From positions 414,249-478,248 of the forward strand of contig CANTAQ010000001.1 of the NCBI GenBank assembly GCA_947651825.1: DNA of 64,000 bases, in the 5' to 3' direction. The notes below the pieces were generated by a model. That model saw only the letters and a list, made by a program, of their open reading frames with translations, was not told where the DNA came from and did not search any database. Below, in pieces: positions 1-64,000 of this stretch. The position numbers and the translations under genes are program-made. Positions within the stretch are counted from its first letter, which is position 1. Each line of letters begins with the position of its first letter. The stretch is from an uncultured Clostridium sp. (GTDB lineage: Bacteria > Bacillota > Clostridia > TANB77 > CAG-508).

Positions 1-917
1 TTTCTTTTACTGATCATAATACATTAAAAGCATATTTTGAATTAATGAAAAAGTATAGTTCTGAAGAAATTGAAAGAATTTATGGTGTTAAAATTGTAGT
101 TGGTGTAGAAGTGAATTGTAAAATTGGTAATCAATTTAATGATATGCTTGTATATAATATAGATAATCTTACAGAATTTCAAAATTGGTTAGATGCCAAT
201 ACTAATTTAGATAAATCTCTTGTTTCTCAGCAAGAGCAATTAGAATTTTATAAACAAGTTTGCCAGAATTTAGGATTGAAATTTGATGATGAAGATTTGG
301 TTCTTTCTGATAAATGTCTTTGGGCTGGTACAGTAATTTCAGCAGCTTTAAATAAATATTATGATGAAAATTATCACATAATACCTGATGAAGATTTAAA
401 GGATGGAACTTTGTTCTTTATTCATCAATGTTGTAATCAAAGTTCTCCTTTTTTCTTCAATATTTCTAAATATCGTCCGAAAGTAGAAGATTTAATAAGC
501 AAAGCTCATGAATGTGGTGGATTGGTTTTTGTCGCTCATCCTGGTGCATATAATGGAGCAAGCGCTGAGGATTTGCAACAATATCTTTCTTTTGCCAAAA
601 GCCTTGGTGTTGATGGCGTAGAAATTGATAATTCATTTAATCAAAATGTTAATATGTATAGAACTGTACCTGTCAAATTTTGTATTGATAATAACTTAAA
701 AATGTCTGCCGGTACTGACATTCATACAATAGATGACTCTGACTTTACAAGATGTACTCCTGGTGTAGCTCCAAGATATTCTGGTGTAGGTGTTACAAAA
801 CCCAACTCCTATGTCGCTAAAAAATTTAGAAAAGAAATTATTGATTCTTGGGCTAAATATTGGTATTTTACTAAAGAGTTGAAGTCTATTATTCCCTCAA
901 CTGAATATTTTAAATAA
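1..917 (+). CDS. PHP-domain metal-dependent phosphoesterase (5' end outside window)
   Basis: The frame is open from base 3. Motifs TDHNT and VAHPGAYNGAS with a later DIHT are typical of the PHP family. The start codon lies upstream of the window. Confidence 0.5.
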   Translation, partial: SFTDHNTLKAYFELMKKYSSEEIERIYGVKIVVGVEVNCKIGNQFNDMLVYNIDNLTEFQNWLDANTNLDKSLVSQQEQLEFYKQVCQNLGLKFDDEDLVLSDKCLWAGTVISAALNKYYDENYHIIPDEDLKDGTLFFIHQCCNQSSPFFFNISKYRPKVEDLISKAHECGGLVFVAHPGAYNGASAEDLQQYLSFAKSLGVDGVEIDNSFNQNVNMYRTVPVKFCIDNNLKMSAGTDIHTIDDSDFTRCTPGVAPRYSGVGVTKPNSYVAKKFRKEIIDSWAKYWYFTKELKSIIPSTEYFK

Positions 918-1087
918 GTTTATCTATATTTCCCTTATTAATAAAAACAGATGATATGTTACCTTTTATTCAAAAGATATCATATCATCCATTTTTTCTG
1001 TATTTGCGGAATTTAAAAGATTTTTTTGCTAATACTCACCGTTTTTCCTGTGCCTCAATGTGCTCCTTAAGCCACCTTTCCTTCGCC

Positions 1088-1516
1088 TCAGGCCTCCTCA
1101 AGCCACCTTTCAGCTATTTCAATGACTTCTGGATACACTGACAATTTTAATTTCTTAATAACTGGAGCTGTCGTGTTTGGATTTTTGGCAATGTTACTTG
1201 CAAGTTCAACTTGGTCAGAAATAGCTTTTTCATGGCTATAGTAGCACGAAATTTCTGTACACTTTCTGGCAATGCATATCAATTCTTTTTCAGTCGCGAA
1301 ATCACTTTGGGCTACATATAGCCATTCCTTGAAGTTCTGCGACTGTGCTTTGCCCTCCATGTATCTTCGTATAGCCTGTGAAACTATTGACATGTTGCTT
1401 GCCTGTTTTTCCAAAATCCTAACAATTTCCCGTAGTTCTTCTTGATCATCTCCTTTGCACATTTTAAAGCATAGTTTTACCCAAAAAAGAGTAATGGTTA
1501 ACAACGTCTTTTTCAT
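1088..1516 (-). CDS. hypothetical protein (GC-elevated gene, ~42% GC)
   Basis: 142-aa ORF with a strong RBS (AAGGAGGGG). It has a hydrophobic N-terminus and no recognised domain. Composition differs from the flanks. Confidence 0.5.
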   Translation of the reverse strand: MKKTLLTITLFWVKLCFKMCKGDDQEELREIVRILEKQASNMSIVSQAIRRYMEGKAQSQNFKEWLYVAQSDFATEKELICIARKCTEISCYYSHEKAISDQVELASNIAKNPNTTAPVIKKLKLSVYPEVIEIAERWLEEA

Positions 1517-1628
1517 ATCCCCTCCTTGCTCTACAGAGCGGTGTGTTAGATTATTTGCAACAATATGTTGTTACCATACAACATTATACAGAATATTTAT
1601 ACCAAAGTCAATTATGTAAATTATATTT

Positions 1629-3530
1629 TCACGTATTATTTAGTTCTTCCCACTCTTGCATTTTCATTTCCACTTCTATCTCTAATCCCTTTATTTGATC
1701 TTGCAATTCCTTTAACTTTACATAGTCTGAACACACTTCTTCTCTTTGCATTTCTTTTTCTATTTCTTTTATTTCATTTTCTTTTTGTTCAATTTCTCTT
1801 TCTAATTTATCTATCTTCCTATTCTTTCTTGCATTTTCTTTATTTTGCAAATATGTATTATTTGTGTTCTTTGGTCTATCATTTTCTTTCTTTTCTTCTA
1901 TTACCTCTTCTTGCATTTTGCTTTCTTTATATCTGCAATATTCTTCATAGTTACCATTAAAATAACTAACTCCTTCTTTCTCAAATGCCAATATTGAATC
2001 AGCTATTTTATTTACAAAATATCTATCATGTGAAACAAATATTAAACTTCCTTTGTATTCTTTTAAAATATTCTCTAAACTTTCTTTTCCAACTATATCC
2101 ATATGATTTGTAGGCTCATCTAATAGTAGTAAATTGGCTTCTTTTTTAAATATCTTACATAATTGTAAGCGTACCTTTTCTCCTCCTGATAAGACCTTTA
2201 TTTCTTTAAAAACGTCTTCTCCCGTAAATTGAAATGTTCCTAACATACTTCTTACTTTAGTAGTTGTTAGACTTGGAAATTCGTTACTAAACTCATCAAA
2301 TATAGTATTATTTGGGTTTAATGAATCCATTTGCTGGTCAAAATATTCTTTTTTCACATGATAACCATATTCAAGTTCTCCCCCTAAATTTGGTATATAT
2401 CCCATAAGAGTCTTTAATAATGTTGATTTTCCTATTCCATTTTCTCCAATTATGCCAAGCTTTTGTCCTTTATATAGTTCAAAAGATATCTCTGCAAAAG
2501 GATTGTTATTATATCCTATTTTTAATTTTTTTGCTGATACTACTAGTTTTCCACTTTCTACTGGTATATTAAAATCAGTATGGAATGTTCTTAAATCGTA
2601 TTTATTTGGTTCTTCAATTATTGTCATTCTCTCTATTTGTTTTAATTTTGATAATGCCATTTTTGCTTTTGTTGGTTTATACCTAAATCTATCTGCAATT
2701 GCTTGAAGTCTTTTTATTTCTGCTTGTTGATACTCATAATCTTTTAATTGTTTTTCATAATTTGTTCTTTTCTGTTTTTCAAATGAGGTATAGTTTCCTG
2801 TATATTCTGTAATTGAAGCATATTCTATTTCATATACTTTGTTTACAATTTTATCTAAAAACATTCTATCATGTGATACTACTACAATTGCTTTAGTGTA
2901 ATTTCTTAGATAGCTTTCTAACCATTCTATTGTTGCAATATCTAAATGGTTTGTTGGTTCATCTAATAGCAAAATCTCTGGTTTACTCAATAGTAATTTT
3001 AAAAAAGCAATTTTAGTTTTTTGTCCTCCTGAAAATTCATTTATTTTTTTATATTTGTCTTGTTCTGTAAATCCAAATTTTCGTATTGCTGTTTCATATT
3101 CTTTTTTATATGTATAACCACCATTTATCTCATATTTTTCTAAGTTTTCAGTATATTCTTTTATTAGTTTATCATTTGTTTCGGTTTGTAATCTTTCTTG
3201 CAAATTGTTTACTTTATTTTCCAATTTTATAATATCTTCATATGACTTTAATATTTCTTGTAAAAACGTATTCTCTGAATTTTCAAATTCTATCTGTTTT
3301 AAATATCCAATAGTTGGAGTTCCCTGCCTGTACACTCCAAATTTTGTTTCTCCAATTCCTTCTTCTAGCATTTCATTATCTATAATTGATTTTAGCAGTG
3401 TAGTTTTACCACTACCATTTTTTCCAACTATAGCTATTTTATCTTTTTCTTTTATTTCAAAATTTATTTCTTCTAATATTGTGTCTGCTCCGTAAGATAT
3501 GGCACCATTTACTATTTTGTAGTTCATCAT
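1629..3530 (-). CDS. ABC-F family ATPase (tandem ABC domains, C-terminal coiled coil; Uup/EttA-like)
   Basis: Two Walker A motifs (GKNGSGKTT, GENGIGKST), two LSGG signatures, and a charged coiled-coil tail. Confidence 0.85.
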   Translation of the reverse strand: MMNYKIVNGAISYGADTILEEINFEIKEKDKIAIVGKNGSGKTTLLKSIIDNEMLEEGIGETKFGVYRQGTPTIGYLKQIEFENSENTFLQEILKSYEDIIKLENKVNNLQERLQTETNDKLIKEYTENLEKYEINGGYTYKKEYETAIRKFGFTEQDKYKKINEFSGGQKTKIAFLKLLLSKPEILLLDEPTNHLDIATIEWLESYLRNYTKAIVVVSHDRMFLDKIVNKVYEIEYASITEYTGNYTSFEKQKRTNYEKQLKDYEYQQAEIKRLQAIADRFRYKPTKAKMALSKLKQIERMTIIEEPNKYDLRTFHTDFNIPVESGKLVVSAKKLKIGYNNNPFAEISFELYKGQKLGIIGENGIGKSTLLKTLMGYIPNLGGELEYGYHVKKEYFDQQMDSLNPNNTIFDEFSNEFPSLTTTKVRSMLGTFQFTGEDVFKEIKVLSGGEKVRLQLCKIFKKEANLLLLDEPTNHMDIVGKESLENILKEYKGSLIFVSHDRYFVNKIADSILAFEKEGVSYFNGNYEEYCRYKESKMQEEVIEEKKENDRPKNTNNTYLQNKENARKNRKIDKLEREIEQKENEIKEIEKEMQREEVCSDYVKLKELQDQIKGLEIEVEMKMQEWEELNNT

Positions 3531-3542
3531 TTTCTCCTTGTT

Positions 3543-5441
3543 CTAAAAAATACGTTCTACGAATCTAACATATTTATCTATCAGATTAGTATTTTTACTT
3601 GAATCAATTATCTCTTTTGACAGTGTAACATCATCTGTAATAATATTATCAACATTTAGTTCTATCATCTTTCTTATATTTTCTTCTGTATTAACTGTCC
3701 AAGCATATAGCTTTTTACCTTTTTTATGTATTCTTTTTACCAATTTTTTTGTTACACTTGTTGCTTCTATACTAAAATTATCTGCTGCTTCTAGTGGTGC
3801 TATATCTCCATATGCTAAACTCATAACATATACTGTTTCTATGTTTTTATCATATTCTTTTACTCTTTCCAACACTTCATACACTTGTGAAGTTATAACA
3901 CATTCATTTCTAAAATCTAATCTATTAATAATATCTATAACGCTCTTTTCAAAATTTATTTCATGACCTGTTGGCTTTAATTCAATATTTAATTTTATAT
4001 CACTTTCTTTTGCAAATTCTATAACTTCTTCTAATAATGGGATTTTTTCATAAATACCTGAAGAAGGTTCTAATGTTGTTGAATCAGAAATCATAAACTC
4101 TTTTTCTTCAAAATAATTAGCTGCATTTAGCTTACTTACTTCTTCATATGTAAGTTCCCATGTATTTGCATTTTCTCCCGTTACTCTTTTAAAATTTTTA
4201 TCGTGGAAAACTATAATTTTTCCATCTTTTGTTTGTTGAACATCAAGTTCAATCCAATCTGCCCCTAATTTTTTAGCACCAACAAATGCACTCATTGTAT
4301 TTTCAGGATAATCAATCGATGCACCTCTATGAGCTGTAACTTCCAATGTTCTTGTTTTATTCGTATTTAAATTATACCAGCCTTTATATATCCCATATGA
4401 AAAAAGAGAAGATATAATAATAATTACACTTATTAAAATTACTAAATATCCTTTTGTTGTGTCTGTCCATAAAGTTTTCTGCTTAGTATTAAGTATTTCA
4501 ATCGATTTCACTTGTTCTCGTTTTTCTTTTTTATGTAAATAGAACAATACACTTATACATGCATAACTAATAGGAGTTGATAATATTTCAAGTGCAACAA
4601 AAGATATTGCCATTAACACCCATATAATAGTTGTAAATATGCTTTTTGCAATAATAATATTTTTAAATATATTACTAAATGTTATAATACCAAAAACTCC
4701 AAATGCAATAAATAATATATATCCAATTGCAATTAAAATTTGTATAGAAATTAGTGCAAATAAATCTTTAAAGTGTTTATCCTTTCCTAATACTGTGCTT
4801 TTTTTCCTTGCCTCTTTAAAACTAACATCTTCTAGCACGAAATAATGAATTGAATAAATCCATCTCATAAATAATGTTGTCAATAGTGCCATCGCAATAT
4901 AAAAAATTATAGACAACATATTATTTTCTTCAATTGTTTTTAGAATAAATTCTGGAATATTTATATTGTGTACAAAACTAGATGCTACTCCTATTTGTAA
5001 AAATGGTATTAAAAATAAAACAAAGAAAGCAAGTGGAAGATTTCTTAACTTCATCATTTTAGTGCATTTGCTAAAAGATAATTTTATGCTATTTATAATA
5101 TTTATTTTCTTTTCTTGATATGATTGATCTAAAATTACAATAACTGTTGTTATATCAAACATATTGTACACTGTCATTATCATTATTAATCCCAGTAATA
5201 ATAGCAAAGTAAATGGATTTAATAAAAATTCTACAATGTTTTCTTTTGTTAGGTATGAATATCCGGTTAGTTTCATTGTAAAGTTGAATATTGTCCAGAA
5301 TAATGGCTTAAAAATTAAAACACTTATTATTTTAAATAGAAATTCAAATCCTAATAAAGTCCATATATTATATTTTAATATCTCTATAACTTTTTTTGTT
5401 TTTTTAAATTGTTCCTCTTTTTTTATTGCTTCTTTAAGCAT
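3543..5441 (-). CDS. multi-pass membrane protein with C-terminal glycerophosphodiester phosphodiesterase (GDPD) domain
   Basis: AHRGAS...ELDVQQTKDG..VFHD GDPD motifs follow ~8 predicted TM helices. The start was chosen at the second ATG, which is preceded by GGAGGG. Confidence 0.75.
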   Translation of the reverse strand: MLKEAIKKEEQFKKTKKVIEILKYNIWTLLGFEFLFKIISVLIFKPLFWTIFNFTMKLTGYSYLTKENIVEFLLNPFTLLLLLGLIMIMTVYNMFDITTVIVILDQSYQEKKINIINSIKLSFSKCTKMMKLRNLPLAFFVLFLIPFLQIGVASSFVHNINIPEFILKTIEENNMLSIIFYIAMALLTTLFMRWIYSIHYFVLEDVSFKEARKKSTVLGKDKHFKDLFALISIQILIAIGYILFIAFGVFGIITFSNIFKNIIIAKSIFTTIIWVLMAISFVALEILSTPISYACISVLFYLHKKEKREQVKSIEILNTKQKTLWTDTTKGYLVILISVIIIISSLFSYGIYKGWYNLNTNKTRTLEVTAHRGASIDYPENTMSAFVGAKKLGADWIELDVQQTKDGKIIVFHDKNFKRVTGENANTWELTYEEVSKLNAANYFEEKEFMISDSTTLEPSSGIYEKIPLLEEVIEFAKESDIKLNIELKPTGHEINFEKSVIDIINRLDFRNECVITSQVYEVLERVKEYDKNIETVYVMSLAYGDIAPLEAADNFSIEATSVTKKLVKRIHKKGKKLYAWTVNTEENIRKMIELNVDNIITDDVTLSKEIIDSSKNTNLIDKYVRFVERIF

Positions 5442-5489
5442 ATGTCCCTCCATATTTTGTTTCTAATATCTTACCAAAAAACTATTACA

Positions 5490-5520
5490 AAAGCAAGTAA
5501 GTTTTGAGCTTACTTGCTTT
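5490..5520. other. stem-loop (12-bp stem) in 5' leader of GDPD gene / possible bidirectional terminator
   Basis: aaagcaagtaag-ttttgagc-ttacttgctttt. Confidence 0.4.
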
Positions 5521-5540
5521 TAATATTAAACCGATTACAT

Positions 5541-5569
5541 ATTGACAAAATAATATTATCCATGTATAA
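5541..5569 (+). promoter_or_regulatory. consensus sigma70-type promoter TTGACA-17-TATAAT; -10 region made of two ATAATATTAT palindromes
   Basis: The hexamers and the 17-bp spacer are exact. The -35 also reads TTGTCA on the minus strand, so this may be a divergent promoter. Confidence 0.45.
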
Positions 5570-5575
5570 TATTAT

Positions 5576-5670
5576 TAGGAAATGGAGAACCACAAACGTG
5601 GTTTGCCTGTTTAGATTTGTTAAAACAAACGCATCCAAATAGTCAAATTACAGATGCGTCTGTTTTTTTA
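5576..5670 (+). ncRNA. candidate small RNA (~95 nt) between perfect promoter and intrinsic terminator
   Basis: No ORF with an RBS. It ends in a 12-bp stem (aacaaacgcatc/gatgcgtctgtt) followed by TTTTTTT. Confidence 0.3.
5624..5670 (+). terminator. intrinsic terminator (also readable on minus strand)
   Basis: GC-containing stem, 17-nt loop, then a U7 tract. Confidence 0.55.
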
Positions 5671-5796
5671 TTGCTTTTTGCTTTTACTCAAAACTATAGT
5701 TAATACTATAATCAAGGTAATTGCTATGATAGTTGTCATTATTAATACATAAAATAATATGTATATGGTTGTAATTAAATATTCTGTTTCTATCAT
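5668..5796 (-). CDS. small hydrophobic peptide (42 aa, single TM) MIETEYLITTIYILFYVLIMTTIIAITLIIVLTIVLSKSKKQ
   Basis: RBS AAAGGAGGTGAGG sits 6 nt before the ATG. Too short to appear in the ORF track. Confidence 0.35.
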   Translation of the reverse strand: MIETEYLITTIYILFYVLIMTTIIAITLIIVLTIVLSKSKKQ

Positions 5797-5856
5797 AAGC
5801 CTCACCTCCTTTTGGAGGCAAACCACATCTGCTTATCTCATTTCCTATGCTAAATA

Positions 5857-6453
5857 CTATAGCACATTTTTGTCTATTTGTCTATATTTGATTTGAATGT
5901 TTTTTAACTTTTTTATTACCTTTTCAAATACTGGTTTACTAAACTCTGCCATTTTTTCACTTGTTGCCTCTTTTAAAGGAATCCACTTTATTCCTTTGCT
6001 TTCGTCTTCTCTAAAACTTAACTTTTCATTCTCATCTGCTTCAAATAAATAAACTACATCATAATGTGTATGTGCTGATATATATTTTCCTTTTTTTATA
6101 TGCCCTTTTACTGGGCATGCTTGGATTGCAAATATATGATTACTTAGTGGTTCCAGTTTTAGACTCGTCTCTTCCCATACTTCTCTCTTTGCTACTTCTA
6201 ACAAGTTACTTTCTCCATCTGCATGTCCTCCCGGATATACCCATGAATTATATATTTTATGATACACCACCAATGTTTTTGTTCTTTCTTTATTTAAGAT
6301 AATTGCAGATGAAGAAAAATGCATGAAGTTATTATTCCTAGTTAAAACATCATCAAATTTATCAATTGCTTCCAACATTACTTTTTTATCATTTTCTTCT
6401 TGTTCATTAAATGGCATATATTTTTCTATTAACTCTCTAAAATTATTCTTCAT
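5857..6453 (-). CDS. NUDIX hydrolase
   Basis: Nudix box GGHADGESNLLEVAKREVWEETS. Confidence 0.85.
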   Translation of the reverse strand: MKNNFRELIEKYMPFNEQEENDKKVMLEAIDKFDDVLTRNNNFMHFSSSAIILNKERTKTLVVYHKIYNSWVYPGGHADGESNLLEVAKREVWEETSLKLEPLSNHIFAIQACPVKGHIKKGKYISAHTHYDVVYLFEADENEKLSFREDESKGIKWIPLKEATSEKMAEFSKPVFEKVIKKLKNIQIKYRQIDKNVL

Positions 6454-6455
6454 TA

Positions 6456-6842
6456 TTACTCCTTAATAAATTCTTTTAATTTTGATAAATCTCCTTTTAG
6501 AAGCTTTACTTCCCATGCAATCAATTCTTCTTCAAATGGTTTATAAATATCATTTAATAAAAATATTTCTCTTCCCTTATAAAATCCAAATGCTAATTCT
6601 GCAAATCCATTTGCTCCTATATAATTTTCCTGATCATTTTTGTTTTCATTTACTATTAAAAGTGCAGCCACATCTTCTTTTTCTATTTCTGAAAAATGTA
6701 GTAATGATGCTTCTTTTTTATCCATATTTACTATAAATTCTCTTGGTACTACTACATTGTAGCCTATCTCTTTCAATTCTTTTTCCAGTTCAAAAAACTT
6801 TGGTATAAATTTTTTAGAACCACATAATACTATCTTTTTCAT
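6456..6842 (-). CDS. hypothetical protein, possibly nucleoside 2-deoxyribosyltransferase-like (Rcl/DNPH1-like)
   Basis: IVLCGSKKF resembles the N-terminal motif of that fold. It is nearly contiguous with the NUDIX gene. Confidence 0.3.
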   Translation of the reverse strand: MKKIVLCGSKKFIPKFFELEKELKEIGYNVVVPREFIVNMDKKEASLLHFSEIEKEDVAALLIVNENKNDQENYIGANGFAELAFGFYKGREIFLLNDIYKPFEEELIAWEVKLLKGDLSKLKEFIKE

Positions 6843-6933
6843 TTTCTCACCCTTACAAAGAACGGGCGATTAAAATCGCCCCATGTATTCTATTTCTTAT
6901 TTAAAATTTTTGCTATATAGCTCCACTTGAATG

Positions 6934-7437
6934 TTATATATTGATTTCGACAATTTTATTTTGTCTCAAGCAACTTTGTACATCTAACAATCTTTGATTA
7001 TCTGATCCCCTGAATTTTATTTCTGGATTTTTTCTTTCTTCTACAAATCTTCCATCTACTAATACATCTATATTTTTTAATGTCTCATTTGTTGCTTCAT
7101 CATTTCTTGCCTCTAGTTGTTCTAATGTATATCCTGTATAGCACCATACATCAAAATTTGGTTTTTCTCTTTTTACATTTTCTATAAATTTGTTTACTTC
7201 TTTAATATTTTGTGGACATAATGGTTCCCCGCCACTTATTGTTATTCCATTTAATATTGAATTTTCTTTTATTCTATTTATAATTTTAGTTTCATCAAAC
7301 TCTTCTCCATAATTATAATCCTGTGCTATTTTATTATGGCAACCTGGACAATTGTGTGGGCAGCCACTTACAAAAAGTACTGCTCTCCAACCTGTCCCAT
7401 TTGATATACTTTCATCATAAAAACCTGCCATCTTCAT
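6934..7437 (-). CDS. nrdG: anaerobic ribonucleoside-triphosphate reductase activating protein
   Basis: Radical-SAM cluster motif CPHNCPGCHN. It sits downstream of nrdD. Confidence 0.9.
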   Translation of the reverse strand: MKMAGFYDESISNGTGWRAVLFVSGCPHNCPGCHNKIAQDYNYGEEFDETKIINRIKENSILNGITISGGEPLCPQNIKEVNKFIENVKREKPNFDVWCYTGYTLEQLEARNDEATNETLKNIDVLVDGRFVEERKNPEIKFRGSDNQRLLDVQSCLRQNKIVEINI

Positions 7438-7443
7438 TGGTAT

Positions 7444-9744
7444 TTAAGCCCCCTTTATACAGTTTTCTTCAAATCCTGTATGTGTTACTCTATCTTTTAA
7501 TTCATCTAATTTTGCTGCATTCCATCTTGATGTTGTTCCTACTAAATATCCAGTTATTCTTTGAATTGTATCTATATTTTCACTTCCGCATTTTGGACAT
7601 TTTAATAAATTTGCTTCTGCATTTTCAAACCCACAATCTAAGCATCTTGATCTTGTGTGGTTTATTGATCCATATCCCATATTATATTTGTCCATTAAAT
7701 CTACTACTGCCTTTATTGTTTCTGGATTATGTGTCGCATCTCCATCTAATTCTATATAGAAAATATGTCCTGCTCTACAAATTTCGTGGTATGGTGCTTC
7801 TGTTTTTGCTTTATGTTCTGCTGTACACTTATACCATACTGGTACATGGTTACTATTTGTGTAATATTTTCTATCTGTTATTCCTGGAATTGCTCCATAT
7901 GTCTTTTTATCTATCTTCGTAAATCTTCCTGAAATTCCTTCTGCTGGTGTTGCTAAAACTGAATAATTTAAGTTATATCTTTCTGAAAATTCATTTGTCA
8001 TTTCTCTCATTTCTGATATGATTTTTATTCCTAATTTTTGTGCTTCATCTGATTCTCCATGATGTTTCCCAATTAATGCTATTAAACATTCTGCTAACCC
8101 TATAAAGCCTATACTTAATGTCCCATATTTTAAAACCTCTTCTACTGAATCATTTGGTTTTAATTTTTCACTTTCCATCCACATTCCTGCCATAAGTAGT
8201 GGGAATTGTTTTGCAACTGCTGTTGCTTGGAATTGATATCTTTCATATAATTGTTTTGCTGCAATATTTGTATATTTTTCTAATTCGCTCATGAATATTT
8301 TTATAACAGTCTTTTTATATTGTTCTGTCATTTTTTCACTGCTACCAATTCCTAGTTCAAAGTGTAATCCTAATTTTTCTTGTGCTTTGAAAGCTGATTC
8401 TATTGCTATTTTAGGTAAGTTAATTGTTGTGAATGATAAGTTTCCTCTTCCTATTGATGTTTTTTCTCCATGTCTATTTTCAAATACTCTTGTTCTGCAT
8501 CCCATTGTTGCACATTCATAATACCATCTATTTGGATCTTTTTCATCCCATTTATCATTTTGGTTGAATGTTGAATCTAAGTTAATATAATTAGGGAAAA
8601 ATCTTCTTGCAGCTACTTTACAAGAGAATTCATATAAATCGTAATTTGGATCTTCTGGTAAATAATTAACTCCTCTTTTCTTTTTCCAAATTTGAATTGG
8701 GAATATTGCTGTTTCTGAATTTCCAACTCCTTCATATGTAGATTGTAACATCTCTCTTATTATACATCTTCCCTCTGCTGATGTATCTGTACCATAATTT
8801 ATTGAACTAAATACTACTTGGTTTCCTCCTCTTGAATGTATTGTATTCATATTGTGTATGAATGCTTCCATTGATTGATGGACTCTATCTACTGTTCTAT
8901 TTATTGCTATTTGAATTATTCTTTCATCACCTTTTAGTCCATTTAATTCTTTCTTAATATAATCTTTTGGTTGATAATCTAATAGTTTTGTTACATCTAC
9001 CTCTATAGCTTCTCCTTGTTTCTTTATTTCTTCAATAAAAGTTTGTTTAACATATGGTGCTAAAAAATAATCAAATGCTGGTATTGCTTGTCCTCCATGC
9101 ATTTCATTTTGTATTGTTTCCATTGATATACAACCTAAAATACTTGCTGTTTCTATTCTCTTTGCTGGTCTTGATGAACCATGTCCTGCTCTAAATCCAT
9201 CTTTTAAAATTTTATTTAATGGATGTTGCAAACATGTTAAACTTTTTGTTGGATAATAATCTTTATCATGAATGTGTACATATCCACCATTAACTGCTTC
9301 TCTTACATCTGAAGATAGTAAGAAGTCGTCTACGAATGGTTTTGTTGTTTCTGATGCAAATTTCATCATCATTCCTGCTGGTGTATCTGCATTCATATTT
9401 GCATTTTCTCTTGTTATATCATTTGATTTTGCTCCTATTATATCTACAAACATTTCCTTTGTTCTTGATTTTCTTGCAACATCTCTATTGTATCTATATG
9501 TTATGTAGCTTTGTGCTACTTCTTTTCTACTTGAACCCATTAATTTTTTTTCAACAGCATCTTGTATTTCATATACACTAACTTGATTTTTAGCTTCTAA
9601 TTGTCTTTCTACGCTTGAAGCTATTTTATTTGCTAAATCTATATCTACTCCTCCTACTGTTTGTGCCATTGATTTTGTTACTGCATCAATTATTCTTTCT
9701 TTATTGAATTCCATTACTCTTCCATCTCTTTTGATTACTTGCAT
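7444..9744 (-). CDS. nrdD: anaerobic ribonucleoside-triphosphate reductase
   Basis: N-terminal ATP-cone, C-terminal Zn ribbon CLDCG...CPKCGS, and glycyl-radical motif RITGY. Confidence 0.95.
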   Translation of the reverse strand: MQVIKRDGRVMEFNKERIIDAVTKSMAQTVGGVDIDLANKIASSVERQLEAKNQVSVYEIQDAVEKKLMGSSRKEVAQSYITYRYNRDVARKSRTKEMFVDIIGAKSNDITRENANMNADTPAGMMMKFASETTKPFVDDFLLSSDVREAVNGGYVHIHDKDYYPTKSLTCLQHPLNKILKDGFRAGHGSSRPAKRIETASILGCISMETIQNEMHGGQAIPAFDYFLAPYVKQTFIEEIKKQGEAIEVDVTKLLDYQPKDYIKKELNGLKGDERIIQIAINRTVDRVHQSMEAFIHNMNTIHSRGGNQVVFSSINYGTDTSAEGRCIIREMLQSTYEGVGNSETAIFPIQIWKKKRGVNYLPEDPNYDLYEFSCKVAARRFFPNYINLDSTFNQNDKWDEKDPNRWYYECATMGCRTRVFENRHGEKTSIGRGNLSFTTINLPKIAIESAFKAQEKLGLHFELGIGSSEKMTEQYKKTVIKIFMSELEKYTNIAAKQLYERYQFQATAVAKQFPLLMAGMWMESEKLKPNDSVEEVLKYGTLSIGFIGLAECLIALIGKHHGESDEAQKLGIKIISEMREMTNEFSERYNLNYSVLATPAEGISGRFTKIDKKTYGAIPGITDRKYYTNSNHVPVWYKCTAEHKAKTEAPYHEICRAGHIFYIELDGDATHNPETIKAVVDLMDKYNMGYGSINHTRSRCLDCGFENAEANLLKCPKCGSENIDTIQRITGYLVGTTSRWNAAKLDELKDRVTHTGFEENCIKGA

Positions 9745-9802
9745 TTTTTATTACCCCCTAAATTTATTTGACCTTATTTTATTGTAAAATTTATTTTTAT
9801 AA

Positions 9803-9818
9803 AGTTGCCATAGCAACT
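9803..9818. promoter_or_regulatory. palindrome AGTTGCCATAGCAACT + T-run (copy 1 of 3)
   Basis: Perfect inverted repeat 60 bp upstream of the nrdD start codon. Confidence 0.35.
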
Positions 9819-9920
9819 TTTTTAGCTCTACAATTTTTTTGTCGTTTCAAAGTAACTTCTTATCTCACTTTTTTCCAATTATTACATTTATATTACAAGT
9901 TTTTTTCATTCTCAAACATG

Positions 9921-10108
9921 AGATTTTGAACATTTTTTTACTTGTCTGTTGCCATGGCAACTTTTTCATAATATATTTGTATGAGTAACATAAAAAGTGA
10001 TATTAAATTACCTTTTTTCTTTGACAGATTTAGCCGACGATTTAATGATAGAATACCGTTATGCGGTAATTTAAAAGACTTAAAGATTAAAAGGTTATAA
10101 AACCAAAT
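9921..10108 (+). pseudogene. internally deleted duplicate of crp/fnr-family regulator gene with its leader
   Basis: Positions 9921-9999 are ~85% identical to 11041-11120, which covers the crp leader and the first 11 bp of the gene. They are fused directly to a homolog of the crp 3' end (11604-11710) that encodes LTDLADDLMIEYRYAVI*. Confidence 0.6.
9948..9961. promoter_or_regulatory. palindrome GTTGCCATGGCAAC + T-run (copy 2)
   Basis: Lies inside the duplicated leader. Confidence 0.35.
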
Positions 10109-10179
10109 AACTTTTCTCTTTACTTCTTTCTTTTTTAGCTATATAATACTTATTGTAAATTTCAAAGGGGGGTGTTATT

Positions 10180-10650
10180 TTGAATAAATTAACTATTATT
10201 TTATGTATCATATTTTCTATTATATTTTTAACTGTTGGGATTTTTGTTGGTATACAAATTCAACAAAAAGATTCTATAGAAACATCTGAAGAATCTAATG
10301 ATAAGGCTGAAGAAAAGCAGTCTAGTAAAGAAGATTCTGATGATAAAGTTGAAGAAAAACAGTCTAGTAAAAAAGATTCTGTAAATGATTTAAATAAAGA
10401 AATGGAAAAGCTTGCTATAGGAACTTTTAATGCAAAATTTGAAGTATACATATCAGAAAGTGTTTCAGGAGCTAAAGTTCGTAGCTTAGTTTCTTCAGTT
10501 AAATCAAGTAATGCAATTGAACCAGAACACCAAATTACTATAGAACCTTCTGATATTTCTACAAAAATAGTTGCTAGTAAAAAATATCTTGTAAAAGCTG
10601 AATATGGTAATGATGGTTATATAAATAAAATTTCTATAACAGAAAAATAA
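10180..10650 (+). CDS. membrane-anchored hypothetical protein with acidic tandem repeat
   Basis: N-terminal TM segment. DKAEEKQSSKEDS/DDKVEEKQSSKKDS is encoded by a ~39-bp tandem repeat (10300-10380). Confidence 0.5.
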   Translation: MNKLTIILCIIFSIIFLTVGIFVGIQIQQKDSIETSEESNDKAEEKQSSKEDSDDKVEEKQSSKKDSVNDLNKEMEKLAIGTFNAKFEVYISESVSGAKVRSLVSSVKSSNAIEPEHQITIEPSDISTKIVASKKYLVKAEYGNDGYINKISITEK

Positions 10651-10721
10651 GAATAACACCCACTATCATAGTTAAATCCTGTGGAGAAATATCTGAGAAC
10701 ATTGTTGTTTTCACAAGAAAT

Positions 10722-10758
10722 AAAAGGTGGCTTGTTTGGCACCTTTTATTTCTTTGTT
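10722..10758 (+). terminator. intrinsic terminator
   Basis: aaaaggtg-gcttgtttgg-cacctttt followed by a T-run. Confidence 0.55.
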
Positions 10759-11066
10759 TTGTGTTTTCTTTATTTCAGAATTTAATACATATTTACTAAC
10801 AGCTGTATCAAATGCTATGTCAAAGGTTTCATCAAATATTGTTGTATTTATTGTTGTAAATTTTCCTACTCCTGCTGGCATAGTACTCTCAGGTATTAGT
10901 TCTCAGAAAGTTTCTTTATTATATTGTGTCATTCCTGTATCTGGTCCTGTTGTTGAATTTATATAAAATGTAACTAATCCATCAACTACCAAACCATCTG
11001 TTAATAATATATTACAAGCTTTCTTCACTTTCAACCATAAGAATTTGAACATTTTTTTATTTGTCT

Positions 11067-11080
11067 GTTGCTATGGCAAC
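11067..11080. promoter_or_regulatory. palindrome GTTGCTATGGCAAC + T-run (copy 3), 35 bp upstream of crp start
   Basis: Same motif as at 9948 and 9803. Confidence 0.35.
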
Positions 11081-11114
11081 TTTTTTGTGATATATTTATG
11101 TAGGTGACATAAAA

Positions 11115-11738
11115 ATGAAGAGAAATTTTGATGTTGATAAATTCGTAAATAAATTATCAACTAACTGTAAAATATGCGAATTTAAAGAATTTCAAGAAGA
11201 TGAAGTTATAACCACTTTCTTAATGAGAAGAAATCAATTTTGTATTTTATTAGAAGGTGAAGCTCAACTCATAACATATGATAAAGATGGAAACAAAAAG
11301 ATTTTATATTATTATAAAAAGAATGATATTTTTGGTGAAGCTCTATTTAAAATATATATGGATAGAGAATTATTTGTTCTCGCAAAAAAGACATGCAAAA
11401 TTTTAATATTTCCTTATGATACAGCAGAAAACTGCACAGAAGATTGTTTATATCATATTGATCTATTAAGAAATTTACCAGACCTTATTTTACACAGTAT
11501 TGCTGAACAAAATTTTAGAATGATTTTATTAACACATAAAAGTGTTAGAGATAAATTACTTTCATATTTTAATGTATTATCAGTTGAAAATGGGAAGAAA
11601 ACTTTTGAATTACCTTTTTCTTTAACAGATTTAGCTGACTATTTAATGATAGAAAGAACTGCTATGATGCGTGAATTAAAAAGGCTTAAAGATGAAAAAA
11701 TTATAAAGAAAATTAATACTCAAATAACATTGCTTTAA
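11115..11738 (+). CDS. Crp/Fnr family transcriptional regulator
   Basis: cNMP-binding-like N-terminus. C-terminal HTH LTDLADYLMIERTAMMRELKRL. Confidence 0.8.
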   Translation: MKRNFDVDKFVNKLSTNCKICEFKEFQEDEVITTFLMRRNQFCILLEGEAQLITYDKDGNKKILYYYKKNDIFGEALFKIYMDRELFVLAKKTCKILIFPYDTAENCTEDCLYHIDLLRNLPDLILHSIAEQNFRMILLTHKSVRDKLLSYFNVLSVENGKKTFELPFSLTDLADYLMIERTAMMRELKRLKDEKIIKKINTQITLL

Positions 11739-11741
11739 AAT

Positions 11742-11780
11742 AATAAATAGGAGTTTTCTAACTCCTATTTATTATTTTAA
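11742..11780. terminator. bidirectional intrinsic terminator
   Basis: aataaataggagtt-ttct-aactcctatttatt flanked by T-runs. Confidence 0.6.
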
Positions 11781-12320
11781 TTTCATTCCATCTTTGAATG
11801 CATTTCCTACTACATCTCCAAGTACTCTATAAGTGTTACTTACCATATCAAATGTAATTATTTCCATTTTATCTACATCTATTTTTCCATTTTCATCTAA
11901 ATATTTCTCATCTATTGAGACATTTACAACATTTCCTATTAGTATTTCATCTTCATATGATTCCACTGTGCATTCTAAAGTTAATGGATATTCTTCAATT
12001 GTTGGTGCATCTATAAATTTTGATTTGGTCACATGTACACCAGCTTTTTTTATCTTGTCTTCATTGTTGCCTGATGCTATTCCAAAGTAATCTGAAATTG
12101 TTACAGTTTCCTTTGTTGCAAAACTTACTGTAAATGCTTTTTTCAACACCAAGTTATCAGTTGTTTTATGTTTTGCTAATGCTATATATATTTGATTATA
12201 ATCAGTCAGTCCTCCCCATGCTGCATTCATGGCATTTGCATTCCCATCTTTATCATAAGTTCCAATTATTAAAACTGGAAGTGGTAAAAAACTTGTTTTC
12301 TTTCCTAAATCTTTTCTCAT
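11772..12320 (-). CDS. flavin reductase-like (FMN-binding split barrel) protein
   Basis: LPLPVLIIGTYDKDGNANAMNAAWGG motif. The start was taken at MRKDL, which is preceded by GGAGG. Confidence 0.7.
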   Translation of the reverse strand: MRKDLGKKTSFLPLPVLIIGTYDKDGNANAMNAAWGGLTDYNQIYIALAKHKTTDNLVLKKAFTVSFATKETVTISDYFGIASGNNEDKIKKAGVHVTKSKFIDAPTIEEYPLTLECTVESYEDEILIGNVVNVSIDEKYLDENGKIDVDKMEIITFDMVSNTYRVLGDVVGNAFKDGMKLK

Positions 12321-12498
12321 TATATTACCTCCAATCATTTAATCGTTATAATATCATAACATCTGCTATTTATCAATACTTTATGTATTATTCTATTCTG
12401 CAAAAATTTGACATTTTTTCAGTTTTATGTTAACATATATATGTAGCTCTAAGCAACTTTGCAGTGCACAAATGCACAGAAAGGTAAGGTAAAAAATC

Positions 12499-12978
12499 AT
12501 GTTTGAAAACTGGAATCGGCAGCGCAAGATCAAGGCTTATCGCGGCAACAACGTGACCCTCAAGAACTATGACTCGGCTTCCCGGACCGTTGACCTGACC
12601 GTCGGCGGCAGCTGGCCCGTTCGCCTGGGTTTCGACCTGGTGGACTTCGACCAGAAGCTCCAGCTGGCTTTCAGTGGTGATCTCATCACCGGCGACGGCG
12701 AGGCCCTGTCCCGAGTCATGAAGGTTCTGTGGAACAGTCCGCTTCCCGACGTTTTCAGCAAGAATGAGCAGCTGAGAAAGCAGCTGGGTAAGCCCAGCCC
12801 CGCTCCTCTTGAGGCTCCTGCTGAGGAAAACGCCGAGAACCCGCTCGAAGACGGTGCCAAGTTGCCGGTACAGCCGGAACCCGAGCCGCTCTACTTCCGC
12901 GACATGGCCAGTTGCGTCGCCGGCATGCCCAATCAGGTGGATGTCACCGTGAAGGCGTCCTATCGGATCGACAACTGA
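12499..12978 (+). CDS. hypothetical protein encoded by GC-rich (~60% GC) foreign-looking gene
   Basis: 159-aa ORF with RBS AAGGTAAGG. Codons are CTG, GGC, CGC, ACC and AAG-biased, unlike the rest of the window. No domain recognised. Confidence 0.55.
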   Translation: MFENWNRQRKIKAYRGNNVTLKNYDSASRTVDLTVGGSWPVRLGFDLVDFDQKLQLAFSGDLITGDGEALSRVMKVLWNSPLPDVFSKNEQLRKQLGKPSPAPLEAPAEENAENPLEDGAKLPVQPEPEPLYFRDMASCVAGMPNQVDVTVKASYRIDN

Positions 12979-13033
12979 TTAACCCTACCATGACCAGAAT
13001 ATGGTCAAACACCTTTTGAAAAGGAGGTGATAA

Positions 13034-13086
13034 AGGAGTGTGATAGTTTCAACTGAAACACTATCTCACTCCTTTATACTTTTATT
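13034..13086. terminator. bidirectional intrinsic terminator (19-bp stem)
   Basis: aggagtgtgatagtttc-aactg-aaacactatctcactcct followed by a T-rich tail. Confidence 0.6.
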
Positions 13087-13620
13087 TTATAATTCATATT
13101 CTTTTATTTGGCAATTTTCAGATCCATATTTTTGTAGCATTCCATCTTCTGGAATCTCATTAAAGTAAAAGTATATTCCCCTAGATACTCCTCCATGTGT
13201 TACCAATAATATATTTTTACCTTTATACTTTTCTTTGATTTCATCTAAAAAATCTTTAACTCTATTAAATAAATCTCTTATACTTTCTAGTCCTTCTACT
13301 TCTTTAGTTGAATTATAATTCCAATATTCTTTTTCATAAAATTCGCCTAATGGTTTACCTGTATAAATCCCTATGTCTCTTTCTTCCAGTCTTTCATCAA
13401 GAATCACTTGTATTTTATTTACATTTGCTATTTCGCAAGTATGCATTGTTCTTTTTAATGGCGAACATATGACTAAGTCTATATCTAAATTCTTAACCGT
13501 CTCAGCTGCCTTTTCAGCTTGTCTAATTCCTTCTTCATTAATGTCCTCATCAAATTTGCCATTAAATTTTTTCTCTAAATTAAGCTTCGTCTGACCATGT
13601 CTTAATACATATATTTTCAT
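13087..13620 (-). CDS. histidine phosphatase (phosphoglycerate mutase) family protein
   Basis: The RHG motif near the N-terminus is in the sequence MKIYVLRHGQT. Confidence 0.8.
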   Translation of the reverse strand: MKIYVLRHGQTKLNLEKKFNGKFDEDINEEGIRQAEKAAETVKNLDIDLVICSPLKRTMHTCEIANVNKIQVILDERLEERDIGIYTGKPLGEFYEKEYWNYNSTKEVEGLESIRDLFNRVKDFLDEIKEKYKGKNILLVTHGGVSRGIYFYFNEIPEDGMLQKYGSENCQIKEYEL

Positions 13621-13646
13621 TTTGTGTTTCCTTTCTATTTTATAGT

Positions 13647-14003
13647 TTATTTAATTTTATTATATATATTATTGCAAGCCTTACATGTAATTTCCAAATT
13701 ATAATTCATTACTTTTTTATCTAATATTGTAATTAAAGGTTCTTTATCTTTTTCACAGCAAAACCTATTTTTTATGGTTATTAATTCACCCTCATAAGGC
13801 TTTCCTTCTTTGCTGTCTTCAAAGCCTATTGATACATATCCTTCGCTTCCACAATTGCACTTATATTTTAAATCTATTTTATCATATGTTGAATAGCATA
13901 AATATCCTATGTTTTCATTACATTTATCACAATACATCCATCCTCCATAATTTGTTGCTAACCTTGTATTTATTAATTCTTTATTTTTTATTGTTCTTGC
14001 CAT
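13647..14003 (-). CDS. Cys-rich hypothetical protein (zinc-ribbon-like)
   Basis: Motifs CDKC, CNCG, CC, CKAC. Confidence 0.45.
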   Translation of the reverse strand: MARTIKNKELINTRLATNYGGWMYCDKCNENIGYLCYSTYDKIDLKYKCNCGSEGYVSIGFEDSKEGKPYEGELITIKNRFCCEKDKEPLITILDKKVMNYNLEITCKACNNIYNKIK

Positions 14004-14022
14004 TTTTCATTTCTCCTTATTT

Positions 14023-15510
14023 TTATTTGTTTTCTAATTTTATAATTTTTGTTGCTACATTTTCTATGAATTTTTCATCATGTTCTACAAATATCATAGT
14101 TGGTTCATATTTTAATATTGCTTCTTCTATTTGTATTCTTGTTAATATATCTATATAATTTAATGGTTCATCCCAAATATATAAGTGTGCTGATTCTGAA
14201 ATGCTTTTTGCTATTAGTATTTTTTTCTTTTGTCCTTCACTCATTTCTTGTATATTTTTATCAAATTCTATATTAGAAACTCCCATCTTTGAAAGCATTG
14301 CTTTGAATATACTTTCATCAATTTTTTGACTTCTTACAAATTCTTTTAAACTTCCTCTTAAGTTATCAGTGCTTTGTGCAACATATGATATTTTCAAATC
14401 ATTTGCTACTTTTATTTCTCCATTATACTGTATTTCATTTCCTATAATTAGTTTTAAAATACTAGATTTTCCTATTCCGTTTTTTCCCACTATTGCAACT
14501 CTATCTCCATTTTTTATATCAAAAGACTCTTTTTTAAATATTGGATTATTATCATATTTTATTTGAAAATCTTTAGCTACAATCAATGGATTTTTTTGAC
14601 TTACTAAAGGAACCATTTTCAAAGAATCATTTCTATCTATATTTTTAAGTAAATTTGATTTTTCTTCTATTGACTTTTCTATTCTCTTTTCTATCACTTT
14701 CGATTTTTTCATCATTTTAGCTGATTGATGTCCTACATAGCCCCTATCTATACTTGACTCTGAATTCGTAGTATTATATTTTGATTTTTCTATCTTATCA
14801 GACCAATTTGCTGCATTTCTTGAAGATATATTAAGTCGTTTAATATCTTTTTGTAATTTTTCATTTTGCATTAGTTCAAAATTATCTTGTCTTTCTTTGT
14901 TTTCTTGCCATGAAGAAAAATTACCTTTCTGTATTTCTATATTTGTATTGTTTATGGAAATAATATGATTTACTACTTTATCTAAAAAATTCCTGTCATG
15001 TGATACTAATATAAATCCCTTTTTCTTTTTTAAATACTCAACTAAATTATCTCTTGTTTCTATATCTAAATGGTTAGTAGGTTCATCAATAAGTAAAAAA
15101 TTATTTCCTTTTAGAAATAAGCTTATTAATAATAGTTTTATTTGTTCCCCACCACTTAATAAATTAAAGTTTCTATAAAGAATTTCAGAATCAGTATTTA
15201 ACAGATTTAATTCTTTAATAATTTCCCAATCTTCACTATTTGGAGTTATTTCTTGAACAATTTCTATTGCCATTCTCTCCTTGTTTTTTACTTCAAAAGG
15301 AAAATAGTCAAACTCTACGCTCCTAGAAATTGTACCTTGATATTGATACTTACCTAATAAAAGTTTTAAAAATGTTGTTTTACCTTTTCCATTTCTACCA
15401 ATTAGTCCAAGTTTCCAGTCTGTATCAATATTAAATGATACATCTTCAAAAACATTATTTAGTAGCCCATCATATCCAAAACTTAAATTATTTACACTAA
15501 TCTGTGACAT
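14023..15510 (-). CDS. ABC-F family ATPase (possible ARE-type ribosomal protection protein)
   Basis: Two ABC domains (GRNGKGKTT, GKNGIGKSS) with an interdomain linker. The start was set at MSQISV, which follows AGGAGGG. Confidence 0.8.
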   Translation of the reverse strand: MSQISVNNLSFGYDGLLNNVFEDVSFNIDTDWKLGLIGRNGKGKTTFLKLLLGKYQYQGTISRSVEFDYFPFEVKNKERMAIEIVQEITPNSEDWEIIKELNLLNTDSEILYRNFNLLSGGEQIKLLLISLFLKGNNFLLIDEPTNHLDIETRDNLVEYLKKKKGFILVSHDRNFLDKVVNHIISINNTNIEIQKGNFSSWQENKERQDNFELMQNEKLQKDIKRLNISSRNAANWSDKIEKSKYNTTNSESSIDRGYVGHQSAKMMKKSKVIEKRIEKSIEEKSNLLKNIDRNDSLKMVPLVSQKNPLIVAKDFQIKYDNNPIFKKESFDIKNGDRVAIVGKNGIGKSSILKLIIGNEIQYNGEIKVANDLKISYVAQSTDNLRGSLKEFVRSQKIDESIFKAMLSKMGVSNIEFDKNIQEMSEGQKKKILIAKSISESAHLYIWDEPLNYIDILTRIQIEEAILKYEPTMIFVEHDEKFIENVATKIIKLENK

Positions 15511-15606
15511 TTTCCCTCCTTCAAAATTACTTTTTCTTATATAATAGCATAACAGACAGATAATTTTCAACCATTATCTGTCTGTTAATTTAACATTACT
15601 ATAATA

Positions 15607-15795
15607 CTATTCTAATCTCAATGCCTGTTTTGGACAAAAATTAGAACATTTCCCACATCTTATACATTTTTCATAATCTATTTTGGGTGCTTCAAATTTT
15701 TCTTGTGATAGTGCACCTACTGGACACACTTTTACTGCTGGACACTTATGATTTTGTGGACATTTATCCACTATAATATTTAACTTCTTTTCCAT
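15607..15795 (-). CDS. 4Fe-4S ferredoxin-type small protein
   Basis: CxxCxxC-type cluster Cys motifs. Confidence 0.55.
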   Translation of the reverse strand: MEKKLNIIVDKCPQNHKCPAVKVCPVGALSQEKFEAPKIDYEKCIRCGKCSNFCPKQALRLE

Positions 15796-15813
15796 TCACA
15801 AAACACTCCTTAA

Positions 15814-16011
15814 TTAATTTGTTTTATAATACAACATACAGTGACAATATCCCTCAAAGTTTGGATCATTTATTTGCTCTCTAAACTCTTTACACATACA
15901 TTTATTTTCTTTAATTCGTTCTCTTCTGCATGGACAATATCCTCCATTCTTCTTTAATCCCTCCTGTATTGCTTTTACCACTTCTTCATTTTCATTTAAT
16001 TTTACTGCCAT
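15814..16011 (-). CDS. ferredoxin-thioredoxin reductase catalytic-subunit-like protein
   Basis: CPC...CMC...CHC motif pattern. Confidence 0.45.
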   Translation of the reverse strand: MAVKLNENEEVVKAIQEGLKKNGGYCPCRRERIKENKCMCKEFREQINDPNFEGYCHCMLYYKTN

Positions 16012-16065
16012 ATTTTACTTTCTCCTTATATATATTTTTTTAATACCTTAATATAGGATTTCTAT

Positions 16066-18279
16066 TCACACTATATTTTTTATACGTTTTAATCTCAGTG
16101 CATTTAATATCACTGTTATACTACTAAATACCATTGCTAAACTTGCAAGCATTGGATTTATAGTTATTCCTATTGGCTCTAGTATTCCTATTGCAACTGG
16201 TATCATTAATAAATTATAGAAAAATGCCCAGAATAAATTTTGTTTTATATTTATTACTGTTTTTCTACTGATGTTTATTAAATTCAAAATACTACCTAAA
16301 TCGTTCTTCGTTAATATCACATCAGATGAATCCATTGCTATATCTGTTCCACTATTTACACTTATACCAATATTTGCTGTTGCTAAAGCTGGACTATCAT
16401 TTATACCATCTCCACACATCATTACATATTTGCCTTGTTTTTTTAGGTCTTTTACTACTTTTGTTTTTTCACTTGGCATTACATTTGAAATTACTTCTGT
16501 TATTCTTATTTCCTTTGCAATTTTCTCAGCTGTCTTTTTATTGTCTCCTGTTAGCATAATAGTTTCTATTTTATTTTCATTTAACTTCTTTATTACTTCT
16601 ACTGCATTCTCTCTTACTATATCGTTTACTCCTATTAATGCCAGTATTCCATTTAAACTTGCCACATAAACAATACTATTTCCTTTTTCTGTAAGTTCTT
16701 TTTCTTCTTTAATATAATAATTATCAATATCATATTTTACTAAAATTTTTGAATTTCCAACTATTAATTTCTGTTCTTCGATTTCTCCTATAATCCCTAG
16801 TCCTGTTATATTTTCAAATTCTTTTACATCTAGTTTTTCTAAATTATTTTCTTCCATATAGCTTTCAAAAGCTTTTCCTATTGGATGTGTCCCTTTTCTC
16901 TCAATACTTCCCACTAGCTGTAACAATTCTTTTTCTTCCATATCACTATAATTTTTTACTTCTGAAATTCTTAATTTTCCATATGTTAGTGTTCCTGTTT
17001 TATCAAAAACTATAGTATTTACTTTTTGTGCATTTTCCAAAATTTCGCTCTTCTTTACTAAAATCCCATTACTTGCACATAGTCCTTCACTTACAACTAT
17101 TGCAAGCGGTGTTGCTAAACCTAAACTGCAAGGACATGCTACCACAAGTATTGTAACAAAAGTAACAATTGCATTTCCAACTCCAAAGCCTAATAGTAAA
17201 TATACTATAAATGTGATAATTGAAATGAGAATAACTATTGGTACAAAATATCCCGATATTTTATCTGCTATTTTTGCTATTGGAGCTTTTGTGTTATTTG
17301 CTTCTATAACCAGTCTTACTATCTCTGATACTGTTGATTCTTTCCCTATCCTCTCTGCTTTATATTTTATAAACCCATCATAATTTAGGCTGCCCGCAAT
17401 TACTTTTTCTCCTATTGTTCTAGTTGCTGGTTTACTTTCACCTGTTATAAATGATTCATCAAAATGTGCTTTTCCTTCTATTATCTCTCCATCAACTGCA
17501 ACTTTTTCTCCAGGTTTTACTATAACTATATTTCCTTTTTTTATTTCATCTAGTGTAACTTTCTTTTCAATCCCGTTTATTTCAATAGTTGCCTGATTTG
17601 GTGTTATTTCTACTAATTTTTGTATTGCTTCTTTTGTCTTATCCTTACTAATTCCATCTAGATATCTACCTAGTTTTATAAAATATATTACAATAGCCGA
17701 AGATTCAAAATATAAATCCATTGTGTAATCATAGTTGCCATTTAATATTCTATACATTCCATATAAACTATATAGGAAACTACTAATTACTCCTATTGCA
17801 ACTAATGTATCCATATTCGGTATTCTATGAATTAAATTTTTATATCCATTTTTTAAAATATCAAATCCATATACTAAAAACAATATTGTTAATATTAATA
17901 AAGTAAATGTGTATGCTATTGGATTATGATGTGGATTAAGGTTTTCTGGTACTGGCAATTTCATCATATGTCCCATTGAAATGTACATTAAAATTATTGC
18001 AAGTATTGTAAATATTACAAACTTTATTTTTTCTGTTTTACTTTGTTTTTGTATCTTGAATTCTTTGAATACACCCAAACTCTTAAATCCTGCTTGTTTA
18101 ACATATTTCTCCAATTTTTCTTGATTTAGTATTTTTTCGTCATAATCTATACTTGCATTTGCCATTACAAGATTTACTGATGCATTTATAACACCATTTT
18201 GTTTATTCAAATATTTTTCTAATCCATTTGAACAAGCACTGCAAGTCATTCCTTCTATAGATAAAATAATCTTCTTCAT
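16066..18279 (-). CDS. copA: copper-translocating P-type ATPase
   Basis: Motifs GMTCSACS (HMA), CPC, DKTGT, GDGINDSPAL. Confidence 0.9.
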   Translation of the reverse strand: MKKIILSIEGMTCSACSNGLEKYLNKQNGVINASVNLVMANASIDYDEKILNQEKLEKYVKQAGFKSLGVFKEFKIQKQSKTEKIKFVIFTILAIILMYISMGHMMKLPVPENLNPHHNPIAYTFTLLILTILFLVYGFDILKNGYKNLIHRIPNMDTLVAIGVISSFLYSLYGMYRILNGNYDYTMDLYFESSAIVIYFIKLGRYLDGISKDKTKEAIQKLVEITPNQATIEINGIEKKVTLDEIKKGNIVIVKPGEKVAVDGEIIEGKAHFDESFITGESKPATRTIGEKVIAGSLNYDGFIKYKAERIGKESTVSEIVRLVIEANNTKAPIAKIADKISGYFVPIVILISIITFIVYLLLGFGVGNAIVTFVTILVVACPCSLGLATPLAIVVSEGLCASNGILVKKSEILENAQKVNTIVFDKTGTLTYGKLRISEVKNYSDMEEKELLQLVGSIERKGTHPIGKAFESYMEENNLEKLDVKEFENITGLGIIGEIEEQKLIVGNSKILVKYDIDNYYIKEEKELTEKGNSIVYVASLNGILALIGVNDIVRENAVEVIKKLNENKIETIMLTGDNKKTAEKIAKEIRITEVISNVMPSEKTKVVKDLKKQGKYVMMCGDGINDSPALATANIGISVNSGTDIAMDSSDVILTKNDLGSILNLINISRKTVINIKQNLFWAFFYNLLMIPVAIGILEPIGITINPMLASLAMVFSSITVILNALRLKRIKNIV

Positions 18280-18504
18280 TTAATAATTTTCCTTTACTTC
18301 AAATCCAATATCTTCTATTTTCTCTTTTATTATGTCTTCTGAAATTTTTATATCTGATTTAACTACAACTGTTCCTTCATTATAATTTGCAATGACTTCT
18401 TTAACACCTTCTATTGTACTTACTGCATTTATCACTCTCTTTTCACATCCTCCACAAACCATTCCATTAACATTTAATTTTATTTCCTCCATTTTTAATT
18501 TCAT
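18280..18504 (-). CDS. copZ: copper chaperone
   Basis: HMA domain GMVCGGC. Confidence 0.8.
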   Translation of the reverse strand: MKLKMEEIKLNVNGMVCGGCEKRVINAVSTIEGVKEVIANYNEGTVVVKSDIKISEDIIKEKIEDIGFEVKENY

Positions 18505-18923
18505 TCCTTTCTTAACAAATTTTCAAATTTATCGTTAAATTCTTTGTTGTACTTCTTCAAATTAACAGGTTTTAACTTTTTATCTGTAAGGCAATGTTTT
18601 GTCTCACAAATTAATACAGTTTTTCCTGTTTTTTTATCAGTTACATCATATCCAATTGTCATTCTTACTCCTGTATATTCTTTCATATATGGTTTTATGA
18701 CTAGTGTATCTCCAAAAGTTACATGATATTTGTATTCACAATTTACTGCTAATACTGGTATTGTTAGTCCATTTTCTTCTAATACATCAAATGGCATACC
18801 AATGCTTTTCATCCAATAACATCTTGATTCTTCCAAAAATCTTATATAATTAGAATGATGTACTACTCCCATTTTATCTGTTTCATAATAGTTTATGTCT
18901 CTTTCAAAAATAAATTCTTCCAT
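18501..18923 (-). CDS. acyl-CoA thioesterase (hotdog fold)
   Basis: YYETDKMGVVHHSNYIRF 4HBT-like motif. Confidence 0.65.
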   Translation of the reverse strand: MEEFIFERDINYYETDKMGVVHHSNYIRFLEESRCYWMKSIGMPFDVLEENGLTIPVLAVNCEYKYHVTFGDTLVIKPYMKEYTGVRMTIGYDVTDKKTGKTVLICETKHCLTDKKLKPVNLKKYNKEFNDKFENLLRKE

Positions 18924-18939
18924 TTTTTACCTCTTCATA

Positions 18940-19248
18940 TTATTTATTAAATTTTTTAAATAATGCTATTAATTCATCAATAACTTCTAACTTTCCATTT
19001 TCCAAATCTTTCATTACGCAAGAATATAAATGTTTCTCTAATATATGATTTGACAAACTTTTTACAGAGTTTTCAACTGCTGATAACTGAATTAAAATAT
19101 CATTGCAATATACATCATTTTGAACCATTCTTTTTATTCCTGCAAGTTGCCCCTCTATTCTACTTATTCTATTAATTATAATCTTTTTTTCATCATCGCC
19201 TCTAACAGTTTTCTTTTCACAACATTTGTTCAATCTTTTCATCACCAC
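18940..19248 (-). CDS. csoR: CsoR family copper-sensing transcriptional repressor
   Basis: DUF156 C-H-C signature (YCNDIL...H..C). Confidence 0.8.
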   Translation of the reverse strand: MVMKRLNKCCEKKTVRGDDEKKIIINRISRIEGQLAGIKRMVQNDVYCNDILIQLSAVENSVKSLSNHILEKHLYSCVMKDLENGKLEVIDELIALFKKFNK

Positions 19249-19260
19249 CTATAGTATTAT

Positions 19261-19295
19261 ATACCCTATATGGTATTTTGTAAATATGGGGGTAT
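19261..19295. promoter_or_regulatory. candidate CsoR operator ATACCC...GGGGGTAT
   Basis: GC-rich inverted repeat in an AT-rich promoter region immediately upstream of csoR. It resembles the B. subtilis copZA operator. Confidence 0.5.
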
Positions 19296-19369
19296 ACTTA
19301 AAATTTTGTTGAAATTAATAAGTTTTTTAAATACTATAATAAAAAGATTACACTATTTAAAATGTAACC

Positions 19370-19666
19370 TCATATATTTTCGTAATGTGACCATACACTA
19401 ATTATTTTTATAGTTTTTTCAGTTTCATATACTTGATAAATCAATCTATGTTTTATGTTTATTCTTCTTGAATACGCTCCTTCTAAATCTCCTACTAATT
19501 TTTCATAAGGTGGTGGATTTTGAAATGGATTTTTCTTTATTACTTCAATTAAATTTTTTACTTTTGTATCTAATTTAGCAGATTTTATTTTTGGAATGTC
19601 TTTTATAACTTGCTTTCTATATACAATTTTATACATATTACCATTCCACCTCATCTTCTGCAACAC
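19370..19666 (-). CDS. yoeB: YoeB/Txe family toxin
   Basis: C-terminal motif IISVWSHYE. Overlaps the antitoxin gene. Confidence 0.75.
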   Translation of the reverse strand: MLQKMRWNGNMYKIVYRKQVIKDIPKIKSAKLDTKVKNLIEVIKKNPFQNPPPYEKLVGDLEGAYSRRINIKHRLIYQVYETEKTIKIISVWSHYENI

Positions 19667-19886
19667 AATCTGCTAATGGTTCTTTTAAACCTTTCATCAC
19701 ATCTTCTTTTAATCCTGGTATAGATGAAATGTATAATGTTTCCATCAAGTTGTTATAATCTTCTTCTGATAATACAATTGCATTTCCATTTTTTGTTGAA
19801 ATATTAATAGGTTCGTTATATTTTATAGTTTGTTCTAATAATTCATATATGTCTTTTCTAAAGTTTGTAATATTTGTGTTCTTCAT
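19638..19886 (-). CDS. yefM: YefM/Phd family antitoxin
   Basis: Phd/YefM-like N-terminus. Overlaps the toxin gene by 29 nt. Confidence 0.7.
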   Translation of the reverse strand: MKNTNITNFRKDIYELLEQTIKYNEPINISTKNGNAIVLSEEDYNNLMETLYISSIPGLKEDVMKGLKEPLADCVAEDEVEW

Positions 19887-20006
19887 TATTTCGCACCTCC
19901 TATATATGTATTATTATAGCATACGTTTTTACGTACGTCAATACTGTTTTTGTTCTTTTTTACCCTATACTAATTTAAAATTGCTATTCATAATTTTATT
20001 CTATAA

Positions 20007-20093
20007 AAATCCGCTCCATCTTGCTGGATGTTCATTTTTAAATTTTTAATACAATTGTTTAAAAATTTAAAAATGAACATCCACATGGAGCTA
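20007..20093 (+). repeat. compound palindromic repeat element, copy 1
   Basis: ATCCGCTCCATCTTGCTGGATGTTCA...TGAACATCCACATGGAGCTAC with an inner palindromic stem. Confidence 0.8.
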
Positions 20094-20187
20094 CTCAAAT
20101 ATCGAGTAATAAGCAAACAATTTAATCGTAAATCTACTCATAAAAAACATGAAAATCTCAAAAATATTTGAGATTTTCACATTAATT

Positions 20188-21414
20188 CTAATTACTTTTT
20201 TCTACTAATAAGTCCTCATGTGCTATAGGATTTTCGCTGTATTCTATTTCAATTGCTCCTCCTATTGTGTCCAGTTCTTTTAATTTTTTTAACTCATTTT
20301 CATCTTTTGTTGTTACTGTAACTTTTATGTTATTTGTATCTTCCATTAAACCAGATGTTGTTACAAATGTTAATTCTTTGCTTTGCATTTTTTTACTTAT
20401 TTTTTCTTGTAATTGACTCAAATATTCATATGAATATTTTGCTTCTTTAAATATTGTATTGCTCTCTGTTATTTCTAATTCTTTACAAATGTCTGCTCTA
20501 TTTTCTGATGTGTCTTTGCAAAGTAATACTACATTTCTTCCTGAATTATCAACATATTTTCCTGCATAATAGTCTTTACTATTTAAAATTTCTTTTGGTT
20601 GTTCTGTGCTTCCTACATCTTCATCTTTAACTGGTCCTTTTTGCTTTGCTTCTCCTATTATTGATTCTAATAATTCTACTAGTTCATTTTCTGTTACATC
20701 ATTTGTTTCTATATCAAAAAATATATCATTATATTTAAATCCAGCCATATACATTTTAAATTCTTGTGAATGATATATTGACATTTCTACTCCAGCTATT
20801 GTAGATTTTGTATCATTTTCTGATATTCCATAATCTCTTAAAGGTTCTCCTATTTTTGAAAATGATATTCTTATACTATTTCCTATCTCATCGTCACTAT
20901 TTTTGCTATACTCAAATACGTAATCATGTAATTTATCATATTTAGCTATATTTCTGTTACTTATAACATATATATTATAACTGTCTTCTAATTTATATCC
21001 CTCTGGCACTTTTATGCTTTTTATAAAATTAATTTCTTCTGGCAATTCTGTCATTTCTATTGTTTGAATATCTGCATCAAGTTTTGTAAGTCCCATCCCA
21101 TCTTCATCTATTTCGTTTATCTTTAATTCTGTTTTTAATTTTTCTACTCTTAAATCTTCTAATCCTTGCTGTTTATCTTGTTTAGCTGCAATATTTTGCT
21201 TTTCTTTTTCTCCTATTTTTATTTTGCTTCCAGCAATTACTACCATACAAATCATAAACATTGCAGCTGTTGATAGTACAGTATAAAATATCTTTTTGTT
21301 TTTAATCTTTTTCATATTTATCTCCTCCTTTATGGCCGATATAGCTATATTCTCTATTACAGTCTTTTGTATTTTATCTTTTAATTCTTTATTTTCCATA
21401 ACCATAACCTCCAT
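20188..21414 (-). CDS. anti-sigma-factor-like single-pass membrane protein with extracellular domain
   Basis: Overlaps the sigma gene by 26 nt. TM helix after ~40 aa. Its N-terminus is paralogous to the 30539 gene. Confidence 0.55.
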   Translation of the reverse strand: MEVMVMENKELKDKIQKTVIENIAISAIKEEINMKKIKNKKIFYTVLSTAAMFMICMVVIAGSKIKIGEKEKQNIAAKQDKQQGLEDLRVEKLKTELKINEIDEDGMGLTKLDADIQTIEMTELPEEINFIKSIKVPEGYKLEDSYNIYVISNRNIAKYDKLHDYVFEYSKNSDDEIGNSIRISFSKIGEPLRDYGISENDTKSTIAGVEMSIYHSQEFKMYMAGFKYNDIFFDIETNDVTENELVELLESIIGEAKQKGPVKDEDVGSTEQPKEILNSKDYYAGKYVDNSGRNVVLLCKDTSENRADICKELEITESNTIFKEAKYSYEYLSQLQEKISKKMQSKELTFVTTSGLMEDTNNIKVTVTTKDENELKKLKELDTIGGAIEIEYSENPIAHEDLLVEKSN

Positions 21415-21943
21415 TCTCTAGATTTCTTTTTATTTGTTTTCTTACTCTATGCAATATTACTTTTACTTTGCTCTCTGAAACTGATAGTTTGCTAGCTATT
21501 TCTTTTATCTTTAGAGCTTCATAGTAAAACATCATAAATATTTCATATTCTTCCTTTTTCATTTTTTTTAATGTGTTTCTAATGATTTCGTTTTGTTCAT
21601 TTTCTTCAGTTATTTTTTGCAAACTAGTTATGTATATTATCTTTTCTTCATAGTCCACTATAGAAAAATCCGTATTAGTAGTCCTATATTTATTCCTAAT
21701 AATATTCTTGGCTGTACCCGCTAAATATGGCTTAATATAAACATCTTCCTCCAATTTTCTACTATTTTTCCATATTGCAAAAAATGTGTCTGAAATTATT
21801 TCTTCCATATCTTCATTAGATATACTAATACTTTTTAGGTTTTTTACTATTGTATACACATAACCATAATATTCATTTATAAGCTTTTCTATATTGATAT
21901 TACTACTATCAATATAATCCTTTATTCTTTCTTTATTCTCCAA
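21389..21943 (-). CDS. sigma-70 family (ECF-like) RNA polymerase sigma factor
   Basis: Region 2 and region 4 HTH (IKEIASKLSVSESKVKVILHRVRKQ). TTG start. It is a paralog of 30981-31556. Confidence 0.75.
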   Translation of the reverse strand: MENKERIKDYIDSSNINIEKLINEYYGYVYTIVKNLKSISISNEDMEEIISDTFFAIWKNSRKLEEDVYIKPYLAGTAKNIIRNKYRTTNTDFSIVDYEEKIIYITSLQKITEENEQNEIIRNTLKKMKKEEYEIFMMFYYEALKIKEIASKLSVSESKVKVILHRVRKQIKRNLENGGYGYGK

Positions 21944-22004
21944 TTTAGATCTAAATCTCCTTATTATACTATTTACTCTATTATGTTATACTCTGTAGCT
22001 CCAC

Positions 22005-22080
22005 GTGGATGTTTTGTTTTTCGAGGCGTGCTTTAGTCGAGCCTGAAAAACAAAATCATCCTGCAAGATGGAGCGGATTT
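22005..22080 (-). repeat. compound palindromic repeat element, copy 2 (inverted)
   Basis: Same conserved termini. The inner stem differs but is self-complementary. Confidence 0.8.
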
Positions 22081-22213
22081 ATAAGCATGTAATTTCTAGT
22101 TTAAGATATCTTTCATATACATAGTAACATTTTTTCAAAAAAAGTTACAGAAAATAAAAAAATATAAAGATTAGTCTTACTCTAATCTCTATATTTTTTA
22201 ATTTTATATTAAT

Positions 22214-22768
22214 TTATTGTTCTCCTTCTATGGTTCTATTATACATCATATAATTATAACTTATAAGTCCTTGCCATACTTTGCTTGTAACTAATGAATA
22301 TACACCATTTTCTTCTTTTATAAAAAATATATCTTTTGCTTCTACACTACTTCCATCTATGCTAAGTTTATAATCAACTACATATTGTTCATAATCTTTG
22401 TATGTATCTACAAAACTTTCATAAGTTCCATATTCCTCTGCTATATTTCTAATATCTTCTTCTGTTGCTCTTTTTATATTATTTATTTCATAAAAATCAA
22501 TATTAATTCCAAATAAAATTGTTTCTAACTGCTCTTTATCTATATCAGTTCTCGCAATTTTATCATATTCATCTATGTCTATTAAATCTACTACTTTTCC
22601 TATTTCTTTGTTGTTTATATATTTTGCAAAGTCATCAATTATATTAATTTTTTCTGTTTTTATATTTGTGTCATTCTCTGGATTTTTCTTTCCACAACCA
22701 GTCATTCCAATTAAGAATATTGCTCCTAATAGTATAATACTAAATATGTTTAACATTTTTTTATTCAT
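22214..22768 (-). CDS. lipoprotein, hypothetical
   Basis: Lipobox LIGMTGC. The start was set at MNKKML after GGAGG. Confidence 0.6.
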   Translation of the reverse strand: MNKKMLNIFSIILLGAIFLIGMTGCGKKNPENDTNIKTEKINIIDDFAKYINNKEIGKVVDLIDIDEYDKIARTDIDKEQLETILFGINIDFYEINNIKRATEEDIRNIAEEYGTYESFVDTYKDYEQYVVDYKLSIDGSSVEAKDIFFIKEENGVYSLVTSKVWQGLISYNYMMYNRTIEGEQ

Positions 22769-22916
22769 ATTTTTTCCTCCGTTTTTCTTTGAATTATAAC
22801 ACAAATATAAAGGGCTGGTCAATACCAGCCAAATCATTATTTTTATTATTTATATTACAACTTATCTGCTATAATAGCAATTATGTTTATTTTTAATTTG
22901 AATCTACTTGAATTTA

Positions 22917-24539
22917 TTACACATTGTTTTTTTCTTGTGGATTTCTACTATTTTGTTCTTTCATTGGCATATCATCTGGTTTTCCTTGTATTCCAAATTG
23001 AGTCTGTTGTTCTCCATTGTTCTCCATTTTTCTATTATAAATTTGATATATTGTTTCTAATGAAATCATAGTGCCTAATACCATTCCTATTATTAATATT
23101 ATTAAATTTCCTTTTATATTTACTTTCTTTAATTTCACTAACAATATAGTTAATATCACTAAAATAATTAGTACAGTTCCCAATGATAGCATAATGTAAA
23201 AGTGTAATTCACTTCTGTCTTCTTTTTGGTTATCTATTTCAATTGGTTTGAAATCTCCCGCTTTCATCATATTTGAAGCATCTCTATATTCTCTTATGTT
23301 TCCTGCTGTATATGAAGTTATATCAATATACAGTCCATTTTCATTCGTTCCTTCTATACTTCCACCTTCATATATATAATGTTCTCCATTTTGAAGTTTT
23401 GGACTACTTATTGTAAGTATTGTATATGCTCGGTTTGATTTGAATGCAATTATTGGATTCTTGCTCTCATTCAAAATCGTTAATAGTGTATCTTTTGCTA
23501 TTTTATTATCAAATTGCACTTGCATAAAAGTTTGTTCAGATGCTGTACTTACTTCATCTGCCATATTTCCTGTCCCTACTACATATCCACCATTTATATA
23601 TATTCCTGTGTCTGAATCTAAACCACTATCCTGACTCTTCTCACTTGCAAAAGCAAAAACTTTTCCGCCATTTATATATATTGACCCATTAGAATCTATT
23701 CCATCTCCTTCTTCTGCTTCAGGCAATACATTAACTAAAATAGTTCCATCATTTATTGTTATAACACTTTCTTCATCTGTGCATGCATTTATTCCATCAT
23801 CTAATGCATTTATTATATAATTTCCACTATTAATTGTAATATGCTTTTTGCTTTCAATTCCTTCTTTTGCAAGTGCATTTACTGTTAATGTTCCATTTCC
23901 TTCAAATTTCAAAGATACATCTGAGCTTATTGCTCCATCATATTTATATCTTTCATAATAATTTCCGTCATCATCATGTCCTTTATCTACATAATATAAA
24001 AGATTTGATTGATCTTCCCATCCTTCTACACTTTGTTTTATTTTTCCTCCTGCTATAATATTTGTACTTCCATCTGCTACTTTTATTGTTACTGTATAGT
24101 TTGCTGAATCTAGTTTTGAATTATAAACAAAAATTGCTGGTGCATTTTTACAAGTTATATTTACATTATTTAAAATGATTGTTACATTTCCAGCAAGTTT
24201 ATTTGCATCTATTGCAATTTGTCCATCTGTTAGGGTCCCTGTAAATTCATATGTTCCACTATTTTTTATATTTACTACATTAGTGATTTGTATATTTGCA
24301 TTCATAGCATTTTCACTAGTTCCACCATTTGACATACCATTACTTAAGTACATATTATTTGTATCCACTGTAGAAATAGCTTCATTATTTACTAAAATCC
24401 CCTCATCTGATAAAATAATTTGTTGAACACTCTCTTCTTGTATTTGCTTAACTGGTGCTTGTTCAGCATATGTAAAATATAAATTAAATGCCAATATCAT
24501 TATAATAAAAATTGCTATAATACCTTTTCTCTCTTTCAT
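22917..24539 (-). CDS. surface/secreted protein with parallel beta-helix-like repeats and C-terminal TM anchor
   Basis: Signal peptide, Gly/Asn-rich repeated ING/INGG segments, and two C-terminal TM helices. Confidence 0.5.
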   Translation of the reverse strand: MKERKGIIAIFIIMILAFNLYFTYAEQAPVKQIQEESVQQIILSDEGILVNNEAISTVDTNNMYLSNGMSNGGTSENAMNANIQITNVVNIKNSGTYEFTGTLTDGQIAIDANKLAGNVTIILNNVNITCKNAPAIFVYNSKLDSANYTVTIKVADGSTNIIAGGKIKQSVEGWEDQSNLLYYVDKGHDDDGNYYERYKYDGAISSDVSLKFEGNGTLTVNALAKEGIESKKHITINSGNYIINALDDGINACTDEESVITINDGTILVNVLPEAEEGDGIDSNGSIYINGGKVFAFASEKSQDSGLDSDTGIYINGGYVVGTGNMADEVSTASEQTFMQVQFDNKIAKDTLLTILNESKNPIIAFKSNRAYTILTISSPKLQNGEHYIYEGGSIEGTNENGLYIDITSYTAGNIREYRDASNMMKAGDFKPIEIDNQKEDRSELHFYIMLSLGTVLIILVILTILLVKLKKVNIKGNLIILIIGMVLGTMISLETIYQIYNRKMENNGEQQTQFGIQGKPDDMPMKEQNSRNPQEKNNV

Positions 24540-24602
24540 TTGATTTTCTCCTTTCTCATTTTAAATACTTTACAATAAGATTATTAAATATTGCTTAAAT
24601 TT

Positions 24603-26186
24603 CTATTTTGAAACTAAATATAAATTGCTTTCTACTTTTAATTCTTCTTTATTACAATCAGTCAAATAAAGTGTTGTTATATTTTTGAAATCTGTTTCTC
24701 TTCTTATTCTTTCTAATATTTCTTCATTATTCAAATAACTTTTGATACATAGAATATATGATTCTTCGTTATTTAAGCTATTATCATTAATTACATAAGA
24801 TACTTCATCATTTCTAGTTTCATTTACAATTAGTGTGCGTTTATACGTTAACATCTCTGGAATACTTTGCATATGATTAAAGAAATTATCATATATATAT
24901 ACAAATGATTTATCTTTGTTTTCCTCTGCAACTTTCATTATTTGCTTATAGTCTTCATATAAAAATTTAGGCTTCGAAATTAGCATTCCCAATATTACTA
25001 ACACCATTGATAATCCAATAAAGAAAACTTCCTTGTATTTTACATCTATTAATATATCTAACATTATATAAAGGTTAAGTACTATTACTGGTATTACTGG
25101 CATTATGTATCTTAATTCTGGAAAAGGTGTTACTTTTGCAGTTATAACAAAAAATATTAATGTTGGTAAACTTCCAAGCATTAGAATAAATCTTTCATTT
25201 TTTCTCTCATGTAATTTTGTTATTCGTAAGCATACTAACACTAATACTATGTATAATATCAAAATTCCTGTTTGAATTGAGAAAATATACTCTAATTGAT
25301 TAATATAGCCTAAAAAGTTTTCAAAATAACTGATTTTTCCAAAATTTATTATCCCTTTACCTGAAAATAATAAGTGGTATATGCAAGACGGAAATAATAT
25401 AATTCCTAATAATGCATATACAAAATGTACATTAATGTATTTCTTCATTAGGTCTCTTTTCTTATTCTTATGCATTTTTACTATCATTACAAAAAATATT
25501 CCAAGTGCATATGTAGCAAAGAAATATTGTGTTAAAAATCCGCCTATTGTTATAAGTCCTAATTTCATTATATCAATTCTTGTCATTTCAAAGTTATTTT
25601 TGTATATTTTTATGTTATAGTAAAAATATAGTAATACAAATAGTGTTAATAGCATGTACATTCTTTGATATATAACCATTGATATTGTTCCCATGCACAT
25701 TCCATATAGTATTAATGTTGGAATTGTCACATTTTCTTTATCAATCGCTTTTAAAATTTTCTTTATTACAAAACAACTTAAAATAAAAGCACTTATGTTT
25801 ACAACAAATACTGAATATATTGAAAATCTTCCACCAAATAACATAGTTGAAAAATGCACTAACATATAAAATATTGGTGGATGATTATCCTTTGCTTGGT
25901 TTAAATATACAGATGTCAAATTCAAATAATTATCTTTTGATAGTGTAAAATAATCTGTTACATATTCCCTACTTTTCCATATGGGCGGATCCATAGTTTT
26001 TTCATCAGTTCCTTCATATGCATACATTAATCCATTTACTGGGTTTACTGCTGATGATAGCGTAAAACCTTCATCTTCATGAATCCCCTCTTTTTTAGTT
26101 TGATAAAAAATCATTACTCCACATATTAGTAGTATTATTAATATAATTATAATGTTCTGTTTACTTGTCCTGTCTTTTAATTTCAT
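24603..26186 (-). CDS. GT-C fold membrane glycosyltransferase (GT39/PMT/ArnT-like)
   Basis: HEDEGF DE-loop motif after TM1. 10+ TM helices and a soluble C-terminal domain. Confidence 0.45.
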   Translation of the reverse strand: MKLKDRTSKQNIIIILIILLICGVMIFYQTKKEGIHEDEGFTLSSAVNPVNGLMYAYEGTDEKTMDPPIWKSREYVTDYFTLSKDNYLNLTSVYLNQAKDNHPPIFYMLVHFSTMLFGGRFSIYSVFVVNISAFILSCFVIKKILKAIDKENVTIPTLILYGMCMGTISMVIYQRMYMLLTLFVLLYFYYNIKIYKNNFEMTRIDIMKLGLITIGGFLTQYFFATYALGIFFVMIVKMHKNKKRDLMKKYINVHFVYALLGIILFPSCIYHLLFSGKGIINFGKISYFENFLGYINQLEYIFSIQTGILILYIVLVLVCLRITKLHERKNERFILMLGSLPTLIFFVITAKVTPFPELRYIMPVIPVIVLNLYIMLDILIDVKYKEVFFIGLSMVLVILGMLISKPKFLYEDYKQIMKVAEENKDKSFVYIYDNFFNHMQSIPEMLTYKRTLIVNETRNDEVSYVINDNSLNNEESYILCIKSYLNNEEILERIRRETDFKNITTLYLTDCNKEELKVESNLYLVSK

Positions 26187-26297
26187 TTTTTTGCTCCTTA
26201 TAATTCGATAGATATTATATCACACTTTTTTAAATAGTTGTTATTTTTTTGGAAAATTATAACAAAAGTATTGTTGTTCTTAAATAAAGTCATTTAC

Positions 26298-27203
26298 CTA
26301 ATTATTTTTTATTTGTACATCTTGCCAATGTTCTGTATTTATTTGTATCTCTGAATTTCTTCCATAAAAAACTTTTTTTGCTTCATTGTCTTCATTTAAT
26401 GTAGCTAGAAACCATGCCACCATATACCCCTTTCCTTCTTTTAACACTTCTCTATGGTCTACACCTTTTTTTCTTCCCATGACTGTTAATTTCCTACTTT
26501 TTATATCATTATATGCATTTTCCAAAGAATCTAGTGGTGCTATTAACCCTGCATCTATATCTCCTGTTCCTGCGCTCATAAAATATGGAATATTTATTTG
26601 ATTAGTATCATATTCCCAACCCAACATACTTGATACTTCTATAGATGCACAACTTGCTGTATATATTGATTTAAAATAATTACTATTTTCATAATTACAT
26701 ACGGCGTTTATAGCTCCTACTCCGCCTTGAGAATGTCCACTAACACCTATTTTGTTTGTATCTATTTTATTATATAAAATACTATCTTTGTTATTGTTTA
26801 TTTGTAAAATATGTTCTAAACTTAAAAATGTTGATTCTCCTGTCCATGAATTTTTATCTTCATTTCCAATTACAATAAATCCCCAGCTTGCTAAATGTTT
26901 AAATACATCTTTATGTGTCTCTGCTGTTGCTCCTGTACCATTTGCTATTACTATTACGGGATACCTCTTGTCTTCCATCTTCATTGGATACCATATTGAA
27001 TATTTTCCAGTTTTTAAATTACTACTTTCATGTTCAATATAACCCACATCATAACTTCCTTCTTTACTATATTTAAATTCTAGTTCATCTCTTATAGTAA
27101 TTACTTCTTTGGGTTTAGTATTCTTTAAACTTATTAATGTTACAAATACTAATAAAATAACTATTAATATTACTGCTAATATTACTAATTTTCTATTTTT
27201 CAT
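26298..27203 (-). CDS. alpha/beta hydrolase (esterase/lipase-type)
   Basis: GHSQGG nucleophile elbow and an N-terminal signal anchor. Start taken at MKNRKL. Confidence 0.65.
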   Translation of the reverse strand: MKNRKLVILAVILIVILLVFVTLISLKNTKPKEVITIRDELEFKYSKEGSYDVGYIEHESSNLKTGKYSIWYPMKMEDKRYPVIVIANGTGATAETHKDVFKHLASWGFIVIGNEDKNSWTGESTFLSLEHILQINNNKDSILYNKIDTNKIGVSGHSQGGVGAINAVCNYENSNYFKSIYTASCASIEVSSMLGWEYDTNQINIPYFMSAGTGDIDAGLIAPLDSLENAYNDIKSRKLTVMGRKKGVDHREVLKEGKGYMVAWFLATLNEDNEAKKVFYGRNSEIQINTEHWQDVQIKNN

Positions 27204-27323
27204 TGTGCCTCCTTTATACATCTTATGCCTTTTACATAGTATTATTAATATTAGCATAAGTAAACTTCATGTTCAATTATTTTTATATAAATAATAAAGA
27301 GTAGTTTAACCTACTCTTTATTA

Positions 27324-28823
27324 CTATTGTCTTGTCTTTAAATCCAATATTTCTTGTTTTAAATTTTCTATTTCTTGTTCTTTTTTCTGTATAGTTTCTT
27401 TTAAATCTCCTATTTCATTTTCTAATATTTCCCTTTGTTGAGTTTCATAAGCTTTCTTTCTATTTGCTATGAGCTTTTCAATATTTCCTTTTGATGTGTA
27501 CACATATACAGTTGGAATATAATTTCTTATTTCTTTGTTATTTATATCATTTATAATATCTCTTATTTGCTGTATAATATCTTCATTCTTTGTTATATAT
27601 TTAACATCTATAATTTCATTCTCTTTACTTATATATACATCTAAATATTTAGGATGTATTACCTCAATTTTTATATTTTCTGAATCAGTTTCTATATATT
27701 CTATATTATTCCAATAGTTTATTGATAATTTGTCAGACATTTGAACATCAAAAACAGTTTTCTCTGCATTTTCAATAGTATTTATATAATTAAATTCTGT
27801 CATCCCAAACCAAAACGTTCCTAATCCAAGTCCAGCTAGTACTAATGATATTATAAGAATAATTGCTATTTTATTCTTTTTAGATTTCTTGCTTATAATA
27901 AAATTATAAAGTACCTCTAAAACTACAAAATTTATTAATATTCCTGCTACAATTCCCATTACTGTTCCTGCAAAGACTAATCCTGTCTTTACAAATAAAA
28001 AACTTAAAACAAGTAAAGCTACCAATGAAATAAAAGTAAACACAAATCCAATTGCAACAAATGCAATCATAAATTTTATACACCATAGAATTGTTTTCAT
28101 AATTCCACTTAAAAATTTAGATTCAGAATGTTTTGGATCTCTTATTATAACTTTTTCTTTTTTCTTTTCAGTAAATATTTTATTCTTATCTTCCATTACA
28201 TTTTCATTTGTCATTTGTTCTTTATCTTCATTTATCACATCTAATTCACTATTATCTTCTTTTATTATTTCATAATAATCTAGATATCTAACTTTAAAAA
28301 CATGCAATAAAACTGCAATTCCTACAATCAGTGCAAATATATTATAAAGTGAGCAAATTGTCTTAACTATAGATATTATTGTTTTTCCTAATCCAACTTC
28401 CACTATTATTTGTTCTAAAGATAAGGCCTGATAGACCATTCCCCCTATTATTGCAAATATTGCTGCTAAGGATATTCCTACAATACATTGCTCTGCTAAA
28501 CATTTCATTCTTTGTTTCATCGTCATACTACTTAGCATATCAACCGTTTTAGTTATAAATGCGAAAAAATCTTCTACATACTTATTAAAATTATTTTTAG
28601 ATTCCTTATTTTCATCTACCTCTTTTACATTTTCATTCATAAGTTCATCAATATTATAGTTGAATAATTTACATATTAATAAGACTTTATCCATCTCTGG
28701 ATAACTTTGTTCTGATTCCCACTTTGAAACTGCCTGTCTTGATACTCCTAATTTTTCTGCAAGCTGCTCTTGTGATAAATTATTTTCTTTTCTAATTCTT
28801 TTTAAGTTATCTGATAATTTCAT
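27324..28823 (-). CDS. XRE-family HTH regulator fused to multi-TM domain and C-terminal coiled coil
   Basis: HTH_3 LSQEQLAEKLGVSRQAVSKWE. TM helices. Coiled-coil tail. Confidence 0.7.
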   Translation of the reverse strand: MKLSDNLKRIRKENNLSQEQLAEKLGVSRQAVSKWESEQSYPEMDKVLLICKLFNYNIDELMNENVKEVDENKESKNNFNKYVEDFFAFITKTVDMLSSMTMKQRMKCLAEQCIVGISLAAIFAIIGGMVYQALSLEQIIVEVGLGKTIISIVKTICSLYNIFALIVGIAVLLHVFKVRYLDYYEIIKEDNSELDVINEDKEQMTNENVMEDKNKIFTEKKKEKVIIRDPKHSESKFLSGIMKTILWCIKFMIAFVAIGFVFTFISLVALLVLSFLFVKTGLVFAGTVMGIVAGILINFVVLEVLYNFIISKKSKKNKIAIILIISLVLAGLGLGTFWFGMTEFNYINTIENAEKTVFDVQMSDKLSINYWNNIEYIETDSENIKIEVIHPKYLDVYISKENEIIDVKYITKNEDIIQQIRDIINDINNKEIRNYIPTVYVYTSKGNIEKLIANRKKAYETQQREILENEIGDLKETIQKKEQEIENLKQEILDLKTRQ

Positions 28824-29091
28824 AACCTAATTTTCCTCCCTTCTTGCATAAAATTTTATCAATTCTACCAGTTGCATACTACCACTTTTAGGTTGTTTTT
28901 TGTCAATTTTAGGTTGCATTGCTACAATTCATAACCACTTTATTTAATTTTAGTATTTTACTTTCACTCCAATTAAATATAACAAATCTAATGCCTGAAA
29001 TTGATTTATTGTTGCCCCTTTTATATCTTCTATTGATATTGCTATTCCCTCAATTATGCTATCTGATAAGTCTATTCCCTTCAAACTTGTC

Positions 29092-29604
29092 TTAAAAAAT
29101 CTTGTTCCGTGTTAAGTCTGATTTTTTTAGTATTATATTTTTAAGCTTATTTTCTTGGAAATCACTACTTCTAAGTCCTGAATTTTCAAATATTGTATTT
29201 TCTATATTTGCCATTGATAGATTAGTGTAATTCATATTTGTTCCATTAAAAATAACATTATATAATCTACTATCAACAAAATTGCATCCTGTCATCTTAC
29301 AATTTATAAACTCACATCTAATAAATGCACAATTTTCAAATGAAGTATTTGAAAAATTACAATTTTCAAACTCAACATCTATAAAAGTATTTTTATCTAA
29401 ATTGCTTTCCATAATTTCAGTATTACTTACAATAGCCTTCTCTATTCTCATATCATTTAATTCAATATTTTCTTGTTTATAGTTTTCTATTTTTATATTC
29501 TCTAAATTATCATCTTCTTTTATTTCTTTTAATAAATCTACAATATTAGTTAAATCATTTTCTATTATTTTTTGTGGTCTTAATATGTTCACTTTTTCCT
29601 CCAT
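29092..29604 (-). CDS. pentapeptide-repeat protein
   Basis: Repeated A(D/N)LXX pentads. Confidence 0.6.
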   Translation of the reverse strand: MEEKVNILRPQKIIENDLTNIVDLLKEIKEDDNLENIKIENYKQENIELNDMRIEKAIVSNTEIMESNLDKNTFIDVEFENCNFSNTSFENCAFIRCEFINCKMTGCNFVDSRLYNVIFNGTNMNYTNLSMANIENTIFENSGLRSSDFQENKLKNIILKKSDLTRNKIF

Positions 29605-29701
29605 TTTTTGTTGTACATAATATCATATTAACATATATTTATCAATATCTTGTATCACTATGTCAAACTATATCATATTATGTATTGTGAGGTGATAGAT
29701 T

Positions 29702-39981: not shown

Positions 39982-40230
39982 TGTTAAGTAGCAAGGAAGA
40001 TCACAAGAACCGGTCACCTGAGCAAAGTCCCTCACCTGATGAGAGGTTAAATGAGCTAAATGCTATTTGCCAAAAGTGCATGACCGAAAAGGCTAAGCGT
40101 TTTGAGACGCTCTCAGGCAAAGACTGTATGTACTGCCCTACAGGCATTGAAATTCACTCCCTTGACTCCAGGTCTTGGGATAAGGTCGATTGGAATTCAG
40201 CTAAGTGGGGAAAATATTATCGGTTCTAAA
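39982..40230 (+). CDS. small hypothetical protein (83 aa) with two CxxC pairs; GC-elevated
   Basis: RBS AGGAGG 7 nt before the ATG. CQKC...CMYC motifs. ~46% GC. Confidence 0.45.
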
Positions 40231-40261
40231 CGTTTTCTGAACCTGACTGCAGGGTCTGAAA

Positions 40262-40305
40262 AAGGCTGCCGCTAAGCAATTATCGGCAGTCTTTTTAATT
40301 TTTTT
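40262..40305. terminator. bidirectional intrinsic terminator with GC-rich stem
   Basis: ggctgccg-ctaagcaattat-cggcagtc followed by a T-run. Confidence 0.6.
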
Positions 40306-41107
40306 TATTTATTTTATTTTGCCTTTCTCTTATTTCTTCTTGTATCCTAATTTGTGTCTCTTTTATATCTTCTTGTATTCTTGCTTGTGTCTCTTTTATT
40401 CCTTGTTTTATCTTTTCTTGTCTTTCTTTTATTTTCTCTTGTTGTTCTGCTATCCATTCTTTAAATTTTATTGAGTTTTCAGCATATGGGAATGCTTTTA
40501 TAATTCTTCTATGTAATCTCAATTTATCTTGTATTATTTTCCTTACTTTCTTAGATATTTCTTCTGTGTTATCCTTCACATTCAGTTTTAATTTTGATAC
40601 TTTTGATAAATTTAATATTAATTTAAATGATATTACAGTATCTATAACAAATATTGTAATTAATACAATTGCTAATATTAATGTTATTAGTTCTGGAATT
40701 AGTTCAATTACTCCTAATATTAATGGATTTGCAAAATAAATTATTCCATATGCTAATATTCCAAATGGTATTAATGTTTCTAAGCATATTCTTCCATTAA
40801 TATTCATTTTTTTATTGCTATAGTCCCACCATCTTGCATGGAATATTTTTTCCATAAAGTAACTTGTAAAATATTCAAGTGTTCCACATATAAGTATTGA
40901 CATTACAAATGTTATAATTCTATCTTCCTTGTATTTTGCTAAAAATATTGTTATTAGTATTACTCCTATTCCATATATTGGGCAATATGGTCCTATTAAA
41001 AAACCTCTATTTATTAACTTTTTTCGTTGGATTATACTAAGTATAACTTCCATAATCCACCCAAATATTGAATAAGTGAAAAATAATAGTACATATTTTG
41101 GTATCAT
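40295..41107 (-). CDS. membrane protein of the putative ABC-transporter type IV (CmpB-like) family with C-terminal coiled-coil repeats
   Basis: Motifs YSIFGWIMEV and RGFLIGPYCPIYG. C-terminal repeated IKETQxRIQE units. Confidence 0.5.
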   Translation of the reverse strand: MIPKYVLLFFTYSIFGWIMEVILSIIQRKKLINRGFLIGPYCPIYGIGVILITIFLAKYKEDRIITFVMSILICGTLEYFTSYFMEKIFHARWWDYSNKKMNINGRICLETLIPFGILAYGIIYFANPLILGVIELIPELITLILAIVLITIFVIDTVISFKLILNLSKVSKLKLNVKDNTEEISKKVRKIIQDKLRLHRRIIKAFPYAENSIKFKEWIAEQQEKIKERQEKIKQGIKETQARIQEDIKETQIRIQEEIRERQNKINKKN

Positions 41108-41131
41108 TTATATTGTATTCCCCTTTTTTAT

Positions 41132-44100
41132 TTATGTATTTATCTTAATTTTCTCTTCATTTTCTGTTTTACTGTTTTCTTTTGCTATTGCTTTTTGTTT
41201 ATTTTCTTTTATCTTAAGATTATCTTTTGCTATTGTCATTAATAGTTTTATTCTATTTATTTGATTACTTTCACTTGCACCTGGATCATAATCTATTGGA
41301 GCTATATTTGCTTCTGGATATTTTTCTCTAATTGTTTTTATTACTCCTTTTCCAACAACATGATTTGGTAAACATGCAAATGGTTGCACACATACTATAT
41401 TCTGAATTCCATATTGCATGAATTCTAACATTTCTGCAGTAAGAATCCATCCTTCTCCTGTTTGATTTCCTGGAGATAAAATCTGTCCTACTTCTTCTAC
41501 AAGTTCTTCAATTTTGCATGGAGGCAGGTAGCCTTTATTTGATTTTTCTAAAGCTTTTTTGTAATCCCTCTCTAGATAGTTTATAAATTTTAAAACTATC
41601 TTATATACCTCAGCTGTTAATTTTCCTGTTGCTAATATTTTTTGTTTTACTATGGAATTCATTATTACATATTTTACAAATCCCATAAATTCTGGCATTA
41701 TTACTTCTGCGCCTTCTTTTTCTAATAAATCATTTACATAGTTATTTCCAAATGGATGATATTTTATTAAAATTTCTCCTACTATTCCTACTTTTGGTTT
41801 TTCTACTAAAGTATCTAATTCTATCTTTTCAAATTCTTCTACTATCTGATATAGACTGTTATTAAACTCTTTATTATTAGAGTTTACTGATAAATCTCTA
41901 CATTTTGTTATCCATTTATTATATAATTTTTCAGTTTCTCCTTTATTTACCTCATAAGCTTTATTTTTATAGTAAAGCTTTTGTAATAAATCTCCATATA
42001 TTACGCCTCTTGCTAGTTTTTTTACAAGTCTTAAGTTAAGTTTAAATCCTGAATTTTTTTCTAGTCCTACAAAATTAAAAGATATTACTGGTACATTTGA
42101 ATACCCTGCATCTCTTAATGCTTTTCTTATAAAACCTATATAATTTGTTGCTCTACATCCACCACCTGTTTGTGACATCATAAGTGCTACTTTATTTGTA
42201 TCATATTCTCCTGATTCTAGTGCTTCCATTAATTGTCCAATTGTAAGTATTGATGGATAACATGCATCATTATTTACATATTTTAATCCTGTTTCTACTG
42301 TATTTTGAGTGCACTCTCTTAATAATTTAACTTTATATCCTTCTGATGCTAATGCTTTTTCAAATATTTCAAAATGTATTGGAGCCATTTGTGGAATTAG
42401 AATTGTATAATCTTCCTTCATTGCTTTAGTAAATTCTATTTTTGGAAGTTCATATTTTCCACAAGATTCACATACAGCTTCTTTTCTTTTATTCATACTT
42501 GCAATTAATGAACGAATTCTTATTCTTATTGCTCCTAGATTATTTACTTCATCTATTTTTATCAATGTATACATTTTTCCAAAACTTGCAAGTATCTCTT
42601 CTACTTGGTCTGTTGTTACTGCATCTACGCCACATCCAAAAGAGTTTAATTGTACTAATTCTAAGTCTTTATTGTTTCCAACAACATCTGCTGCTCTATA
42701 TAGTCTTGAATGGAATACCCATTGGTCAACAACTCTTATTGGTCTTTTTACTGTTGATAAATGCGCAATACTATCTTCTGATAATACACATAATCCTAAT
42801 GATGTTATCATTGTATCTATTCCATGATTAATCTCTGGATCTACATGGTATGGTCTTCCTGCAAGTACTATTCCTTTTATATTGTTTTGTTTTATATATT
42901 CTAGTGTTTCTTCACCTTTTTTTCTAATATCTTCTCTATATCTTTGATATTCTTTCTCTGCTTCTTGGACTGCTTCTTTTAATTCTTTTTTTGTAAAATT
43001 ATATTCTTTAAAATCTTCTATTTCCGATAATCTTTTTTCTAATCCTTTTTTTTCAAAAGGTAAGAATGGATTTATAAATTTTATATCTTTACTTTTCAAT
43101 TCCTCAACATTATTTTTCAATACTTCTGAATATGATACAACTATTGGACAATTATAATAGTTATTTGCATTTTCATCTTCTTTTCTTGAGTACATCATAC
43201 ATGGATAAAATATTGTTTTTACCCCTGATTTTATTAAACTTATTATATGTCCATGACTTAATTTGGCTGGATAACATACTGATTCTGATGGCATTGATTC
43301 CATACCTTTTTCATATGTTTTTCTATCACTTTTTTCTGATAATATTACTCTAAATCCTAACTTAGTAAACAACGTAAACCAGAATGGATAGTCTTCATAT
43401 ATATTCAAAACTCTTGGTATTCCAATAGTTCCACGTATTGCTTTTTCTTCCTCTAATGGTTTATATTGAAATAATCTTTGATATTTATATTTATATATAT
43501 TTGGAATTTGAGTTTTGCTTTTTTCTATTCCTGCTCCTCTTTCACATCTATTTCCTGAAATAAACTTCTTTCCATTTGAAAATTCATTTATAGTTAATTG
43601 ACAATTATTTTCACATCCATGACATCTTGTATGTAATATTGTTACTTTTAAATCATCTAATGCTTCATTTTTTGTTATTTTTGATTCATATTTTTTATCA
43701 TTATTTAAGTCATATTGTTCTTTTGCAATACATGCAATACCATAAGCCCCCATAAGACCTGCTATGTCTGGTCTTATTACTTCTTTTCCCACAATTAACT
43801 CAAATGCTCTTAAAACTGCATCATTATAAAATGTACCGCCTTGTACAACTATATTATCTCCTAATGTTTTAACATCCCTTATTTTCATAACTTTTTGGAT
43901 TGCATTTTTTATTACTGAATATGAAAGTCCTGCTGATATATCTCCTACTTTGTAACCTTCTTTTTGAGCTTGTTTAATCTTTGAATTCATAAAAACTGTA
44001 CATCTTGAGCCTAAGTCTACAGGTCTATTTGACTTTATTGCTTCTTCAACAAATTCTTCAATACTCAAATTTAAGTTTTTAGCAAATGTTTCTATAAATG

Positions 44101-45451
44101 AACCACATCCTGAAGAACATGCTTCATTAAGCATTATATTATCTATAACACCATCTTTTATTTTGATATACTTCATATCTTGTCCACCAATATCTACAAT
44201 ACTTGTAGCTTCTGGCATAAACCTTTTTGCTGCAGTGTAATGAGAAATTGTCTCTATTTCTCCTACATCTAAATTTAATGCTGTTTGCATTAATTTTTCT
44301 CCATAACCTGTTGATCCTGAGTATCTTATAACAGCTTTTTTAGGAAGAACTAAATATAAATCCTTTATCATTGCTATAACTGTTTGTAATGGCTTTCCTT
44401 CATTGTTTTTATATGCTGAATATAATAAATTATAATCACCATCTATTAAAACTATTTTACTTGTTGTTGATCCTGCATCTATTCCCAAAAAGCAATCTCC
44501 TACATATTCCTTTATATCCTTCTTAGGAACAGTATGTTTTGAATGTCTTTCTTTAAATTGTATATATTCATCCTCGATTGTAAATAGTGGTTTTAAAGAA
44601 TCTGATGAACTATCTCTATATTCTTTTAATAAATTAATTTTTGCTTTTAATTTTTGAGCTGATACTGTATTATAATTTATAGAATCTAATGTAGCACCCT
44701 TTGCTACTAGCAAATGTGCATCTTCTGGAGCAATTACATCTTCTTCTGTCATATTTAAAGTCTCTATAAATCTCTTTCTTAATTCTGACAAATAGCTTAA
44801 TGGTCCACCCAAAAATGCGACTTTACCTCTTATTGGTCTTCCACAAGCCAAACCACTTATTGTTTGGTTTACAACTGCTTGGAATATTGATGCTGCAATA
44901 TCCTCTTTTGCTGCCCCTTCATTTATTAATGGCTGAATATCTGTTTTTGCAAAAACTCCACATCTTGATGCTATTGGATAAATTGTATTATAGTCTTTTG
45001 CAAGTTCATTTAATCCTGGTGTTGTTGTATTTAATAAAGTTGCCATTTGATCTAAAAACGCTCCTGTTCCACCAGCACATGTTCCATTCATTCTTTGTTC
45101 TATTGATTTTCCAAAATAAATTATTTTTGCATCTTCTCCACCTAGTTCTATAACAACATCAGTTTCTGGTATATATTTTTCTACTACCCTTTTACATGCT
45201 ACAACTTCTTGTATAAAAGGTAGTCCTAAAAATTCAGAAACAGAAAGTGCTCCAGAACCTGTTAATGCTATTGTCATCTCATAATCCTCGAAATTATCTA
45301 TTAACTCTTCTAGGCACTTACATACTGTATTTTTTGTATCAGAAAAGTGTCTTTTATATGTTTTATATAATATATCTAAATTGTGGTCCATAACTACAAT
45401 TTTTACTGTAGTAGAACCTACGTCTATTCCTACATGTATAACTTTCTCCAT
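41132..45451 (-). CDS. fusion protein: two BadF/BadG/BcrA/BcrD-type ATPase (CoA-enzyme activase) modules + 2-hydroxyacyl-CoA dehydratase D-component-like domain
   Basis: [10 protein letters not shown] and [10 protein letters not shown] actin-fold ATPase motifs, followed by HgdB-like Cys motifs. Start set at [10 protein letters not shown]. Confidence 0.75.
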
Positions 45452-45665
45452 CTTTACCTCTTTCTTAATCATCCCTGTCATATTATATCATATTTTGTCA
45501 ACTTATAGTATACTTTATCTTATTTTCATAATAAAAAATAAATGGTTCATTTGTTATATTTTTCTTTAAACAATATTCATTATTATCTTTAAATATGCAT
45601 GATTAGCTAACGCTATTATTTTCTTATTAAAAATAAGCATGTTTTTTAGCATGCTTATTTGCTTC

Positions 45666-48600
45666 TTACCTTTCTATTTCTTCTCTAGTCATTTCTATCT
45701 GCCTTAAACATTCTTCAATTTCTTTTGCTTGTTTCAAAGTATATTGTCTTTTTAAATCTCGTATTCCTAATATTCTTAAGAATCTTCCTCCCCAACCTTT
45801 TCTTAAGTCCATTTTATCAGCTTTACTACTTCCAACACCCCTATGAGTTGTAGTATAAATATCATCACTTTCTTTGGCAGCTTTTCTTAATCTAGAAATA
45901 TTAATTCTTTCATTACCATTTCTATCTCTTTGTATTACTTCATCTTCTATTTGTATGTATTCCTCTAATGGCATTGCATAAGTCCTTTTTCCATATGCTG
46001 GATAATTTCTTCCAAACTTCTTATCAAACATTTTCTCGATTACCACTCTATCTAAGTTATCAAAATAAACAATTAAATAACCATCTACATATCTTTTATC
46101 ATAATTTTCATATAATAAAGAAAATAATCTCCATCTTTGAAATGGGTCTGTTACTGTTTTCCTTGTTGTTACTATTCTTTCTTTTCCTATTTCCTTTTTC
46201 TCTCCATTAGATGTACCTTCATCATGCATATCTCCATTAGATGTACCTTCATCATGCATATCTCCATTATTAGTATAAATATAATTCATAAGACTATCTC
46301 TTAAATCTTTTTCTGAAACTTGATCATAAGTAGAATAAACTAAAATAATCTTTTCTATATCACTCATATCAGGTTTTGATAGAATTTCTCTTATATCCCA
46401 TACTTCTCCATCTTCATTGTTTTTAAAGATTTGTTTTGTATCACTTGGTCTTAACTTACCATCTTTTACCATAGAATTTAAAAGTATCATACCACCATAT
46501 TTAATAAGTTCGTTTAATCCAACTATGTTTTCCGCATATAATCGTGTTACTTCTTCCTTTGAAAGTGTTCCATCTAAAAGTTGTATAACTCTTTGTCTTG
46601 ACTCTGCTATTCGTTCTTCTGATAATTTCTTTAATATAAGTTCACGATAAGCCAAAGTATATCTTTTAAATTGTTTTTCATTTTTATCTTGTAATAATAT
46701 AACTATTCCTTCTTCAGTTATTTCATCTTCTACCTTTTGAGCATTATCTCCTAATAGTCTAATACTTTCAAAGCCTATTTTTCCTTGTAAATACATATCA
46801 AATATCTGTTTTTCATCTCGTAATCCCTTTTCATAAGCTTGCTTAATTATATTTCCATGAATTTTACTTTGTGCATTTTCAAGTACATAAGGAATATCGT
46901 CTTCTCTTACTACTCCATCCCTGGCTATTTGATTTAATACACCAATTTCTCCATATTCAACAGCACTTGATAAAGCAACAACACCATCTTTATATAATTG
47001 TGTTACAGTATCGTCGCTAAAGTCATCCTCTAGTCCTAGAATAATATCGTCATCACTTCTTTGTCCATTTAATTGGTATAATTGTACATTTTTTTCATAT
47101 TCTTGATATTCATCATTTTTGTCATTGTATTTTTTCCTATATAAATTTAATATTTTTTCTGTACTAGTTAGTCCAGCTATTCTTTCAGCTCCATATCTTT
47201 CTTTTAAAATTCCTAAAATAGAAGGATTTGTAATGTAACTTTGATAAAGTCTATCATTAGTAATGCTTCCTCTATTCTCCAAATATAATAGATTTTCTTC
47301 ATCTTGGTTATTTAATGCTAATACAAATGCTCCATTAATTTCATCATCTGATAATAAATCATATACATTTCCTAGTTCTTGCAATGCAACTCTTGCTTCT
47401 CCTATTTTTTTGCCATCTAATTTAGTAGATTTTATATCTGCTAATATCGCTTCTTCATTTAAATTCCTTGTTAGAATTATTTTAGACAAATCATCTTTTG
47501 ACAAATATTCTCTTAAATACATATATACTATATTTGTTTCTGATACCTCTGGAGAACATAAAACATTTACTAGTGTAGCTCCAGAAATCACACCTTTGTC
47601 TGCCAAAAATCTTAAATTATTATCATTTACTTTCGAAAGTTGTATTCCTTCTTGTATAGATAAATATCGATAATATTCTCCCAAATCACTTAACAAAACT
47701 TGTCCTGAAGTAATTTCTTCATCAGAATGATATCTACCATCTTTTGTAATTTTGCATAAATCTTTTTTTACATCTTCAGCTGTATACGTTGCTTTTATAG
47801 TGAAATCACCCATATTATTGCCATCATCTCTTGAAAAAAGTTTAACTTTTGATCTTTCGTCTACTAAATTTTTAATAGCACTTAGAAATTCTCTTGCTTC
47901 TAATACAAGTTTTTGCATTTCTTCTGGTGTTCTTTCTTTTTCTGAATCTAATATTGCCTCTATTTTTCTATATGCAATCGTTAATAAAAATTTATCATCT
48001 AATATTCCATAATGGTAATCCTGCACTCCTTGCATACAGGTTCTTTTTATTTCATCTCCAAATATTAAATCATAGTTTTTTTCTCTGCGTTTCGAATTAT
48101 TCATATAATCATTTGCCTCATCTAATGACATATTAAATTCGTTCATCAATGTTTTTCTTTGCATTGTTAGCATAAAAGCGTCTACAAAGCTATAATTTTT
48201 AGAATAAATTAATGTCAAATCTGAAAAATCAAAATCTTTATAACTGCTTAAAAGCATTTGTTTGACTGCAGCTAATTTTGCATTTTCTGTTTTTTCTTCT
48301 CTGCTTTTATTCCCATATACTAATACATCTGAAGAAATTGTACAAATAGTTGGTTTTGTAAAAGTACTATCTATATCTGCTCTATATAAAATAATATTGT
48401 CTCCGCGATTTATATATCGTTTTGCATATTCCATTATTTTTTGTCTTTTTCTTCTATTTTGTTCTTCTAATGTTTGTGAATTATTTATTCTAGGAAAAGT
48501 ACTAATTGTAACTCTGTCCATTTTCCAAACACAAGTTAATATTAATTTTTTAATATCAATTCTTCCTGCCATACTTATACAAAAGTCCTTCATTGATTGA

Positions 48601-48722
48601 TTACTTTTTATTTCTTGACTTAACTCGTTTTTATCTGTTTCTATTGCTTCTATATCATACTCATCCACATAATCTATTTCGCAATCTTCAAATAACTTTT
48701 TTATTTCTATAACTGTTGCCAT
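45666..48722 (-). CDS. large hypothetical protein (1018 aa), internal repeats, no recognised catalytic domain
   Basis: Long ORF with normal codon usage. Contains an in-frame 30-bp tandem duplication (NGDMHDEGTS x2). Confidence 0.6.
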   Translation of the reverse strand: MATVIEIKKLFEDCEIDYVDEYDIEAIETDKNELSQEIKSNQSMKDFCISMAGRIDIKKLILTCVWKMDRVTISTFPRINNSQTLEEQNRRKRQKIMEYAKRYINRGDNIILYRADIDSTFTKPTICTISSDVLVYGNKSREEKTENAKLAAVKQMLLSSYKDFDFSDLTLIYSKNYSFVDAFMLTMQRKTLMNEFNMSLDEANDYMNNSKRREKNYDLIFGDEIKRTCMQGVQDYHYGILDDKFLLTIAYRKIEAILDSEKERTPEEMQKLVLEAREFLSAIKNLVDERSKVKLFSRDDGNNMGDFTIKATYTAEDVKKDLCKITKDGRYHSDEEITSGQVLLSDLGEYYRYLSIQEGIQLSKVNDNNLRFLADKGVISGATLVNVLCSPEVSETNIVYMYLREYLSKDDLSKIILTRNLNEEAILADIKSTKLDGKKIGEARVALQELGNVYDLLSDDEINGAFVLALNNQDEENLLYLENRGSITNDRLYQSYITNPSILGILKERYGAERIAGLTSTEKILNLYRKKYNDKNDEYQEYEKNVQLYQLNGQRSDDDIILGLEDDFSDDTVTQLYKDGVVALSSAVEYGEIGVLNQIARDGVVREDDIPYVLENAQSKIHGNIIKQAYEKGLRDEKQIFDMYLQGKIGFESIRLLGDNAQKVEDEITEEGIVILLQDKNEKQFKRYTLAYRELILKKLSEERIAESRQRVIQLLDGTLSKEEVTRLYAENIVGLNELIKYGGMILLNSMVKDGKLRPSDTKQIFKNNEDGEVWDIREILSKPDMSDIEKIILVYSTYDQVSEKDLRDSLMNYIYTNNGDMHDEGTSNGDMHDEGTSNGEKKEIGKERIVTTRKTVTDPFQRWRLFSLLYENYDKRYVDGYLIVYFDNLDRVVIEKMFDKKFGRNYPAYGKRTYAMPLEEYIQIEDEVIQRDRNGNERINISRLRKAAKESDDIYTTTHRGVGSSKADKMDLRKGWGGRFLRILGIRDLKRQYTLKQAKEIEECLRQIEMTREEIER
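46201..46269. repeat. exact 30-bp tandem duplication (2.3 copies) inside CDS
   Basis: tctccattagatgtaccttcatcatgcata repeated twice, then a partial third copy. Confidence 0.9.
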
Positions 48723-48734
48723 ATTATTCCCTTT

Positions 48735-49523
48735 CTAATTTAAATAATCTTCTTTTATCTTATCTTTTTCCATTTGTTTATATGGGTTCTCATTAATATA
48801 AACATATTTTCCGTCTATTTGTTTTCTTAATTCTTCTTTTGAAATATTTTGTTTCGTTAAAATAACAACTATATCTTTTTCACCATACTCATTTATTTGT
48901 TCGATTACTTCTTCTACATTTTCACATTCTTCATATCTTTCCATAAGCATAAAATTATAATCTGCTATTTCACAAATCATTTCTTCAATTTCTTGAAATT
49001 CTTCAGAATCACAATAAATTTCTATATTTCCACTAGGATTATAAGATAATTGTTTTAAATTTCTTTTCTTCAACAATTTATACATATCTCTTTCTCCCAT
49101 TACAATTATCTTATCAAATTTTAATAGATTGTCCTTTTCATTTATTGTATCTCTTACTAAGTTAATTGTAATATCTACATTCTCTTCGTTTAAAATCTCT
49201 TGTATTATTTTTACAATTCCACTATTTAATCCATACATAGTTTCTTGTATATCAATTGTAATGTTTATTTCCTTTTGGATTGCTTCTATAGCTAATAACA
49301 ATGTAAGATATGGATTTCCTGAATGGATTACTAATATATTGTTTCCTTTTACTTCACTTTCTTTTTTTCTTTGTCCTTTCAACTTTATTATTTCAATTAG
49401 TTTTGAAGTCTTTATTTGAAAAGAATAATATTCGTTATCTATCTTATTTAATTTTTCTAATATTCTTTTATTTCTTTCTATACTTTTTTCTAATTTTTTC
49501 CATATTTCTTCTTGACTATCCAT
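48735..49523 (-). CDS. hypothetical protein (262 aa), co-operonic with the 1018-aa protein
   Basis: 13-bp gap to the downstream gene on the same strand. Confidence 0.55.
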   Translation of the reverse strand: MDSQEEIWKKLEKSIERNKRILEKLNKIDNEYYSFQIKTSKLIEIIKLKGQRKKESEVKGNNILVIHSGNPYLTLLLAIEAIQKEINITIDIQETMYGLNSGIVKIIQEILNEENVDITINLVRDTINEKDNLLKFDKIIVMGERDMYKLLKKRNLKQLSYNPSGNIEIYCDSEEFQEIEEMICEIADYNFMLMERYEECENVEEVIEQINEYGEKDIVVILTKQNISKEELRKQIDGKYVYINENPYKQMEKDKIKEDYLN

Positions 49524-49787
49524 ATCTTACCTGCATAATATATTTAACACTTTAAATATATTACACTCCTTTCAATATTTTATAACTCTTTTATATTATA
49601 TCACAAACTTAACATAATTTCCATAATTAAAAAACATCATGCATTGATGATGTTTTTTCCTCTATATTTTACTCCTGACTATTTATATTTTAGTTTTTGC
49701 TCTCCATATATTTTGTGTTGAATAATTTATATAATTATGCTATAATTCGTTTGGGCTACTTAAATTCTTTAAGGAGGTCCTTATTTT

Positions 49788-50339
49788 ATGTTTAATTTCT
49801 TTAAACTTTTCTCTATTTCTGGTATTTTTCTCATTATTTTTTCATTTTTTGTTCTTTGTTTTACTATACGTTTTTTTGATATTTCTACATCTGCTCCTGA
49901 TATTAATTATCCTATATATGCTTCTGGATTTGTATGGCCTACTCCTAATTACACTCAAATCACATCTCCTTTTGGTTATAGACAATCTCCTTTCACTGGA
50001 GCAATAGCTTATCATTCTGGTATAGATATTGGAGCTCCACAAGGTACTAATGTTCTTTCAGCATTTTCTGGTACCGTTACATATATTGGTTTTAGTGGAG
50101 CTAATGGTTTTACTGTTCGTATTTCTAATGGAGATTTTGAAGCAACTTATTCACATCTTTCTCCAAATTTCATTGTTTATGTAGGTCAAATGGTTTTTAT
50201 TGGTGATGTAATTGCAATTATTGGTCCTAAAAATGTTTATGGTATTCCTAATAATCCTTATAAAGATTCCAATGGAAATCCCACTAATGGCTCTACTACA
50301 GGTCCTCATTTACATTTCTCATTAAAAAAGGGCCGGTAA
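49788..50339 (+). CDS. M23 family metallopeptidase (LytM domain) with signal anchor
   Basis: HSGIDIGAPQGT...HLHF zinc-ligand motifs. Confidence 0.8.
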   Translation: MFNFFKLFSISGIFLIIFSFFVLCFTIRFFDISTSAPDINYPIYASGFVWPTPNYTQITSPFGYRQSPFTGAIAYHSGIDIGAPQGTNVLSAFSGTVTYIGFSGANGFTVRISNGDFEATYSHLSPNFIVYVGQMVFIGDVIAIIGPKNVYGIPNNPYKDSNGNPTNGSTTGPHLHFSLKKGR

Positions 50340-50367
50340 ATACACCAACCCTATTGATTATTTTTAA

Positions 50368-50886
50368 TTAATTTTCTTCAGCTAATCTATACAAAGCATC
50401 TTGCATCATAATATTATTTAATGATGCTCCATATCCTATAAAATCTCTTAAGCTTCCATCTTCCAATATATACATTTCAATTTCATCACTTATACTTTCT
50501 GTTGTATACTCTCCACCTTTGCTGTGGTCTATATATGTCATGCTTGTATATTTACCTACAATTTTCCCTCCATCAATCTGATAAGTACCTTCTAAAGTCA
50601 AACCAGCAAACCCATCAAATACTATTATTTTTCCATCTTCTATTTCCAAATAAAGAGTTCCTACTAACATTTCATCATCTTCTGTCTCTGGAACATATTC
50701 ATATGTTCCATTCTTTAACTCAATCTTTTTTGGGTCTTTTTGATCTGAATCTGTTTTTCCTCCTTGTATTTTATTTATAACGTTATCTTTGCTTTTTTCT
50801 TCAGTTTTGCCATCACATCCTGTTAATGTAATTAATATAGAAAACATTACTGCTACAACCATTATTATTAATCCTGTTTTTTTCAT
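50368..50886 (-). CDS. lipoprotein, hypothetical
   Basis: Lipobox LTGC. Confidence 0.55.
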   Translation of the reverse strand: MKKTGLIIMVVAVMFSILITLTGCDGKTEEKSKDNVINKIQGGKTDSDQKDPKKIELKNGTYEYVPETEDDEMLVGTLYLEIEDGKIIVFDGFAGLTLEGTYQIDGGKIVGKYTSMTYIDHSKGGEYTTESISDEIEMYILEDGSLRDFIGYGASLNNIMMQDALYRLAEEN

Positions 50887-50913
50887 TATTCCGTTCCTTC
50901 TTTCTTTATTCTC

Positions 50914-64000: not shown

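Follow-up and report, generated by a model that had tools for sequence, protein, structure and literature searches.

A candidate type I toxin-antitoxin cassette built around a shared bidirectional terminator in uncultured gut Clostridia

The locus at 5541-5670 of the window, by which we mean the whole 64,000-nucleotide stretch of uncultured Clostridium sp. DNA analysed here, raises the question of what is transcribed from a consensus promoter that leads to a strong terminator with no reading frame between them. An earlier note on this DNA had taken the unit for an sRNA gene, and its sequence supports that part of the reading, namely a stand-alone non-coding sRNA gene without a conserved reading frame. 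However, the note had missed a convergent ORF for a 42-aa hydrophobic peptide that uses the same terminator, so that the apparent "orphan sRNA" becomes half of a two-gene antisense cassette. This cassette is probably a new type I toxin-antitoxin family of par/Fst-RNAII-like build, with a toxin unrelated to Fst.

The sRNA promoter (plus strand, 5542..5570) consists of TTGACA at 5542-5547, a 17-nt spacer and TATAAT at 5565-5570, and it was the sole site within 4500-7000 to score 12/12 in the promoter scan; the promoter described in the earlier note was correct, with coordinates one base off. Transcription is predicted to start at A5577 and to yield an sRNA of ~93 nt (5577..5669, plus strand; ~95 nt in the note), our candidate antitoxin RNA, whose ends are taken from the promoter and the U-run. 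The transcript folds with an energy of -25 kcal/mol (z = -2.9) and was recovered by the family covariance model R1 at 75 bits (E = 6e-14) as a single copy in the window, where BLAST with the sRNA unit and the peptide found no second copy. The internal hairpin that had been pointed out lies at the 5' side (5584..5607, plus strand), where a core of CCAC-AAAC-GTGG (5590-5601) lengthens to GGAGAACCAC-AAAC-GTGGTTTGCC. An intramolecular pseudoknot between linker and loop was barely better in the cognate case (-5.3 kcal/mol) than in the non-cognate one (-4.7 kcal/mol) and is not claimed. As for coding capacity, the sole ATG frame in the sRNA, at 5583, has 10 codons and an AGGA too near its ATG, in agreement with the reported lack of an RBS-preceded ORF, and a coding sRNA was rejected on the ground that a 1-nt indel in homologues disrupts this frame. 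A riboswitch or attenuator was rejected because no same-strand gene lies downstream and the next gene is convergent. Rfam, which the note had suggested consulting, gave no match for the sRNA: over the whole window no family reached its gathering score, and 5400-5950 returned only noise at E <= 10.

Other details of the promoter region fared less well. The decamer ATAATATTAT, proposed as a paired operator at 5547-5572, is indeed present twice, at 5550-5559 and 5566-5575, and has 4 occurrences in the window against 1.5 expected; the pair is specific to this species, every other species having a different promoter spacer, and an operator was thus rejected as a family feature. The palindrome ascribed to the -35 box shrinks to TTG-A-CAA, with arms of 3 bp. 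Nor does this box appear to serve the GDPD gene as well, since the TTGTCA on the minus strand has no acceptable -10 after it, a terminator-like hairpin (5522..5488) intervenes, and elsewhere the same promoter goes with the sRNA beside unrelated genes.

Conservation of the unit in related genomes, the other check put forward earlier, gave a clear result. The 27-nt motif at the sRNA 5' end recurs together with promoter and terminator in at least 119 genome contigs of uncultured gut Clostridia, which places the unit far beyond chance. A near-consensus promoter of the same layout (TTGAC[AT], 16-18 nt, TA[TAC]AAT, 5-8 nt before AGG) is present in 106/121 homologous copies, and promoter, 5' hairpin and terminator are conserved jointly in over 100 species. 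In the family alignment the 5' hairpin helix is 95% paired and lacks covariation because the set of loci was gathered with that very motif, so that conservation of this hairpin is not judgeable from most of the set. For the terminator stem, the alignment contains compensatory changes in 5 of 13 pairs (40 cells), a level reached by 0 of 500 shuffles.

Facing the sRNA on the minus strand, the small ORF MIETEYLITTIYILFYVLIMTTIIAITLIIVLTIVLSKSKKQ (5668..5796; ATG 5796-5794, stop TAA 5670-5668) encodes the 42-aa candidate toxin. It sits inside a listed 52-aa minus-strand ORF, and the gene calls of the examined metagenome assemblies do not include the peptide gene. The toxin promoter (minus strand, 5856..5884) combines a -35 TAGACA (5884..5879), a 17-nt spacer and TGc-TATAGT with the -10 at 5861..5856; it has an extended -10 TG and a score of 10/12, is the weaker of the two promoters in the cassette, and shares sequence with the end of the Nudix ORF. 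Homologues have toxin promoters of the same kind, with weak -35 boxes and TGnTATAnT, and the toxin mRNA is predicted to measure ~228 nt (about 5848 to 5620, minus strand). The peptide itself is very hydrophobic, with a GRAVY of 1.45 and a 19-aa hydropathy window of up to 2.9, and lacks P, G and W. In the family as a whole, P makes up 0.1% and W 0.4% of residues, an ORF of 33-42 aa is found in 80/82 non-redundant modules, and GRAVY averages ~2.0. Codon-position differences among modules (6361/3264/6525) display the second-position deficit of a coding signature, and the homologues P0001-P0004 are 70-73% identical to the peptide. A small hydrophobic membrane-type peptide (20-60 aa) on a short mRNA is a generic trait of type I systems that this gene shares. 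Searches of Pfam and NCBIfam with seven peptide variants returned nothing meaningful and no homology to known type I toxins, Fst being unmatched in Pfam even at E <= 10.

Both genes run into one predicted bidirectional intrinsic terminator (5622..5669, both strands), whose arms, AAAACAAACGCATC at 5622-5635 and GATGCGTCTGTTTT at 5653-5666, enclose a 17-nt loop (5636-5652) and form 13 pairs and a single A-C mismatch. For the sRNA the T7 run already noted lies at 5663-5669, and UUUGUUUU comes after the hairpin on the minus strand; our terminator scan missed the structure because its loop exceeds 8 nt. The peptide stop codon (5668-5670) abuts the hairpin, overlapping just the final bases of the sRNA U-run, which argues for the hairpin as a bidirectional terminator. 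On the toxin strand, a fixed column of the terminator loop carries YUNR in 78/103 copies against a background of 14%. The cassette thus has the convergent promoters, common bidirectional terminator and antisense RNA without ORF overlap that mark par/Fst-RNA II.

The toxin mRNA leader (minus strand, 5797..5848) is nearly invariant across modules. It contains AGGAAATG (5846..5839), CAGATGTG (5831..5824), GTGGTTTGCC (5826..5817), the anti-SD UUUGCCUCC (5822..5814) and a strong SD, AGGAGGTGA (5810..5802). In the minimum-energy fold of the leader, 4.3 of the 5 nt of the SD core are paired versus 2.3 in controls, and RNAalifold predicted both an SD hairpin and a leader-to-3'UTR helix in both subfamilies, the anti-SD/SD partners varying by subfamily (CCUCC/GGAGG versus CUUUU/GGAGG, near GCCAC..GUGGUGC). 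On these models the toxin mRNA would carry an intrinsic translational lock, another generic type I trait. A perfect leader-to-3'UTR complement of at least 8 nt occurs in 74/82 modules, and the divergent L136 module keeps this pairing via different sequences (-19.7 kcal/mol). The segments of the predicted closure are CAGAUGUG and CGCAUCUG, and the full-length toxin mRNA is predicted to undergo a long-distance 5'-3' closure of the hok or AapA1 kind.

Ending at the same bidirectional terminator, sRNA and mRNA would be perfectly complementary over their 3' ~45-50 nt. Co-folding produced a perfect 3' duplex of 43-50 bp, a gain of about -32 to -51 kcal/mol over the RNAs folded separately, and with the transcript ends predicted here the sRNA would be complementary to part of the toxin mRNA, as antisense RNAs of type I systems generally are. 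There is further complementarity near the 5' ends: the 5' arm of the sRNA hairpin (5583-5594) complements the toxin leader, and its 3' arm has the same sequence as leader bases 5826..5817. Of 82 modules, 63 contain a perfect 8-nt complement, AAACCACA/UGUGGUUU, and 4 more a 7- or 9-nt version; the duplex between 5' arm and leader averages -15.2 kcal/mol, as compared with -8.5 for shuffled sequences. The L136 module has a weak 5' contact (-5.3 kcal/mol), and in the GCCAC subfamilies this contact is confined to 7-8 bp. Over the anti-SD arm lies the direct repeat GTGGTTT(GC)CTCC (8+5 bp), which is weak in the L136-type module. The target of the 5' arm is the leader anti-SD arm, neither SD nor start codon, and by itself this contact would be likely to open the SD hairpin. 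The minimum-energy co-fold keeps the 5' hairpins closed and forms the 3' duplex alone.

Where the cassette occurs also bears on its nature. The toxin leader lies beside the sRNA in 89/114 copies (78%), leaving 22% without a recognisable leader, and several of the "orphan" sRNA copies retain remnants of the peptide 3' end; peptide homologues found independently of the sRNA all have the sRNA downstream. The convergent geometry is kept across unrelated neighbourhoods, a spo0A-like gene adjoins the cassette in 24 loci, tandem and second copies occur, and one sRNA copy lies 3' of tRNA-Met without its own promoter. In the window the whole cassette, with both promoters and both genes, occupies 5523..5893 (both strands) and has the form of a ~370-bp insertion, boundaries approximate, relative to a related genome: the close relative L135 has the same nrdD-nrdG-128aa-Nudix-GDPD order, with a Nudix 83% identical, and no cassette. 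Just outside the cassette, the hairpin at 5488..5522 (minus strand; terminator-like in the scan, 14 pairs) would be the displaced original Nudix terminator, and the equivalent hairpin in L135 contains the Nudix stop codon. A pattern scan of IMG/VR gave 0 matches, and BLAST against plasmid and phage collections gave no match to the cassette. The contigs with L136-type modules all end at the sRNA 5' end, and a metagenome scan for the divergent L136-type leader yielded only 3 chance matches in GC-rich contigs. Many classical type I systems sit on mobile elements, and absence from plasmid, phage and viral collections sets the cassette apart from them.

We propose that the weak minus-strand promoter would give rise to an mRNA of ~228 nt for a 42-aa single-helix hydrophobic peptide, its leader SD being sequestered in a hairpin with UUUGCCUCC upstream, and that leader bases CAGAUGUG could also base-pair, within the same mRNA, with the 5' terminator arm. 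The consensus plus-strand promoter would produce the ~93-nt sRNA (5577-5669). The complementary terminator loops, with conserved YUNR on the toxin strand, would kiss, and this contact would grow into the long 3' duplex; the duplex would remove the protective 3' hairpin and the 5'-3' closure of the mRNA and turn it into an RNase III substrate, so that little peptide would be made while the sRNA is present. The conserved 5' arm of the sRNA (UGGAGAACCACA) could form a second contact, with leader UGUGGUUU..CUCCA, in the manner of par-type systems that need contacts at both ends. Analogy with known systems suggests that both transcripts are made, that the peptide is toxic, and that the sRNA represses rather than activates it with the involvement of RNase III. 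The proposal builds on what the sequences themselves display, namely the cassette anatomy, its conservation and complementarities, the coding signature and the insertion/empty-site polymorphism. It is supported by the promoter asymmetry, strong for the sRNA and weak for the toxin, and by the behaviour of the cassette, with its varied neighbourhoods, tandem or second copies, empty site in L135 and sRNA copies without toxin leader. If true, a family spanning more than 100 species of uncultured gut Clostridia would be added to type I systems, for which the experimental cases in Clostridia come only from C. difficile (PMC6563280). A family covariance model is available, together with an RNA architecture of bidirectional terminator with U-turn loop, SD lock and 5'-3' closure, and the cassette would offer a small, naturally occurring RNA switch for possible reuse in regulatory devices.

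Among known systems, the cassette agrees in architecture with what has been published on par/Fst-RNAII and on 3'-overlapping systems of Gram-positive bacteria (PMC7472228, PMC8594479). Like par/Fst-RNAII, it has convergent promoters and a common bidirectional intrinsic terminator with complementary loops, YUNR in the toxin-RNA terminator loop (a motif that, according to a published review, not all Fst homologues have), an antisense RNA 3' of the ORF without overlap, a predicted 5' stem-loop that sequesters the SD, a predicted intramolecular helix that occupies the 5' region, and a predicted toxin mRNA of ~230 nt (PMC7472228, PMC8594479). A short repeated element, as second complementary region near the 5' ends, may correspond to the direct repeats DRa/DRb of par, which are transcribed in both directions and give complementarity across SD and start codon. 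It differs in that the toxin is not of Fst type, lacking the PXXXG motif, conserved Trp and long charged tail of Fst; the sRNA is ~93 nt rather than ~40-65 nt and has no match to the Rfam RNA II/Fst antitoxin model; the 5' complementarity hits the anti-SD arm, not SD or start codon; and the two RNAs have sense-identical 5' ends. SprA1/SprA1as of Staphylococcus aureus is similar in that the overlap of a cis antisense RNA with the mRNA of a small hydrophobic peptide is confined to the 3' UTR, and a separate domain at the 5' end of the antisense RNA can base-pair with the 5' region of this mRNA (PMC8594479), but that domain covers the ribosome-binding site, whereas here it faces the strand opposite the SD, and the sequences are dissimilar. 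The Bacillus subtilis pairs txpA/RatA, bsrG/SR4, bsrE/SR5 and yonT/SR6 are likewise Gram-positive and convergent, with 3'-overlapping antisense RNAs that bring about RNase III-dependent decay of small hydrophobic-toxin mRNAs, SR4 also altering structure around the SD (PMC6563280, PMC5848175). In those pairs, however, the antisense RNA overlaps the 3' part of the ORF by about 75-120 nt, in prophage-like elements, whereas the overlap here ends at the stop codon, phage context was not found, and searches of Pfam, NCBIfam and Rfam found no homology, so that neither the ORF overlap nor the toxin homology of the TxpA/RatA and BsrG/SR4 type is present. With hok/Sok and AapA1/IsoA1 the cassette shares a toxin mRNA predicted to close on itself through pairing of leader and 3' end and SD sequestration (PMC8594479, PMC6733600); there the antisense RNA maps to the 5' side or across the ORF, and 3' trimming brings about activation, whereas here the antisense RNA would target the 3' partner of the closure itself. 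Finally, CD2517.1-RCd8, CD0956.2-RCd10 and others of Clostridioides difficile are also convergent overlapping genes of Clostridia with small, lysine-tailed hydrophobic toxins (PMC6563280), but those toxins have 50-53 aa, are encoded in prophage or CRISPR-adjacent settings, show longer overlaps and have no detected sequence similarity to the peptide.

The same cassette could in principle work in the opposite sense, the GGAG-containing 5' arm of the sRNA pairing with the leader anti-SD arm and freeing the SD (anti-antisense). The best 5' duplex does span UGUGGUUU..CUCCA, the very strand that sequesters the SD in the predicted leader hairpin, and in many copies the sRNA's own hairpin (GUGGUUCGCC) is weaker than the duplex with the invariant leader. 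Activation is nonetheless improbable in our judgement, since a cis-encoded activator with a constitutive consensus promoter would leave the SD lock pointless, the co-fold minimum forms the 3' duplex alone, 5' pairing is weak in the L136-type module and no longer than 7-8 bp in the GCCAC subfamilies, and the 3' duplex would leave the mRNA open to decay all the same. We also consider it unlikely that the peptide is no toxin but a small membrane protein of the ordinary sort, its level adjusted by a cis-antisense RNA, which would make the cassette a regulated accessory gene and not a toxin-antitoxin pair. Many copies do sit in core chromosomal contexts, such as the 24 loci beside the spo0A-like gene, plasmid and phage collections are without copies, and the peptide is unmatched to known toxin families; yet several translational locks (SD hairpin, 5'-3' closure), a strong antisense versus a weak sense promoter, and multi-copy patchy spread with an empty site in a relative and sRNA copies without peptide gene are all hallmarks of type I systems (PMC8594479, PMC7472228).

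Far less credible is an sRNA that acts independently, as a trans-acting regulator or protein-binding RNA with the small ORF next to it by accident. The 22% of copies without a recognisable toxin leader, the extreme conservation of the sRNA 5' domain and the copy behind tRNA-Met without its own promoter are what this reading has in its favour. It has to contend with linkage in 78% of copies in the same convergent geometry amid unrelated neighbourhoods, with a terminator common to both genes that the stop codon abuts, with conserved sRNA parts that are exactly those complementary or identical to conserved mRNA parts, and with the peptide 3'-end remnants kept by several orphans. Promoter-like hexamers are common in the window (22 found versus 19.5 expected), but the probability that a promoter-like site and a terminator merely coincide in AT-rich DNA, or that the unit is the leader or attenuator of a downstream gene, is negligible: this site alone reaches 12/12, the unit is conserved in more than 100 species with a covarying helix, the gene after it is convergent and not on the same strand, and the conservation data already contradict chance.

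A further observation concerns the 5' ends of the two RNAs. The sRNA and the toxin leader share ~30 identical first nucleotides (AGGAAAUG..GUGGUUUGCC), and the sRNA terminator arm is a copy of leader CAGAUGUG; the sense-identical 5' ends are unexplained by the antitoxin model. Strict co-variation of the identical 5' segments was rejected as only partial, many sRNAs carrying GUGGUUCGCC while the leader keeps GUGGUUUGCC. With low probability, the sRNA may also mimic the toxin leader, competing for the mRNA 3'-UTR arm, the SD strand, or a common protein or RNase; we know of no description of such decoy logic in type I systems. As a decoy, the sRNA would govern whether the toxin mRNA stays closed, and the partly correlated changes of the 5' copies in L115, L095 and L136 would reflect selection for sameness.

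On the plus strand, a promoter scan identified TTGACA (5542-5547) and TATAAT (5565-5570) separated by a 17-nt spacer, the sole 12/12 match in 4500-7000. The small RNA predicted from it would start at A5577, 7 bases past the -10 (AGGAAATGGAGAACCACAAACGTGGTTTGCC), and run through a 5' hairpin at 5584-5607 (fold GGAGAACCAC/AAAC/GTGGTTTGCC) and a linker into a terminator hairpin of 13 pairs and one A-C mismatch (arms 5622-5635 and 5653-5666, 17-nt loop 5636-5652), found by both fold and sequence and closed by a T7 run at 5663-5669. The fold energy of this 94-nt stretch was -25 kcal/mol (z = -2.9), and the terminator was absent from the terminator scan solely because that scan handles loops of ≤8 nt. 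The earlier note had described these features correctly, although its coordinates were offset by one to three bases. Its view that the RNA lacks a coding ORF also held, since a 1-nt indel among homologues (GAGAACC vs GAGAAACC) shifts the sole ATG frame, and we rejected a coding role. By contrast, the decamers ATAATATTAT (5550-5559 and 5566-5575) proposed as an operator were confined to this species, the promoter spacer differing in all others, and the -35 is not shared with the GDPD gene as had been suggested, because a minus-strand terminator lies between the sRNA promoter and that gene and no usable -10 follows TTGTCA. An sRNA covariance model found exactly one copy in the window (75 bits); its second-best, unrelated match (11737-11808, minus strand, 22 bits, E about 0.01) is probably just one more AT-rich terminator hairpin. 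Across the whole cassette, position 5609 in the linker was the only difference from the same-species contigs L001-L004, with plus-strand G in the window and L002 and T in L001, L003 and L004.

A small minus-strand gene missing from the earlier description points at the sRNA. It has an extended -10 promoter (TAGACA-17-TGcTATAGT, 5884..5856, 10/12 in the scan), a leader of about 50 nt, a Shine-Dalgarno (SD) sequence AGGAGGTGA at 5810..5802 and, in the ORF listing and sequence, a 42-codon ORF (MIETEYLITTIYILFYVLIMTTIIAITLIIVLTIVLSKSKKQ) from ATG 5796 to TAA at 5670..5668. As the stop codon abuts the U-run of the sRNA and, read on the minus strand, the terminator hairpin is followed by UUUGUUUU, this hairpin is a predicted bidirectional terminator common to both genes, giving a predicted 3'-end overlap of about 45-50 nt between the two transcripts.

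When proteins were searched with the 42-aa peptide as query, four clusters at 70-73% identity emerged, and their contigs had different neighbours (a resolvase, an amidase). Every one carried a convergent downstream sRNA whose promoter matched the consensus, whose 5' sequence was the same and whose terminator showed a compensatory change (ACGCATC/GATGCGT vs ACACATC/GATGTGT). Conservation in related genomes, raised in the earlier note, was further borne out by an exact-pattern scan for the sRNA (GGAAATGGAGAA-N0-2-CCACAAACGTGGTT, one genome per species), which matched at least 119 contigs. Among the matches listed, nearly all were MAGs labelled Clostridia or Clostridium sp. (e.g. CAG:440, CAG:245, CAG:780), a few bore Lachnospiraceae or Erysipelotrichaceae labels, and carriers came from the gut of human, rabbit, goat, sheep and deer; TTGAC[AT], 16-18 nt, TA[TAC]AAT was correctly spaced in 106 of 121 copies, and 89 of the 114 copies with sufficient flank had the toxin leader. 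The other 25 (e.g. L018, L022, L025, L033, L054, L060, L082) had no recognisable leader, and some retained remnants of the peptide 3' end; their appearance suggests modules that decayed but kept the RNA gene. The copy at L082:5-177 starts 8 nt past a tRNA-Met gene without its own promoter and may be co-transcribed with it.

A 33-42-aa ORF was present in 80 of 82 non-redundant modules, falling into at least three subfamilies (MIETE..LSKSK, MIEAVLLEIIYLLLF..ILSK and MFMVKVILF..WVDKQLHK), with a mean GRAVY of about 2.0 across modules vs 1.45 for the window peptide. Differences at the three codon positions numbered 6361, 3264 and 6525, the second being half as frequent as the others, as expected of a hydrophobic coding sequence. 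Across an alignment of 103 distinct sRNAs, 5 of 13 terminator pairs showed compensatory changes (40 cells), exceeding all 500 shuffles and the slid controls. The 5' hairpin was 95% paired and invariant, which says little because that motif was used to collect most loci; the motif was also present in the peptide-ascertained loci and beside 95 of the 98 leaders found in fetched loci, and in the leader-ascertained L044 and L059 GACAAATCCAC replaces GGAGAAACCAC with the hairpin kept.

Among the matches listed, none of the 119 loci shared the window's neighbour genes. Twenty-four adjoined a spo0A-like regulator (e.g. L041:3118-3955, a ~255-aa response regulator), suggesting that part of the clade inherited a single chromosomal site vertically, and others lay elsewhere. 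In L135, from a related organism (Nudix protein 83% identical), the order nrdD-nrdG-128aa-Nudix-GDPD is kept without the cassette; its Nudix stop codon lies inside a hairpin (AAAAGCAAGTAAG..CTTACTTGCTTTTG), directly followed by the GDPD ribosome-binding site. The window counterpart of this hairpin (AAAAGCAAGTAAGCTCAAAACTTACTTGCTTTTG, 5488-5522, minus strand) lies beyond the sRNA promoter and is the Nudix gene's original terminator, displaced about 370 bp by the cassette, and the window Nudix protein (198 aa) has a different, longer C-terminus vs 184-190 aa. Together these comparisons argue that the cassette, about 370 bp long (about 5523-5893), was inserted at this site. The Nudix homologues ranged from 181 to 201 aa (mostly 184-190), with alignments covering about 86-96% of the window protein, whose C-terminal residues (..LKNIQIKYRQIDKNVL) are encoded by the toxin-promoter region (5857-5900, minus). 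Some genomes held two or tandem copies: L096:184-801 contains two complete modules in tandem within about 600 bp, and in other loci (L044, L059, L046) the second copy belongs to another peptide subfamily. Contigs L136 and L143 stop at the sRNA 5' end of a divergent module, and L137 breaks off before that, at the start codon of the toxin; such ends in three samples are read as assembly breaks at a repeat, suggesting that this module is multi-copy in its genome. The GDPD gene probably starts at ATG 5441 (MLKEAIKK, RBS GGAGGG 5450-5445, minus) rather than at the first ATG, 5453, in agreement with L135 and with L001 and L002, where a 632-aa gene is called; a possible promoter (TTGCTT-17-TGgTAAGAT, about 5496..5468, minus) overlaps the displaced hairpin.

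Predicted pairings link the two RNAs and the ends of the mRNA. In the minimum-energy leader fold, 4.3 of 5 SD-core bases were paired vs 2.3 with the upstream part shuffled; the locking helix is UUUGCCUCC/GGAGGUGAG (5822..5801) in the window and CUUUU/GGAGG beside GCCAC..GUGGUGC in other subfamilies. The leader also contains CAGAUGUG (5831..5824), complementary to the 5' arm of its own terminator. Of 82 modules, 74 had a perfect leader-terminator complement of ≥8 nt; duplex energy was -15.2 vs -6.4 kcal/mol for shuffles, and the consensus structures that RNAalifold gave for the two subfamilies both contain the helix. In the divergent module of L136/L137, which adjoins a Nudix gene 89% identical, terminator (CACCACAU/AUGUGGUG) and leader (GCAGUAUGGGUGCU) differ correspondingly and pair at -19.7 kcal/mol. 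This 5'-3' closure probably explains the strong sequence conservation of the terminator arms. Co-folding of sRNA and mRNA gave a 43-50-bp perfect 3' duplex about 32-51 kcal/mol below the separate RNAs, and in 78 of 103 copies YUUG, a YUNR motif of the U-turn type, occupied a single alignment column of the toxin-strand terminator loop, vs 14% over all loop registers. At the 5' side, the sRNA arm UGGAGAACCACA is complementary to the leader UGUGGUUU[GC]CUCCA, the anti-SD arm, forming a direct repeat in DNA; of 82 modules, 63 had an 8-nt perfect core and 4 more a core of 7 or 9 nt (-15.2 vs -8.5 kcal/mol for shuffles), the L136-type contact being weak (-5.3 kcal/mol). The sRNA and mRNA have sense-identical 5' ends (AGGAAAUG..GUGGUUUGCC), an inverted repeat in DNA, whose variants are correlated partly (L115, L095, L136), not strictly.

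Judged from sequence, the cassette is built like a Gram-positive type I toxin-antitoxin system. The closest known systems, par/Fst-RNA II and SprA1/SprA1as, have convergent promoters with a common bidirectional terminator, a 3'-side antisense RNA that does not overlap the ORF, complementary terminator loops that kiss with the aid of a U-turn motif, an SD hidden by a 5' stem-loop, a toxin RNA stabilised by an intramolecular helix and a further contact close to the 5' ends (PMC7472228, PMC8594479). Unlike Fst, the cassette peptide has neither a PXXXG motif nor Trp. Rfam 15 returned nothing across the window at gathering thresholds and only noise around the unit at E ≤ 10, so that the Rfam check raised earlier yielded no family recognising it; Pfam and NCBIfam matched no family for the peptide and six relatives. 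The cassette thus falls outside the Fst, TxpA, BsrG, SprA1 and C. difficile families. The 371-bp cassette had no match in plasmid and phage collections, nor the sRNA motif in IMG/VR, and literature searches found no description of the family; T1TAdb holds 24 families (PMC8594479), and by the account of a 2019 review of Clostridia, C. difficile is the only one of them with validated type I systems (PMC6563280). We rate the cassette as a putative new family within a known kind, of added interest for its breadth (>100 gut species), clean architecture and odd sense-identical 5' ends.

At the sequence level, this assignment is supported by the anatomy of the cassette, its conservation and complementarities, the coding signature and the insertion polymorphism; we infer that both RNAs are transcribed and the peptide is toxic, and likewise the sign of regulation and the nuclease involved. 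Most likely, the complementary terminator loops of sRNA and mRNA would kiss, and this contact would grow into the long 3' duplex, so that the mRNA would lose its 3' hairpin and 5'-3' closure. The toxin mRNA might then undergo RNase III-type decay, by analogy with the 3'-overlapping systems of B. subtilis, for which such decay was demonstrated (PMC6563280). Within the sRNA, complementarity is common between the linker (5604-5620; alignment columns 30-45) and the 5' half of the terminator loop (5636-5648; columns 65-78), as in L096 (CUCGUUUA/UAAACGGUG); a linker-loop pseudoknot could form, although cognate pairs were just slightly better than non-cognate ones.

Follow-up and report, generated by a model that had tools for sequence, protein, structure and literature searches.

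Two stretches of one 64-kb window (the whole stretch of uncultured Clostridium DNA analyzed here) carry parts of the same Crp/Fnr-family gene: an intact copy, crp, and, beside the genes of the anaerobic ribonucleotide reductase (RNR), nrdD and nrdG, a fragment that has lost its coding capacity. Which of the two stands where the gene originally stood, and what does the fragment mean for the control of nrdDG? A sequence-only reading had taken the fragment for an internally deleted duplicate that was placed upstream of nrdD, its palindrome perhaps being co-opted there into nrdDG regulation. The comparative evidence gathered here points the other way: the segment 9889-10113 is, with good probability, the pseudogenized original of the Crp/Fnr-family gene at its ancestral site divergent from nrdDG, from which crp moved, and the palindromes would be operators of its product.

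The crp-like fragment upstream of nrdD

Within the window, blastn aligned the leader of the fragment with that of crp (9889-9996 vs 11008-11115) without gaps at 84.3% identity over 108 nt (E 3e-29), and its tail with the end of crp (10003-10101 vs 11605-11707) at 79.8% (104 columns, two gaps; E 1.5e-20). The local alignment scores were 132 (leader) and 105 (tail), against 23.4 +/- 3.1 (maximum 34) and 23.7 +/- 2.9 (maximum 36) respectively for 300 dinucleotide-preserving shuffles. Both real scores thus lay more than 25 standard deviations above the shuffled ones, and therefore the similarity is not that of AT-rich background, the alternative that the sequence-only reading had itself named. The crp and leader repeat upstream of nrdD, at 84% and 80% identity, is borne out, as is its description as an internal-deletion derivative: ~485 bp of internal coding sequence are absent. 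The two peptides quoted for the copies were also correct. Two of the dimensions given were not: the duplicated leader measures ~107 nt, starting at 9889, rather than ~80 bp, and only ~4-6 nt of the coding start are recognizable rather than 11 bp.

Decay of the fragment (hereafter the remnant) is evident at several levels: i) the start codon ATG is now GTG (9997-9999) after a 1-nt insertion; ii) the ribosome-binding site has changed from AGGTGA to GAGTAA; iii) indels of 1, 2, 3 and 10 nt break the reading frame, and homology of the tail continues more weakly across the 10-nt deletion to ~10113, which corresponds to the crp stop region; iv) at the protein level, the match found by tblastn is limited to crp residues 168-195, at 62% identity; v) TTGCCA-17-TATATT still resembles a promoter, yet its extended -10 has lost the conserved TG. 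With homology to a paralogue, loss of coding capacity and an intact orthologue at the same position in relatives, the remnant by itself is an ordinary pseudogene from duplication and decay. The features of the locus are collected in Table 1.

Table 1. Features of the nrdDG-crp locus, with coordinates in the window
Feature	Position	Strand	Evidence or remark
nrdG, anaerobic RNR activase	6934..7437	-	TIGR02491 NrdG E 6.5e-53; Pfam Fer4_12, Radical_SAM
nrdD, class III (anaerobic) ribonucleotide reductase	7444..9744	-	Pfam NRDD E 6.8e-190 and ATP-cone; NCBIfam NF005497 E 1.6e-293
Predicted nrdD -10 hexamer TAAAAT, no usable -35	9776..9781	-	footprint across loci
Box 1, GTTGCCATAGCAAC with A/T-tract flanks	9804..9817	.	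in all 32 other species with nrdD; variant arm in L016, L024
Direct repeat ATTACATTTATATTACA (RTTACA-N5-RTTACA)	9881..9897	+	32/33 other loci, at fixed distance from both boxes
Probable ancestral leader of crp; first copy of the 107-nt duplication	9889..9995	+	84% identical to 11008-11114; orthologous distance from nrdD
Box 2, GTTGCCATGGCAAC, putative ancestral operator of crp, covering the -35; only the remnant now follows it	9948..9961	.	comparative alignment
crp remnant: start stub joined near 10001-10003 to decayed last ~110 nt of crp	9996..10113	+	alignment, tblastn
orf156, small membrane-anchored protein; probable ancestral downstream neighbor of crp	10180..10650	+	L043 homologue directly after intact crp 3' end
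Hairpin between convergent orf156 and geneX	10715..10754	.	perfect 15-bp inverted repeat
geneX 3' fragment, lipoprotein-like; truncated at ~11008	10765..11010	-	tblastn with L043 geneX
Leader of probably relocated crp, copy 2; carries only right half of direct-repeat motif	11008..11114	+	alignment
Box 3, GTTGCTATGGCAAC, putative operator of live crp promoter; TTGCTA half serves as -35	11067..11080	.	comparative alignment
Live crp extended -10, TGaTATATT	11088..11096	+	promoter scan, TTGCTA-17-TATATT with TG
Intact crp/fnr-family regulator gene, 207 aa, probably relocated copy	11115..11738	+	Pfam domains, AlphaFold2 model
Terminator, perfect 21-bp stem, shared by crp and convergent flavin reductase gene	11735..11780	.	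-23.2 kcal/mol, z -10
Flavin reductase-like gene; follows geneX in unrearranged relative L043	11772..12338	-	Pfam Flavin_Reduct E 1.7e-15

Position of crp in related species

A scan for relatives of the regulator, with one genome per species, gave 34 loci, all from uncultured Clostridia, some of them labelled Candidatus Scatovivens. One (L001) belongs to the window's own species and another (L020) stops short of nrdD, which leaves 32 other species. In every one of these (32/32) a single intact crp stands divergent from nrdD, with 246-389 bp (mostly ~250 bp) between the two genes, and the same divergent arrangement was present on two further contigs (L044 and L045). In the window, 252 bp separate the start of the remnant from nrdD (9996 minus 9744). 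Lying at the distance that the orthologous crp keeps in 32 species, the remnant most plausibly marks the ancestral position, and it would be the intact gene that moved. Thus the earlier claim is right about where the remnant lies, next to nrdD, but not about a duplicate having been placed there: the displaced copy appears to be the intact one, now found at a distance of 1.1 kb. An intact second crp at this site, which the sequence-only reading had suggested looking for in relatives, was found in none of them; their only crp copy sits here.

No synteny other than nrdG-nrdD<>crp is shared by the species compared, and this linkage persists even where nrdD is of a different subfamily (27% identity) or where two nrdD genes are present. 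Around the genes of the closest Crp homologues (P0008, P0009, P0010, P0013 and P0016), the arrangement was in each case plain nrdD<>crp, never with orf156 downstream.

Rearrangement of the locus

The 905 bp that separate the two crp copies consist of orf156 and a minus-strand 3' fragment of geneX. orf156 is rare (only five homologue clusters were found) and has a promoter-like sequence of its own, TTTACT-17-TATAAT. For geneX, the window from 11037 to 10765 (minus strand) matched residues 338-428 of the geneX product of a related contig, L043, at 74% identity (tblastn, E 4.7e-37), and an in-frame TGA lies at 10903-10905. On L043 the order is: the intact 3' end of crp (LKRLKDEKIIKKVNNQITLL followed by the stop), an orf156 homologue 68 nt past the crp end with a homologous promoter region, a convergent full-length geneX of 431 aa, and a flavin reductase gene, to whose product that of the window is 93% identical in amino acids. 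The order downstream of crp comes from this single 4.3-kb contig, which includes 63 nt of the crp 3' end and does not extend to nrdD. Among more distant species, the geneX homologues lay in unrelated neighborhoods and yielded no second unrearranged locus. The homologues of orf168 (L038-L042) were preceded by a tRNA gene and not by crp. Scans of orf156 and geneX against PHROG, Pfam and NCBIfam returned weak, uninformative matches only.

Both edges of the intact copy can be placed closely. On the left, geneX homology ends at ~11006-11009, exactly where the duplicated leader starts, with 2-4 nt of microhomology; on the right, the junction lies at ~11753, ~15 nt past the crp stop and within the terminator common to crp and the flavin reductase gene. 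From the remnant at the orthologous crp site together with the gene order of L043, we infer for the window's lineage the ancestral order nrdG <- nrdD <- (~250-bp control region) -> crp -> orf156 -> <- geneX <- flavin reductase. In geneX, the first ~340 codons would then have given way to a crp copy spanning -107 to the stop codon, either through a tandem duplication from crp -107 to geneX codon ~340 and two later deletions, or through a copy-insertion that used microhomology, plus one deletion. Afterwards the original crp would have been stripped of its start codon, of its ribosome-binding site and of the ~485 bp from its interior. The rearranged locus requires three novel junctions. Taken together, the ancestral order, the relocation of crp and the decay of the original are for the greater part demonstrated by these sequence comparisons.

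Was the second copy made within the lineage, or did it arrive from outside? The two leaders are each other's closest relatives, at 84% identity compared with at most 81% to those of 10 other species (at most 75% wherever the alignment spans most of the leader), and the remnant tail diverges more from all orthologues than the live tail does. This combination fits a within-lineage duplication with neutral decay, not a foreign import. Horizontal transfer of the live crp out of a related species, with subsequent decay of the resident gene, would account for the 16-20% difference between the copies, and strains of this group are indeed mosaic, with stretches of 100% identity beside patches of 76-90%. 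We nevertheless consider such a transfer improbable: the closeness of the leaders argues against it, and the overall pattern, as far as the sampled species go, is that of one decaying and one constrained copy.

Equally doubtful is that the remnant still has a function, be it as a regulator-controlled promoter that feeds orf156 or as a 25-aa peptide (GTG 9997 to TAA 10074). The remnant no longer has the conserved TG of an extended -10 or the ribosome-binding site, orf156 comes with a promoter-like sequence of its own (TTTACT-17-TATAAT), and the other small ORF here (9981-10100) has no ATG in L001, L035 and L036. Such a role would be helped by the surviving TTGCCA-17-TATATT, from which no terminator separates orf156, and by the GTG-started frame, which runs through SLTDLADDLMIE and so keeps the first helix of the helix-turn-helix (HTH); yet one lone helix is unable to bind DNA. 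A pseudogenized original remains the preferred reading of the remnant.

The control region between nrdD and crp

The spacer that the remnant shares with nrdD contains conserved elements (footprint counts refer to 33 other loci, namely those of the 32 other species and the same-species L001). The palindrome GTTGC-N4-GCAAC occurs twice per locus and, in ~400 kb of fetched loci, was found only in the nrdD-crp spacer. In the window, Box 1 is a third exact copy besides those at 9948-9961 and 11067-11080, and at up to two mismatches there are four matches vs 0.33 expected. The arms of the boxes are invariant while the spacer DNA around them diverges, the single arm change (GTTAC...GCAAC, in L016 and L024) being uncompensated. 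We regard GTTGCYATRGCAAC as the probable operator of the nrdD-linked Crp/Fnr regulator, on the strength of this conservation.

The two boxes are positioned differently with respect to their promoters. On the nrdD side, the first base of a TAAAAT/TAGAAT hexamer lies 29.5-30.5 nt from the center of Box 1 in 31/33 other loci (29.5 in the window), which puts the center of Box 1 at 41.5-42.5 bp before the predicted transcription start of nrdD (41.5 in the window), with no -35 element. On the crp side, a TTGCYA half of the box stands 17 nt upstream of a nearly invariant extended -10, TGnTATAnT, which begins 14.5 nt from the box center in 31/33 other loci and in the live copy of the window. The crp-side box thus covers the -35 (its center near -29.5; this position, like -41.5, derives from predicted -10 hexamers, which are common in very AT-rich DNA), which implies autorepression.

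Spacing within the region is equally constrained. The two boxes are 142-145 nt apart (144 nt in the window), except for two loci with 154 and 155 nt, where the extra 10-11 nt, one helical turn, lie between the direct repeat and Box 2. Box 1 is 76.5-78.5 nt away from the repeat, RTTACA-N5-RTTACA, and Box 2 65.5-67.5 nt. Elsewhere in the window, ATTACATTTATATTACA is present as an exact copy at 55773-55789 and with one mismatch at 38766-38782. Since the duplication starts at 9889, within the ATTACATTTATATTACA repeat, the live leader has only the right half of this motif; the unit of Box 1, repeat and Box 2 is still complete beside nrdD because the leader of the dead copy was kept.

Phylogenetic footprinting thus suggests how the region may work. 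A dimer of the regulator at Box 1 would activate nrdDG in the manner of class II Crp/Fnr promoters, and a dimer bound across the -35, at Box 2 in the ancestor and at Box 3 today, would repress synthesis of the regulator itself, with Box 1, the central RTTACA-N5-RTTACA repeat and Box 2 acting as one rigidly spaced unit. As a whole this mechanism is probably correct, and the palindrome could also belong to a different, unlinked factor. The proposal in the sequence-only reading that nrdDG is controlled by a Crp/Fnr-type regulator through the palindrome is hence well supported by comparison and likely to hold. Its choice of palindrome was not: the one positioned for nrdD is 9804-9817, which had been missed, and 9948-9961 is better read as the ancestral operator of the crp promoter, seen in every related species, than as an element co-opted via duplication.

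That a truncated duplicate was placed upstream of nrdD and its palindrome co-opted for nrdDG is accordingly hard to maintain, and we consider it very improbable. The upstream region of nrdD does contain both remnant and palindrome, but the remnant lies there at the orthologous crp position of 32 species, in which both palindromes are ancestral; it was the intact copy that broke into geneX, and the nrdD-proximal site is the separate palindrome at 9804-9817. What speaks for some part of Box 2 in nrdD control is the rigid spacing of Box 1, repeat and Box 2: their helical phasing hints at cooperation between the sites, so that Box 2 may serve nrdD as well. If so, Box 2 at 9948 would have been retained rather than co-opted. 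Its retention is a weak measure of selection, since its 10 constrained positions would survive 16% divergence by chance with a probability of ~0.17, an underpowered comparison with little local divergence among strains.

A more elaborate model can be drawn from the same spacing, in which the nrdD-crp spacer forms a three-site nucleoprotein switch, its spacing variable by whole helical turns only and a second, genome-wide factor occupying the repeat, nrdD control needs Boxes 1 and 2 together, and the regulator is a new redox or oxygen sensor (C18/C107/C111/H114) dedicated to class III RNR throughout a large clade of uncultured gut Clostridia. We consider this model speculative and rather unlikely. 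If true, it would explain why the leader of the dead gene stayed intact after crp had moved.

Instead of binding a protein, the palindromes might form RNA hairpins, act as terminators or be generic repeat elements. A scan did flag 9948-9961 and 11067-11080 as terminator-like (a 5-bp stem and then a T run), and for Box 1 a fold of -9.3 kcal/mol was obtained when the A/T flanks were included. The core hairpins reach only -5.2 kcal/mol, however, with 28/200 and 11/200 shuffles at least as good, whereas the genuine terminator at 11735-11780 reaches -23.2 kcal/mol. Moreover, the palindromes lie upstream of divergent promoters, where there is no gene to terminate; their invariant arms show no compensatory changes, the change in L016 and L024 being unpaired by a second; and they are confined to the nrdD-crp spacer, an Rfam search of 9000-12500 giving no relevant match. 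With a 5-bp stem between divergent promoters they were rejected as intrinsic terminators, and the whole class of RNA or repeat-element explanations has very little to recommend it. Operators of the regulator remain the preferred reading of the boxes.

Recognition sequences of two other regulators were looked for in the same DNA. The FNR consensus TTGAT-N4-ATCAA had no occurrence in 9745-11114 at up to one mismatch (window total 8 vs 10.5 expected), and the NrdR box, tested as the 16-bp acaCwAtATaTwGtgt, which is usually paired, had none in the spacer at up to three mismatches (window total 4 vs 3.7 expected).

Occurrence of the rearranged allele

The rearranged allele was present with identical junctions in four independent assemblies (L001, L035, L036 and L037). 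A chimeric join or mis-resolved repeat, conceivable for a source that is probably metagenome-derived, is therefore the least credible explanation of all: the same arrangement and junctions recur in assemblies from different projects, and copies only ~84% identical are not one repeat collapsed or expanded. A metagenome scan for orf156 added just one further contig (L035), with the same rearranged allele, and no intermediate with two intact crp copies. One related contig (L050) switches inside crp from 100% L029-like to 100% window-like; as clearly chimeric within crp, probably through assembly, it was discarded as a crp hybrid.

The regulator protein

The intact gene encodes a member of the Crp/Fnr superfamily. 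Both domains were recognized by Pfam, the cNMP_binding beta-roll (PF00027, E 1e-9, 38.7 bits vs a cut-off of 27.5) and HTH_Crp_2 (PF13545, E 9e-8, 32.4 bits vs a cut-off of 27). The AlphaFold2 model (pLDDT 81) has strands over residues 22-100, a long dimerization helix (112-139) between the domains, and helices at 170-177 and 181-193, and Foldseek matched it at a probability of 1.00 to NtcA, FNR, CRP, Vfr, Clr and CLP (15-18% identity), with NtcA, FNR and CRP on top. Crp/Fnr dimers recognize two-fold symmetric sites of 14-16 bp. Since the conserved 14-bp palindrome occurs solely next to this gene, we infer that the protein would bind this 14-bp site as a dimer.

FNR proper was considered for the protein and rejected: i) its best NCBIfam models (CRP, FixK, PtrA and FnrL) scored 17-27 bits vs cut-offs of 266-300; ii) it has no N-terminal cluster of three cysteines, only C18 being invariant there and C21 not conserved; iii) TTGAT-N4-ATCAA targets are absent from 9745-11114. 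Four residues (C18, C107, C111 and H114) are invariant in all orthologues examined, C43 nearly so, while C94 is variable; C107 and C111 sit, in the AlphaFold2 model, in a loop just before the dimerization helix. With these four invariant residues, the protein may be a sensor based on redox chemistry, a metal or an Fe-S cluster. The protein falls into more than 1000 clusters at 90% identity, all with generic names.

Comparison with known systems

The ligand set of FNR, an O2-sensing [4Fe-4S] regulator, is an N-terminal cluster of three cysteines plus one after the beta-roll. The window regulator instead offers C18, C107 and C111 (with H114) where FNR has its N-terminal cluster plus C122. It is only 18% identical to the solved FNR, and the FNR-type NCBIfam equivalogs lie far below their cut-offs. 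The sites of both have the format of a 14-bp 5-N4-5 palindrome, with the probable operator GTTGC-N4-GCAAC here and TTGAT-N4-ATCAA for FNR.

Class II promoters, with the site centered at -41.5, are known for E. coli FNR and CRP and for B. subtilis Fnr. Box 1 would stand at -41.5/-42.5, judged from predicted -10 hexamers, with a good -10 and no -35 (31/33 other loci and the window). In E. coli, nrdDG is under the established control of FNR (PMC4009431). As with FNR in E. coli and Salmonella and with Anr/Dnr in Pseudomonas, the candidate is a dimer of the Crp/Fnr superfamily with palindromic sites at the promoter of an anaerobic RNR operon, and, as in the negative autoregulation of fnr, a site on the regulator's own promoter is positioned to repress. 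FNR, on the other hand, is a global regulator encoded elsewhere, whereas the window regulator is a dedicated neighbor of nrdD.

The closest solved structure by sequence is that of Listeria Lmo0753, a PrfA-like Crp/Fnr protein, at an E-value of only 3e-5, with a full-length alignment over beta-roll, dimerization helix and HTH. Lmo0753 has no gene context or known target in common with the window regulator.

In Firmicutes, the usual RNR regulator is NrdR with its NrdR boxes. It too provides dedicated transcriptional control of RNR genes, but it belongs to a different protein family, and the spacer has no NrdR-box-like sequence. The candidate for control of nrdDG here is a Crp/Fnr regulator that would be distinct from both FNR and NrdR.

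As a case of duplication and pseudogenization, the locus is conventional in that promoter and both gene ends are present in each of two copies, of which one has an internal deletion, frameshifts and a lost start, and in that orthologues define the ancestral site. Unlike in the usual course of duplication and decay, the dead copy stays in a conserved regulatory context, the control region being attached to the dead gene.

An nrdD-linked regulator in gut Clostridia

The value of the remnant is that of a marker: it leads to a three-gene module, nrdG-nrdD<>crp, which stays linked while its surroundings change and was seen in more than 30 species, with a sharply defined putative operator and a constant promoter geometry. 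No description of a Clostridial nrdD-linked Crp/Fnr regulator was found in the searchable literature, of which coverage was incomplete, and this conserved nrdD control region of gut Clostridia is apparently undescribed. It offers a hypothesis for how many uncultured gut Clostridia may turn on anaerobic deoxyribonucleotide synthesis. The rearranged allele, moreover, amounts to a natural experiment, in which the gene of the regulator has been uncoupled from a divergent control region that was left in place.

Conserved elements beside crp

The regulator gene crp (Crp/Fnr family) and both GTTGC-N4-GCAAC palindromes of the nrdD-crp spacer (boxes 1 and 2) were retained whichever nrdD gene adjoined them: in six related loci (L004, L006, L007, L018, L031 and L033) a tandem pair of different nrdD genes was located upstream of crp, their products sharing about 58% and about 27% identity with the window NrdD, and in many other species the 27%-type nrdD stood alone beside crp.

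Comparison of the spacer between the window (9750-9950) and L001, a locus of the same species (4640-4840), revealed a sharply local divergence: identity was 100% across 9600-9750 and 10000-11200, while the intervening ~200 bp were just 76-90% identical. This patch comprises the spacer DNA that separates the nrdD -10, box 1 and a direct repeat, RTTACA-N5-RTTACA, from one another, and all three elements were intact despite the divergence around them. Either recombination or fast spacer turnover would account for such a pattern.

The direct repeat, ATTACATTTATATTACA, has an 11-bp register and is present in the 64-kb window as two exact copies and one copy with a single mismatch (see table); at up to two mismatches, five matches were found versus 1.2 expected. 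One copy precedes a pilin-like gene by ~100 nt. The distribution of the motif suggests a putative factor with a wider regulon that would also act in the nrdD-crp spacer.

Features of the window discussed in the text
Feature	Position	Strand	Description
Direct repeat, exact copy	9881-9897		
Direct repeat, exact copy	55773-55789		
Direct repeat, one mismatch	38766-38782	minus	
Hairpin	11735-11780		perfect 21-bp stem; right junction of relocated crp
ORF	12499-12978		159 aa; inside the ~600-bp high-GC island
(GT)10 microsatellite	38606-38625		intergenic; upstream of the gene at 37107-38354
Pilin-like gene	55887-57654		

Right junction of the relocated crp and a composite contig

At the right junction, the crp stop codon is followed by ~15 nt that repeat the 3' end of the flavin reductase-like gene exactly, in inverted orientation. 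The 21-bp stem is absent at the matching place in L043, a close relative with the unrearranged gene order, and the hairpin may be templated filler made by the rearrangement.

One contig, L050 (ENA k105_87379), was 100% identical first to the species type of L029, another species' locus, and then to the window species; the switch falls at about 830-980, within crp. The L029-type species differs from the window species in nrdD subfamily and spacer. L050 is probably chimeric, misassembled across the conserved crp, a natural recombinant being the less likely alternative.

Other features of the window

A ~600-bp island (12450-13050) has a GC content of 55-62% versus 24-30% for the genome. Searches of Pfam, NCBIfam and PHROG returned no match for its ORF, which shares only 57% amino acid identity with the same-position counterpart in L001; the flanking genes are 91-100% identical between the two.

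The pilin-like gene appears frameshifted: an ATG at 55887 (MKRNN...) is 1 nt out of frame with a 580-aa ORF starting at TTG 55912. The N-terminus of this ORF, IALIITIIVMLILVAV, resembles a prepilin-type helix.

Follow-up and report, generated by a model that had tools for sequence, protein, structure and literature searches.

We found that an uncultured gut Clostridium carries a genuine two-gene operon (45666 to 49523 of the window, which is the whole 64,000-nucleotide stretch of DNA analysed) that pairs a truncated homolog of gamma-glutamyl phosphate reductase (ProA), predicted to be catalytically dead, with a very large repeat protein. In the reading we favor, to which we give roughly an even chance, this self-contained chromosomal operon encodes two cytoplasmic proteins that form an obligate complex, with the dead ProA contributing binding but no catalysis.

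Both genes lie on the reverse strand, the small gene (262 aa, ALDH-type fold) at 48735..49523 and the large gene (1018 aa) at 45666..48722, and both open reading frames encode the peptides quoted in the first-pass annotation, which had described a two-gene operon with a 13-bp gap. The spacer is in fact 12 nt (AAAGGGAATAAT, 48723..48734, reverse strand) and carries the ribosome-binding site of the large gene; the small gene ends in a TAG stop just before it, and the two reading frames share one frame. Composition is native, as had been proposed, with GC of 0.26-0.29, GC3 of 0.13-0.14 and ENC of 31-33, all falling within what is seen for the remaining genes of the window.

Upstream, the top-ranked site of a promoter scan is TGGAAA-17-TATAAT with a TG extension (extended -10: TGATATAAT; 49595..49623, reverse strand); it is kept in loci L001 and L002, and analogous TTGAAA-17-TGnTAAAAT sites precede whichever gene of the pair comes first in L005, L007, L008 and L013. 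The promoters look sigma-A type in many lineages, and transcription of the operon is probably constitutive. The leader, 76 nt long, has a folding energy of -12.8 kcal/mol (z = -4.0) and holds a perfect 12-bp inverted repeat, TAATATATTTAA-AGTG-TTAAATATATTA, extended to 15 pairs (49533..49566, reverse strand) and located between an SD-like AAAGGAG and the actual ribosome-binding site. This palindrome, also kept in L001 and L002, may act at the RNA level as a hairpin or at the DNA level as an operator, and the leader had no match to riboswitches or other known RNAs in Rfam. Downstream lies a hairpin resembling an intrinsic terminator, AAATAAGCATG-(8-nt loop)-CATGCTTATTT followed by a T-run (45624..45660, reverse strand; -11.6 kcal/mol, z = -3.9), with a conserved stem and a variable loop in L001 and L002; a consensus scanner did not pick it up. 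With its putative promoter, leader hairpin and terminator, the operon is self-contained.

Both sequence and structural comparison show the small protein to be homologous to ProA, with an ALDH-type fold, and ProA (EC 1.2.1.41; the GPR domain of P5CS) is its best relative by both measures, a relationship missed by the first-pass annotation, which saw no housekeeping homology. Their alignment is collinear and covers the N-terminal helices, the cofactor-binding Rossmann domain and a single beta-alpha-beta unit from the catalytic domain. However, ProA is a two-domain protein of ~415 aa, and the small protein is ~150 residues shorter, scoring 17 bits against NCBIfam TIGR00407 (cutoff 317.45). The ProA catalytic cysteine is Cys255 in T. 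maritima and Cys253 in E. coli, within RPSTCN (PMC4271523), whereas the small protein has no counterpart of E. coli residues 247-312, the segment containing this cysteine. The C-terminal active-site tail (E. coli 369-417, the NASTRF...HARGP segment) is missing as well, with only 17 residues beyond the position equivalent to ProA 368. In addition, the Asn of RPN is replaced by Tyr, the position of the PRGG motif is not conserved (by eye from alignments), and no Cys or His is invariant across the small-protein family. The best-conserved residues of the family, GNPY and NxNP, occupy the sites of the two most conserved motifs lining the ProA active site. Hence, the small protein is predicted to be catalytically dead, and gamma-glutamyl phosphate reduction would be impossible for it because the catalytic-Cys segment and the C-terminal active-site tail are lost. 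Also unlike ProA, it has a giant orphan protein for its partner and no adjoining proB was seen; our literature search found no description of a ProA-like pseudoenzyme paired in this way.

The large protein divides into three regions. Residues 1-360 (47643..48722, reverse strand) are moderately conserved across the family, residues ~361-815 (46278..47642, reverse strand) form an array of helical hairpin repeats with the motif L..L(Y)..G.(I/V)...., and residues 846-1018 (~170 aa; 45669..46187, reverse strand) form a conserved C-terminal domain. The internal repeats had been described as ~35 aa long; they are real, with hhalign comparisons between segments of the array reaching 97.7% probability (E=1.5e-12), but the unit is a hairpin of ~22-25 aa (~24 aa), often paired into ~45-50 aa and present in nine or more copies. 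Judging from the occupancy profile, the stretch from ~370 to ~540 consists of additional repeats inserted in a clade-specific manner. The C-terminal domain is basic in the window protein (pI 9.5), and residues D859, G881, E896, H960 and W977 are invariant in the family. Searches of the PDB with profiles of the full-length family and of the C-terminal domain gave no match. We inferred no fold for the large protein because a structure predicted from eight close homologs had a pLDDT of only 44.5 and a Foldseek search with that model found nothing above noise (best E=0.058).

In its signature, L..L(Y)..G.I(S/T)..E, the ~24-aa repeat is similar to both SHOCT (PF09851) and UPF0175 (PF03683), which match a few relatives. 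These are single short domains, whereas the window family has an array of at least nine units within a ~1000-aa protein. All matches with bit scores fell under the gathering score (13.9 against 27.9 and 23.3 against 27); the best UPF0175 match among relatives had E=3.6e-5, the best of the located UPF0175 matches span ~20 residues (13.9 against 27.9 bits), and the window protein itself matches neither family in Pfam. We therefore rejected membership in UPF0175 or SHOCT as the identity of the repeat, since the matches are sub-threshold and short.

Between the repeats and the C-terminal domain, the linker (residues ~816-845) contains the 30-bp tandem duplication reported earlier (46201..46269, reverse strand; 2.3 copies, 100% match), which encodes GDMHDEGTSN twice. 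It had been taken as a sign of ongoing variation, but it is missing from 7 of 7 close homologs (each 1008 aa) and private to the window strain, and the linker is variable (occupancy 0.5, low conservation), so that nothing indicates programmed variation.

Motif searches found no Walker A, HExxH, DPPY/NPPY or LPXTG in either protein, and neither has a family match in Pfam, NCBIfam, PADLOC or PHROG (TIGR00407 being sub-cutoff for the small protein), in agreement with the earlier statement that no catalytic motif (Walker A, nuclease, methylase) could be recognised. Both proteins are acidic and hydrophilic (pI 4.9 and 5.1) and cytoplasmic, with no signal peptide or transmembrane segment (maximal 19-residue Kyte-Doolittle hydropathy of 1.24 and 1.33). 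The earlier suggestion of a surface adhesin, here with an accessory protein, could draw on the size and repetitiveness of the large protein and on the strain-private, in-frame duplication, but neither protein has a signal peptide, LPXTG or anchor; likewise, non-functional reading frames do not fit purifying selection on both genes and conservation down to 25-30% identity, so both ideas are refuted as far as sequence analysis allows and keep virtually no probability.

One argument for a joint function is the pairing of the genes. The family comprises ~92 clusters at 50% identity, all derived from metagenomes or MAGs; a word-indexed homology search with a 55-sequence alignment as query recovered only the seven known close homologs. 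Small and large genes are adjacent in about 17 divergent lineages in either order, and within the A3 family adjacency is strict across about 14. The small gene comes first in the window clade, L003, L006/L010, L009 and L016-L019, and the large gene first in L004, L005, L007, L008, L013 and L015. No partner is visible for the large gene of L014, which lies next to an IS fragment on a contig of 3 kb. In P0008, the TAG stop has become CAG, giving an in-frame small-large fusion protein, although P0008 comes from a single short contig and might reflect an error in sequencing. The system as a whole has no known relative; the family, so far known solely from uncultured Clostridia, has no entry in Pfam, NCBIfam or the PDB.

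Strict adjacency across lineages in either order and the natural fusion in P0008 suggest a complex. We infer that the proteins bind each other and that the small one acts as an adaptor or sensor: the small subunit, descended from ProA, retains the Rossmann domain for cofactor binding plus a remnant of the catalytic domain, and would act in binding or as an adaptor without catalysis, possibly sensing a ligand. The large subunit would be an acidic scaffold made of helical hairpins that resemble SHOCT and UPF0175; its relatively basic ~170-aa C-terminal domain probably provides binding to a partner, nucleic acid or target. The invariant D, G, E, H and W of that domain could instead form a novel catalytic site, which would make the large protein an enzyme and not a scaffold.

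Both genes are under purifying selection (dN/dS of 0.2-0.4 against three orthologous loci) and evolve faster than their housekeeping neighbors; within the large protein, residues 1-120 evolve near-neutrally (0.8-2.3) and the C-terminal domain has the lowest dN/dS (0.16-0.23). These rates, the near-neutral N-terminus and the patchy, MAG-only distribution count against our reading in that they fit a novel conflict system equally well, whether anti-phage, toxin-antitoxin-like or effector-immunity, in which the dead ProA would regulate a giant protein that senses or executes. Such a system would also suit the small plus very large gene architecture, the occurrence in uncultured lineages only with a context that differs between clades, and the resemblance of the repeats, weak as it is, to an antitoxin family. 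Furthermore, operon synonymous divergence in the window clade is 3-4 times lower than in flanking genes, which could reflect recent lateral spread. We rejected codon bias and amino-acid composition as the cause because fourfold sites are equally low and ENC and GC3 are typical; a family-wide trait was also rejected, since the L006/L010 clade lacks the deficit.

Nevertheless, we consider a conflict system unlikely. The pair has a chromosomal, non-mobile context: its neighbors at all loci are ordinary chromosomal genes (mutS, recG, parAB, polA, ksgA and similar) outside defence islands, and mobile-type neighbors occur only in L007 (a T4SS cluster), L006 (PDDEXK_2) and L014 (the IS fragment). We found no match by tblastn against plasmids and phages and no confirmed relative in pattern scans of viral contigs (IMG/VR). 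The window proteins match no known anti-phage system in PADLOC-DB v2, and 1 of the 55 large-family members gave a single weak match (PDC-M44A, E=0.002), which is not credible. Neither nuclease, ATPase, protease nor NADase motifs were found in the pair. UPF0175-type antitoxins are ~80 aa and adjoin a PIN-like toxin; here the lengths are 262 and 1018 aa, with no above-threshold UPF0175 match and no PIN domain. Four related lineages have also kept the pair, at a syntenic position. Hence, the defence or effector-immunity classes suggested by the first-pass annotation find no support, and neither does the defence-island neighborhood it proposed to profile. The accessory character it saw survives to the extent that the family is lineage-restricted and faster-evolving than its neighbors; the ProA homology and the syntenic position weigh partly against it.

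It is quite unlikely that the two proteins are a sporulation or spore-structure pair of spore-forming Clostridia, for example a morphogenetic scaffold. The family seems limited to genomes that are low in GC and Clostridia-like, and Spore_YtfJ lies near L003, SpmA/B-type Gate proteins and GerM near L005, SipL near L023 and an M23 peptidase near the window operon. However, neighbors vary by locus, sporulation genes are common in such genomes anyway, and no annotated homolog was found in named spore-formers. The promoters look sigma-A type, as described above; a simple scan gave two loose matches to the sigma-G/F pattern (in the window and L008), neither at a conserved position, and none to sigma-E or sigma-K patterns.

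More doubtful still is a combined reading, that of a hitherto unknown two-component machine in the cytoplasm of uncultured gut Clostridia. The pseudoenzyme would keep a ligand pocket (e.g. for NADPH or an intermediate of the proline pathway) and gate the giant protein, whose C-terminal domain would be a new enzymatic or nucleic-acid-binding fold, and the cassette would have swept through related species. A recent sweep of this kind would explain the 3-4-fold operon-wide synonymous deficit.

Highly improbable is a substrate/modifier or maturation module. The large repeat protein would be the target of post-translational modification, and its ProA-like partner would provide recognition or chaperone function. 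This idea draws on three lineages that form a more distant branch (L020/L021, L025 and L026), where a ProA-like gene has an analogous large neighbor: in L020 and L025 a radical SAM/SPASM gene directly follows the ProA-like gene, and in L020 the large gene is duplicated in tandem. However, the radical SAM gene is missing from the window and from all A3-family loci, and homology of the distant-branch large proteins to the window family is at most suggestive (hhalign probability 12.5%).

Our preferred reading, a complex built on a non-catalytic ProA, can be compared with ALDH16A1-type proteins, ALDH-superfamily members without catalytic residues for which a role in protein-protein interaction has been proposed (PMC12041015). 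The small protein likewise belongs to the ALDH superfamily and lacks catalytic residues. However, ALDH16 proteins are full-length with an extra C-terminal domain, occur in vertebrates and bacteria, are not derived from ProA and have no described obligate giant partner. The newness of the pair lies in the whole system having no known relative, and not in a demonstrated new mechanism; many gene pairs in MAGs are equally uncharacterised, so that, short of a phenotype, this one has moderate practical importance. If our reading holds, a core biosynthetic enzyme of bacteria, ProA, would have been stripped of catalysis and recruited as the obligate partner of a giant orphan protein, and the operon would provide two new protein families, a new C-terminal domain and a test case for the function of bacterial pseudoenzymes.

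The pairing of the two genes is the strongest result. On the minus strand of the window, the small gene (48735..49523) encodes a 262-aa relative of gamma-glutamyl phosphate reductase (ProA), and the large gene (45666..48722) encodes a 1018-aa repeat protein; every peptide quoted from these ORFs in the first-pass annotation is present in the translations, and the small spacer it described is there, at 12 nt rather than 13. Working outward from the large gene, we found a ProA-like gene adjoining it at homologous loci L003, L004, L005, L006/L010, L007, L008, L009, L013 and L015 and likewise directly beside it in the close relatives L001, L002 and L028; the sole exception was L014, where the contig is 3 kb long and the large gene has an IS fragment next to it. 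A metagenome scan with the small protein gave 12 loci. At four (L016-L019), a large gene of the same family (55-sequence full-length alignment) comes after the small gene, and in the distant branch (L020/L021, L025 and L026) a gene for a helical-repeat protein of 583-822 aa (278 aa in L025, where the contig end cuts it) lies directly before it; at the other four, the relevant flank was lost at a contig end. The distant-branch proteins share the repeat signature of the large family and the order of motifs in its C-terminal region, and their profile-profile match to that family is weak (12.5% probability). The gene order differs by lineage, with the small gene first in some and the large gene first in others, a pattern that speaks for selection on the adjacency as such.

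Two further features were seen in the distant branch. A radical SAM/SPASM enzyme gene follows the ProA-like gene in L020 (66-6704) and L025 (1-2644), with 61% identity between the loci, and L020 holds the large repeat protein as two tandem paralogs (35% identity).

The small and large ORFs share a reading frame in the window, L001 and L002, with TAG and four codons between them (48723-48737). P0008, a deposited protein from NCBI, is 99% identical and consists of the small protein, Gln for the TAG stop, KGNN and then the start of the large protein; its CAG, where others have TAG, gives read-through. Unless it reflects a sequencing error, P0008 is a natural in-frame fusion.

We found a promoter-like TGGAAA-17-TATAAT with a TG extension (49623..49595, minus strand), the top-scoring site of the region, about 70 nt 5' of the small gene. 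This site, the ~70-nt leader and the spacer are nearly invariant in the genome-derived relatives L001 and L002, and in most lineages a canonical TTGAAA-17-TGnTAAAAT promoter precedes the first gene of the pair, whichever that is. The 76-nt leader (-12.8 kcal/mol, z = -4.0 on folding) contains a perfect 12-bp palindrome that forms a 15-pair hairpin (49533-49566, minus strand) between a strong, unused SD-like AAAGGAG and the real RBS. The leader had no match in Rfam; its palindrome may serve as an operator or in the control of translation. Past the large gene's stop codon there is a hairpin followed by a T-run (-11.6 kcal/mol, z = -3.9), whose stem is kept in L001 and L002 and whose loop varies. 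Hence, from the promoter-like site, the leader and the downstream hairpin with its T-run, the two genes form their own transcription unit.

The AlphaFold model of the small protein, built with seven homologs as input, is good (pLDDT 81.7), and Foldseek against the PDB placed gamma-glutamyl phosphate reductases on top (1o20, 8zok and 4ghk; E about 1e-7), with other aldehyde dehydrogenases below. From sequence alone, eleven divergent family members combined into a profile matched 1o20 (E=9.2e-8) and 8zok (E=2.6e-5). The alignment to E. coli ProA is collinear but gapped (63-190 to ProA 115-246, and 191-245 to ProA 313-368); therefore, ProA residues 247-312 have no counterpart in the small protein. 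This missing stretch includes RPSTC(253)NTVETLLV, whose Cys253 is equivalent to the catalytic Cys255 of Thermotoga maritima ProA (PMC4271523). In place of the ProA tail (369-417, 49 residues with NASTRF...HARGP), the small protein has 17 unrelated residues; in the structure from T. maritima, Glu383 of that tail is close to the catalytic Cys (PMC4271523). Across the small-protein family, G69, P71, Y72, N100, Y148, N244 and N246 are invariant, and no Cys or His is. These comparisons indicate that the small protein is a catalytically dead ProA. Where ProA has its conserved RPN and NAS motifs, the small protein has GNPY and NxNP, so the pocket is possibly retained. Vertebrate ALDH16 offers a precedent, as an ALDH-fold pseudoenzyme thought to work via protein-protein contacts (PMC12041015).

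For the large protein, a word-indexed search returned only seven relatives (85-99% identity, each 1008 aa), and exhaustive phmmer against 1.84 billion representatives gave 92 clusters at E<=1e-3 and 71 at E<=1e-10, mostly of 760-1040 aa and aligned chiefly over the C-terminal ~400 residues. All sampled members are of metagenome or MAG origin. In the 55-sequence alignment, a moderately conserved N-terminal part of ~360 residues precedes the repeats, which a variable linker separates from the ~170-residue C-terminal domain; the latter is well conserved, with D859 (invariant in the 29-sequence C-terminal alignment, 95% in the full one), G881, E896, H960 and W977 invariant. This domain is basic in the window protein (pI 9.5) and is the least acidic part family-wide (median pI 7.9 vs 4.8-5.3 elsewhere). 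The internal repeats reported earlier are statistically real (segment-vs-segment hhalign up to 97.7% probability, E=1.5e-12); the unit is a ~24-aa hairpin, L..L(Y)..G.(I/V)...., and the window clade carries ~170 extra repeat residues (about 370-540). UPF0175 and SHOCT matched the hairpin repeat below threshold in a few relatives only, neither the full-length nor the C-terminal profile matched PDB sequences, and the structure model from close homologs was too poor to use (pLDDT 44.5), with Foldseek matches that were noise.

Within the window clade (window 45482-49700 vs L001, L002 and L028), the dS of the operon is 3-4 times below that of every flanking syntenic gene: 0.08 vs 0.29-0.80 for L001, 0.17-0.20 vs 0.64-0.97 for L002 and 0.21-0.24 vs 0.59-1.05 for L028, with 0.20 vs 0.73-1.08 between L001 and L002. 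The deficit is equally seen at fourfold sites (Fisher p = 1e-6 and 2e-11), and dS steps sharply at the two ends of the operon. Codon bias and GC3 are normal, and L006/L010, an independent clade, has no dS deficit of the pair. The low operon dS may reflect either a cassette that spread recently between related species or constraint on synonymous sites.

Against the same three relatives, dN/dS is 0.2-0.4 for both genes and 0.03-0.12 for housekeeping neighbours. Near-neutral values (0.8-2.3) are found for residues 1-120 of the large protein, and the strongest constraint (0.13-0.23) falls on residues 546-700 and on the C-terminal domain. The perfect 30-bp tandem duplication (46201-46269) is real; it had been taken as a hint of ongoing variation. 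All close homologs lack it, and it lies in the variable linker, so that slippage private to this strain is a better reading than programmed variation.

The window DNA is low in GC (about 27%), Clostridium-like and chromosomal, and the pair has native composition, as first described, with GC, GC3 (0.13-0.14) and effective number of codons (31-33) within the range of other window genes. A 159-aa ORF (12499-12978, plus strand) with AT-rich flanks has GC far above this average by eye (1-kb bin, 44%); it matched nothing in Pfam or in plasmid and phage tblastn, no RNA family or tRNA lies there, and it looks like a recent foreign insertion. The neighbours of the pair are a BcrAD/BadFG-DUF2229 activase-like giant, a CmpB-type membrane protein, FemAB, an M23 peptidase, a lipoprotein, glucan phosphorylase, a Fumble/BadF-type kinase and galactokinase, and at other loci scpA/ytfJ/recG, spmAB, parAB, polA, ksgA/PBP or mutS/nrdD/miaB. 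By far the most divergent genes of the syntenic block are those for the M23 peptidase and an adjacent 172-aa lipoprotein-like protein (49788-50886), which lie directly upstream of the operon (44-81% aa identity to relatives vs 86-98% for other neighbours). A 580-aa Big_7/filamin-repeat protein gene of opposite skew (55912-57654, plus strand, within 55634-57708) is replaced by only ~96 bp in the otherwise syntenic L001; hence, it is a strain-variable insertion of a probable surface protein. In L007, where the pair lies just after parA/parB/DUF4446, a T4SS-like cluster (10344-16376) with four TrbC/T4SS-pilin genes, PrgI, a TraC-like gene and a VirB4-like ATPase gene is directly downstream.

The first-pass annotation saw an uncharacterised operon, which holds, and the operon is also lineage-restricted and fast-evolving; the adhesion and defence/effector roles that the annotation suggested are not supported: there are no adhesin features and no defence, effector or mobile signature. 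No hydrophobic segment is present in the large protein (19-residue hydropathy peaks at 1.24), and its pI is 5.1; hence, it is cytoplasmic and not an adhesin. PADLOC was negative for the window proteins and gave one weak match (E=0.002) among 55 family members, tblastn against 72,556 plasmids and 50,697 phages gave no match, and IMG/VR pattern scans confirmed no relative. Neither protein had a meaningful match in Pfam, NCBIfam, PADLOC or PHROGs, and both lack Walker A, HExxH, DPPY/NPPY and LPXTG, in line with the earlier failure to recognise a catalytic motif.

Our best explanation, to which we give an even chance, is that a ProA-derived pseudoenzyme and a giant hairpin-repeat protein, the latter with a new C-terminal domain, form an obligate complex in the cytoplasm. 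As a system the pair has no known relative, but its interest is moderate, since neither a phenotype nor a mechanism can so far be assigned to it.
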